A stretch of DNA of 64,000 nucleotides from Phoronis australis (GCA_002633005.1 NMRA01000924.1:1-64000); one strand, 5' to 3'. Counted from the first letter of the stretch, positions 1-64,000 are shown. Numbers and translations are program-made. The notes: generated by a model from the sequence alone, not told the origin.

Positions 1-413
1 CCCCCCCCCAAGTGTGGCAGGAGTGGGGGTTGGTAAAAATATGGAGGCATCCGGTGTAAGGGGTGGGGGTGCTGGCAATAGGAAGGGGGTAGTTTGGCCA
101 AGTTGAATTGGTTTCTACCCCACCCCTTAATAATTTTCGCATGGACCTGATAAGCTAGACATAGATGTGTACTTCAAGCTTCATATAACCTGAAAGTTCT
201 TAACCCCAAGGTTAGATCATTTTCTTTCACTTTGTCCTGCCAAGGTACATGTACCCAGGAGTCCAAAATTTTCTGCGACTCTGGTGTTTGACTCTGCAAC
301 AAGGTGTTCAACCCAGTCGCCACTCGGGTATCGCTCGTCAATTAACGTATTTATATTGTATGTGCCATTGCATTAAGAGTTTCTAAATCGCAATACAGTC
401 CATATCTTCAACT

Positions 414-665
414 CATAAGAGGCGGTGTGGCCTAGCGCGATAGGCCGGTGCCTGCTTTCTTTACTCGAGGTCGTGGGGTCGATTCCCACTAGGTCACACG
501 GCTAAACCCTTGAGTCAAGTTTCAAGCTCCTCAGCTCAGTTTTACGTATATATTAATAAAGCATAAAAATGGTTCCAGTTGATCAGTGCAATGGGCCCAC
601 ATGCGCGGCCTGCGCATGTCTGGTAGAATGTGTGTCAGACCGCCTGCAATTATTTTTTTATATTT
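414..665 (+). mobile_element. tRNA-derived SINE, family A copy 1
   Basis: tRNA-like head (TGGCCTAGCG A-box, GGTCGATTCCC B-box) and AT-rich tail. Flanked by 12-bp direct repeat atatcttcaact (402-413 / 666-677). Homologous to the copies at 12324 and 33404. Confidence 0.8.
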
Positions 666-2827
666 ATATCTTCAACTATTTAAAGATATCAATAGTCTTC
701 ATACTACCTGCCAAGCACGTGCCCTACAATTAATCTCGAATGCACCCTAACGCTACACAGTGAACAAACACTAAACTGTGTTATACCACAATTACACAGT
801 CACCTAGTTCTATTTGCTTCAACACAAATTTCTTGATTAAACACATTTAGTAATTAGCAGAATTGAATGCGGCCAGGTCAACGAAAATAGATTGTTTGTT
901 CTACTCAATGTTTGCTAATTTTTGTCAATTGATGCGATGACCCAGAATATCTTTAGTTGTCGATAGTTTCAAGAATGAAAAGTCGTCTGATGTACACTAT
1001 AAGCTGAAATCGGTTATGATCAGCGAGGAGTAGACGTCAGGCGAAGTTGGGAATAAACCACGTTTCTGTTTCTTAAGCCTAGTTTCTTGTGAGAAAAGCA
1101 AGAACTCTACAGCAAATCACGTGATCACATTTGCTTTGAAATTTTCGTGATAACGAAATTCTACCCAGGACTAATTATGTTATTAATGTCCTTATCAAAC
1201 GTTGTGCTGCACTTTTAACGTCACAAAGACATATAAATATGGTCACGTATTACGAACGGCAGAAAACAGTCGCCAATAACAGTTCAGGACAGAAGAGTGA
1301 CTCGTTTGTACAGTAAGTGTGCGTGCTTTTGCATTTTGAGTACATGCACTTTTTTCAAAACGGGAGGCCATGGAATCCCCGTTTGAGAGCGTTTCAGGTT
1401 TTGGGCGATCTTTGACATTGTACTGTATATTGAGTTATTCAGCTTGCACACATACATGTACGTGTGAGAGCTTACATGTAGACGCAGTCTTGGTGACAGG
1501 GACGTGCTGTTAAGGGCCACATAGTACGCAAAGCAAAAACCTTACGAAATTTTCGTCATCTATTAGAAATTCTAACATACGTGTCTCCGTTTTTGTTATG
1601 GATACTGAACAGCGGGTGGACTGTCGGCCATTAAAACAGCGTGCGTCATCAAAATGTATGGGAGGACTTGCGAGGCGACTAGAATCGACAGCAGTCAATT
1701 TTTCTCTCAACAGCCGTTTGTGTGTAACATTCTAAATATATGGAAATTAAACCCAGGGTCCAATCTTTGCATTCTAACTCGAACTAGAAATCTTTTTGTC
1801 ATTTTCTTTTCTACATGTACTTTAATTTGCGCAAACTCAGAAAGAGTGTCCAGCGTTCTATGCGCGAGCAAATAAAGGCTTGGGTAGATACATGTAGGTG
1901 TCTAATCTTCGTTTAGCGCACTTTGTGATCCCGACGTTGAGGCTAAAAGTTCGAGTCTGAACTCAAAACTTCAAGATATTACTCGGAATCTCGAGTTTTT
2001 AGTCGACTGCAACTCGAATCGTTAGGTCATATATGCTTAAACCATATTTTACTCCACATTTGTCAGGAGTTCGCACAAGCGTACTACTATCAACAAATTT
2101 TCGAGTTCGATATCGTGTACAAAAAATAAACCCTCAGGTCTGTTCACACTGAACTAATCCCGTCCCTTGCTGTTGCTCACGCAGTACATGTACGATTTGA
2201 TTTCTTCAGTTTAATCATGTTACCATCGTAATAAATAATAAGAGCACGGCCTCATCAATCGCTGTTGCATTATATCGAGGTTCCTATGTACCTACTTGTA
2301 TACACTCACAAGTAAGACCGACCTTTGTGCTATGCTCGATTGTCAGCTAGTGAAGTCAGGTTTAGAACTCGTGTCTCAAAAAGAGGAGTCAGGAGCTTAA
2401 ACCATTGAGCCACACTATTGGTATTGCGTGTCAAAGTAAATGTGTTGGTACGACAAGGGTGGAAGTCTTCCCGAGGTTGAACTTACTCACATCCAAACTT
2501 AGGTCTACACGAAGAATTTAGAAAAATATTGTAATAATCATTCAAATTTTTACAAAACTAAGGACTAATGCGTGTGATGGGCCACTCCAGTAATCTAGTG
2601 GTAACTACATGTATTAGGCCAAGGCAGAGATAAGTGTTCTTTTACGCATTGAAGGACTTTAGTTAAGTTTTGAGTTTTGAAGACACGTGAGAAAGATTAG
2701 AATAGTACTGTAGTTTGAACCCGTGTTGCTTATATATACATGTACACTGTACGCTATATTCGTACTTTTAGAGTGACGTGAAATATTTATATTTCAGCGT
2801 GAACTGAAGCCTTAACCCAACTCGAAA

Positions 2828-4175
2828 ATGAAGAGAGAGTGTTTCTTTCTGATTTTGACACTTGTCTTGTTTGCGGTTTCTGTTCAAGCCCTTCCTCTTA
2901 ATGAAGACAAAGAAGGTACAGTGCTTATGTAATTGCATCACGTGACACGACTCTACCGCTGCCTCTGCAACAGCTGAGAACAGAGCATGGCATCCATGAC
3001 GTGTTTTAGCAATCATTGTATAAATGGTTTATTGTGCCTTTGCAAACATCGAACCACGATGGACCATCAACATTTATAGTGGCATGGCAGTAGCTAGTTA
3101 TTAAAACGAGGGAATGCTAAAGCTGAAATCCGACCCGTCGGTCGCTTTGCACCGCGGCTCCGCTCACCTCGGCCGCGATCAAATTTTCTGCAGGCATGGT
3201 TATTGTACATGTATTTGACTTGATATTCCCTCCACTCGTTGGGGGGCGGGGGGAGGAGGAAGTGTCGGGGTGCGTACTCCTAAAGCTACGGGCACGTGTT
3301 TTCAGGCAACCCGTTCATACCTGTACAGTGTAGGTGTTGGTCAATCCATTGGCCATACACGGCAGGAATATTGCGGGTTCTGCATCTGATTTTCTGTAAA
3401 AAAAAACAAGAATAATGACACCGGTCTGCTAGCATTGAGTCGCAGAGGGTCTTATGTCTTTGCAACTAATGAACGCTGTTGTCATTGTTGTTACTATTGT
3501 TGTCGTCGTAGGTGATTTTGGTGCTGCCTCGGCACTAAGCAGGTCTAAGCAGCAATATCCGGATCAACGTTACCGAAGTTTGTAAAACAAACAATTTGAC
3601 TATTTGATGGTTAAAAGGAAAGCGAACCAGGTTTTGACCTATTAGCAGATACTAAAAACGACTTTCCCATCCAGTTCTCTGAAACAAAATAATGCCCTGT
3701 AACCCGCAACAACCCTTAGAAGTTTGGAGGGAACTTTGAAAACTAATTTCCAGGTTTGCTAAATGGGCAAGCGTGACCTATACGTTTAGCAAGTTACACG
3801 GCAACTGTGGGAAACTCCCGTCCACCAAAGACCATACTGTCCAATATGTGACGCAAGGAGTACGCGTTTTTAATTGATTCCAGCGTTTAGCTTGGAACTT
3901 TGACGCCAATGATTCATTATCAGGTATAGAACGAGGACTGGAAGAAATCGTCAAAACAGGGTTTAATATCCTTTTAAGAGACAGGAATTGCAGTACACAT
4001 GTACACCTCCAAAGCCTTCAAGGGATAGAAATACACGCGCTTTTCATGTTTTCCAGGTTCGGTTCAAAGAAGTAAGCGTCGAACTTGTTTCCCGTGGTCG
4101 TGTGCAGCTGATTGCATGGTGCGAGGGCGCAGGGGAGGTTATTGTAGCGGGCCTCACTCGTGTGAATGCTATTGA
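2828..4175 (+). CDS. Defensin precursor (CSab / invertebrate-defensin type), 68 aa, 2 coding exons: 2828-2915, 4057-4175
   Basis: Exon A follows acceptor tttcag (2797) and encodes signal peptide MKRECFFLILTLVLFAVSVQA plus acidic pro-piece LPLNEDKE, ending at phase-1 donor g|gtacag. Exon B follows polypyrimidine acceptor ttttccag (4056) and reads GSVQRSKR|RTCFPWSCAADCMVRGRRGGYCSGPHSCECY*. It has a dibasic cleavage site, six Cys spaced C-x4-C-x3-C-x9-C-x5-C-x-C and the GGYC motif. AATAAA lies at 4235-4240. Confidence 0.9.
3615..3973 (+). mobile_element. Kolobok-like non-autonomous DNA transposon in defensin intron
   Basis: TTAA on both sides (3611-3614, 3974-3977) with imperfect TIRs aagga..aacc..gttttgac. 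The internal sequence recurs at about 27095, 28305 and 43820. Confidence 0.7.
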
Positions 4176-4234
4176 AGGAGACTTATAGCAAGCAGAAAAT
4201 GCCAATATGTGTGCAAAGTGATGAGTCAATGTTC

Positions 4235-4240
4235 AATAAA
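4235..4240 (+). terminator. Polyadenylation signal of defensin gene
   Basis: AATAAA 60 nt after the TGA stop at 4175. Confidence 0.65.
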
Positions 4241-4419
4241 CTTCACTTAACACTTTAAGTACATATAAGATAGCACTGCTGGTAATGTATAGTATGTATT
4301 GGGTGTGTGTAACTCGAAGTTACAGACCAAGAAAATAAAACCAAACGAGTCTTTGGGATTTTTCTCACAATAGCTGTTTGGTGCACGAACGGCGTCCGTA
4401 CACCTTATAGCCGACGAAG

Positions 4420-4491
4420 CATGGGCGGCGCAGCACTGGAAAAAGTCGGGCTATATCCCCCNCCCCCACCCTCTATGGTGCGCCGCCCGTG
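4420..4491. mobile_element. MITE ends (catgggcggcgca TIR) around assembly gap N at 4462
   Basis: catgggcggcgca ... tgcgccgcccgtg with an N in the middle; same family as 6378-6420. Confidence 0.6.
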
Positions 4492-5289
4492 GTATACATG
4501 TACATATACATGTACATGTAGTGTTTTATCTTCCATAATTGGATTGAGAAATGGCGTCGGGGATTACGGCAGTTGCACCCTTAAAGACATAATAAATCGA
4601 TCTGCATTAATTTACAGATAACGAGGAGTTAAATAAATCAGTAAGACAATTCACAATTATTTTCCGTCTCACGTCCGTGTTTCTTTTCATTTACTATTTC
4701 CTAGGTGCCCAAATTCAGTTACGACATATATTTACAACACTCTACCCACGACGCAGAAAACACGACTGATCTTGAGTTCTTAACGAAGCAGCCTGGGCGT
4801 TTTTGTCACTCAAAAGCAAACGGGGAGCGTCTGCAAGCAATAATTCCATTTCACCGGCTCCAGACATTGACTGGGAAGAAAAAATGGTACATGTATTCTA
4901 CGTGATTATCCAATGTCACCATCATGCACAACTAAGCTACATCAGGACTTCACAGGTTTTTTGTAACCAAATGTACAAGCAGGAGGCTAAATGACGGTTT
5001 AAGGCTTTGTGGTAGTCAAGTATAAGTTTACTGAACCAGGCTACACTTCAAAGCTGGTTCTAAACAATTTTGAGACATGAGCCAGAAACTTTAGGGACAG
5101 GACCACACGCAGAAGAGAGTTTAATATGGTGAAAGTGAGTTTCAAGAAGGTCCCAAAGAATACGCCTTTATATTTTGAAAAGAGACCTTTGTCCCCAAAG
5201 ATTCAATGAGCATTAGGCGATCGGAAAAAGTTTGTGGCTACACTTGAAGATTCATCGTTGGTGCCTCATTGGTGCTCTTAAGCCGGCAG

Positions 5290-5430
5290 ACTCTATGTTG
5301 AGGGACCATCAGGCGCCAGACTCTGAGTTGAGTAACGATCAAGCGCTAGAATCTACATGTATATGTGTCTAGCGACCATCAAGCTATTATTCTCTAGGTA
5401 TGTTGAGCGACCATCAAGCTGCTAAACTCT
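5290..5430 (+). repeat. Degenerate ~32-bp tandem repeat, about 4 copies
   Basis: Recurring actct..tgttgag(c/g)gaccatcaagc unit. Confidence 0.55.
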
Positions 5431-5461
5431 TAGCCCGTCAGCTGGCTGTATGAACGCTATC

Positions 5462-5692
5462 CAGGCCCGCACCCAGCCTAAAAATGGGGGGGGGTTCATA
5501 TTTTTGAGAATTTGGACCTTTTGCTAAGATTCACGGGGTACGTTCAGAGCAATGAATTTTGCATTCGCCGAGTTTTGGTAGTTTCTGCCTGTTTAGTGGA
5601 TATTTGTTCCGTTTTCCACTTTTTTTGAAGTTTTTGTTTCTGTGAAGCGGACCTTTTTGCCCACTTCGCCAAACTGGGTGCTTGTTCGAGCT
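5462..5692 (+). mobile_element. MITE fragment related to 51813-52066
   Basis: Shares cgcacccagcct..tggggggggg..ggaccttttg..gcggac.tttttgcccacttc.ccaaa..gttcgagc; right TIR missing. Confidence 0.55.
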
Positions 5693-6377
5693 TCGGAGGT
5701 TTATGCGATACCAGTCTTTGCAGGATGATACACGGACAATTTATTTGGATTTGGGGCAGTTGAAGTTGGGAGCCTCGGTGTCCAACCTTTAGGATTCTTA
5801 AATTACGTTATGAGTCATCGGGAAATTCGAGCGCCTCTGCACCAACTCTGCCATCAATCCCTAGCCTGTTTCCCAAACATTGAGCTGCCTCGGGAACAAA
5901 ATGTTCAATGTAAATCGATAACCAAGATTTCAGAAATACAATTTCGAAAACGCGGCAAGTACATCACAACTGTTTTGCTATCACATCAAATATATTGATA
6001 TTCCAGAATTTCCACCAAATTCTTTGTATTACGTAAGACCCGGGTGGCGAACCAAGCAAGTCGTGAACCTTTTTAGTGGTGCGAGGTGATACTGGATTCA
6101 CCTCCAATTTCCTCGCCGTGTATAGCGTACATGAAGGGTGTATTCTGAAACACCTGGGAAGCAAATGAATCTGGCAATGGGTAATATTTAGTGCAATGTC
6201 ATCGGTGATGGAGTGTGATTTGGCACTCATTGGATGAGACAATGTCAGTGCTTTTTGAGCAAGCAGTAGCACGCAGTGATTGCATATCATGTCATCGCCA
6301 GTCCTTTTAAAGCGTCGCTGGGGGAGTTGCAGCATATGAAGTTAGTAGGCATCAAAAAGACTCGGGCGTATCCTTCG

Positions 6378-6420
6378 CATGGGCGGCGCACCATAGAGGG
6401 CNAGTGCTCCAGCGCCCATG
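6378..6420. mobile_element. MITE ends (catgggcggcgca TIR) around assembly gap N at 6402
   Basis: catgggcggcgcaccatagaggg is the reverse complement of 4469-4491 (one mismatch); ends gcgcccatg. Confidence 0.6.
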
Positions 6421-7240
6421 TACCGGTATACGCATGCGTTTTCAACCCTACCCAATCGGAACGTCCGAATACCGTTTCCCAACCAATCAAAATTATCGTT
6501 ACTGTGAATCAGTATGGGACGGCATTGAATGCGATCCTTTGATGGTGCAACGTACCCCTCGTAAAACTAGATACATGTACACTGCGTATAGTGTTACGAA
6601 TAACCAAGTCTACAGGTGGCGTAACAACTACCATACATGCGTCAACTCGCACGATGACCAAAGCAGTTGTTTACTGAATTATGTCTCGGTTACACACAAT
6701 TATCCACACAATGATCTTGTCACAACCAAAATTATTGCAAATTTGCAGCCAACTCAGTTATACAAGATTGACAGACGCTTTATGTTAAGTCGAAAATGTT
6801 TTTCTAAACGCCTATCTAGGCTACGCGTACATGTAGCGGCCTGTTTACAACGCGTACCAGTTTTAAGGAGTTGCAGTTGTGTTGCAGTTGTGTTGCAGTT
6901 GTGTTGCGTTTGCTCTGCAGTTGCATTGCAGTCAAATCGTTACATGTACACGTAAGTGTGGACAGGCCGAATTAATCAGCGCTCGTCACTCGAAGGCTGA
7001 GCGACGAGTTGAGCGAGACTCAGCTTGGCTTTCGACGGTTCGGTTCTAAACAAATCGCTACAAGTGAGGACCAGAAAGGTGAACCTTTTACTGCGAAGAC
7101 CAGGGTTAAGTTCAGTAGAGCTGTCTAGCGGCAAGAAAAATATAGCCTGAATCATGTGTTCTCGTTTAAAATGGACGGCAATAGCTCTCGTAGTCTCGAT
7201 GTCTTGGTTTCTAGGTAGGCCTAGGTCCTATAGCGTTAGA

Positions 7241-7753
7241 ACTCCAGCCAGACCAGACGATGAGTGCACAAGTTATTGTACCGCCACTCCATACACTGTA
7301 AGTAATACCGCCGTCACACATGAGTCGTGGGGCCACAAGAGTTTTTGGTCAAAACCGCCATCACCGCAACACCAGTAGTGTTTCATAGTTGGCCCCTACC
7401 CGTTACACATGTTTTTCTTCGCGCCACGGAATCGCCGTAGGGTCGTCAGTCTAACGTTTTCTGCGATAGGCACGGCGGTGGTACTGCGGAAGCACGGCGG
7501 TGATGGAGGTGCTACTGCGGTCCCTTGTACGGTGCCACGGCTTTCATGACGGTGTGGTGGCGATCCCACTGCGGAATGACCCAAAATTTCTGCCGTGCCA
7601 CCGCAGTTTTGACAGTTTTCCGCGGTGCTACGGCGATGAATGGCGGTACGACTGCCCCTTATACCGTACAAGCACCCCAGTGGCACAGCGCCATAACGCT
7701 TAATCATCGTGAGAGACCGTCTGGAGTTGGGTGCAACTCGGGACGGTCTGGGG
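7241..7753. mobile_element. GC-rich non-autonomous DNA transposon (PIF/Harbinger-like MITE)
   Basis: Imperfect terminal inverted repeats (ccagacc..gagt.gcac / gtgcaactc..ggtctgg) enclose a low-complexity interior rich in cacggcggtg/accgcc. Confidence 0.4.
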
Positions 7754-9631
7754 TCTACAGAAAACCACAGTTCAACTGTGAGTCTACACCAATGTGATAA
7801 ACGAGAGTAGTTCTACTTGCTGCGTCAGCTGCTGGTATGCTTACATGTATCTCTTTTATGACACACAATGTGCGACTGGGCAAAGCGTTTTCAAAATAAT
7901 GTGGATAAATCAGTGGAGTGTGAAACTCCTGAGGTCCCTGTCAAGTACTCACGGCAATTTTACGTTATGCCTCCGGTGTGACGGGGATATAAGCTAGGAA
8001 AATAATATGGTAGTCGGTCCTTAGCGAAACCTGTTAGAGTTTTTGAATAAAGTTCCCATTCTTAGGATGCGTATAAGGCGTTATCGGGTCAGTTGTCTAT
8101 TTGGAAAAAAACACACTTTTTGAGCTCTAATTTTGGCTTTAAAGGGGAAGGAGTAACAGTTGCTTGAATTTGCATTTCGACGGATTATTATATTCTCTTT
8201 AATCAGGTCTAAGTTACACTGAAACAAAAGTTATAAGAATGTATTTCCCACTGTCTAAAACGAGACCAAAATGAGACCAAAGGCTACCAGATTGTCAAAC
8301 AATACTACATGAGATTTTTCCCAGGGTCTTACACTAATTAACTTTCGTCAATCTCTGGCAGAAGGAACTGAAACGAACGTTTTTAACGTTCAGCGAATGC
8401 TAAACTCACAATCACATAGCTAATAATATCTAGACCATAAGTGCTCCATTTCCGGTAAAGGTTTTTTAGGGCTGAATTTACAAGTCTATACATCTAGCCC
8501 GCAATATTTATAAAGCTATACAATTTAATTAAGCACAATTTTCTGAAAGTAGAAATTCATTAGAATTTTATTGCTGACTTTATACCCATCTTGCGTTGAC
8601 AAACGTTCGGGTCTATGGTGTTTTAGTGAAGTGTAGCGCAAAGGGAAGGTACACTGATTACAAAACAGAAGGACCACTTACCCGTATCCAAATTCCATAT
8701 CATGTAAATTTTCATAATAAAATCTCAAGAACGAGGTTGCAGTTCTTTAATCATCCATTTCTTTTCATTTTAAGCAACTTATTTTTTTAATGGAAATTAT
8801 AAAGCCCCAGTTTTGATAACCCTTCATCCAAAATTGTAATATTTTAATACACTGAATTCTAAACAGCGTTTATAGAAAAGCCATAAAGCAGGCACTTCTA
8901 TGAGAGTTTCGATGAATTCAATCAGCCATTTTTGAGATATGACGTTTCCAAGTGAACCACAACTGCACATTTGTCTAGGGTCCAATATAACCTAAAGTCC
9001 CACAGCAACATCGGCATTGATATCGGCCCATGAATGCCGGCAGACCGGGGAACGGCGAGAATTGGACATCGAATGACGGCCCAACGCATCGCCAAAGGTT
9101 CCAACGCGTAAAACAGAAACACGAGACCCAACTTCCTCGCTATCCTTTTGCGTTTGCATGTAATCCATTTTATTCACAAAATACATTGCTAATTTCCCAT
9201 AAACAAAAAAGCGCCCTTACCGGCCTAAACGCCAGTCTCTGTCCGTTGGTTGAAATGCTGTCGACCCGCGAGAGAGGTCGCTGCTGTCAGTTAACCTGGT
9301 TTGTTTATGTAGTCAACGACAACAATCGAATACTTCGCTTTAACCTATTCGCGGCTGGTTAAACTGACCTTTGCTTTCACGTCTTTCATTAATCATATAC
9401 ACTGTAAGTAGGTGGTGAGACGGCAAAACTGAGAGGATATCAGGGCGACTAAGGATTTGTGCTATACACAGTTGTACCCCAAGTCACGTGTGAGTTGTTA
9501 ATGTTTCAACATTAAAATGGGTCACGATCAACTCGTGCCCACATTGTAGTGTTCAGCGTTCATTCGCTTTGTCGAACAGTTTAACATAAGCACAAAGATA
9601 CTATAAAAATCTTTGATAAGCATTTCATAGT

Positions 9632-9778
9632 CAGAGCTGTAGTGGGGTGGGGGTAGGCGCAGCCAACCCCTTTTGACGTTTGAACGTGGCGCCTACGCAC
9701 CGCCGCGTGATCCGTGCTCAAGATGATACGGTGGGCTTTGGGCGCCTACTTACCTCTAATTTTACCACTACATCACTG
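9632..9778. mobile_element. Short MITE
   Basis: TIR cagagctgtagtgg / ccactacatcactg; no clear TSD. Confidence 0.45.
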
Positions 9779-10352
9779 AACTGTGTTCATTGTAGTGCAA
9801 AACTCAGACCAATACTGAGCTCAGATGAGCAATTCCCTACCTCCTATACCGGTCGCACAAACTTCGGGCTCCCGAAGTCAAGTTCCTAATGAGATATCCT
9901 GGCCATGCATGACATTAAAGTTGCCGACGTAGGCTACTCACGCCGGTTTGTGGCGAGCGCAGGCCTTACCACCGTCGATACCAAAATCTTCTTTCACAAT
10001 CTTTTCCCTGGTACGAACGTTGTCCGTGGCTTTGTGCAGCACTAGGCGGCAGTTCTACTCCACGGGTTCTGCTCAGTGCCGTCGGTGTCAGCGAGGTGAG
10101 GCCTAGTCCATCCTGAGTGGTGCGGATGACAGCTGATCAGTCAAAATTATGATCCAATAAATACTTGGGTCCTATGTCAAAACAAATATAGCCGTCAGAG
10201 TACGCCAGTTGTAACCTGAGTGTTTCCGTCAAAATGGACTTCCAGTACGTGGTTTTAAGTGAGAAGAGTTTGATCGTGTAGCCGACCGAGCATTCATATA
10301 TCGAGAAACCGTGTAGGCCCTCATCTTCTGTGCGAGAATCCTCACGCTAAGC

Positions 10353-10676
10353 AAGGGGCTGATCCACGATTTTGAGTTAGGGGGGCATGGCACAGGAATA
10401 ACCAGAATTTCGACAGATGCGCGCGCAAAGCCTAAAATGTAGGGATGCAGGTGTCTCGAATTTTGGGGTTTGCGGATCTGTAGTGTCTAAAAAAAAACGG
10501 TGAACGGGCTTTGTTCAGGGTCTATGCATTGTTTAATTCAACCCGAGCCCCCCCCTCCCGGTTGCGCGCATGTGTTAGTCAGCAATTCTCACCTGAACTG
10601 CCACATGGTATCTGCATGGTAGAATTTTAGGGGGAGCATTTCCCTCTTGCCCCCCCCCCCCTTAAATCTGCCACTG
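10353..10676. mobile_element. MITE with CAG-type TIR and 5-bp TSD
   Basis: aaggggctgat ... atctgccactg with poly-G/poly-C subterminal runs; TSD taagc at 10348-10352 / 10677-10681. Confidence 0.6.
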
Positions 10677-10994
10677 TAAGCTGCCCACTGTGTACATGCT
10701 ATAGTTTCATTTTTTCAAAAGTTTACATATTAAGCACACGTGGATGGGGAACTCGTGAATCGATATCACTATAAACACCACAAGTTGTTGAACCCAGTTA
10801 ATTTTTCATTGTAAGACTACATTTCCATCAGCACAATATCCTGCATCGCTACAGCTCCCCCCTCCCCTTCCCGTCTACACCCCTACAAAATTACCCTGGA
10901 GCTCCTAAAATACCCCAGCACCACGTCAAAATACTCTCGGCAGCCCTCCAAACGCAACCTCGTTGAAGGGCGTGCAGTGAAAATCGTTCAAGAC

Positions 10995-11587
10995 AGTACA
11001 TATTATTCTATGAGTGCTTACACGAGCATTGTCAAGTTGGGTTCTTAGCAGGATGTGTCAGTAGGCTTTGGAAACTGAAGAAATTTGGAATGTTCAATAA
11101 AAAGTTTTGATAGATTAACAGGTACTGAGGCGAGAGGGTGACAACTTGATGTGAACATTCCCGTACGCCATCGACTTGTTTTTACTATTTGTTACTGCAG
11201 TAACGCCATGTTTTTCACGTCGTCCAAAGCCGTGTTTGTCGGTTTAGCAGGCTTTGGCAGTAGGCTTTCGAAGTTGATGGAAACTGAAGAAATTTCGGAA
11301 TGTTCAATAAAAAGTACATATTATTCTATGAGTGCTTACACGAGCATTGTCAAGTTTGGTTCTTAGCAGTATTTGGCAGTAGGCTTTCCAAGTTGAAACA
11401 GTGATTGATGGAAACTGAAGAAATTTGGAATGTTCAATAAAATTTTTTGATAGATTCACAGGGACTGAGGAGAGAGTGTGAAAACTTGATGTAATATTCC
11501 CATCTGCCCTCGACGTGTTTTTACTATTTGTTGCTGCAGTAACGCCATGTTTTTCACATCGCCCAAAGCCGTGCTTGTCGACTTAGT
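10995..11587 (+). repeat. Tandem duplication, ~318-bp period, with a thrice-repeated subunit
   Basis: agtacatattattctatgagtgcttacacgagcattgtcaagtt at 10995 and 11313; gaaactgaagaaattt(c)ggaatgttcaataaaa occurs three times. Confidence 0.85.
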
Positions 11588-12323
11588 TAAGCTTAACTTT
11601 TGTTCATGACGACAGTAGTAAATATTTGTCTACAAACAAGGGCAGTGGAAGATCTCGCCCACAGGTTGTGAACAAACAAAAGATTATCTGACATTTCTTG
11701 TTTGATGTCCAAACTATAAAGCAAAATGGAGACAGCAAAGTATTTATGAGAAATATTAAATATAGTACATGAAAGTGTAATAAGGGACCGGAAGTAAAAA
11801 ATTGATTTGCATAATGGCCTCTGGTGTAGCTGTCTTTTTCATAATGTATGTTCTTTACCCCTGGCTTTACGTGTTTGCCATATAACATTGATAGCGGTCG
11901 CTGGCTTTACTGCGATGTTTATGCAACCCATTTCCTGTGGAAGGAGGTCGCCACACAAATATTCCTCTTGAAAATATGTTGTGTAAGTTATGTAACTGGG
12001 GTTGTTTGGAAGACGAGTACCACCTTCTGCTACTGTGCAGTGCCAAAAAAGGACATCGGGTCCAGTTTTGAATGATTGCTTTTATCATCCTCCCACGTTA
12101 ATTAAATTTTAATTTGTCACGAGACCACCTAACCCTCTTCTTGCGCATGGTCCACCATGCTGTCAAGCGTCGCACTTTCTGTAGCACGTACGTGACAATT
12201 AACTATGTTGCATTTGCCTTACTTTGGATCAATGGAAATAGATAGTCTGTTTATTTCATAATTTCAACACATTTCAATTAACGTTTGCAATCGAGGGGTC
12301 TCGTTTCCGAGCTATAGTTGCAA

Positions 12324-12554
12324 TAATAATTAAATAATTGCAGGCGGTCTGATACACGTTGTACCAGACGTGCGCAGGCCTCGCATGTGGCCCATTGCAC
12401 TGATCACCTGGAGTCATTTAATATATGGTTAAGACGGAGCTGAGAAGCTAGAAACCTGACGCAAGGGTTGAGCAGCGTGACCTAGTGGGACTCAAACCCA
12501 CAACCTCGACTAAAGAAAGCGGGCACTTATCAGCTAGGCCACATTGCCTCCTCT
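12324..12554 (-). mobile_element. tRNA-derived SINE, family A copy 2
   Basis: Reverse complement of 414-665 over its full length; 11-bp TSD tatagtt(g/t)caa at 12313-12323 / 12555-12565. Confidence 0.8.
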
Positions 12555-13136
12555 TATAGTTTCAACCCGCACATCAAACTTTGTCATCACCCCTGCACAC
12601 TTATTCCAGTGGAAGTCCCACGAATGCATGATTGTCTTCAACGCCCCTATTGTCGGAGAACTGCAGCTGTAGACTTTCTTTTCATGTAGTTTTGAAGAAA
12701 AGAGAAGTTTTTAAGGATTTGTAAAGTTGTGTAATGAAACGGTGGAAATGTATACGTGTTTGAGATTAAAACTTACGTAGGACTAGCAGGGAAATGTAAA
12801 AATTTGGAAAAATCTTAGAAATGGTCGACCAGATTCATATGGAACGTTTGAATACTATTTTGTATGCGATGAGCTCAAACATAAACATCAGATTTTAAAG
12901 ATTTTTAAGGAAAACCCAAAAGTGCATACAAAGAAAATCGAAAAATTATTGCACAAATTAAAACCGTTTTGAGATTTCATTTTGAGGTGAATTAACCCCG
13001 ACATATCATGCAGTACGTGTAGACCTCTACCAGTGAAAGGAAGTCGCATGAGGGAAGTTACATGTTGCATCAAGTCAATTGTACAAATAGAAATTAACAA
13101 TGAGTCACAACTCCGCTACTTTTTACAGGCGTCAGC

Positions 13137-15649
13137 ATGGGATGTGGAGCTTCATCAGACTCAGCGCCACCTAGGGTAAACCAAGTGCATGGTGGCAAAA
13201 CTAAAGTTCAGGTGCAGCCAACGTCGCAGTCGATAGCTGTGACAAATGGAAACGCTAAAAAGGTGACTGTACAATCTCCACCGCTACCGGCACCAAAAGA
13301 AATTTCGACAGGGACCGCTTCACAACAGAAGAGTGGCGTAGCTGGCGCATTGCGCATCTTGGTCGGGTATCATTCCAGTTACGAAAAGTTAACTAATAAG
13401 GTTGTTAATTCTTTGAATATGCAGGGTTATGACGTGTTGAAAATGTCCGAACAGTATCCGCAGGACTTGGATATCCGTGAAGACGCCGTGCAGTGGTGCG
13501 GGGCTTTCATAGTCATGGCGTCGGTCCCTTTTGAGAGATCATTGCCGTGCACGGAGCTATTATATCACGTTCAGGGAAACAAGAAACCCATCTGCACCAT
13601 CGTGGTCCAGCCCAACTACGACCCACGTGGGCCCGTGGGAGCTTTATCTAGCCTCGGCATGAAAACAAAGTTCCCAACTGACCGCGATGAATTTCACGCT
13701 ACTCTGGACCAAGTAAAGCGATTTTTCAGCAAGAATTATAAGGATCCCGGAGATGCGCCAAAGCCATCTTTTGAGCAAGATGAATATGCCAACGATGTCA
13801 TGACAGACGGCAGGGGTAACAAGAATGGGCGAGTTGTGGTCATCTATCACGACGATGTCGGAGGGACGCTGGATTTACTGCAGGCACATAATTTTGGCGC
13901 CACTTTTAGTAATCCGAATACTGTAAGCAGAGACGAAATCCGGAACGCTCATATCATTGTGGCCGCTTTAACGGATGGCTTCCAAAAAAGTGACGTTTGT
14001 AAACAGAAGTTCAACATAGCACGTGCTACTGGACGTATCATAATACCGATAATAGCACAACCGCACCAGAGAGACGGCTGGCTGGCTTTGGGCATCGCCG
14101 GAAAGTTGTACTACGACTGGACCGGGCACAAGACCAGCGAGTCATTCTACGACAGTAATGTGGTCAAAGATTTCACTCAAGGAGTTCAAGCAGCCAAGCA
14201 AGAAAAACTCACCGATGATGAAAAAGAAGAACTGAGACTGAACAGTTACCGGAAAGACATGGAGAATTCTAAAGAGAGGCTTTTGAAAGCTGGCGGAAAA
14301 TGGCCGCCCCCGAAACGTCCGTCGTTGGAGAACACGCACGAATGTCTCCGTGATGTTTACGAACGTTCCGCAAAGAAAGACGCTGATCTGCCCTTCAACT
14401 ACATTCATCACCAGCTGACACGAATGACCTTCAAACCACCAGAACCTCTTTTCGATCACAATGGTGCCCCGATCGAGCGTAAGTTTGACTTGATGATCTC
14501 CTACCAGTGGGATATACAGAACTTTGTTCGTGAGTTTTACATGGACATGTCAATGCACGAGCTCAAAACCTGGTTCGACATTTGGGGTAACATGCGCGGG
14601 AACACGTACAGCGCAATGTCTTACGGAATTGAATGCTCATCCGTCATCGTTTCGTTCGTTACTAACAGGTACCAACAGTCTGCCAACTGCAATCTAGAGA
14701 TCAAGTACGCGATAAGTCTGAACAAACCCATTGTGTTCATCCTGGCCGAGAAAGGCATTACTCTGGAGCCATGGCTAGAGGAGGCTATGAAGCGAAACGT
14801 GGTATTCCATGCGTCCAGCATGTCAGACATGGCCGTGAAGGTGGGCGGGGTGGCGCTAGTGAAGCGCATCGCCGAGACTGTTCGCCTTGCAATCAAGCAT
14901 CTGGTGTCTAAGAACCCGCCGCCAGATGGCCTTACTGAAGAAATGTACGAGTACTACGAGCTGAAAGAGGACGCTGAGTACGAGCTGATGACGAACAAGT
15001 CACTGAACACTTCTGCTGCGCCCGGTGGGGGCTCTGACGTAAGTTATTATTTTGCACAACAGACAGTGTTAGATCCAGCAAAGTAGCGATATACATGTAT
15101 GTGTTTACAAGTGCACGTACATTTGCACGCGATTTCGTTGTATTGAGTTTGCTCACTAGGATATGTAGACACTTAAGTTTTTCTTGTATGTTGTGTGGAA
15201 AATGAGAGTTTCAATACGAGCTATTACAAGAATTCAGGAATTTTTATAACTGAGTAACTGAACAGTCAGTGTAAAAACTAAGTCAACTCGGCCTCTTTTG
15301 TGAAAGGTGGTCCTTTCCGCTGATTATTTTCCTACCAGTGAAACTTTGTTGACGTTCAACGGAAAATTTTCCATTAAGCTCACGTACATGTACGTACATT
15401 TACGTATTTCAGGACTCTGCTGGTTACGCCATATGTAAGCGGTGTGGTGCCAAGTTCGTCCTGGGAAATCCGGCTGGCTGCAAAAGACATAGATCTTACT
15501 ACATGGGAGGCACTATCATCGCCGGTAGGTGGACCTGCTGCCAACAACGCGGCCAGGATGCCTTGGGATGTGAGGACACCACCCACACGACCCAGCAGGA
15601 GACGTGGACTGAGATGCCTGGGTTCAGCGGCTGCTTCACGTGGAAGTAA
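13137..15649 (+). CDS. Lipid-anchored multi-TIR (3x TIR_2-like) protein with C-terminal CHORD/Btk-like zinc-binding module, 712 aa; coding exons 13137-15038, 15413-15649
   Basis: The 649-aa ORF starts MGCGAS just after acceptor ttttacag (13128). TIR-like units lie at about aa 72-197 (ILVGYH...SLPCTEL...KKPICTIVV), aa 232-352 (VVVIYH...FQKSDVCKQKF...IIIPII...GWLALGIAGKLYYDW) and aa 449-585 (FDLMISYQWD...TWFDIW...YQQSANCNLEIKYA...KPIVFI). A phase-0 donor gac|gtaagt at 15038/9 and acceptor tttcag at 15412 add 78 aa with C-x2-C-x11-C-x2-H-x15-CC-x9-C-x4-H. Stop TAA is at 15647-15649. Confidence 0.88.
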
Positions 15650-18600
15650 GCCCGGGGTACACCGAGCTTAAGATTACCCTTAGATATTAAACTACATCAG
15701 CGACGTTGCCTGGAAGTACTGAAGCCGGCACCGTAGCCTGAGAGCACGTGTACCTCGTGACAGAAACTTGAGGCAGCGAGATTGACTTTGGTCGCGCGTA
15801 CTGGGGCCGCGGAAAGGAAAATGCGACATCTCGTCATATACTGGGTATTCAACCGAGCAAATCATAAATGTCTTCTCTTCGTGGTTCATTTCGAAATGGA
15901 CCGTTACGATGGCACGTAAAAAGAGCGCGAACAGGCGGCAATCAATTTTGACGAGATTGGCTATTCCAAGAAGTTGACTGCTTCATATTTTGGAATTGAA
16001 TAATAACTTTCAGGAAAATTGACATTTCGATACCAGATTAATAGAATTAATCACCCTAGAAGTGGGAAAGAAATGGTTTCAACCGAGGATTACCTGCTGT
16101 TGAACGGCTTCGTTTCTGAGTGGAAGCCTACCCGTTGGCTAACTACTAAAACACATCAGTAGGCAGCTTCTCGCTCCTGAATATAAACCTGCCAGTTGAC
16201 TTTATGACTTTAGTGCCCCCTGCAGCGCCATATATAGAAATCATTTTGTCAATGTTTTGCGGAAGAACTCCGTCGTCTGCTTCTGTTAATACGCCGGTAT
16301 TGCGTTCCAAAGTTTACATGAAAGTACCCTAGCTCAGAAGGCGTACAGTATTTCGACTGTGCCAAGGAAAAGATTTATCGCCAATTTTAAAGCTAATATT
16401 CCAAAGAAGTCATTCCTATTTTTCTGTGATAATTACTGTAGCAATAAATTATTTGGAAATGTTATAAGCTACCTTATGAATGTCTGACTTCCGTTATGAG
16501 TACAATGAAATTTGATTCTCTCACAGTCGATGTTTTTGTGAATATAACTTCAACAACTAAGAGATTTTAAACCTTAAAACACCCTCGGGAAGACGTGATA
16601 CCAATCACTCATTCACCTTCGTCTATACAACCCATTGGAATTGAACAATATGAATTTCTAACCTATTTACAGCGTCAGAAAGAAACTCATCTTTTGATCC
16701 CAAGTGGAAGGTGAGAATATAATTATTTACCGTTGGTTTGCAAGTGGATTTTTCTGACAGATTCTGAACGTTGGTCAGTTTACTTGACTTGAACACTGAG
16801 TTGACGCTCGTAATTTCAGTGCAACATACAGTGTACGGACAAATTATTATCTATTGTAGAAACGTTCAGCCTTAAGAAAACCATTTACTATAGTTAAGCT
16901 GTGCTCAGCTTATCAGTATCCTGGGCCGTTTGAGGGAAAGTGCAGACCTCAATGAGAAACAGGGTTCGTAGGTCACGTGAGCTCTGAAGCCGTTTTGCGC
17001 TCGTAAATTTAGCTCGCAGTTTTGGCTCGTTAATTTACATGTAAATTTTAACACTGAATTGGTCGTTGGATTTACATGTAAGTACCAGTCCACGAGACTA
17101 CCAGCCACTCAACTAATACACAACTGATATTGTTTTGGCGATGCAAATGTTTTTTTTTATTCAAATGTCTTGAAAGAGAATGAGTGTTTGCAACCATCAT
17201 TTCGAAATTCTACTACACTAACCCCCACACCGTTGATGTGTATGAATGCTTTTTCTGCAAGATTGACCAACTTTGAAATTTAGACAATTTTAAAAAGCGT
17301 CAGCTTTTCAATTTCATGACAAAAATTAGCATACATGTACATGTGTATTCATTAAAGTGCCAAGAGTGCCTGTAGACCCCTTAACTTATGACTTCAGTTC
17401 ACAGTTATTGACCGGTGCTCCAGTCATGTTTCACCAGATCTTTTAAGGCCGTCTTTTCCCTGAAATTAGCTGTACATGTGGAGTGTGCCCCAAACTACCA
17501 CTTCCGCGTTCCTCGGTATTGAACGCACGCTTACCACGTACTTGTGCTTGAAGCAGACACATATACATGTATGTGTACTAAAGAACAAAATGACACATAG
17601 AACATATTCACCCGAATTTGATATACATGTAGCGGGAATGGCTGAAAGGAACATTATTGAACATGGACTTCCGTGTACTAGGCTGTCGGTAAAGTCCATG
17701 AAATGAATTACACTATTTTAACGCTAAGCGTCGATCTGTTTAACTGGCTAAAAACGAAATATAATCAAACATTTTACTCTGGAAAAGGCAGTTGTACAGT
17801 AATCGTTGCCGTGATATGATTTTAATTGACTTGTACATGTATGTCTGTTATAGATGAGTTAGAATTAACCTGGAAACAATTAGGCGCTTGAGTATTACAG
17901 CGTCCTGTCGTTCAGTAACTTTTCCAGACCTGAGGGGTGCTGAACGTGCGATAATATCTGGCTTAACTTAACTTACATTTTTATCAGCTCACCCCAGTCA
18001 GACTAGATACGATCTGACGGGAGATTAGAGCAATTATCAAACAGAAGAGCGCAGGCTTCCCAACCATCAACGCCAGAATGGAGTTAATTGGCTACGGGGG
18101 GTAAACTTCCCAACTTGTTGTTGGGCTATACAATCGAACAACTATAGTTGGGAGCAACGGGAAGTCGCCGTCATGGACTATTGGGATGGGTCACGTGCGC
18201 GCTCGAACGAGTCCCCCATTTGGCGAAGTGAGTAGAAAGGTGCACCTCAGAGAAACAAAATTTCCGAAAAGGTAGAAAACGAGATAAAAGTCCACTAAAA
18301 AGCGGGAATTCTGCGAATGCACAATTCATAGCTCTGAACGTAAATATTTTTGTTAATAAAAGGTTCACATTTACAAAAATTCGAGCCTCCCACTTTAAGT
18401 TGGAAGCGCTCATGGGCCAACCCCGAAATTGTGCATTCGAAATTGACGCAAGAGCGCAATGCCTGTGTTATGAATTGCCTTCTCATTCAGTCACATTTCA
18501 GACTCGGATGAGCGTAGTATCATTTTTTAGCCCAAGGATATTATTCAGTTACAGCTAAAAGCGGCAAACATAGGCTCAGGGAATTAATACAGAACGCGAA

Positions 18601-19652
18601 ATTCTCATTCAAACGAAATTAAATCTGACGGATAATGGTGAATATCCAAGCAGAAATTTTGCGACAATGTTCCAGGGAGTGGAAACGATTCGTCACCTCT
18701 AAATTCCAGATCCGATCCTGAATAAATCTTTCTCGGATCAACAGACCCGTGTTATTGCCATGCTCGTATGCGGCCTTAACTTAATTTCATGCAGTAAGCC
18801 AAAAACACGGTGCTCCATACCGGTTCGGAGCTTGCTGTGCTGGTTACAGAATTTGGCCACTGGATGTATTTTTGAAGAGTACGTTTAGAGGTGCGGTTAT
18901 ACGGCTGTTACGCCGGGGATTTTAAAGCATCGAAATGGGACGAATTTAGAGGCATGGTCACAGAATCTTCAGCACTCCCCCTGTACGTGTTAGCTTGCTT
19001 ATACATCGGTAATGGTTCTGCGTGTCACTGAGGTCCGTTGCGTGCTAACAGTAGGACGACACACGACCGGAGGCGTGGTGTCACGTGGGATTGCCCCGTG
19101 GTGTGAGACAGAGCGCAAATTTGAATAACTGAGCAGCGAAAGGCAGATTACCATTGTTGCGTCACAAGTCATCGTGAAAGCAAAAGACAATAAGTTCACG
19201 ATACAAAAGCAGGTGCAGGCACGAGCGTGACCAGTCGTCTGTAAGAACGTCGAGGTAACAAGTTGTCAGGGATTTGATACCAACGAAAGAAGTACGTTGA
19301 AAGAGGGACGACTGAAGCACTTAAAGCAGGTAACCTTCAACATCAACGCCTTTTTTATTACTTGCTGAACAACTTGTGCATATTCACCTGTACGTGAGAA
19401 GTAAGATGGCATTTCGAACAATTTATGAAAACGTAGCATTAGTCAAATGCAACATACTGGTGGAATGACTAACATGGTTGGAGAGCGCAGACTGTTGAGC
19501 AAGGGTCACCAGTGCTCAAAAACTTAGTCGAACTAGTCGAACTCATTTACCACGGCGTTAAGACCTTCCGTTTCTCTGAGTACTTTGCTACTTTTAAACC
19601 GCACTTCGAACTCTATAACGAGGCTATAAGACACCTGATTGTACGTTTTGAG

Positions 19653-19813
19653 ACCGGGCGTGCGTTCAGCAGACTCTAGGACCTACGCTAGGACCTAGCT
19701 AAAACCTAGTCAAAGTCACGTGTTCCTATTTAAAATACACGGCAATATCTCGCGTAATCTAGCGAAGTCTTGCTTTTTAGCGAGGTCCTAGCGTTACTGA
19801 ACGGGAGGCGGGT
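19653..19813. mobile_element. ~160-bp MITE, family B copy 1
   Basis: Inverted termini (cgttcag..ctaggacct / aggtcctag..ctgaacg); closely similar copy at 59736-59895 and a fragment near 7150-7235. Confidence 0.7.
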
Positions 19814-20557
19814 TAGGTTAGGGTTAGTCACAAACCAATACTACTGTCACACTAGACCAGCAATTCGTTTGCAATAAGACTGTATTTGACATTTAATGAC
19901 AAAAGTCTGCAGTATATGCAAAAATTTCAACATTTTCTACACGCATGCCTTGTTCTCGAAAACAATTTGGACTATATATTGCCGTAAGTTCATGCCGTGA
20001 TTTGCCAAAAGACGTTAGCAGTTAACCTAATTACCTAGTTTGTACTTTAATGCCATTTGTTGATTTCGAAAGGAGACTGACCGTCCACATTTAATCGAAA
20101 AGTTGAAGTCAATTTCTTTAATTTTGGGGTTCTAACTCTTGTACAGGAAAAGTAAACAAAACACAGCGATTTTCCCATTTCGTCAAGTTCCTTTGAAAAC
20201 TGCAGGTTGTAAAATCTGCAAAGAAAACCAGCACAGTGAGTAGCAGTGGTTTGTGACTGCGCACGAGAGCTGGTTCTTCTTGCAGTTTTTGCCGCGTTCA
20301 ATATTTTAAAGCAACTTGACGAAGTGTGTAATGTGCGACCTTCACAAAAGTTTAAAAACCTACCTGGGCTATGAAATGATCATCCTGTTCTGTTCAAGTT
20401 ACCTGCAAAAGAATTGGCTATCCAAAAAGTGAAGAAAATTGTCTATGAAAGGCCACCTCCAAAATGGAGACTTCGCAGTCTGCTTCCGGTTCCACCAGAA
20501 TAATGACAACACTTGAACTCATTTCTGTTGAGTCCTGTGTTCTGTTCTCTTGCAGAG

Positions 20558-23500
20558 ATGAATGTCCTTGTTCACGTGATCTCCTTGCTCGCCTTGACCG
20601 ACGCCATCCTGGCGGCTACAACGCCCATAGGTGAGTTCTATTTAGTTCTCGTAGACGCATTACAGTTGCGAGTTAACTGATGCGATAGCGTGCTTTGCTT
20701 GCGCGATCTTCTTTTCGCGATTTCCTTCTTCTACCGAAAGAATTAGTTCTGAGTGTGTCTTAAAACCCCTCCACTTGTGACGACGGAATTACTCTGTAGG
20801 TATTGCTTCGTCTGGGTTGAATTTAATCTCGCTTGTGTAAAACAAAAATTCGCTGGTTTACTCTTAATATGAAAACTTTTGAAAAAGCAAACTGCTTTCC
20901 ATCCAGAGGTACACCTGTACATGTAAACAATTCGAAATCTCCCACAACTTGTTTTATTATGAGTTTGCACAATTTCGTCACGATGATAAACGTTTTACTA
21001 TCTCCCTGATGACATGCAACTGACTTAAATTCCTCAATTTTATGCGCCCACATCCTTATATGTGGTCGCATTTTGCCGCCATCTCTGTCTGGGCGTCCGG
21101 CATCCGCAACTGTAGCTCCTAAACCCATCACAGGATCTAAATGAGATTTGGCAGATGTGTTCCTATGAAGCCCCCTAGTGGCAATTGTAGTTTTTTACGC
21201 ACTATATCTTCGGATGTCTTCAACGGATTTTCATAAAATTTGGCAGTTCGGCATTTATTAGTGAGATGCCAGTTTCCCGTTTTCGGACAGATTCGAGGTA
21301 CCTTGCGCCAGCTAGTGGTCTGTTTTTTTGGCGTCTACTGTTCTATCAACCTAACCGCTTTAAGGGTGATTTTGAAAATTTGCATACACAAAATGTATGA
21401 TCCAACTGTGAAGAGGGAGACTGACGATGATTTTCCGACGACTTCGACAACTGTGGCGTCTCCTAGTGGCAGTTTTGTATGTTGTTGCGACCATGGCTGT
21501 ATCTCCTAAACCACTCACAGGATCTTTATGAGATTTGACAGATATGTTCCCATGAAAGTTACGACGGATGACAACGAATTTGTTACCTCTCCGACTACTG
21601 GTGGGCCCCCTACGATTACCTCTGTAAATTTGGAGGTGCTGAACAGAATTTCATAAAATTTGGCAGTTACACATCTATTAGTGAGATGATGCCATCCTCC
21701 GGTTTCGGACGGATTTGGGGTACTTTGGGCCACCTAGTGGCAATTTTCACTGTTTTCGAGTTTTTTGGCGTCCGCTGTTCTATCAATCAAAACCTCTAGT
21801 GATCATTTTGAAAAGTGGCGTACAGTGAACATGTTCTTACTGTTAAGAGGGCAGCTGATGGTGATTTTCCGATGACTTGGAATACTATGGCGTCTCCCAG
21901 TGGCAGTTTTGTTTATTTTTGTGCCCATGCCTATATCTCCTAAATGCTCAGCAGGTTCTTTATTGAATTTTGCTGATGTGTTTATATGAAGTTGACGACA
22001 GAACATGACGACTTTTGGACGGATCGGGCTACCGGTGTGACCCCTAGTAGCAATTTTAGCTTGTTACGTTTACATCTGTATCTTAAAGTGTCAATTGACT
22101 TTCATAAAATTTGGCAGTTAGGCATGTATTAGTGAGGTGACGCTATCATCCTTTTTTTGCGCCACCCTGTGGCCAATTTTACTGTTTTCTTGTCTTATTT
22201 GGCGTCTGCCCCTCTGTCAACCAAACCACTCTAAGGATGGTTGTGGAAATTGCCATTTGTTTCTAAAGTGAACGGGAAGTCTGAAGATGATTTTCCGAGG
22301 ACTTTACCTACTTTTGCGCCTCTCAGTGGCAGTTATGTTTTTTATGCTCATAGCCTCTTAGTGGTAATTTCATGTTTTCATTTTCTTTTTTTTTCTCAGG
22401 AGTTCCTTGATGGTTTATTATGAAATTTGGTTGATAGCTTCGGTGACACATACAAGTTCTCTCAAGTCGACAACATTTTGCACCATTTAGTTGGAATTTT
22501 TATGTTTCAAATAAACACCCCTGGAAGCATACCGTTAGCGGTGCATTCGTGGGCGCATTTCAATGCTCTGCGTTGCTCTTGTATTTCATTTTATCTTCCT
22601 AGGTGAATATGCGTGCGGGAACAACACGATTTATTTCCGCGTCACAGCCGTTCAAAATAACGTGACCTACGCACATATCGCTGTGGAGGGCCAGCATGGC
22701 ACTCCTGGCTGTTTCTCGGACAGTCCTAACAACCAGAGTCAACAGTTCGAGCTACGATTCACCCCGACCACCTGTAACATCCAGCCTGCTGTAAGTAGTT
22801 GTGCTTATACTGACACACGCTCTCTGCTTGAATCCCGGCTTCCTTGAAGCAGTAGGTTTTGACTGGGTGCCAATATTTCCTGCGATTTATTTTCACTTTA
22901 ATTCTTCAAACCTCATCGTGGTTGTGATGTACATGTGGCATTTTCAGTGTTTAAAAGCACAGTCGGCCACCTCTAGCCTATACATGTAAACATTGACACG
23001 ACGTTTCGGTCGGCCATTTCTTTGGTCATTTCCAGACGTAGCAGTGTTCTTAGAAGTGCTGGAACTGGTATCTTCTATACTCATTTTTTAACCTGAAAAT
23101 TGAGGAGATAATCACCGTCAAAACTAGGTCACTGATCTAGTATTGAGTACAAGATTTACAACCGACACGGGTCTCTGGTGCAAATCCAGCCGTCTTAATT
23201 TATTCAAAGTGTATACCAATCATGAGTGTACCAGGTATTCGGGTTCGTCTAAGAACGCTGGGACACTAAAGATGTTTGGAGAAATCATTGGTCATCCTAA
23301 AGGTCGAGCCAAGATGAGTGGTCTAGAAGTGTGTACAGATAGAGATTTGTGACGTGTCTCAAATCACTTGTGACTAAAATATTTCAGTAATTTATGTGAA
23401 AACAACTTTAATATTTTACGACCTAGCACGTTTTTTTTCTTTCCTCAGTCGAACGGCATTGCATTCTTTCAAATCCGAATCTCTGAGTCGGAACATATAG

Positions 23501-26500
23501 AGCAGGGCATCGACGTCCTGGCCAACGTCACCTGTAACGTCACTTCCACAGGGTCAGAGTTCAGAAACATAAATACCAACACAACAGTGACTGGGTAAGT
23601 GAGCGCCACAAATCGTGCATCCTGAGTCTACAGAAAAAAACGCCTTTATATCTATTTTCGATAGCAAATGTGCAAACCTTTCAATTGGACATGCACTAAC
23701 GCTACTATCCCGCAGCAGCTGCTAACATACAAAGAAATTTACTTTTTAATCACTTGCCACTGAAAAGTGATGGCATTGGTTTCAATTGTGTTGTGATGGC
23801 ATCTTTCTCTTAGCCCACACTGTACCATAAGAGTACTATTGACTGCTGTTTGTGTAAGAATGAGCGAGTTGTCGGGAACATTTTGAGACCTTTGATATTT
23901 TCGCGTGAACCAGTTTCCAATAATCCACTGCACAGCAACGGCAATTTGGCGACAACTAGGTGGCTAAAAAATTATAAACGATTTCAAGTCGTGCACTCCG
24001 AGCACAGCTCTTCCCACCAACTGTGATAGAAATACAGCAACGCGCATCAAGTTGCCACCATTTGCTGGTGTAGCCTGCTCGTGGATCTTTGGTTTGGAAA
24101 GAGTTTGGCACTTCGTGAGTGCTTAAGACCATGAGATGAATTTCATAACTGATTGGCGTCACAATCTGTTTTTTCTTCGCAAGTAAGTTTTTATCGCTGA
24201 AGCCTGAATGACGTTGCCTGCCAATACGGCATGGCTGTCCAATCCTGTAACTTGGACTTGCACATAAAAATACTAGAGGTTGAACAGATGCACGAGACTG
24301 CAGTGCAGCACGCACTGTTATACGGTAAATTTATCTTGCTTATCACTGAATGTCTTCTATGCACAGCGACCTAGCGTCAGTTGGAGCGTTACCGCCTATT
24401 CTACCGGATGCAAGTCTCAAAGTTTACCAGAACAACCAAGAGAAGACCAGTGTTGTCCTAGGAGATGATATCGACCTGTGCACGGACGTTACATTCAAAC
24501 ACAACTCGCCTTATGTTGGTCTAGATGTAGGCGCGTGTAAGGTGATCGCAACGCCCGATTTTCAATTCATCAACGACGACGGGTACGACTATATTTTCCA
24601 GTTTCTTGGGATGACAATTATTTTACAGAATTACGCGTATTTAGACCCATACGCTTACATGAAAATATCAAAATAATGCGGCTCGCCAGAAAACTTGCAT
24701 GAAGGCCAGCACACACATGCGCCAAAGCTTCACCTAAATCCCGCGTGCTTTGTTGACATGTTGAAGTCTTTAACCCTATGCTTTTGACTTGAAAGCTATG
24801 TATCAAAGTTCGCCTTCAGCAAAAGACTTGTCTCTCCTTGTTCCTTATTTAGATGAGTAGTAGTTTCTGGCCTAGAGTTACGTGCACGTTATTTCTGTGT
24901 ACCATTATGTCATGCATGACCCGCCGGGACAACATGAGATAATGAGGTTGGTTTAAAGCTTTAAGAAGCTGTTCATTCTTCCCAAAGCCAGGAATACATT
25001 CTAATCCAATAAGGTAGACTTCTGAGACAAGTTTTTTCGCAATACGTGTACATGTATGTTGTCGAAATTTGACGGAAGTTTAAATGAAGAGCAGAGTGTG
25101 CCAGTACTACCACCAAGTGCGCATTTAGTCAAATATAAAGAATTCAACTTACTAAAAGAATGCCCATATCTTTTCTGAAAACGAAAGGCTTATTAAACGT
25201 TCATAGCAAAACTTATCAATAACACGGCGAATTTTTGCGATTTCAAAGTTCAGGATTAGTATCGTTTAGATTCTGTTCCGATTTTTTTCTTAAAACTTTT
25301 CATTTTTTGTTATGATAGTCCCTGAAGGAAAATGGAACATTTTCTTACAATTTCTAATGGTGATCACGAGACAAGTGCATAAATACACCACACGCTCTTT
25401 CTAAATCCCGGCCGTCGGTCTTTTTTGACATGTTAAATGTACCATGTTCGTTAGTTTCTCTTGAATTATACATAACCTTAAATTTAAACACGTGTAACGT
25501 CTAATCACTTTATTTAAAACGAGCGTTCCGAATGCTGGATTCTGAGGTTTAGGAAATGATCACGTGGTTCAAATTTCACTACAGGTGCGTTATAAGCGAT
25601 GCCATTCACGAGGTAGTCAGCGGTGGTTTCACCTACACGTCGCTTGGAGGACTTGACGGCCGAAGCTGCGTCGGAATCAAAGCGTTCCGTATCTACCAGA
25701 GCGGCGAAGCAATAACCATTAGGTGCTCAGTCGAGTTCCTGTTGGCGCCTAGCACACAGGTTAGTGAAGCTCATCCGCTACTGTATGCTCGTCCAGGCGG
25801 CATCAAAATGAGAAACAATCGCTTTTCTGGCGACAGATGCACAATTATTCATTGATAAAGTTCATTCGAATGGTTTAGATGTGAGATTAAGTATTTCAGG
25901 CGCGGACAGCCATGAAGTGTTGAATGGAAATCGTGTCTTTAAAGTCGAAACATGAACTGCGTGCCTTCAAAGAAGCAGTCTCACTCGAGTGTTACACGCA
26001 TAAGTGTCTGCACTGATTTGGTGCAGATGTTTACTAGTGCTTTGCACAGCGCCCCATTCAAGACTTTGCCGCACTAACTGAACGGCATTCGAGTGTTTGC
26101 AGAACTAACTTATGTTGGCCTCTCCTTTACTTTCTAGAATGGTGCAACTGACTGCCCCGCTGCCAAACGAAGGAGAAGGTCTGCAGTCAGAGATCACGTC
26201 AGACGCGACGTTACATACGTCCTTAACGTCGACAGCCTCGAAACAGAAGGTGAGTCTAGCCCACTTTTCCCCACTACGCACCCACAGTCTTCCACGCAAT
26301 GTTCTACAAGCAATTAAAATCAGAACACTTACAAACCACGAGTTTATGCTCCCAAACTATGCCTTTGTTACTTCTGCCACGGCTTCCCGGTCACTCGAAT
26401 GCTTGAGCTATTTCAACTGCTGCTGTAATGTGATGTTAAAGGATCTGGACAACTGAGCCGATATCGGTTCACACACCTTTTTTGCTTTTATTCACAATGT

Positions 26501-27650
26501 CTTCGTATGGTAACAAGTTTTGTCCACTAGTACATGAAAACTGGCTTATCCACAAAATACTCCACCTACCCCGAACAATTAAAATATGTAAATAGCAGCG
26601 AAACCATCAGACTGTGTGCTGACAATTCTGCCAAGCGTTGGCGCTTGGAACTTGCTGGCCAATTCCTTATTTCTGCCTTGCCTGGTCAAATTAGTTACAA
26701 ACACATGTAGCGACGGTGTGAATATGAACTAGGTAGAAAATTGCCAAATGTTTTTAAGAGCTATAGATTTGTGGCGAAAGTAATCAACCGCAAATCACGG
26801 AATTGTGTCCAGTAAGCATCGTGACGCGGAGTTGGGCAATAAAGCTGCAGCACTCTGTCACAGTGCTAAACGAAAGTTAGGTGGCGCTGTGTCAGTGGGT
26901 ATAAGTAAAGCTGGTTGATGCAGGTTATGTGAGCCCGCGAGGTACGCCATTGGTGCAAAAGTCGCATACAATCATGATTTGCAGCAGAATTCCTTTTAGT
27001 GTTTTCACATTTACAAGTTGTCAATGAATACAACTGCACTTCGTTTACAATAGCATAGAACCTTAGTTTCTGGTATACAGGACCATGCAAATAGCCGATT
27101 TTGGCCTGTTCAACGACATTGCCATTCAATTCTCTGAAACGAAATGAAGCTCTGTAACCCTCAACAATCCTCAAAAGTTTGGACTAAAGGAAATTTGAGA
27201 ACTCCTTGCAGTCTTTTAAACAGACAAGCGTGACCTACGCTCTTAGCGCAAATTACCCATAGAATCTGTGACAAACATGTTGGGAGTATTGACCTTCAGC
27301 CGATTCCTGCTTTTATCTTGAGATCGACGCCAATGATGCGTTATCTGGTCATGAAAAAGGATTGACATAATCACAAACAGTATTCTTTTAATCTTCTGAT
27401 CATAACACGGGTATGCTATAGTTGACTGCGAACTCATCATTTTATTTCAGACTACTCTACCGACAATACGGCATCACAAACAACGAAGATCACGATGACC
27501 GTTCTCAGTGAATTCGTGCCAAGCGGCCTCTTCTTCGTGTCCGTCGCAGCCCTGTCGTTAATTTTAATTGTGGCCATAGGCGTCTCTGCTTGTTTCATTT
27601 ATAGATGGCGCACTCAAGCCAGCCAGTCACAAAAGCAAGTCCTAGCTTGA
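20558..27650 (+). CDS. Zona pellucida (ZP) domain single-pass membrane protein, 369 aa; exons 20558-20630, 22603-22790, 23449-23594, 24367-24582, 25585-25759, 26138-26249, 27451-27650
   Basis: All six introns are GT-AG with matching phases (1,0,2,2,0,1); total 1110 nt. The product has signal peptide MNVLVHVISLLALTDAILA, four ZP-N-type Cys (EYAC, PGC, TTC, VTC) and ZP-C hallmarks (VVLGDDI, FINDDGC, KAFRIY, ITIRCSV). It continues with furin site KRRRRS, TM helix GLFFVSVAALSLILIVAIGVSACFIY and a short tail. Many N-x-S/T sequons. AATAAA at 27692 and 27723. Confidence 0.85.
21040..22582 (+). mobile_element. Helentron-associated non-autonomous element (HINE/DINE-1-like) with internal degenerate tandem array
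   Basis: 5' subterminal repeat atgcgcccac (21042-21051) with a nearby inverted copy (21060-21071) and a gtct/gtcc-like tract. Internal repeats follow (ttcataaaatttggcagtt, atctcctaaa, gatgattttccga). The 3' inverted copy gtgggcgcat (22549-22558) precedes hairpin caatgc-tct-gcgttg and ctcttgt. Flanks are T-rich. Confidence 0.7.
27095..27300 (+). mobile_element. Kolobok-like family fragment
   Basis: Shares ttctctgaaac..tgtaacc..caac..aagtttgga..caagcgtgaccta with 3615-3973. Confidence 0.55.
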
Positions 27651-27691
27651 GAGCATGTCTTAAAACCATGTAGCTTCTAGAAGACAATTGA

Positions 27692-27697
27692 AATAAA
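27692..27697 (+). terminator. Polyadenylation signal of ZP-domain gene
   Basis: AATAAA 42 nt after the stop; a second AATAAA at 27723-27728. Confidence 0.55.
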
Positions 27698-28304
27698 AGT
27701 GTACTTTTACAATACAGTTGAGAATAAAATTGAATATTTGAACTTCTGTTTTTTTTGTTACTGTACTTGTCAAATTTGGGTTCGTGCGGGACCACAAGCT
27801 GCCTTCTCTGGTACGTGTCTGTGACTCGCTAGATGGTGCAATACCGAATTCAAGACTATTTGTTAATGAAATGGGCCATTCCATCCAGAAATTCTTTACG
27901 GAGATAACCTGCAGTCGTCTAATCCAAAACGTAGCTATGGCAACATGACCAAGGTCAAATAGGTTTAGAGGAATGCGTGTAGATCCCTAACATTTTCCAG
28001 GACTCAGCTATCGGTGTATTCACTCGGGCAGTTGAATTTCCGACAAAAATGGCCTCTGGCTAAATAAATTCAATCGAAGACCAGAGCACAGTACTTTTGG
28101 TAGTGTCTCTGTCCAAATGTCTTAAGCGATTGGCACCTGAAAGCATACTTCAAACAAGAGTTCCATTTGTTAGCACAATGCTCATTTTCAACCCGTGCAT
28201 TCTGAAAAATTTCACTGAATTACAAAATCGTAAATTAACTGCATTTAGGACTCTAGGGACAACAAATTAACTGCTATTGAAGTATTTGACATTTTGTAAC
28301 TTAA

Positions 28305-28490
28305 AAGGATACTAAGCCTTTTGACGATTTCTACCATTACGCTAATGCTAAAGGTGGCATTCTTGATAGATCGTTTAGCAAACTTTCCAGCTTTGTCTAG
28401 GGTTACGGAGCATTACTTGTTTCAGAGAATTAGCTGGGAAAGTTGATTTTAATACTTGTTGAAAGGCCAAAACCGGGTTTGTTATCTTCT
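28305..28490 (-). mobile_element. Kolobok-like family, internally deleted copy
   Basis: Starts ttaa|aaggatactaagcc; remainder is the reverse complement of parts of 3615-3973 and 43820-44172. Confidence 0.55.
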
Positions 28491-28672
28491 CATAAGGTAA
28501 CCATTACAGTCGGGGGATTTTTATCCAAGTAAAATGCGTCCTTCCACATTTGATTTTTAAACCAGCTAAATGGGGCGAAGTGCCGCCCCAGTCGAGATCA
28601 CTGTTGTTAGACCTCAGAACTACACGAAAACTGATAATCGTGTGGTATTTCATGAGATATTGCTATACACTA

Positions 28673-28908
28673 CAGAGGCGGATCTACAGGGGGGGTTCAG
28701 GGGGTTTAAACCCCCCCTCGGGCCAGGATCAAAAGTAAAAACTGGAAAAAAAATCGCCAGAAAAACGAAATTAGCTACTAAAAATCCCAAAAAATCTTAC
28801 ACGGGAGGAGGGAAATCCTCTCGCGACCTTCCTTCTCCTCGGCGCTACGCGCCTCGGATTCTTTCGAATCCTAAACCTCCCCTTACTGAAATCGTAGATC
28901 TGCCACTG
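28673..28908. mobile_element. MITE with CAG..CTG TIR and 5-bp TSD
   Basis: TIR cagaggcggatctac / gtagatctgccactg; TSD cacta at 28668-28672 / 28909-28913. Confidence 0.75.
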
Positions 28909-29287
28909 CACTACATGGGAGGTTATAGAAGTATTTTCAGCTTTCAGACTTCTTGATCTTTGGTCTTTAAATTCACATGCAGCACTACCTTTAAGGAACC
29001 ATTTTACAGGTCTTTATGTCACTATAATAAATAAATATAATAATAATAATACTAGTGACCACTTCGGATGGCTTTAGAAAATGTATTTCCCTTAAATTAT
29101 TTCACAGATGGTTTGTAGAGATCAGTACAACCTCAGCTTCCTCGCCACATGTAGCGTCAAAAAGGTCAAACAGATTTCACCTCTGCCTGACCTTGTATTC
29201 ATACACTTGGATGACCTTATCACAAGGCTTTATTTCAAAGTGATATTTTCCCCAGTTACAATGAAGCACGTTTTGTCCAAGCATTGA

Positions 29288-29293
29288 TTTATT
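29288..29293 (-). terminator. Probable polyadenylation signal of INTS5
   Basis: tttatt (AATAAA on the - strand) about 140 nt downstream of the stop. Confidence 0.5.
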
Positions 29294-29433
29294 CACAAAA
29301 TACGAAAAAAACAACTTCTTGTCAAAGCCAAATGCTCACTCACTAACAGACAATAAAGAGAGGCACAAGGCAGTGGTTTACAGACTGAGTTGTTGCGACG
29401 TTCCCAGATGTCCTGGCGCCCCCTGGAGCATGG

Positions 29434-32400
29434 CTAGACCATAGCAAACCTTGGATATAGGTCACCCAGTTTATCAATATTGTTATGTATAATGGCCTTT
29501 ATTGACTCCAGATAGACCAGCTCCAGTCCTGCAACAGACAATGACGTTGAGGTCAAAACAGAATTTCAAGGGAACATCCAGCAACAATCCATAATCAAAA
29601 CAATTTCTAAGTTTAGCTTAACCAGGACAATGTCATGGAGTCATGTCTCAAATCACCTATACCTCTTAATGCGTGCACACCTATTTACAACATTTGCAGT
29701 CTGGCAACCACGACTACTGTCCACAAGCACAGAAAATAACAATGCAAACTCCGGTTTTCAGTGGAGTTGTCCCCAGATTGTCACCACTATAATGCTCCCA
29801 GTTGTTCGTTTAGTCCCATTAACATTCCGCCCCTTTGTTGAGGTGTCACCCAAGACAGTACATTGTCCCCATCCCCATTACAAGACGTTCGTTCTAGTTT
29901 GGCAGTAAGCACATAACAGACTAGTCTGCTGTCAGATACTCACCAAGGGGTACAGTGAGCCGAACGGAGGTGTAATCCAGCTGTGAGGGGTGATCCTGCA
30001 GGTAACTCCAGGCGGTGGAGAGAAGGATGTAGACCTCATGGGGAGCGAGGACAGAGAACAATTCACCGATGAATGAGAGGGGCCGTGGCAGGATCTGGCT
30101 CTGGGGAAAGAAGGATAACATAAAGGTGTTATGATAGGTGACCCACATTCAAGATTAAAATTGGTACAGTGCATATATTAGTTTCCTCGGTGCAACACCA
30201 GAGGGCATTGAGTTTACTTCACAGTCATGCTTAAGCATTTGAAAGCAAAATCAGGTATTTTCTGTTTATGTATTTGGGGAATCTGAATTAGCAGTGACTA
30301 CAAAAAGCACTCACTTATGCTCTTTGATTTTTTAAAAACTGATGCAATAATTTTCTTTAGATGTCTGCTTTTCCAAACAACTCTGCCCGAGACGTCCACA
30401 AATGAAATGTATAAAGGTATTTTTTCCTCAAATCAAACCAGTTTCAGATTGTACAGTGACAATTGTGTAGTGCATCGTGTAACTATGCCTCACTGAACTG
30501 TGATGTACTGCATTTGTGTGACATTGGAAACATCCCTTGACCAAAAGTTAAGTAGGCGGACACTTTTCCTTTGAGTAGTGAGCGTAGATTTAAGAAAGAG
30601 TAAGAGTGGACACAAGAACCAACTATTTTTAGCCTTGGTATGGAGTGGAGATTATCAAAAATTAAGGTGGTTGCTCTTTACATAACATGTCTTTCACCTT
30701 TCTCAAGCAATCTATCAGCCGACACGACATCTCCAGCTGCAAAGGAGCATTGAGAGCCACCTTCTGGCGACAACCATCCCAGAACAGTAGCAGGGTTGCC
30801 ATGACGCTCCGCAGGAGGCAAGCACATCTCAGCATGCAACCCTTGTCTGCAAACACAAACATCTGGAATTGAAAAGAACTAAAACACAAAAAACAAACTT
30901 CTTACTAGTCCACGTATTTACTAGCTCCTTATTACATGGTCACAGGCTTCTCACTCGTTCACATGGTCACTGAAGTAGATTGAGGCTAGGTAATCCGCTG
31001 CCTAATAGGCCAAGGGCAAAATATCAGGTGAGATCCAAAATAGCTCTGTCAATGAATAAATCAAATTTTTTTGCTCAATTCCTGCATTTTAAAGGTGCAA
31101 TATCCTCAGTAAGAATTTGAACTTTTAAAACTCCTGATGTTGACCAAATTCAAACTTATGTAACAAAATACATCAGTTGTTAGCACTTCCATCCAGTAGT
31201 TTAAACAAATACTATCATGCCAAGAATTGTTCGATGACATGTGGCTAACCTCAAAATCCAACTGCCGCCTGGTGGTTTGGTAATTGGCCCAATAGGGATG
31301 CAAAGTCACTCAGAATCAATCAGCAGCATAATAAGTTTTACAAATGTAGTTTATAAAAGTCTAATTTCTATTTCGATTTTCAAAATTTGAAAATGTTACG
31401 AGTTATTAAAAACATCCTATTTAAAAACTTTCAAAACAAAAAATTAAAGGTACTGTTGCTCCCCGAGTGTTTATGGCAGGTCTGATTATCTAGGGAATGA
31501 AAACATCAGCAACTGAGGTGATGCAGTTGTCTGCAACAACATGATGTCTGTGATCAATGTCAGCAAATTTCTAGGAACGCAAACCAGTTGAGTTGCAGAA
31601 TCTCAACTGGTAAGGGTGTCAATGCAGGATTCTTTTTGTGCTGTGTGCTCCATTCTCATGTCTGTGTAGCAGTGAGTACTCACCACTGGCGACTAAAGAC
31701 AGCAAGTCCCACAGTATTGGACTCTCCTCAAATCTCCTCTTGACCTGTAAGTCCCTGTGTAAACAAACCAAACAATCAAATCACGTAGAAATAACACAGA
31801 CACCCAATCAAATCATATAGAAATAACACAGTGTATCAATGTAATCATGTGAACTTTTATTCAACTAAGGACTGCTTGCGAAAAGGTGAACAGGTTTAAC
31901 AAGTTGTCTAAGTCATACCAAATACCTATAGTGACCATTACCTTATATTCATAGTAAACAATATCCTATACCTTTTGTAACCAGTACCCTATATCTATAG
32001 TAAACAATATCCTATACTTTCTATTAACAACAGGTCCAAGTTTACCTTTCATAAAGTTGATAAAACAGTTAAATCCTGTGAGATTTCAAACTCAGTGATG
32101 ACTCACAGTAATCACAGAACCTACGGAGAATTACCTTTCTATTGTTACATAGACAGTTGACTCCTCAGGCCAATAGGGGGTGTTGTAGAGCACGTCAGGT
32201 GACACCAGTTCCACCAAGAGCTCAGACAAAGAATGAAGGGTTGAGGCAGGAGCACTTCCTGGAACCACAGTAGTTCCAGCCTCTGCCACTGGATGGCACT
32301 GGTCATTGTTGCCATGACAACATATCCAGACAAGGTCAAGCATAACCTGTCTATTATACAACTTTTGTTGCTGAAAAATCATAAATCTGATGGTGTCTCG

Positions 32401-35400
32401 CAATAATCACTTTGAAATTACCAGTCACAACTGAATGAATGTGCCTTTTTATAGTCAATTTTAGAGCCAAATGCAACACGGTTGTCACTTCAGTAAGAGT
32501 GGATTCATAATCAAACACTAGATGGAGCTAATCCTTTAAGAATTTAAAACTCGCAGGTAAAAATCTATGTTGCTCAACCATTTCAATTCAAAATTGTCTA
32601 AATGACCAAGACAAGGTTGACTACGATATTAGGACCACAACACTAAAACAAGCTGCTTGTCCACAGACCAGTAAAGGCTCCTCATCACAGGTGAAGCCTC
32701 ATGGACGTACAGACACAGACTCACCGTGGTGCAGGTGACCTTTGACCTCCTACTACCGGTAATCGTTCCATTGCCCACAACTCCACCGTGAAATATGGAT
32801 GCTTGCGACACCATCGACGGCGCAGACGGACGGGAATTATGGGAGTGAAGCGTTGGTGTGGCTCTGTCAATAGAGGTCACACTCGTGTTGACAGTTGCCG
32901 TAGACTGGCCAAACAGGGGGCGGTTTTCCTGTGGTAAAACAGTCAAAGAAACTCTGGTGACAATTTCAAACCTCTTAGGTTTCATGGTTCAGGCTACAGA
33001 AAAAGCCATTTGTCACAAAAATTACATTCTTAACATATCGATTCCCTTGAACTAACAATAAAAACTCCAAAATGTGCAATGATGATGATTTTTAAAATCA
33101 AACAGAAATACAGAAATGACATTTCTACTTAGTTTTTACAAGTGGGATCACACTAAATTGCTAAATAAGGAAACTAATCTACAAAAATATTTGTCTTCAT
33201 TACTAGCCTAAATGACCAACAACCAACTAACTGTTACATGCAACATACCTGAGACAAAGTGGAAGTGACAATCCTCCGCAGCAGAACATTTCGAGCAATT
33301 TCATTGGTTCTCAGTTGCTGCAGGAAAGTCTTCACGGCAGTGACACCTTTTGACAGAAACTGATCATCTGAAACAGCACCACACAACAGTAGGGGCAACT
33401 GAATTAAAAAAAAAATTGCCGGCGGTCTGGTACACGCTGTACCAGACGTGCACAGGCCACTCATGTGGTCCTATTCCAGTGACCAGCTGAAACCCTTTTA
33501 TGCTTTATTAATAGATAAAACCTAGTTGAAGAGCTAAACACCTGACTCAATGACAGTGGCATTCAAACTCGCGACCGCGCATAAAGGAAGCGGAACCTAC
33601 ATCCACTGAGCCACACGTCTCCTCTGCAACTGAACTACCTTCACTGTCTTGCAAAATTTTATTTGCAACACAGATGGGCATATTTTAAAAAAATAATGCA
33701 GACGAAGTAGTGACCATCCCACGAAATGGTGTATTTATTGCCTGTGACTAATTCCCTTCCACCTCATCGTCACAATGTTAACCTTAGTATCTATAACCCA
33801 ACACGGGTGGTTCGGTAAAGAACAATTATAATTAATATTGTAAATTTTATTTATTATAAGTGAGATTGCATGACTGTGCACACCAAGGGATTACAACAAA
33901 GACGACTATTGTGTTGGGACACATCTTTACCAGAACAAAATGTGACAACTATAACTGGGACGACAATTAATATAATAGCACCGCATAACTTTTTAAAAGT
34001 ATGTACAATTGTTGATTTTGGAAAGTGATATCTCACAAATTGCTGATCGGATACATATCAAACTTTCAGGTACATGTACCATGATTTATGTGTTGTTCTT
34101 TGAAATGCTGCTGGATACATATCAAACTTTCAGGTACCATGCTTTATGTGTTGTTCTTTGAAATGCTGCTGGATAAATATCAAACTTTCAGGTACCATGC
34201 TTTATGTGTTGTTCTTTGAAATGCTGCTGGATAAATATCAAACTTTCAGGTACCATGCTTTATGTCTTAGTCTCTGAAATGCTGATGAACATTATTTTTA
34301 AAACGTTCCGCTTTTGTATGAGGGGCTGCCAAAAATAAAACTTTATGATTTGTGAAAAAATCAAAAGTTGCTTCAAAGATAACAAAGTGAAATTTTAAAA
34401 ACAAGCATGAATATTATATTTTATATGAAATGAAATTCATGTTCCAGATGCAGTTACTTTGCTATGAATGCATCTTTCTTTTATGCTAAATGTTCTTGAA
34501 AAGACATGATAACGTGACCCAATTAAAAACAGATTGATATAAAGTCAAACACCAAATTTTTCAGACTTTCTCCTTTTCTATTATGCTTCTACTGAATTCA
34601 AATTCTGTAGTTTGTAGATTTTGGCTAAATATACTGACTAGTTGATATGGTCTTACATTTTACTATGATTTCACTATGTCTGGAGTGGACTTAGATATTT
34701 AGATTTGCAAACTGTCTCTAACTTGATTTATGGCTTTGAAAGCAAGTGCAGTCCAACTTGGATGAAACACCATACCTTGTGAGGCAAGGAGCCGGATTAT
34801 GAATGCAACCGCAGCCTCTGACAATTTGATGGCTACTTCGGGACTCATGAGTGGACTCTGTCCAGTAAGGACCAGCAGCTGCAGAGTCTTGATGGAGACG
34901 TCAAAGCTATCACTGAAGAGGTGTGTGCTTAGAGCAACACTGTGGCCCCGAATGCACTTCATAAGCTTACATCTGATGTAAAATAGAATGAACAGAGTAC
35001 AAAATGTGAGGAAAACACACCAAATTGCTATGGAATTGAACACCCTGTTGAATGTGTTTGGAACTGCACTGATGGCCACAGGAGGCCAAGAATGGTTTTG
35101 CACACTTCTCAACTAACAACCTATGAGTCAACAGTTGTTAACAGCAACCAGTTAGTAGCTGAATACCCAGGATGAAACTAATCAAACACGTAGCCGAAAT
35201 ATATTTTTAGACGACGTGGAAATAACTGCTAAAATTCAAAATGCTTAAAAGCCGTAGAAGCACACAATCTTTTCTTTTGATTCCTGTTTATAGTAGAACC
35301 CTGCTTTAATAGCAGATTCTTGCACCCTGAGATTCCAGATCAAATTTTATAAGATATCCTATAACTGTGGAATAACTGGAGTTTGTGCATCGTTTGTATG

Positions 35401-35727
35401 ACATAGTCATCCCACACTTAGCATCATGGGATCAGCGCATTAAACACAACCCAACAATGCTGTACAATTATGTGGGTTTAACAAGATATGTACCTCGTAG
35501 ATGGTTTCGGCGACTTTTCGTTGTTCACCAATGTAATAAGGTTATAAATGCACTGATACGTCTGTCGTATTGAGAGCCGCTTGTCAGTCTGCAGTCTGTC
35601 CACACACTCACTGACAGAGGTCACCGTGAGGTCAGGCTGGCATGTCTCCACTTCCTGTTGGATGCTGACGAATGTGTCCAACTGAAATGAAACATGTCAT
35701 GTAGCAACACATGGGAAGAACAAAGAT

Positions 35728-35758
<31 letters not shown>

Positions 35759-38700
35759 AAATGAGCTGTCACCAAGAACATGATAAATAGTGATGTACAT
35801 AAAGATGCCTCCAAGGTTCTAAGAGTTTAATTTTGTGGGTATAGTCCACCAGAACAAATTTGATTTGATTAAAATAAACTTTCCTGGACAGATCAAACAC
35901 TACTAACAGTGATATAGCGATGTATATAGTGATGTATATAGCTATGTATATAGTGATGGCAGAAGAACTGTCAATAGAAACAGGCTGTATGATACGTTTT
36001 TTTCTCATGACAAAGTTTTAATGTGAGGCTGTTTGATACTTTTAAGCAGAGATTGAAAAAAGAAAGCTGCACCTCACTCTCAAAGTTTGCTAAATGTTTT
36101 TCGTGTTATAGAAACTCACCGAGAATTATAAACTATAATTATAAGCATAAGGATAAAAAAATTCAAAATAATTTTGCTTTAGAATAGTGATAACACAGCA
36201 CCAATACACAACTGTATTGCTCAACAGACACACAGCATAGTGGGTAAATAATGCAGAACCACAGAGGGCGCTGTGATATTTTGGGACATGGCTATTGCGT
36301 TAGACAGCCTGAATACTCAATACATGTAGGTCAGAGTTCAGGGAAAGAATTAGAAACCCAATGACTGAAGTCAAGCTCAAACCTCACTTGACTTTTTATG
36401 TTATCTGTATAGCATTACTTTAGTACGACTTCCAGGAATGCGATTCATTATCAGTTTAGTCCTCTAGTATGAAATGGTTATATCATCTGAGCATACAATG
36501 TTGGCAAGGGGTGATCCCAACATTAAAGCTTAAGGCTTCAGTCTAGGCACCCAGTCAAAGTAAGCCCGGGGCGATCCCAACATTTAAGCTTAAAGCTCCT
36601 GTCTAGGCACCCAGTCAAAGTAAGCCCGGGGTGATCCCAACATTAAAGCTTAAAGCTCCTGTCTAGGCACCCAGTCAAAGTAAGCCCGGGGTGATCCAAA
36701 CATTAGAGTTACAAGCTACAGTTTAAACACAATCAAAGTAGGCACAAGGTGAGTGTAACATTAAAGCTACAACCTCCAGTTTAAACACACAATCAGAGTA
36801 TGATCGAGGTAACCTCGACATTAATGATACAAGGTCCAGTTTAAGCAAAAATGAAGGTGTGCCCAGGATGATTATGACATTAAAGCTACAAGTTCTAGTT
36901 TAAGTACAAAATCAAAGTAGGCTTGAGATGATCCCAACATTAAAGTGACAAGATACAATGTAAGAAAATTTGAACTTAAATCTTAAGAGTAGAAAGCTGA
37001 CAATCTCCGCACATATAAAGTAGTTCATCATGATGTCTTATGAATAGACGAAACGTTGAGTTAACATGAACTTTTTTATTTGTGCGGCGATTGTCCATTT
37101 TCTAATCATACTTTGGTTAAAAAATGATGTAATTAAATCTTAAGGTTACTATTGAACCAGAGACCAGGATAAGTGGCCTTCTTGACACTTTAGAACAAGC
37201 AGAGAGGTGGCACTTTTTGGCAAACACATCCTCGCTGTGAGCTAAACAGAGACTACGAAGTTGTCCGACAGACAGAGTACAGTACAAGGCTGCATCTCTC
37301 TCTGTAGGTACAGTCTTACCTACTTCTTACTAGCTGGATACAATGTCTTACTTCATTGCAGAGGATTTGCCAGAAATGGAAAAGAAATTTTTGAAATTTT
37401 CTCTACGACAAACCCAATTGCCATTCTTCACTTGTCCCCCGTCGCTCTCACCTGGTGAGTTTCAGCATTAATAAGTAAGTAGGTCAAGATGTCCGCCCCC
37501 ACTGCCTCACCACCGTATACTGCTATACAGGCCAGCAGGCGGCCCAACCACTGCCGTCTGCAAATGTGTACAAATAAATAGGTCAAACGTACTTTATTCT
37601 TCAACAAGTTAACTTCTCATATCCTTCACCACAACTTCAAAGCATTACAAAACATTTGTTTACAGGACCGTGTGCAGTGAGCTGTGAGTAGCTGTCACTT
37701 GTCTAATAAATCATGTTACTGTCATTACTGGTTATTATCCATGTAATTGGTTCTGGCTCCAGGCTGTTAAATCAATTTCATATTAAACCAACACTCACAA
37801 CATTTATCTTCAATTGAATTGGGGATAGAACAAGCTCTGCTAGGAACCAGACATTTTCAGTGCGATTTCTGAAAACTTGGGTGTCTTCCTGCAGCAAATA
37901 ATTCTAAATGCATTACTTAGAGCCTCTGACAACAGCGTCCCCTACCTGTGATCGGCAGAGTGCAGACAAGCTGTACAGATCCATTGCATATGTTTTCGCA
38001 GAGCTGCCAACAGAGGGATCACCGTGCCAGTGTCACCACTACGACTGTGGACAATGCGCTGCAGTTCCAACACCAGGTGATCCTGCAATGGAAAAGTCAA
38101 GAATTGAATGAGTAGGTTCATGAATATTCAAACAATTTGAAGGCTTTTCATGCTCAGGCAGTTGGGAATATTCAAAGATTAAAATGTTGCCTCAGCTGCT
38201 TCACTGCAAATTTTTGTTTTTGATCCTTTCGCATTTTCCCAGTGCCTGCTTAATCTTCAGGAAACTTAGAAAATAGGGCACAATAAGCAAAACATTGACA
38301 ATGAATTGCTCTAAAAACTTCAGGGTAACATGCGTGTACAGAATGGCTTGAAATTATATCAATACATTGAAGCACTTATATATGGTACTTAAGATTACAG
38401 ATTAAGAAACGATTTAAACGATCAATGAAGGATTTTGTTTGAAAAACCCGGTCCCGCGTTTTGTTTTAAATTTGAGTCAATTAAACATCCATGCTGGACA
38501 GCAACAAGGCCATTATGACAAATGTAATTTGACAGGTAAGCGATCAAAAAAGAATTCTCCAGAAACACAAAAAATTCGAAAACCTTGAATTTTGTCCTGG
38601 ATTTATGTTGGTCAGTGTGATAGGGTTGATGAACTGTAATTACCTTGAATGAAATTTATGATTAACTTGGTCATGATAGGGCAAATACTCAACTTGTTAT

Positions 38701-41700
38701 TTGATGCATTTGTCAGTGAATGAGTCACAAAAATACATCTTTGGCAGTGAGAATTTTAAATACCTTACTAAGTCTTAGTTGCCTTGGACTTATGCTCAGA
38801 CAAACATGTTACATAATGTTGAAACCATCCCGAGAATTGATTAACTTGAGACCTAGTAAATATTTGTTGATCACACCAACATAGAGAGGTTCTTACAACA
38901 TGTGACCACATGCCTCAACGGCCTACATCCCCTAGTAACAGTTTTCAAAAAAGTTGATTTTTTAAAATTCTCTGGCTTTCTACAGGCTATGTCAAAAACT
39001 TTCCAAGAAAAGTGACGAGAAATAACAGTAATTATTTTATAATTAATTATAAAAATTAGCAATTATCGACAACATTAGATTTCATCAATTTTTGGGGAAT
39101 TCCAAGTCTCAAAATGTAGCAAGACTGTGGCAAAAATGTTGAGAAAAGTCAAGAAAACTATCTTGCATACCTCAGCTTTGACAACTGAGGTGTATAACTA
39201 CTGAAAACAGGCAAGAAAGGACAAAATGAGACCAGCTCTGAGTCTGTTACAACTAAGCTTTTCATTGTGAAACAAGTTTCAACATTTTGTACAGTTCTCC
39301 ACAGAGGGCACTGAACATCATGGTGAGTGAATGCCTTCTGCCCATGAAGCCACTGAGCAAATAATTCATTCATATGTAGATTCTACTACTTGTATGAGTC
39401 AGTCATTAGTGGGTTCACATAGAAAATTAAAACGGTGACCTTTGAACACGACAGATATGGTGTCCTCAAAAAGACGTCAAGCAGTTTGTTGTCTCAACAT
39501 CCATTATCTTATTAAAAAATGGTCTAATTGTTCAAGCACGTTTAATCTCTCCAAAAAGCTAACTAACAAGCAATTTTCAAAAGCACCCTCTGCCCTGCAC
39601 ATAATTATGTGTTGATTGAAGAGACACCTGGCTTCAAAAGGTGTAACTAGAACAACTTCAAAAACCACCAGCACAAAAGACTGTTGCATCTACTCACAAT
39701 ACTAGACAAAGTGTTCAGTGTTACTAGTCACACTGATACAAACTCTGCACAATATAAATTTATATAATCACTGAATCGAATACTAACGAGCAAATTATTA
39801 ATCAAAACACTCTCATACCAATATAACGGAGCAGCTTAACTCCACAGCTGGGTTCAACTCCACAGCAACCTCCTGACCTTTGTTGGCCACCTCTGTTGGG
39901 TTGAGCAGGAACTGCAGCACTCCTAGACATCCCTCTTCAGTTCTCATTAGCAGATGTACAACCAAGCTGAGTAAGGATCCTGTCTCACGACGAGCACGCT
40001 CCCAGCTACGGTACTGGACACACAGTTTGTTGAGTATCATAGGAGTGACTGCGGAGAAGAGTAGACTGATTGAATACTGTGAGTAGTAGACTGATTCTAG
40101 TCCATAGGTTTATTTGGCTGTTCTATTTGTTTAATAGTAGATGACACTCGATTGAAATGACCAATGTGGTCAGAGCAGTGGTTTAGAATAGTAGGGAATA
40201 GTCTAGAAAATTCCAGTATTTGAGTGAAGTGACTCATGTATAACCATAGTCTGGAACATTCCAGAGCCTAGTATATGAGTGTAAAGTGGACAGATTACGA
40301 AAAGTTCTTACGTGCTTGACTAGGTGAAGTTCTAGAAGATTGTAAGAGACTATAAATACCCAGGCACGGGTTAGTGACAGTCAGTTGAAGGTCAGTTAAA
40401 ATTGAGCTTAAATTGAAGCTATCTTGAAGTTATAGAATCAGTAAAAGGTCAATAGAGACAGCTGCAGAGACAGCCGGTTATTGAATCAACAAGAGTCACA
40501 ATTGATGTAACTAACTCAGTTCATCACAAGTCAAGGCTTTGCAGCATTGGCTGGAGCTTAGAACAGACAATTTGTCCGACATTTTGTCGGACATTTTGTT
40601 TGAGTTGACTTTTGAACACATGGTCGACATTAAGTTATTATCTCTAATTAGTCTGTAGTCTATCAAAGCATCAAAAACTATTATGTTGAACAACCCCTAG
40701 AACGGTAAGCCCTAGACAAAAACAAGACATTTCTGATGGCCATTGAAATGATCTGTCCACAGAAAAAAATACTCATGACAATCCCTCCACAGACAGGAAA
40801 GCTATGGTAAGGAAACCAAAAAAGATAAAAAATCGGCTGCCACACTGCCATCTTTTGACCAATTTCTACAAAAAAAATTGCTGATCAGATAAGAACAGCC
40901 ACCACTAACAACATTTCAGCAAGTGTTTCACATTAATGTGACTACTGTAAAGTGTGTAAAGCTTCACTGTTTCTTGTTCCAGGTTGAAGTTCTATGACAT
41001 GTTATCACCCTTCTACCGTATTCGCTGTAATAACCACCCAGGGTGCTTAGAAAAGTTCGTTTCACTGGGGGCGCTTATTATAACCCAAGGCCTTTGAAAC
41101 CCGGTCTTCGAAACAGGTAAAATCGGAAGCTAAGATTCATTATATTTACGCTCTGTGACGTATCTGTAATCTATGAAAGACTTTTTACAAAACCATGGTG
41201 CACTGCTATCAAATTTTGCTGCTAAATTACGATCATATTACAGAAAATTGTGCTGAAATCCCAAAGCAGTCCCATAGACAAGTACACTACTTCTGTTATG
41301 AAAGGCCAGACCATTGGTCCTAGCAAGATCAGCAGAACTTTTGTATTCGTGTTGAGGCATGGCGGAAGTTTGAAGTGTATAGTCACGGCTAAATCCCGAC
41401 ATAACGGCGAGGCTCGGGGTCTACAAATTCTGCACAAATTGATTTTTTTCAGGACTGTTGAATATTATTGATAAATTGAAGATGTTAATGTAGAATTTTA
41501 GGACTGTAAGTAAGGCATTTTTCGCATGTACATGTTCATGGATGGGGCGCTTACTTTAGCAACGTCTGAAAACCCGTGGGGGGCGCTTATAGGGGCATGG
41601 GCGGTTATTACGGTGAATACGGTAACTGTCCACACTCATGATTAGTACGGGTCAGATATCTAAGAGCGGTCAACAATAGTCAGGCTCTCGGGCCTTGTGA

Positions 41701-44700
41701 TGAAGGGCCTGATGATGATGACGGACCTAATCATGATGACGAGGCTGATCATCATGACGGGCCTGATGATGACGGGCGTGATGATGATGACGGGTCTGAT
41801 GACGACAAGCCTGATGATGATGGGCCTGGTGATGACGGACCTGATGACGGGCCTGACAATGACAATGAGCGTATACTGTGTACTTACAGTTGTGGATGAA
41901 CTCTGTAGCGATCACCTTCAGCAGTAGACTAGACATGGAGGCTAGATGGAGCAAGAAAGGCACAGTGAAGGTGTGAATGTCACCATTTGAGGGAGTCAGA
42001 CTGTCCTGAAACAGAGAGGGCACACCGTGGAAGGAAAGCAACATTCTCCACTTGTAACAAAAAAAATTAAACACACAGTTAACTGCATAATTCATGAACA
42101 AGCTGTGAAGTCCCTGTTCATGCCAAACATTCCGTGACTTCAAAGCTAGTGAATAGATTATCAAACTTGATGTAGGTGAGTCAAACTAGTTACCATGATG
42201 ACCCAAGTTGGGTGGTGGAGAAAACTCGATACTAGGTGTGCATGACATCAGTGGAGCAAAATATACTGTTCTGAAACGGGGCAATCCTGCCACTTCAGTC
42301 AATCTGCCAGCTGCTCCTCTCAAAGCACTTATAACACAACAGTACTCCTGGAATAATTAATTTCTTAGATGATTGTTCCCAGAGTCTGAAGCACCAAAGG
42401 GAACATACAAATGCCGATGACATCGCTGCTTAAGAATAATCACAGAAAGGTAAGGGTGGAGATGGGCACTTCTTTGTAACATCCAATTTGAAACAATGCT
42501 GTGGTTGATTGCTTTGACATTTCACAAACAGTTGTGAGATAACATATGACTGCATAATTTTTCTGTCATTGGAGTGAAGTTAGTACGGACTATTCTGTTG
42601 ATCTTACTTTCAGTTTGTCCATTTCTGTGATATTGAAGGTGCATTCAATATGGCTTTTAATTGCTCACAGTTAATGTTATTGCTTAATTTATTCACAAGC
42701 TAACATCTAGGAACAGAGAGAGACAGCAATATTGTTACCTTAAACAAAGCTAGGAGTGCCTTCTTTATGTCGTTTCCATGGCGACTGGCCAGGTGACTGA
42801 GGATACCAACAACAGAGGCTACCTTTGGTATACTCTGGCGTTCGTAGCTGGACCGTCCACTAGTGGCCCGTCCACCAGTGGATCGTCCACTCGTGTCCAG
42901 TTGAGAATAGTCCTTTAGTCCACACATGAGCACACGACTGATGATGGTAGTAGGGAATGACGATCTAGAGAATAAACATGAGGAAATGTAGTGATGTGAC
43001 TGTGATCATGGAAAGTGACCAATCAATAGTCTTTGGGGCTTGGAATGACCAATGACAAACAAGTTAGAGAGAAAAATTTCCCAGCTGATATGTTGTGGAA
43101 TAACCAATGACAAACAAGCTAGAGGAAAATCTTCCAGCTGAATTATCGTTCCACAAATAAAGTTTTGTGTGCTAGAAATATTTTTGTGCAGTAAAATTTA
43201 ACTGATTCATAAATGTATTTGGAAGAATAAAATAAGGCAAATTAATGGTAAAAAGAGGCAAAAAAGAGGAAACTAATAGAATCAAGAAAGAGGAAATTGA
43301 AACCACAATGAGAAACTCAAAACTAAACAGGAAATCCTGTTAATAGAGGAAAATTCCAAGCCCTAAGTCTCACCACACTTTCAAGCCTTATGGGTTGCCA
43401 TATCAGTATTCTGAGTTTATATGTACCATCATACACTTAGACGTGGTTATGCTCACAATGACGAGAATCTAACCTTGGTCAAACAATGAGACACTGACAG
43501 TGATAGACTTCTGATCTGTGGCGGAATTAGTCACTAAAACTGAAATTTAGTGAAAAAACATTTGATCTTGAGCACTTTTGTATAATATCAAGTGGAAAGC
43601 AGATTTTGATCACTTATCTTGGCGACTACTTCGACAAATGAGTAAGAAACAAAGTTATAGTCCCAACATGTGAATATAACGACGCAAGAGCAATGTAGGC
43701 ATTGACATGCACCCATTGGGGGCCTCAACATGTGAATATAAAGAGGCAAGAGCAATATAGACATTGACACGCACCCATTGGGGGCCTCGTATACATCAGA
43801 GATGAGCATTGTTTTACAAAACCAGATTTTGGCCTATTAACAGACACTAAAAACAACTCTTCTATCTAGTTCTCAGAAACAAAAGGACGTCCTATGTACA
43901 ATGTAACCCTCAACAGCCCTCAAAGTTTGGAGGAAAATTTGTAAACTCCCTTCAATGTCTACTAAACAGGCAAGCATGACGTACGCTTAATTACCGCATT
44001 ACATGGGTATAGTGGGCAAAGACCACCCACCAAGCATCATTATGTCCATTCTGTGAGATGTGGAGAATTAGTTTTAGTTGATTCCTGCCTTTAACTTGGA
44101 AGATTAACGTTAATGATGCAGGTGACAGAACGAGGATTGGTGGAAATCGACAAAACTGGGCTTAGTATCCTTTTAAAGACTTTAACTAAATGGAGTGTGC
44201 AGAGTGTTTAAAGGGTGCAAAGCAACTCAGGTATGCACACCTCAATAAGAACACACCTGCCACCATACATCATGAATTTTCAGGCAGAAGAAGGTCACAA
44301 AACAGCCTCACTAGGTAGTACTGCTGTCATGAACATACAGCGTGAAGGAACTTGGTATATAATTGTCAAGGAAAATGTTAAGAAATACAGAAATCCTGTT
44401 GGAGACATGGCAGTTTCATCCCTATATCCAAGTCAGTCATATTCTCCCCAACAGAAATACATGCCAGATTCTTTAAGAAACTTGCATTGAGAAACAGGAA
44501 AAAATTAAATTTCTACAAGAGGGTACCAAAGTGGTCAGACCCCTTCAGTCATGCCGTTCCCAGAAGGAACATGCATGCCAATTTCCATCATGAAACTTAG
44601 AGTGATTTGGCCGATAAAGAGACAATGATAAAAACCAGACTTGAATGCAATAAAAATGGCCACAAGGTGACATACAATATGCCATATTCATCCAAAAATG

Positions 44701-47700
44701 GTGAGTTGTTCTTGTCTATTCAATAAAAACTGATTTATCATAAAACATTAAAAGTCCGTTGAGAAATTTGTTAGATACAGAAGAAAAGATAAACACTAAA
44801 GTTATCCCCATGCAGCCCAATAATAGTCAGATACATATAAAAGTCGTCGTCATCAACTGCCACGTATCCCATTAAAACATTATATTTAAGAGATACATCC
44901 ACGGACAAGGAAAAGTGCCACTAGGGTGCACCACAATAGTCATGACCATTCATCCTCAGCTGTGCTCTTCCCCGTAGGAACACATAATTACGGTATGCAA
45001 ATTTTTGAAATGAAGAAGTTTGCCAGATAGAGTTATGGACATCAAAAAACAAACTAAAAATATGCCAGTTCAAACCTTTAAAATGAGATTTGTGGAAAAT
45101 ATGAACCACAACCAGCTCAGCAATCAGTGCACAGTCAGTAATTAGCATGGCAAGGTCTCAGGGAAATAGCACTGTATAATGCAGGATACACGAGCTGGCA
45201 CGCTAGGTTATTAGTTCTACGTGATCCATTAGCAGAACTGCACCTCCTAGGTCATTAGTTCTACCTTATCCATTAGCAGAACTGCACCTCGGTTAGACAA
45301 GTATGACATATTAGAGATAACGCTTAGTTTCTGCTAAGTTCCTGCTTAGCGTAGCAACCACTCAAACCTACAAGGTGTTTAATTATAACAAAAATTATTC
45401 ATTTCACGCGACCTTAATATCAAGATGCATTGAACAAAGACTTCCAAAATTAAGTTCAAATACCTTACCCGATGTGACCCACCACCCAATCAAAATGAGG
45501 CGAGTGTTTCACCGAGGCCTCCAGCAGGGCGTCCACGCAGGCATCGGCAGAAGTAACACCGATCCTGGAAAGACACGTGATGTGTGACACGCGTGAGACA
45601 AGTGCATAGCTAGTCATATATTACCGTATTTTAGAGACATCAGGGGAATTCTGAATGTTTTATAAAAACGGAATCATCAATTGAACGCCATTAATAGTTA
45701 ACATTGTCCATCAATGAAACCGGACATTGACGTCACATACATATAATGTTTTAATAATAGAGATTTTGACCACAATTAGAAGTAAGACGTGGAAAACAAA
45801 AATGATCGTAGAGAGCGGCATAAAAATGACACTTCGATATTAATAAAAGATGATGAGTAGACATACAGCAGAACATCAGGACAGAATGTTAATGAAATAC
45901 AAGAATGTTCACTTTACGTCACTTCCATTATGATATTTTGTTTTCTGTAACAATACGTGATCATCAATATCAAAATGTCATTTTCATGCTACACTCCAGC
46001 CTCAGTTTTGTTTTCACTTCTTAAATATAATAAATGTTCTTTACTATGAATGTCAGCCATTTTCTGACAGCACCTGTTCAAGAGATGCGCTGATTCAAGA
46101 GGAACGGAGGCAACTGTTGCGTTATAGACGGTATTCAGCCAAACTACTAGGTCACATATTCAGCGAGAGGAGTGTATCAAAATATACCATAGAGGACAGC
46201 ATGCTTTCAACAGAAGATCCTTAGCGGCATCCAATTTTAACAAGTGCCGAGTTTGAGAAACATCTCCAAGGATGCCAGAGCAATGGCTTCCAGAAAGGAA
46301 CGTTTCAAAAAAGATGACCAAAGTTCCACTCAATGTCTCAATTCAGCAACAAAGCAAACGACAAAGTCGAGAGTGATCGACTTGAAACATATTAAAAGAA
46401 GATTTCAACTTCATCAGACTGGAAATAGATGTTCAAACAAACACACAAAGTTAATGGCGGTGTAACATTTCACCAAATTAATAAACCCCAAAACTCAAAC
46501 TCACATGGATGAGAAGCCCTCAGAGGCAATGTCCATCAAAGTCTTAGTTGCTTTACAGTTCATCCACACCTGAAGTAATTCATTCAGACTACTAGCCTGG
46601 GGTACACCACGACGCGACGAGTACTTACTGCTAATCTGACCAAGGATCTCTATGGACCACTGGAAATAAAGGTCTTACAAAGATGAGCATGTGTACATTG
46701 TCGTCAGCAAGAATGTCTAGTCGGCCATCAGAAATTTAATAAATCTTCATGAAATTTAATCACTCAGAAAATGTTTGATGTCACATTGATCATACCTTAA
46801 CAGATGTGTTAGGTGATGTATACTTGATATTTAATGCTCTTAATAAAAATTCAGTTAAGTGACCAAAATAAACGTCATTTGATTTTAATCTAGACACATA
46901 AAAGTTATAATAAATTCTACACAAGTCTTGACCAAAGCTGCTGTCAATAGTCATTTTATCTTAACACAGATATCATAAAACATGTTTAACAAAGCGAAAA
47001 CACCGACCACTTACGGAAGAAATAATGGCCGCCCATGCTTCAGGGTTCTGCCTGATGAACTTGATCAAAACATCGAAGACATCATCAATAGTCCGGTCCA
47101 GCTGCTGTCCATCAAGACTGTGATAGCCCGCCCCCATGTCCAGTTGACTGATGTATATATTGGCAGCCTCATCAAACAAAACATGGAAATGTTCCAGCAC
47201 AGCAGTCCTTGTAGACGGCAGAGTTTGTATCAGGTAAAGAGCTGTGTGTGTACGCTCAACCAGACTAACGTTACTATGGTAGGAGCAACCCTGCACAAAC
47301 CGACCGACCTCCCGCAGGATGTTCTGAAATACAAAGTTTGGTTAGACCAACTTGTACAACATTTTTTCAACTACATAACCTAAAACTACAATGCACGTGT
47401 TGCAACAATTTGACAGTCATCCAGAGCCAATCTGGTTAAAGCAATTTAAATGTCAATGTTGATTCTTAACCAAAGCGCTTTAAGCTAGATGCCAAATGGG
47501 CTGGTAACTCCAGTCGCAGGTAAAGTGAACATAAATCACAAAAATTTCTAAATCTAGTCTGCAGGCTACCTATTGGCTACATCATGTGACCTAATGAACA
47601 TCGGTACGAAAAGATTTCTGCCCCCCGACCAGGACTCGGACCCAGGATCTCGTGCTTACTGCGCAGCCATACTGCATGTGAAGGATTGCGGTATGATACC

Positions 47701-49958
47701 CACAATAGAAAGTAAATGCACACCTCAAACTGCACGCAAATCAAGTACTGAGTATGCATCCCTGCCACCATATCTGTGCCACGTTTTGTTTTGAGTCGTT
47801 TTGATAATTTTGGAGAAGCACTATTTTGTTGAAAACGGAATGGCACGGCAATTGAATTTACATGGTGCTGGCGCATCTCACCCATAAACTGTAGTGTGAA
47901 GTTTCATAAGAACCTGTCGTGCTGCTTAAGAAAATTAACAGACAAGACAAATCTTGAGGGCATTTAAAAATGCAGCAATAGCGTTAAAATGCCGTTGACT
48001 ATTCTGGTAACCACATAGGCTAGTTGTATCTGTGTATACGTACACATCTGAGAAAATAATTGGGCTGGTCGAATGAAGCTTAGAGTTTAAGACAAGTTCA
48101 AATCACCCTGTCCACATCACTGGTTGACTGGGAACAGATTCACGTAGGGAAGTGAAAGTAGTGTACAAGTAATCGCATTTTTTCAAATGACTGTTGCTGC
48201 AGTCGTAAGTAGCGCAAATAGCACGGTGTCAGTTGACCCTCAGAAATTGCGTGCACCCCTGTCGGTCCTTGGCTCTACATGTTGATATAAGTTTCACGAG
48301 TTGACAAACAGAACTTAAACGTGCCACATGAAACTTTGGGAACTAAGAGAGCTCAACACACACATTAGTAGCAAGCTGTGTTTTGACCATAGTCTTCATG
48401 CATCTACCCGAGATAGCCAGCCAGGTAACTACAGCTTGTTACCACTGACTTCCAGCATGTCATGGCATGTGCACTATTCTAATCTATACTTATATGGTGT
48501 ATACTAAATTTATGTTCAAGTAGATTGAAATGAGCTCCCATGGGAGCATACTAGAGGTATGTTCCACAAAACTACAAGAACATAAACACGCATGACCAAA
48601 GAAGACAATCCTCGGCCATGCCTAGCCCCAACCAGACCCACTGGTTCCCCCCACGATTGCCAAATTCTTCAACAAGCATTAGACTCCCTAGCCTCTTGGG
48701 AAAACTCCTGGAAAATGAACTTTAATATCTCCAAATGCAATACTCTTCGTATCCACAGAAAACGTTCCCCCATAATATACAATTACAGCCTACACAACGC
48801 TTCACTCAAATGCATTAATAAAGCCCCATACCTCGGGGTCACTCTCAACAATAATTTATCATGGAACACTCATATAGACAAAATCACCTCAAAGGCAAAC
48901 AAAACTCTTGGCTTCATTAAACGAATTCTCAAATATGCTCCTCAAAAAACAAAAGCCCTTGCCTACACTTCACTTGTTAGACCAAAACTAGAATACTCCT
49001 CCTCTGTCTGGGACCCATCCACTCGTACAAACATTGAAAACATAAAAAAATACAGTGTAGAGCAGCCAGGGTCGTTTTAAATGACCACTCAAGGTACTCC
49101 TCCATTTCATCCATGCTCAAAACTCTCAATTGGCCAACTCTCCAGGAAAGACGAGCTCAGAACAAACTATTCCCTCTGTTGTAGATGTGCTTCCGGTGAA
49201 TTATATGAGACTCTGTTAGCTACTCGCTAACGGGCAATTGCCTATTAGCTGAATGGTTAGCACGCTTGCCGGTTTTATGGGGGTCGCGGGTTCGATCCCC
49301 GAGTCAAGTGAGCTCGGCTATTACTACACTTCTGTACAAGACCGTACATAACCTCGTTGATATTCCTCACTCATACCTTCCACTCCTACAGACCTCCATA
49401 TCACATAACTCCCACTCCCATACCTTTGAGAGATTATACATCCGCACTGCATACTACGCAAACTCTTTCCTTCCATCTACCATTCTACTCTGGAATAGAC
49501 TCCCACAATTCGCCATCTCATTAGAAAATACTAGAAATATTCACAAGTCTCATCTTGAACATCAATCTTACACCGTAATCATAAGACCTTTTTATCTTGG
49601 CACTAACCAGCACTTCGTTTTATCGTTATTTTTCAAAGTTACGTGCATCTAAGTTTTATACTAACAGTGCGCCAACAAGTAAGGATCGATACCACGATCG
49701 TTTGTTGATTTTTGGAAGAAAAGAAGTAAGAAGAGCCAAGCCAAGCCAGTCAAGGCAAGGGTTAGATCTCCGCCAACGTCATAGGCCAAACTATTCACTG
49801 CTCACATGATCGCAGCTCAAAACTCTAAAATTTTTCCACACTTTGTGCATAATACTAGATGCTTTGAACGGTACAAATGTCAACAACCACTCTTAAAACG
49901 TCACAAAACTCACCTTAGAATGTCTCGACTCGGGACCAACATTACTAGTCGCCGCCAT
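29434..49958 (-). CDS. INTS5: Integrator complex subunit 5, 945 aa, 18 exons (5'->3'): 49958-49914, 47323-47015, 46659-46505, 45564-45469, 42964-42739, 42005-41888, 40048-39819, 38082-37946, 37557-37452, 35681-35494, 34972-34776, 33367-33249, 32928-32725, 32370-32135, 31754-31684, 30846-30698, 30100-29944, 29528-29434
   Basis: The spliced translation has INTS5 signatures: [144 protein letters not shown]...VTIERDL, and the C-terminal [16 protein letters not shown]. All introns are GT-AG with consistent phases; total 2838 nt. A few internal boundaries (e.g. the exon 11 donor) were chosen by phase fit. Confidence 0.93.
33404..33625 (-). mobile_element. tRNA-derived SINE, family A copy 3 (INTS5 intron)
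   Basis: Same sequence family (ggcggtctg..gtaccagacgtgc..catgtgg..gccacac); 9-bp TSD gcaactgaa at 33395-33403 / 33626-33634. Confidence 0.75.
34049..34286 (+). repeat. 58-bp minisatellite, about 4 copies
   Basis: Unit ggata(c/a)atatcaaactttcaggtaccatgctttatgtgttgttctttgaaatgctgct. Confidence 0.9.
35728..35758 (+). repeat. (CAA)n microsatellite
   Basis: About 10 perfect CAA units. Confidence 0.95.
36508..36965 (+). repeat. 60-bp minisatellite, about 8 copies
   Basis: gtgatcccaacattaaagct... at 36511, 36571, 36631 and 36691, followed by increasingly diverged copies. Confidence 0.85.
36988..37132 (+). mobile_element. Penelope-like inverted-repeat insertion with degenerate hammerhead core
   Basis: Arms 36991-37028 / 37066-37103 are inverted. 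The loop has atga-t-gtct..agac-gaaacgtt. A 12-bp direct repeat ttaaatcttaag flanks it at 36976-36987 / 37133-37144. Confidence 0.5.
40078..40718 (+). mobile_element. Probable solo LTR (Gypsy-like) in INTS5 intron
   Basis: TGT...ACA termini, TATAAATA at 40351, repeated tctagaa/ttccag motifs upstream, and a 3' end ggtaagccctagaca. Near-TSD aatac/aaaac (one mismatch). Confidence 0.5.
41016..41622. mobile_element. Tc1/mariner-superfamily MITE (CCGTA termini, TA TSD)
   Basis: ta|ccgtattcgctgtaataacc ... ggttattacggtgaatacgg|ta with repeated ggggcgctta subterminal motifs. Confidence 0.8.
41697..41868 (+). repeat. Imperfect (GATGATGACGGGCCT)-type minisatellite
   Basis: Explains the Met-rich and His-rich spurious ORFs; lies in the intron next to an INTS5 donor site. 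Confidence 0.85.
43686..43789 (-). mobile_element. Duplicated HINE-like 3' termini
   Basis: Two copies of caagagcaat(g/a)tag(g/a)cattgac..gcacccattgggggcctc. The reverse complement gives hairpin caatg..cattg plus ctcttg, as at 22561-22582. Confidence 0.45.
43820..44172 (+). mobile_element. Kolobok-like family copy (INTS5 intron)
   Basis: Co-linear with 3630-3973 and ends atcctt|ttaa. Confidence 0.65.
45203..45290 (+). repeat. ~44-bp direct tandem duplication
   Basis: ctaggt.attagttctac...atccattagcagaactgcacctc occurs twice. Confidence 0.8.
48630..49560 (+). mobile_element. 5'-truncated non-LTR retrotransposon (CR1/L2-like ORF2 C-terminus), frameshifted, in INTS5 intron 1
   Basis: [72 protein letters not shown], then LYK..HNLV and [17 protein letters not shown]: the typical region downstream of LINE RT. 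Frameshifted near 49050. Confidence 0.9.
49172..49320 (+). mobile_element. tRNA-head SINE fragment nested in the LINE
   Basis: TAGCTGAATGG (A-box) and GGTTCGATCCC (B-box) at about 49246-49299, without a complete cloverleaf; interrupts LINE homology. Confidence 0.55.
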
Positions 49959-49968
49959 TATGAAATTA

Positions 49969-49982
49969 CTGCCCTCTGGTGG
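49969..49982 (-). promoter_or_regulatory. CTCF-consensus motif immediately upstream of INTS5 ATG
   Basis: CCACCAGAGGGCAG on the - strand, about 10 nt 5' of the start codon. Confidence 0.4.
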
Positions 49983-51812
49983 ATTTTTTTACACGAAGAG
50001 AGTGCCTCCTTATGGTCAAATTTCAACTTAAAAGTAGAAATTAGACCAATTTGTCTCGAACCGTATGTACTGGCCACCTGCATAGTTAGCTAGGGAGAGC
50101 GACGAAACAAGAAATTACTAAAGAACCACTTAAGGGAAACAGTTTTCAAAAAACAGTTTCATCGATTGTCTTAGAGCAACACTAAGGGTTTATTTTCTTA
50201 AACATCATCGCAATAATCAAATCAGCGTGCTGTCAACCGAGCCCAAGATTCACCTTACAGTACGAGTTCCGTGCACGCAATTGCGCTTTCTACTAACAGT
50301 TTCCTACAATTCAAAAAATCAGAAACCCTTTCCGGTGCACTAAAAAAAATCACAAATCAACTTAATTCTGCAATTTGTCAACTTGCAAGACTCAGGATCG
50401 AGGACGGTTAGATCCGATGAACAAGTTTTGCCGGACAAGCTTTGATTTGCGTGAAAATCGGTTTTCTAAAGTTTTTGCCAAAATCAAGCTCCGACATGTT
50501 TTGTTGTTTCAGGGGAGGGACGGCAATCTTTACGATCTTGCATCTAGCACACATGGCCAATAGCCTACAGCTATCGACAAATAAACAAAATTGCCATAAG
50601 TCACTTACTGTCAAGTGACAGGGGCATTATTTTATAATTATTAACCAAAGCATAAAATGCCGGATAAGAAATTAAGTAAATTAAATTTATCAGAGAATCA
50701 ATAGCAGCCCTTCGTTACCGCAATTATCTGAAAACTTGTAGTCGTGCCATTGCGTGAAATCTAGAGATTTAATCTGCCCAATGCCTGCAAATGTTATTTT
50801 TCCGGCAATGCTAGAAGGCCGGCTGTGATCCCGTCCTCGCCTTCTCGCCGCTTTGTAACCTCCTAAGAATGACACCCCCGGAAGGTCAGATCAAATACAA
50901 AAAGTACTAGGAGGTGACGACGAAAACAGTCCAAATTGATAAAAACGTTTTTGATTCAAAGCGTAAATCGGTGTTGATGTCGGAGTGTTTCCATTACTTT
51001 CCAGGCTCCGGTATCAGACTAGCGAATTGCTGAGGACTTAATAAGTGAAATATTAACCGAATATGTGTATTAGTGCGGTTTATTTTGAACAAAAGGATGT
51101 CATTTTGAAAGGGCATAGATAAAGCAAGTCGGCGTTAGAATAAATTCTGTATTCATTAGCGAAAACGAAAACGAAAGAGCATCCAACTTGAGTTGTCTGA
51201 TAGGAGTGTGATCGTTATTTTATCTGCTCTGAACCTGGATTATCAAGAACAGCTTTTAAGATCGACACAAAAGAGACTAGGACTGAACCCATGTTAGTGA
51301 CATTAAATGTGTTTTCTGTATAACCCATTGTTTGTTTGATATGACTGTTATATTCGGCAAGATACATGTATCTATGTGTATGGCATACCCAAGGCTACTC
51401 CAACGGTGCGGCCCTTTATCATCAAACAAAAAGCAATGTTCTGATGGTGTGCGCTTCGCAACTCACTGAGACACCGAACAGGTGACACGTCACGAACAGC
51501 ACTACCTTTTGTGAATCATTGAAAGGTGTCGATGCATCGTTAATCAAATTTCTGAGCAATATGTATAATATTATTGAAATACTTTTCAGTTCTGTAAAAT
51601 TTTTAGTACATGGAACGTTGCATTTGAGCAAAAATACCACTTTAGGGATACTTCAAATTAAGTGTCCAGTAATTTGGCATTAGTGTTGATCAATATTATT
51701 TTTGCCGCCTAGTTGCATGTCTCAAGGAACTCATGAGTTATTACAACGTTGATTTTTATAAAGCTTCTATTATTTTCACCTGTCTCCAAACGTTTTTTCA
51801 CACGTGTACGCA

Positions 51813-52066
51813 TGCGCGCACCCAGCCTTCGACATGGGGGGGGGCTCCAATTCCTAGCATTGTGGACCTTTTGGTAACAAAATAGCCGGCTGACAAAAAA
51901 AAAGAAAACAGGCGCAGCACTGTGAATTGCGCGTTTGCACTTGTTTAGTTGCCTTTTGTCTCAATTTCTCGGACTTTTTGTTTCTCGCACGCGGACGTTT
52001 TTGCCCACTTCACCAAATGGAGGAGCTCGTTCGAGCCCCCTCCCCGACCCCCCCTGGGTGCGCGCA
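51813..52066. mobile_element. MITE with perfect 13-bp TIR
   Basis: tgcgcgcacccag (51813-51825) / ctgggtgcgcgca (52054-52066); interior related to 5462-5692. Confidence 0.7.
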
Positions 52067-54563
52067 ACGTAAATGTAGTGTTGGTTGTAAATAACCAGTT
52101 ACTTCAACGTACAGAGGCGCCGTAGGGGGCGACGGGAGGAGACGGACAAGAGGGCCATAGGTTGACAAAATTAGCTTGCTAATTTGATAGTATTCCATGG
52201 ACTTGTGTTACGATATTTTTAAACTTTACCACCTTCTTCCTATACCTACTTTTTGAGTGAAAATCTTACTTCATCACACGTGTCTAGTTTAATCCTCAAA
52301 ATCCTTTAAACATGTGTAATTAAAAGAAGTATCACGTTCTTCAATAGGTTGTAGTGTGTTTGAAAATAGTATTTTTTTTCTGCTTTATTCATCTATTTTG
52401 TTCCTTTCTGTTGTTCAAAGAACACTGTAGGCCACGCTAAAAACGCATCTGTTACAATGCTGGCTACACCATTCGTTGTCCGATAATTTCAGAATGTGTG
52501 CAGACACTAAATTTCAAAATTTTGCCAAGATTCACCAAATTCATTGGCTAATTAAGCGAAAATGTGCAACTTTAAACGCGGGTTCCTTTTTCTTTTGAAA
52601 TATAAGCTACGTATGGTGATGATTACCGCGTAAATGTGCTCCTACGGCTCAACTTAGAACCACTGTTGTCTTGCAATGATGAACACCGGTGGTATGAAAG
52701 CCACGTACGCACGTTTTTCTTTGGCACGTGTGCGACTATCATTCGTCTGTTTTATCGCTCACATTGTCGTCTGCACTTGTCAACACGTGGTTATACAACT
52801 AAGAAGCAGGCCGTCAAAACTATGTTAAGAACTATAATTCCCCAAATAAGCCAGAACGAAAATTGACCTTGAGAGCTCAAAGCCCAGACAGTTCTCAGTG
52901 CGGTAGTAAGTGCACGTGTCCTTAACTTAGACATTTTGTCAAGGTGTGAGTTTTGGAAATAAATGTTGAAAGAAGACTGAATTTTGTTGGCCAGGAAACG
53001 AATCGATATTCACAAACCAGAGCAAACACTATCAAGGTTCCTACATGTACAGAGAAATGGAACTGTCCTACAGGTACATGTACACACGTGGCAGTGACAG
53101 CAACTGCGTTTTGTCAGTGAGTTTAGTGACTAACCGAAATTTGACCAGTGAATTGTAAATCTACGTCACTGATACAAAAGCGTTTCGACGCGGATAAGTT
53201 GTCAGTCTTTTATTATATTGACCGGTCTTTAAAACATTACCACACTTATAGGATATTGAATTATTGCCCTCTGCAGAATGAGCCGGCAAATCAAGTAACA
53301 AATAATGAGTACATGCCCCTTTTTGGAATTCCCCAATATTGTAGTAATCGAAGCCTAATATAATGTAAAGCGTATGAATACATGTGCTATTGAGATGCCA
53401 CGTTTACATGTACAGTGTTCTTGTTGATAACATAAATAGACCTGGTCCCCTCACGGTAAGGAGCACCACGACACTGGTTTCGTGAGAGTATAGACTAAAC
53501 AGCCCAATTCGATTTACTTTTTAGCAGTGAGGGCAAAATGTAGTTATGAAACTCAATACAGATTTTGGCAGAACGCCACTTTGGACACGCATCAGCATGC
53601 TTGACCTAAAACTGACAGTGGGAAACTTCATTACTTCATTATCATCTTTATCGTTCTCGTCGTCTTCGTCGCCTTCCATCCTGTATAGACGATACACTGG
53701 AAACTTCATCGGTACTTAAAATTGTCCGTGTTGGAACGCCTGGGTCCTGTAGGGGCTGGGCTAATCAAAGGTCTCAGGATCACTTTGCTTGAGGCGGCTG
53801 TAAACCTGCATGGCGTTAAAGAAAAAAAAATGACTTAGACCCCTTTAAAGCCGTTGTAAAACTGACTTTTAACTAACTGCAAACTCAGACGAAAAGTGGC
53901 TTCTGGGCATTCAAAAAAGTGACACGTCGTTATATTGCTTAGGTTGCTCCACGCAAAAATTGACCGAACCAGCGTAGGGTCTAAAATCAGTCATTCACAG
54001 GCGCTGAAATCGCATCTAAATTGACTTAGAGTCATACGTGTAGACAGCAGTTTCTTAAGCGCAAGTGAGCTCAACAAAAAGCTAGTTAAAAGCTAGACGG
54101 AAGGTAGCATATAACTGCGCAAACAGCAATCCAATGTGTGCTTCGCCCATACTCAAACAACATACATATTTGACACATTGATTTAAGGAGCCAAACCAAC
54201 AACATTTACCTGGGAAAATTTGAAATTCTACTTTTGGAAACAACAAAAAATGGTAACTGACTTTGATGTGTTTAACAATTTAGAGAAAGGCCGTTCGCAG
54301 ACTGCAATTCAACAAATTTGAAAAAGTAGGAATGATTAAAAAACTCAAGGGTTTTTAATTTTGCGGGGCACCCTAAAACATCATGACGGACTCGGCGAGA
54401 TAATGAACGGAGTGATGTCATGCCTATGCGGAGCAATACCGGCGACGGCAGCGCCAACGACCAACCGAGTCGGAGAAGTAGACTTTAAGTACCTTTGAAA
54501 TGTGGACACCCCCGCCATTATACCTTAATGTAGACACGTGTCAAGACGACACCGGCTGCACCA

Positions 54564-54953
54564 CCAATATTCACGTGACAGCCAGGCCCTCTTAAAGCCA
54601 ATAGCCAATCCAAATATGGTGAACACCTGCCGTGCCATGAGACAGGAAAACAGGAGCAGTAAACAGACAAACAACGACAGGCGTGTCCGTCCACTCCAGT
54701 CCACCAAAGATCACTCGCGAGCGTGTGACGATCATTGATTGAGAACATTCACCGACCAGCGCTCCTCACGTACGGGCGCACTGCTGGAAGTACATGTATA
54801 GAAAACACCGATCAAGAAACGTTTAACACGTCCAAAACGTTAAAAGCATTGCTGACGATAAAGCGCGTTTGAATTTCGAGTTGTTTGCGGAGCAACGTGA
54901 TAGAGAGTGACAGAGAGAGAGAGAGAGAGCAAGTTGTACAACTGTGATTTAAG
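54564..54953 (+). promoter_or_regulatory. Candidate promoter and non-coding first exon of pappalysin
   Basis: CCAAT at 54564, 54598 and 54605; CACGTG at 54572; (GA)n tract at about 54912-54929; donor-like aag|gtatta at 54953; acceptor tttacag at 55544 upstream of the ATG. No transcript evidence. Confidence 0.35.
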
Positions 54954-55574
54954 GTATTAAAATTGTGATATTTTGAACAAGTTTAACATGGCAAAGATAA
55001 AGATTTGCCACTCAAATTTCAGTTCAATTTCAAAAATTATTCTGTATGACACATGGGACACGCGAATTCACGAACAGGCACGACAGGAAAAATTAATAGG
55101 TCTTCAATAGGTTTATAAGACAACGGGGTAGGATTTTGATTATTTCGAAGAGAGAGAGAGGGTGCCCGAGGACAATAGCAAATCTGGCCCCATTTTAACC
55201 CGGCGATGATCGTGTTCGCACACACCCTTTATAGCACAGCTTTCTATTAAACTCGTTAGACAAATTCCAAATCTCACCGTTAGCTTTGATAATCATCAAC
55301 TTAAAGGAAACTGTCGGTTTTCAAAAATGATGGTGCACCAAAAGAAAATTGTGTTATTTGCGCGAGATGAAGCCATCATACAAAAAGCGAGTAGTTCTAT
55401 AGCATTATTTTATTTTACTTATCATTAGCAATGAATAAATATTCATTTTGAGAAAAACTATACAGTGGCAACAACGTTGCCCTTGAGTGAAACGCATAGT
55501 CATTGGGACAAAGTTGTACTACAGGCACTGTTTCTCATTTACAGGTAATTCACGGCACAAGCCTGGCAGACGAC

Positions 55575-58500
55575 ATGGTCTTTGTTGTCAAATTGTTTAC
55601 ACTCATCTTCGTCGTGATTTTCACTTTTCTGATTATGACGTCGAATTCTTCTCAACCACCCAAGTCCAAAGTTCAACCAGGAATTTCAAGGTCGAGACAG
55701 TCACAGTCCGAAGTCCATTTGACAAAAAAGGAAATTCGACGAAAGCAGGACGAAGATCTGGCTGAAAAGAGTCTGCGCAATTGTCACGTGATTGAGAGAA
55801 AGCGAGAAGGGTTGCATGTGCTTTCGCGCCATCCCCGCGACGCAAAAAATTATCTCAGAAGAAGGACCTCAGCGTCTTTTGGAAATGCAGTGAAATTTTC
55901 CAAAGGAGGCGCTGTTTTACGCTTACGTAAAAGTGGCATTACAACTCTCCCACGACAGTCATTCAGTGTAACGGCTTGGATCAAACCGGAAGGGGGCCAA
56001 GCAGACGGGGTTCTAATCGTTGGTGAGTAGAGCACGTGATAGAGTCACGTGACACAGTTATAACCATAACCTCAGCGTCAGAATTGCAATTTCAAATTTT
56101 GCTTGAAATTGCGAACAAGTGGTACACTTTTTTGTTAATCAATTTCGTTTATTGAACGAAAATCTTGAATTCAGCATTTGTAAAACAAGAATATTCGAAA
56201 CCAGTTTTACATCCGTAACGTAACCTGCAGTCATTTAAAGTACTGTATGTCTAGTTTACACATACGCTACCTCTTTGCCACTAAAAAAGGTTTCATAATT
56301 TTCTATTGTCGACCGAGCAATAATATTCCCATTTTCTCTCGGCTCTTGTACACGTATATCTGAGAAAAACGATTGTGCGAACGGCAAAAGCTAAGGAGTG
56401 TGAAATTGGCATCCAACGTTCTGGATATGATTATGCGCACACCGCAAATCAATCAAGCACAATTAGAGGAGGTCAAACTATTTGTCCACCAGGCAGGTGT
56501 TTATATTCCAGTTTATTATTCTTTATTTTACACGCTTTTCTAATACGAATTTGTTGATGGAAATTGGACCTCAACCAAATTCGAAAATCTAATATTGGAG
56601 CCCAGTGGAACCGACTGGTAGGAGATATTAACGATTGAATTGAACGCCAGAGCGGGGCAGTTTATCTGCGTTGAACGGATACAAAAGAAAACGACAAACA
56701 TAATGAAATAAATCCAGCCGTGAAATGAAATAAAAAGCAAAATCTACATGTATGGTAAAATGCTATACTGTAACCCTAACTTTCATATGTTCTTATAGTA
56801 GCTGGTGGAATTTAAGGTACATGCCAAGAACGTCGTTATTTGTTTATTCACAAGACAAATAAATTCTTGCTAAAAATGCCTTTTCTACCAATATCATCAC
56901 GGGGGATATAGAGAGACAATGGTCGCTTATTCAATTTGCTTTTTAAAATCTCAAATTATTCCATTCTACTAGTACAGCGCGCTTGACATGGCTCAAGACT
57001 TGAATTTTTTTTCACTAAAAACGTTTGGTTTTCCAAGAAGTCCATTTTGCCAATCATTTTTTCCAAACTATAGTGACACTGTTCTCAAACCTTGTCATGG
57101 TCTAGTTAAAGTTATCAATCGCCGATTTTGTACTTAATTTTGGCAAATACACAACTGCAGTCACTTTCAAATCGAAAATATAGTTAATACTATTACAATT
57201 TAAAAAAGAACTCCTGATACTGATTTGTAGTTCATTGATGTATTATATTTGAAAATTGCGTCATTCTGTAATGTGATGAAAACCCTCATGTAGACACATA
57301 CGTTGTACTACAATACGTGGAACGCCAGCTCCTTATATTCTCAGTGCACAAGATGAGTCATCATGCGCATAAACTTCCACCAACCCTATTGGCCCTCAAC
57401 GCCATTGCTCACTTGCTCCGCCTGGTGTGATAGATGTTTTACTTACGCCAAATACGTACATTGTCAGCTCACTGTGCGGTTCCATGTAGCTGGACAGGGC
57501 AGTATGAACTGTTTAACCTTTATTTTTTGAAGATTGTCGACTAGATAGTCAAAAAGTTTGTGATTTACCATATCCAAGATATTCATTACCACAAATCGCC
57601 TTTCCTCCATGCGAAACACTCAATTTGGAATACATGATGTTAATGATTTTGGTACTAACTTGGTAATTTACGAGACCAGTCGTGTCCGCCCTGAGACCAA
57701 CATTCATACAATTACTTAGCCCCAAAACAAAGAAAACAGTGAATCTTCAAATTATTGCAGTTATAGCCTTATTGTCATTGCAAGCGCACTATTGCCGATT
57801 ACTTCGTCATTGGCGAATCCGAGATCGAGTGAATAAAAAGCTACCTTCATGAATTATCGCCGCAGGTCTAAGTTAAAAAAAGTCGGTAATTATGTTAAGC
57901 CACTGATGACATAACTTGATTGTCAAGCCCTGTTTTCGCCATTTATTCGCTATTTTAGGAGAAATTTGCATCGTTAGGTCGACATAGAAAGAACTGAAAA
58001 AATTGAGCTGTTTGTTCTACCTACATGTGTACATGTAGATATCAACCACGCATGTGTGCACGCCCTGCGTATGCTCAACTAAATTTCTGGGGCTTACTTA
58101 AGCTACTAACATTCGGTGTAGTGAACTAATACTACCCGTTGTTACGAAAAGGAAATAAACTTCACTCTGACAGGCATCTTTGGCAAGGCCTTCTCTGAAT
58201 AAAGAATGGGATTATATCTACACTAGTTATATACATGTATAATATGGCGACCTCAGGTTAATAATTATGGCTGTATTTTACAGCACACGATCAAGAGATA
58301 ACCTTTTTTGAAATAAACGTTAGATGGCGCATAATGTGAACGTGAGATTCAAAATAGAAGCATTTTTGTGAACTGTGGCTCATGATAGTGCTGTACATAA
58401 AAGTCTACACTGTACTTCCTGGAACGAATTTATGCTATTCTGGACGTATTGGACTGACACAGTGAAACACGATTTTAATTCGCTTTTTAGTGTGACGTCA

Positions 58501-61500
58501 TTTTGAAATCGTGTACCCACTCAAATGAAATTAAAATAACTATATTGACAACAATGATAATAACTAGGCCTCGTTAGCTCTGTGAGTTACTAAGCACTTT
58601 GAAAAATTTTACCTGGCTATGGCCCTGGCCAGTCCCACCCCTTCTGAACTATCCGGGAGCATACAACGGATGCAAGCGTTGTCGGCCAACACCGATTAAT
58701 CCAACACACACTTTTGTAAAGAAATATCAAGTACTAAATTGACCCCCGTGGTAATCTGAATTGGAAAAATCCAAGACCAGCAAAATTTTAGAAAACATAT
58801 GGTGACTGAGCATTTCCATTCCAGTTTGCGGGTCCTAATCTCGTCATAGTGATGGTAAATACACGTACACTAAAATTGAACAGGTTTCAAAACATGTCCA
58901 CAGTTGTGAACTCATACATGTATCATCTTCGAATTTGCATTGTTAAGGCACGTCATCACTATTCGAATACTCAAACTTGGACACCTCAAATGATATCTGA
59001 AGTATTCTTTTTGCGCCCTGTTGCGTCACCTAGAGAAAACAGCAAAAAGAGCAGACGACAACATAAGATTTGAATAATCACTCCCGCGGTAGCAGAACGT
59101 ATCTGACGGGCGGTTAAATAGAGCATCAATGAGTGTACAGTGTAGGTGATGTTTGTTGCTGTTAATTAACTGACCTGGATCTAGCATAGACGTTGACGAA
59201 AGCCGATCATTAAACCTCTACGTTCGGTAAATTTAGTAACTGACTGCGTTGTGGTCAGATGGATTGTTGGAACTAACTTAACGCGTCCTACACATTTAAA
59301 AGGATTCCAAACCCTATTTTGATTTTTTCTGCCAATAACCCTTCTGCCACTTACTAATGATTGGCGCCAATCTTGAAAGATAAAAGCAGGAATCAACTAT
59401 GTCTCAGATTGAGTATTATGGCTCTTGGCCTTTCTCTACAGCTGCCTCTCAATTTCGCTAAAAGCGTACTAGACTGTATGTAGGTTGCGGCTTGCCCGTT
59501 TTGCAGACTTCGAAAAGAGTTCTCAAATTTTCTTCCAAACTTTTGATGGTTGTTGACGATTATAGGGCCTCATTTTGTTTCACGGAATTGGATGGGAATA
59601 TCTTTTTAGTAAATGTTAATAGTACAAAATCGGGTTTGGTACCCTTTTAATGTAAGCTTTAAGCCGAAAAGACTGAACGGAAATCGTCATACAGACTACT
59701 CGAAGATTTCCTATTCCGGAACAGCGTAGCTTAGAACCAGGCGTGCTTTCAATAATGCTAGGACCTACGCTGTGGCCTAGCTAAAATCTAGTCAAAGCCA
59801 CGAGATCTCCATTAAAATTCACGGCAATATCTCACGTAATCTCGCGAAGTCTTGCTTTTTAGCGAAGTCCTAGTGTTACTGAACGGGAGGCAGTTTTATT
59901 CTGCTGCAATTCTCTGACAACGTTCATATATTTGCATACCGTTCCTAAATATGGCGCTGCAAGGTCACAGTAATTTTATAAGACGAGGAACAAACTAAGT
60001 TAGATGTGTGTATAATGCTGTTTTAGTTCTGTTCCTTTGTAATAAACAGTTTTCTTATGTGCCATTTAGTGAAAAGAATTGCTTTTACAGTCCAGTTCAT
60101 GCTTAGAAAGTATAAAATGCAACTTTAGTATTAAAATGTATGTACAGTACATATTAATTCAACACTGTTTGTACAGCAAGTGAGTTATTAGCAAGCTTTA
60201 ATTGTACGCGTCGCAATATCAACCGTCGAATTTTTTGACTTTGTCAATTTTGCGTCAATATACGACATTCTCTTTTGAGACTCAATTATTTCAGATTTTA
60301 TAAGTACTGTCTGTATCTATTTTTGTTCAGTGTATCCTCTAGCAGAGATGGTGACAACGATTCCCATGTACATGTACAAGCTTACAAAACGTCCCAGCTC
60401 TAGTTTTCTTTAATTCGCTTCAACAACCCCTCTGTTAAGAGCACGTGTACTATACGTTCGGTTTTCAGCCGATTTATTTCAAAGATTTAATAACGTCCTT
60501 TCGGTTATTAAGCTGTGTCACTTGGTTCAAGTTTAGGTGCAAATGTGTTCAACAGGTCCTCAACGGATTATTGTTAGATTATACTCCTTGAGGTTTGAAA
60601 GACACGCCAGTTTCGTGCTCTCAAACAAGTGCCTTGAATTGGGTACTGAAGCACCGCGATCGGCTTATGTTGCAGTAAAGACGTCGAAAGGAAGGTAGAA
60701 CAGAGATCAACTTGAAAATAAACATCGCTAAACCATACAATGTGCGAAGTGAATCAAGCATATCATAAGGCTACAATCACTTTCAATGCCAAAACACACC
60801 ATTTTGTGGCTTATTCATGGTAGCGTAGACCATTTTGATAATGATAGCTGTGGCAACAGAAATTAAACAGCAAACACATAGTTTTGTGATTTTATCCCAA
60901 GTAAGAAATTCCCTACTTTGCTTCCAGCAAAGTTATCTGAAATCGAGGCGGTGACCTCATTTGCTGTTTGCGGTACAGTAATGATGGCCGACAAGGACGG
61001 CGGATGCTGATCAAACCGAGGTCTAATAAGCTAAAATGTATGTGAGAAGAACAGCAGAGATTTAGAAGCACGTTAATGTATACGCCTGCTCGCTAATCCA
61101 GATATATCTGCTGTTAAATATGTGTATTTTGCCCTTAAAAGACGAGAACAACTCTTAAATGGGTTGACTGCTTGTGCAAATGTGCCTGATTAATTGTTTT
61201 GTTTATTGTACTTTGGGCCAGAGGCCTTCAATACAAATACATTTATAGTTTTAATGAAATAAACATTTGAGAACAAAATAGAACTTTTGCTGCCGTGAAC
61301 AAACACCAACAGGTTGATTAAATGCATTTCGCCATTGTTGATTTCAAGGCTACGTGGACAAGTGTTCCCCTCACAAGAGCAAGAAAGGTTGGTCAATTGG
61401 TCTCCGAACGCCGCACTCGAATGGGAAGCATGGAGCCCGTATTTATTTCACCTTGCAGACAGACAGAGCGAGCACGGAAACCGTTATCACGGCACACAGT

Positions 61501-63941
61501 GGGTACGTATTCATTATCACAAGTTTTTACCAAGCCCAAAAATGATACAGTGCGTTCTTAAAACTGTAAAAACGCCTCATCATCGCCACTGTTCGAAATA
61601 CAATGTATAACTAGTAGGAAGAAGAACAGACGGTTACGCAGAAAACATTGCGAAGATTTGATTTTGAAAGAATTTGTACACGTATGCATTTTTTTGCAGA
61701 TACAAACCAAATCAGTGGGTTCATGTCGCTGCCGTTTACAACACGAAGAAAATGCGACTTTATATAAATGGCGCTAAAGTCGGCACCAGCCAGGAGCAGT
61801 CAGGAGACATCCACAGTCGAGTTCACGCGACTTGTCGCGGGTTGAATATTGGCGGAAGCGTAGACGACAAAAAACAATATCGCGGAGAATTGGATGGGTT
61901 TCAGCTATGGGATAAAGCATTGCGACATCAAGAAATTGTCTTTAATATGCTCGCTGAAAAGCATAAACCTCAAAAAAGCTTAATTGTCATGGAGACTTTC
62001 GATAACTTGAATAAATGGCAGAAAATACAAGGAACATTGCCGAGACTGGTTCGGTCAGATGTTTCGTTAGACAGGCATGATGTCAAAATCTCGAGGCCAC
62101 GGTGTGGCCGCTCTATATGTGACGATCCTGAAGTCATTAAGAGTTATGAAAACAATAGCAAGTTGAGACAATGGAAGAAATTACGTTACAAGGTTATTAA
62201 CGTTGCCATGGACAACGGTAGCTTTCCAACGGTGTCGCAAGATCAGATTAACAAGCAGCACGCATTTCTGAGAAAGGCGTTTCAACCATATAAGATAACT
62301 TGGGACTTGTCTGAAGACATCATTCGAAACACTACCCTCCGGAGTAAGACGATTTTATACGGATGTGAGCCGAAGAAGGTTGGAAACGGCATGTGCAATC
62401 CCGAGTGTCAACATCATCGCACCGGAAATGATGGCGGCGACTGCAAGATAACAGACGACTGTGATAGCACTTTGATTGGCAACGGCGTTTGTAATGAGGA
62501 CTGCAACGTGGCCATTAATAACTGGGACGGTGGAGATTGTTGTAATCCTGATGTCACCGACGTAACAAAAAATTGTTTCGACCCTTCTTCACGCCACAGG
62601 TAAAGTAACACAAAAATTACGCACAATTTATCCTCTATTTCTTGAAAAACCTATACCGAAGCTCTAAATGTATTCAGACCGAATTTAGAAGTAGTTTAAT
62701 AAAACAAAATAAACATTTTGCCTACGTCACCATTTTATCAATATTTATATTGTTGCTGCTACTGATATAGTCGTGAAGACCAGTGTTTATATTTTCGAGT
62801 TTGTGTAATAGAATAGAAGTTTCAAACAAATATTTTCTCGCTTGAAATCGGTAAAACTTGTGGGCAACATTTTAATTTTCTTAGGATACAGGCTCATTAT
62901 TCTGGTAGGGCTCCGTGTACCAAGTTTCAGCTCAAGTCAACGTAAATCTACACGAAAGAGAGGCGGGTGCATCGAGAAAATGCCTGAAACCTTACCTAGC
63001 CTCGACAACAAAATTGTGGCCTTTTATATGGTTGCTCGGTATTATTGGAATCTTGATTTATGGGGAAAGAAATCATAAGTTATGAAATAGTATTCTCTAT
63101 TTCTGTACCTTAAGCGAATAAGAGTTTCTCCTACATGTACAATCTAATCTTGTAGTTAGGTCTACGAAACGCAGTAGTTCTAAACAATGCATTGAGAATG
63201 TTCATTGTATAGGACACTGAAATGGTATACATGTATGGTGCAATCGTATACCGTTTTCTATGGAAAGCCAACAAGTTATTTTGGAAAGGCGTACATTGCA
63301 CTTGTTCATACGAGTGCATTGCATTCGTACGTACGAATGTGAAGTCTTGTCTTGATCTGGACGTTAGCGACAGAACGTATGTCTCAGCGCCACCTATAGG
63401 GTAATGTACTTGGAAAGAGTGCAAGGCACGCTGAAATTGTAGTACAAACTTTTTGTTTTGAAAATTTGACATTTATTGCTCTTGTTCATGTGTTTCTCGT
63501 TTATCGTGCATGAGTGCATGCATCTCACAGTGGTAGAATTTATAACATTTCGTTAAAACAAAGTACTCTATCTTTTTAGTCGCAGTTCGATAATCCGGAA
63601 AGAATGGTGTTTGGTTAATAACCAAAGTTACTGGATTATTAAAGAATGTGCATTTCCTGATCGCAAAAATTAAATTCTCAATTTAGAACTGAATTCCAAT
63701 TTTCAAACGGAAAAAGATGCTTTCAGCAATGTCTAATAAACAACATATGTCGACAATTTAAGCTATCATTTCTTGTTCATCTATTCCTTTCCCAGATCTT
63801 ACATGACAACTGATGAATATAAGATAGCCCTTAACATGAGCAGCTCAAAACACCTAAACATCTTCTTCGCTACCTGGACCGCTAAAGACCTGGTCGGCCT
63901 AGCTACGCTGCCCTGGGAGAAGCAAGTCCACTCCGTTCTTG
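55575..63941 (+). CDS. PAPPA: Pappalysin (PAPP-A family metzincin), 5' partial; coding exons 55575-56022, 61349-61502, 61700-62599, 63796-63941; continues beyond the window
   Basis: Signal peptide MVFVVKLFTLIFVVIFTFLIMTSNS, then a basic propeptide ending LRRRTS. LamG-like domain motifs: FSVTAWIKPEGGQ, GYVDKC...GWSIG...YFTLQTDRA, QWVHVAAVYNTKKMRLYINGAKV. Then CGRSICDDPEVIKSY, two LNR repeats (CEPKKVGNGMCNPECQH..GNDGGDC; IGNGVCNEDCN..NWDGGDCC) and HLNIFFA...LVGLATLPWEK. Phases 1,2,2 are consistent. The zinc-binding motif lies outside the window. PAPPA versus PAPPA2 orthology cannot be resolved here. Confidence 0.92.
59736..59895. mobile_element. ~160-bp MITE, family B copy 2 (pappalysin intron)
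   Basis: Co-linear with 19653-19813 (ctaggacctacgct..cacggcaatatctc..gcgaagtcttgctttttagcga..ttactgaacgggaggc). Confidence 0.7.
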
Positions 63942-64000
63942 GTAAATTGCATACAGGAACACGTCTGAATCATTCTATAAGCACCGGATGAGTTTTGGTC

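What the first reader, a model, noticed from the sequence alone, without database searches (positions are those of the whole stretch)
13137..15649. Membrane-anchored triple-TIR protein fused to a CHORD/Btk-like zinc module: candidate uncharacterised innate-immune sensor/enzyme
Seen in sequence: MGCGAS N-terminus, three tandem TIR-like folds, charged helical linkers (about aa 352-385 and 598-620), and a spliced last exon missed by the ORF track. That exon encodes C-x2-C-x11-C-x2-H-x15-CC-x9-C-x4-H; its second half (GRWTCCQQRGQDALGC) matches the Btk motif W/Y-x-CC-x9-C, and the whole resembles CHORD spacing. Established: Gly2/Cys3 starts direct myristoylation plus palmitoylation; TIRs signal by assembly or NAD+ cleavage (SARM1, plant TNLs, Thoeris); the CHORD protein RAR1 supports plant NLR immunity. 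Inference: there is no LRR, TM, death, SAM or ARM domain, so this is not a TLR, MyD88 or SARM1. I do not recognise this architecture as a described family.
Basis: partly seen in the sequence, partly recalled or inferred. Interest (0 to 1): 0.82.

Follow-up and report, generated by a model that had tools for sequence, protein, structure and literature searches.

The report
Three-TIR protein with zinc-binding tail
This transcribed invertebrate gene encodes three TIR domains plus a zinc-finger-like tail and belongs to an already listed but unstudied eukaryote-wide family; it is likely an NAD-processing signalling enzyme whose three domains are predicted to pack, within one chain, the way separate TIR molecules must normally assemble.

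Summary
The gene has two coding exons (13137-15038, 15413-15649; 712 aa), is transcribed, and encodes three TIR folds plus a conserved eight-ligand Cys/His module that contains a Btk motif. The architecture is not new. [quoted passage not shown] Named relatives come from cnidarians, a nemertean, an annelid, a flatworm, a rotifer, chytrids, oomycetes, a cryptophyte and an ochrophyte. I found no functional study. New here: only TIR3 keeps the NADase signature (Glu in 45 of 46 rows); TIR2 keeps the donor-face motif that TIR3 has lost; and a model of a 40%-identical homolog packs TIR3's BB loop/αB/αC on TIR2's βD/βE/αE and TIR1's αD, like a three-subunit piece of a parallel TIR filament. Best reading (0.5): a single-chain NAD+-processing TIR enzyme with a composite site built in cis. 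Not supported as family traits: Cys3 palmitoylation and obligatory membrane anchoring. CHORD membership and an immune role are unproven.

The parts
13137..13154 (+). N-terminal MGCGAS, a likely N-myristoylation motif (Gly2, Ser6); Cys3 is rarely shared by homologs
   Evidence: Sequence; 10 of 11 MG-starting homologs have S/T at position 6, and 1 of 11 has a Cys at 3-6. The motif rule is recalled knowledge.
13137..15038 (+). Coding exon 1 (aa 1-634)
   Evidence: RNA depth
13350..13736 (+). TIR1 (about aa 72-200): degenerate. Glu140 (13554-13556) is shifted by one residue against the canonical position. Its conserved P-x-G-x-x-G-A (αD) is predicted to touch TIR3 αB/αC
   Evidence: hhalign; homolog fold match; Glu in 36 of 44 rows; interface
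13830..14195 (+). TIR2 (about aa 232-353): catalytic face lost (Lys291 at the Glu position, 14007-14009); keeps the G-W-L-x-L-x-I-A-G-K-L-Y donor-side motif, predicted to touch the TIR3 BB loop
   Evidence: Glu in 11 of 45 rows; 1 of 67 columns of the βA-αC half against 8 of 56 of the βD-αE half are at least 80% conserved
14196..14291 (+). Charged helical linker (about aa 354-385), followed by a conserved W-P-P
   Evidence: Helix 286-310 in the homolog model; alignment
14388..14480 (+). Conserved pre-TIR3 segment (aa 418-448), role unknown
   Evidence: Many invariant columns in alignment A1; 5 of 29 columns at least 80% conserved in A2
14481..14912 (+). TIR3 (about aa 449-592): S-Y-x-W, W-x-D, M-x-G-N BB loop and Glu521 (14697-14699); the likely catalytic domain
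   Evidence: Pfam TIR_2; Glu in 45 of 46 rows, Asp in the other; 26 of 80 columns of the βA-αC half against 2 of 57 of the βD-αE half at least 80% conserved
14928..14996 (+). Acidic helix (about aa 598-620) before the zinc module
   Evidence: Helix 526-546 in the homolog model
15039..15412 (+). 374-nt phase-0 GT-AG intron
15413..15649 (+). Coding exon 2 (aa 635-712, stop)
15434..15586 (+). Eight-ligand Cys/His module (aa 642-692), likely binding two zinc ions; its second half is a Btk motif
   Evidence: Pfam BTK; ITK/BTK/BMX hits at E 0.003-0.04; all eight ligand columns 93-100% conserved. Zinc binding itself was not tested.
15650..16108 (+). Likely 3' UTR
   Evidence: RNA depth continues to the bin 15988-16108 and is zero beyond it in all runs

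Best explanation
This gene is a member of the NG2 (TIR_2 + BTK) family and likely encodes a single-chain NAD+-processing enzyme, in which TIR3 carries the likely catalytic glutamate and TIR2 and TIR1 are predicted to complete and brace the active site within the same chain. Shown: the gene structure, transcription, family membership, three homologous TIR units, and the split of conservation (catalytic face kept only in TIR3, donor-face motif kept in TIR2). Predicted, from a homolog: TIR3's BB loop meets TIR2's βD/βE/αE (a BE-type contact) and TIR3's αB/αC meets TIR1's αD (a BCD-type contact), the geometry of parallel two-stranded TIR filaments such as MAL, MyD88 and AbTir. Inferred: NAD+ binds between TIR3 and TIR2 and is turned into ADPR or a cADPR isomer at one site per chain, as a signal rather than bulk NAD depletion. 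The assembly is capped, because TIR3's donor face and TIR2's catalytic face are not conserved. Activity would be gated by the zinc module, the pre-TIR3 segment or a ligand pocket in TIR1 (weakly inferred). A myristoyl group would place this member at membranes. An immune or stress-signalling role is inferred only from what other TIR enzymes do.
For: Glu521 column: E in 45 of 46 rows; S455, Y456, W479, D481, C518 and Y524 are 92-100% conserved across animals, chytrids, stramenopiles and a cryptophyte. The αC helix aligns with that of RPS4. Published TIR active sites lie between two TIRs at the BE interface, stabilised by a second interface (PMC11364022). Profiles from 50 non-family TIRs: the N-half scores TIR3 above TIR2 in 36 of 36 members, and the C-half scores TIR2 above TIR3 in 36 of 36. 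In 8 single-TIR clade-11 rows readable in the atlas supplement, both faces sit in one domain (6 of 8 with W-L-G-x-x-T-A-G, read by eye). The AlphaFold2 model has pTM 0.89, so the domains form one rigid unit. ESMFold2 on the two halves of the Lineus homolog scored 0.82 against a best control of 0.04 (the mark was reached by 51 of 78 solved complexes and 2 of 108 mismatches; runs agree in at least 68% of contacts; partner pLDDT at least 66). The conservation pattern was computed before that model, and the modelled interface residues are more conserved than the rest: TIR1+TIR2 0.57 against 0.40 (3 of 20000 random draws); TIR3 0.65 against 0.49 (79 of 20000). Precedent for a two-TIR pocket in one chain: Raw (PMC13455253).
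Against: No enzyme data. Only 12 of 61 Glu-bearing animal TIRs were active in a recent screen of isolated domains (bioRxiv 2026.04.20.719644). The models are of a homolog 40% identical over 550 aa, not of this protein. Two halves of one chain tend to pass the complex test, the alignment was not used, and the geometry may be remembered from solved TIR filaments; the NAD pose was neither scored nor shown. Only 2 of the 25 lowest-error contact pairs are TIR2-TIR3; 23 are TIR1-TIR3, and TIR2's interface enrichment alone is weak (693 of 20000), so the BE contact is the less secure one. The outgroup TIRs were found with a family profile, so the half-profile test is partly circular, and the strict donor motif is present in only 9 of 50 of them. 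The conservation comparison does not correct for buried residues. TIR1 keeps its own conserved H, E, R, Q, E set, which the model does not explain.
Confidence: 0.5

Rival explanations
1. TIR3 is an NADase, but TIR1 and TIR2 hold it shut; a signal frees it, and activity needs assembly between chains, as with SARM1 or the RPS4/RRS1 pair.
For: TIR enzymes are normally kept off until assembly, and the RPS4/RRS1 TIR heterodimer is proposed to be an inactive state (PMC11364022). A pre-built site needs some other off switch. The predicted contacts cover TIR3's BB loop and αC, Glu included.
Against: TIR3's own donor half is poorly conserved (2 of 57 columns; median 0 bits against the outgroup C-half profile), so TIR3-TIR3 strands are unlikely. 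There is no SAM, NB-ARC or other known oligomerising domain. A swapped TIR3-TIR2' contact between chains is not excluded.
Confidence: 0.2
2. It works like Raw/OLRN-1: a multi-TIR hydrolase of cADPR or another nucleotide signal that removes a signal rather than making one from NAD+.
For: Raw needs both TIRs for one pocket and hydrolyses cADPR, not NAD (PMC13455253). TIR1 keeps a shifted Glu (36 of 44), and it also matches nucleoside deoxyribosyltransferase folds (7o62_A, Z 12.3, rmsd 2.8, 117 aligned).
Against: TIR3 has the ordinary clade-11/TIR_2 signature found in single-domain TIRs. Raw TIRs are described as a separate family with dimerisation domains; I did not compare sequences with Raw.
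Confidence: 0.15
3. It is a non-catalytic adaptor: a pre-formed three-TIR seed or decoy that starts or caps filaments of other TIR proteins, with the zinc module binding partners.
For: The predicted geometry is that of MAL/MyD88 filaments, which grow from seeds. Amphioxus multi-TIR adaptors bbtTIRA and bbtTIRC inhibit TLR signalling by binding (PMC6043800 passage). Some TIRs with the Glu are inactive.
Against: Pocket residues and the Glu of TIR3 are nearly invariant across very distant eukaryotes, including oomycetes, chytrids and a cryptophyte, for which no TLR/MyD88 pathway is known to me (recalled). The outward filament faces are the unconserved ones.
Confidence: 0.15

Closest known systems
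Actiniarian 'Novel Gene 2' (TIR_2 x1-2 + BTK motif; van der Burg et al. 2016, PMC5094078)
   Same: Same family. Actinia tenebrosa P0197 (676 aa, matching the paper's 2031-nt ORF) and Nematostella P0198 (664 aa) are 33-34% identical to exon 1 over about 570-585 aa and 56-57% identical to exon 2. The paper's L1JXD3 (Guillardia) and H3H1G6 (Phytophthora) are in the clusters of my hits.
   Different: The paper saw one or two TIRs and only the Btk half of the zinc module, called the gene lineage-specific, and gave no function or mechanism. This member groups with an annelid and a nemertean sequence in a quick tree.
Eukaryotic TIR clade 11 (TIR atlas preprint, PMC13142454)
   Same: Its supplement lists Nematostella (3 TIR + BTK), Raphidiophrys and Phytopythium (2 TIR + BTK) in clade 11, and a Mylnosiga 3 TIR + BTK protein outside supported clades. 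The text calls clades 9-13 uncharacterised.
   Different: BTK is never mentioned in the main text. The clade also holds single-TIR and other architectures (14 of 81 rows seen).
Raw / OLRN-1 (two-TIR cADPR hydrolase, PMC13455253)
   Same: Several TIRs in one chain; one pocket proposed between two of them.
   Different: Described as a separate TIR family with DD1/DD2 dimerisation domains and two catalytic Glu in TIR1; no zinc module is described in the passages I read.
SARM1/TIR-1 and AbTir NADases; MAL/MyD88 filaments
   Same: TIR3 superposes on SARM1 TIR (9mw2_A, Z 15.0, rmsd 2.0, 126 aligned), AbTir (7uxu_A, Z 13.8) and MAL (5uzb_A, Z 14.0). The predicted contacts are of the BE and BCD types.
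   Different: Those assemble from separate chains into open-ended strands. This protein has no ARM, SAM, death, LRR or TM domain.
Btk motif (Tec kinases) and CHORD domain (RAR1, CHORDC1)
   Same: H-xn-CC-x9-C matches BTK above the Pfam cut-off; the four further ligands give a CHORD-like eight-ligand pattern (CHORD spacing recalled). ESM Atlas features point to BTK (13% of members) and CHORD (19%) clusters at 0.94, flagged as weak evidence.
   Different: The Btk motif normally follows a PH domain (recalled). No significant sequence match to CHORD (E 2.3), and no CS domain or tandem CHORDs.

Membership tests
NG2 (TIR_2 + BTK) | TIR_2 domain(s) upstream of a Pfam BTK motif in one chain | tested here: met
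   on each exon; junction supported by homologs and weakly by reads
NG2 (TIR_2 + BTK) | Full-length homology to the named NG2 proteins | tested here: met
   BLASTP to Actinia and Nematostella proteins E about 1e-101 (exon 1) and 1e-28 (exon 2) in a small database; to H3H1G6 over 450 query residues; to the L1JXD3 protein over TIR3 and the zinc module only
TIR domain fold (each unit) | Flavodoxin-like five-strand TIR fold | tested here: met
   Homolog model and superpositions Z 13-16; unit 1 also matches deoxyribosyltransferases and receiver domains at Z 11-12. Not modelled for the window's own sequence.
Catalytic TIR (NADase type) | Glu in αC at the catalytic position | tested here: met
   Met for TIR3 (E521; 45 of 46). 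Not met for TIR2 (K291; 11 of 45). Shifted by one residue in TIR1 (E140; 36 of 44).
Catalytic TIR (NADase type) | NAD+ cleavage | not testable with these tools
   Needs an assay
Catalytic TIR (NADase type) | Composite site at a BE interface | tested here: inconclusive
   Predicted TIR3 BB loop to TIR2 βD/βE/αE contact, but 2 of 25 best pairs only, and the NAD pose is not shown
TIR clade 11 | Phylogenetic placement in the atlas tree | not tested
   Inferred from the Nematostella ortholog's label; I did not place TIR3 in their tree
CHORD domain | Sequence/profile match to PF04968 or solved CHORDs | tested here: inconclusive
   2yrt at E 2.3 across the whole module; not listed in Pfam scans; Atlas feature hit 0.94, weak
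CHORD domain | Interleaved two-zinc fold | not tested
TLR / MyD88 / SARM1 | LRR+TM, death, or ARM+SAM domains | tested here: not met
   Pfam; hydropathy
Raw/OLRN-1 family | Raw-type TIRs with DD1/DD2 domains | not tested
   No Raw sequence was in hand; only the paper's description was read
N-myristoylated proteins | M-G-x-x-x-S/T N-terminus | tested here: met
   MGCGAS; 11 of 36 homologs start MG; the modification itself is untested

The most novel reading that the evidence does not exclude
NG2 proteins are ancient eukaryotic single-chain TIR enzymes in which a three-subunit piece of a parallel TIR filament has been frozen into one polypeptide: one catalytic TIR, one donor TIR and one brace. 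They make an NAD-derived messenger without oligomerising, under the control of a two-zinc Btk/CHORD-like switch. This would be an exception to the rule that TIR enzymes work as open-ended assemblies.
Probability: 0.35. Interest if true: 0.75.

Novelty: new member of a known kind. Interest (0 to 1): 0.48.

Why it matters
TIR enzymology in animals outside SARM1 and Raw is just opening up, and clade 11 is listed as unstudied. If the in-chain composite site is real, this family gives a soluble, monomeric model of the TIR active state that otherwise needs filaments. It would also mean that screens of isolated TIR domains miss such enzymes. Its presence in animals, chytrids, oomycetes, a cryptophyte and an ochrophyte shows that the gene called anemone-specific in 2016 is widespread. 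The gene and its domain list are not themselves a discovery.

Tried and rejected
Single-sequence AlphaFold2 of exon 1 failed (pLDDT 34). Whole-model Foldseek was dominated by spurious multi-domain α/β matches with rmsd around 20 and gave nothing for the zinc module; neither did the VIA-align searches, which is no evidence about its fold. No genome is held for this window, so copy number and paralogs were not checked. No indexed RNA holder was listed; three raw-read runs of the same species label were laid instead, and no joint reached the listing threshold in two lays; run X4 gave nothing. Searching with exon 2 alone for other architectures found only 2 proteins among 4 candidates, which is uninformative. 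Ten literature searches found NG2 and the atlas but no functional study of the family; subscription papers are mostly not covered. The earlier-findings index gave nothing. The careful tree did not finish; the quick tree (39 rows, fragments left out) was not tested with clade tests, so I make no claim of gene transfer. A first interface-conservation test was inflated by two insert columns and was redone with columns of 20 or more residues. Seven rows were dropped from the outgroup as likely family fragments by a 52% identity rule (57 to 50); some of them may not be family members. Rejected: conserved palmitoylation at Cys3, actiniarian-specific origin, TLR/MyD88/SARM1 membership. Homo-oligomers were not modelled.

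Full report
The gene. The window shows a long exon from ATG 13137 to a GTAAGT donor after 15038 and a second exon from 15413 to the stop at 15649, in phase 0, giving 712 aa. Pfam finds TIR_2 in exon 1 and BTK above its cut-off in exon 2. Three raw RNA runs laid 49, 37 and 24 reads on 12600-16200, nearly all 99% or more alike, mostly in the orientation expected for a plus-strand transcript in a stranded library; a fourth, contig run laid none. Both exons and a 3' region to about 16100 are covered, and the intron centre is empty. No joint was listed. In run X2 the depth falls from 2 to 0 in a way that fits two reads ending at 15038 and resuming at 15413, though about 21 read-bases inside the intron end are unexplained. 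The stronger evidence for the splice is that homologs carry both parts in one chain.

The family. The first search gave 11 homologs, among them Lineus, Owenia and Actinostola. A profile search of 1.84 billion representatives gave 101 proteins at E 1e-30 or better. Looking up 30 hits gave names for some: Macrostomum, Hydra, Rotaria, the chytrids Obelidium and Siphonaria, the oomycetes Lagenidium, Saprolegnia and Phytophthora, Guillardia and Mallomonas; most hits are unnamed. A deeper search added Actinia tenebrosa and Nematostella. After crude de-duplication, 36 proteins of 600 aa or more carry the zinc pattern. No named hit was a vertebrate, insect, nematode or land plant, but this was not a test of absence. 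A quick tree puts the window's protein in a 98-support group with anemone, annelid, nemertean and flatworm sequences; Hydra and Rotaria lie in a second animal-containing group, and stramenopiles and the cryptophyte in a third. I did not determine the organism; it is an invertebrate animal by this placement.

It is in print. Van der Burg et al. [quoted passage not shown] Both accessions are in my hit clusters, and the Actinia hit has the length of their PCR-validated 2031-nt ORF (their supplement swaps the numbers of genes 1 and 2). A 2026 TIR atlas (PMC13142454; passages, all 4 BTK rows and 14 of 81 clade-11 rows of supplement 1 seen) tabulates the Nematostella protein as three TIRs + BTK in clade 11, which it calls uncharacterised. 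The ESM Atlas has an automatic cluster of the same name (57 members). Ten searches found no functional study. One gap matters: a 2026 screen (bioRxiv 2026.04.20.719644; parts 1-3 of 6 and passages read, figures and supplements not available) found active TIRs in Guillardia, Phytophthora, Rotaria and lancelet. The first three are genera that have this family. BTK does not occur in its text or figure abbreviations, but I could not check the identifiers.

Three TIRs, one catalytic. The units are mutually homologous. AlphaFold2 of the Lineus homolog with 54 aligned sequences gives pLDDT 90 and pTM 0.89, and each unit superposes on solved TIRs at Z 13-16. TIR3 keeps S-Y-x-W, W-x-D, M-x-G-N and the αC glutamate (45 of 46 rows). 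TIR2 has Glu there in 11 of 45 rows and Lys in this protein. TIR1 has a Glu one residue off in 36 of 44. Conservation is split by face: columns at least 80% conserved number 26 of 80 in TIR3's βA-αC half but 2 of 57 in its βD-αE half, against 1 of 67 and 8 of 56 in TIR2. Half-profiles from 50 non-family TIRs prefer TIR3 for the N-half and TIR2 for the C-half in 36 of 36 members each. This is partly circular, and the strict donor motif is in only 9 of the 50; but single-TIR clade-11 rows chosen by others show both faces in one domain.

Predicted geometry. Folding the two halves of the Lineus protein together scored 0.82 against a best control of 0.04 (mark reached by 51 of 78 solved complexes and 2 of 108 mismatches; on eukaryotes 39 of 65 and 2 of 126; runs agree in at least 68% of contacts; partner pLDDT at least 66). 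Halves of one chain tend to pass, and memory of solved TIR filaments is possible, so the pass itself says little; the residue list is what I use. In the window's numbering, TIR3 482-499 (BB loop, αB) and 516-527 (αC) touch TIR1 164-173 (αD) and TIR2 301-303, 322-324 and 338-353 (βD, βE, EE loop, αE) (element names assigned by me from the DSSP order). By the definitions in PMC11364022 (passages and section 15 read) these are BCD-type and BE-type contacts, the two that build parallel two-stranded filaments, and enzyme sites lie in the BE interface. Interface columns are more conserved than the rest, clearly for TIR1 and TIR3 and weakly for TIR2. Only 2 of the 25 best pairs involve TIR2. No zinc-module residue is listed as touching TIR1 or TIR2.

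Mechanism. I favour a single-chain enzyme (0.5): Glu521 in TIR3, site completed by TIR2, braced by TIR1, acting on NAD+. The rivals are autoinhibition with assembly between chains (0.2), a Raw-like hydrolase of a cyclic nucleotide (0.15; PMC13455253, abstract and passages read) and a non-catalytic seed or decoy (0.15; bbtTIRA/C known to me from one review passage). The base rate is sobering: 12 of 61 Glu-bearing animal TIRs were active as isolated domains, although an enzyme of the kind proposed here would be missed by such a test. Nothing here shows an immune role.

Zinc module and N-terminus. All eight ligand columns are 93-100% conserved. The second half matches ITK, BTK and BMX structures (E 0.003-0.04). 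The whole module meets CHORDC1 only at E 2.3, so 'CHORD-like' stays a resemblance. MG starts occur in 11 of 36 members, across animals and stramenopiles, 10 of them with Ser/Thr at position 6; a Cys at 3-6 occurs in 1 of 11. Myristoylation is likely for this member; dual acylation is not a family feature.

Verdict. The interest lies in the testable idea of a TIR filament fragment built into one chain. Interest 0.48; the boldest reading has probability 0.35 and would merit 0.75.

Noticed in passing
window 13110-13136: A pyrimidine-rich tract and AG (13127-13128) lie 8 nt before the ATG, suggesting an upstream non-coding exon. Run X1 has some depth on both orientations at 12842-13083, so this is unresolved.
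   Followed up: partly
window 55500-56030 and 61668-62603 (+): The second ORF has Laminin_G_3 and Notch/LNR domains. With the first ORF (no Pfam hit), these look like exons of a pappalysin-type gene (name recalled); unrelated to the finding.
   Followed up: partly
window 48586-49652 (-): Two ORF remnants that read like the C-terminal part of a LINE reverse transcriptase (recalled resemblance; no Pfam hit for the one scanned).
   Followed up: partly
window 1-64000: TACATGTA occurs 42 times against about 2 expected from base composition; I recall this enrichment from lancelets and some other marine invertebrates.
   Followed up: no
proteins P0071, P0073, P0078, P0079; atlas supplement rows for Choanoeca, Mylnosiga, Salpingoeca: A second multi-TIR architecture of about 770-830 aa without the zinc module; the atlas rows show three clade-11 TIRs with another domain between them. 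It may be another in-chain TIR assembly.
   Followed up: no
atlas supplement rows for Thunnus, Takifugu, Nematostella P013978, Clytia P001390: A conserved, roughly 300-aa clade-11 protein (single TIR with intact Glu plus a C-terminal domain) is shared by fish and cnidarians; a simple partner for comparing single-TIR and triple-TIR activity.
   Followed up: no
cluster of P0025: Rotaria magnacalcarata has many records in the family (16 cluster members), and the Atlas cluster is mostly rotifer; this may be a local expansion or redundant assemblies.
   Followed up: no
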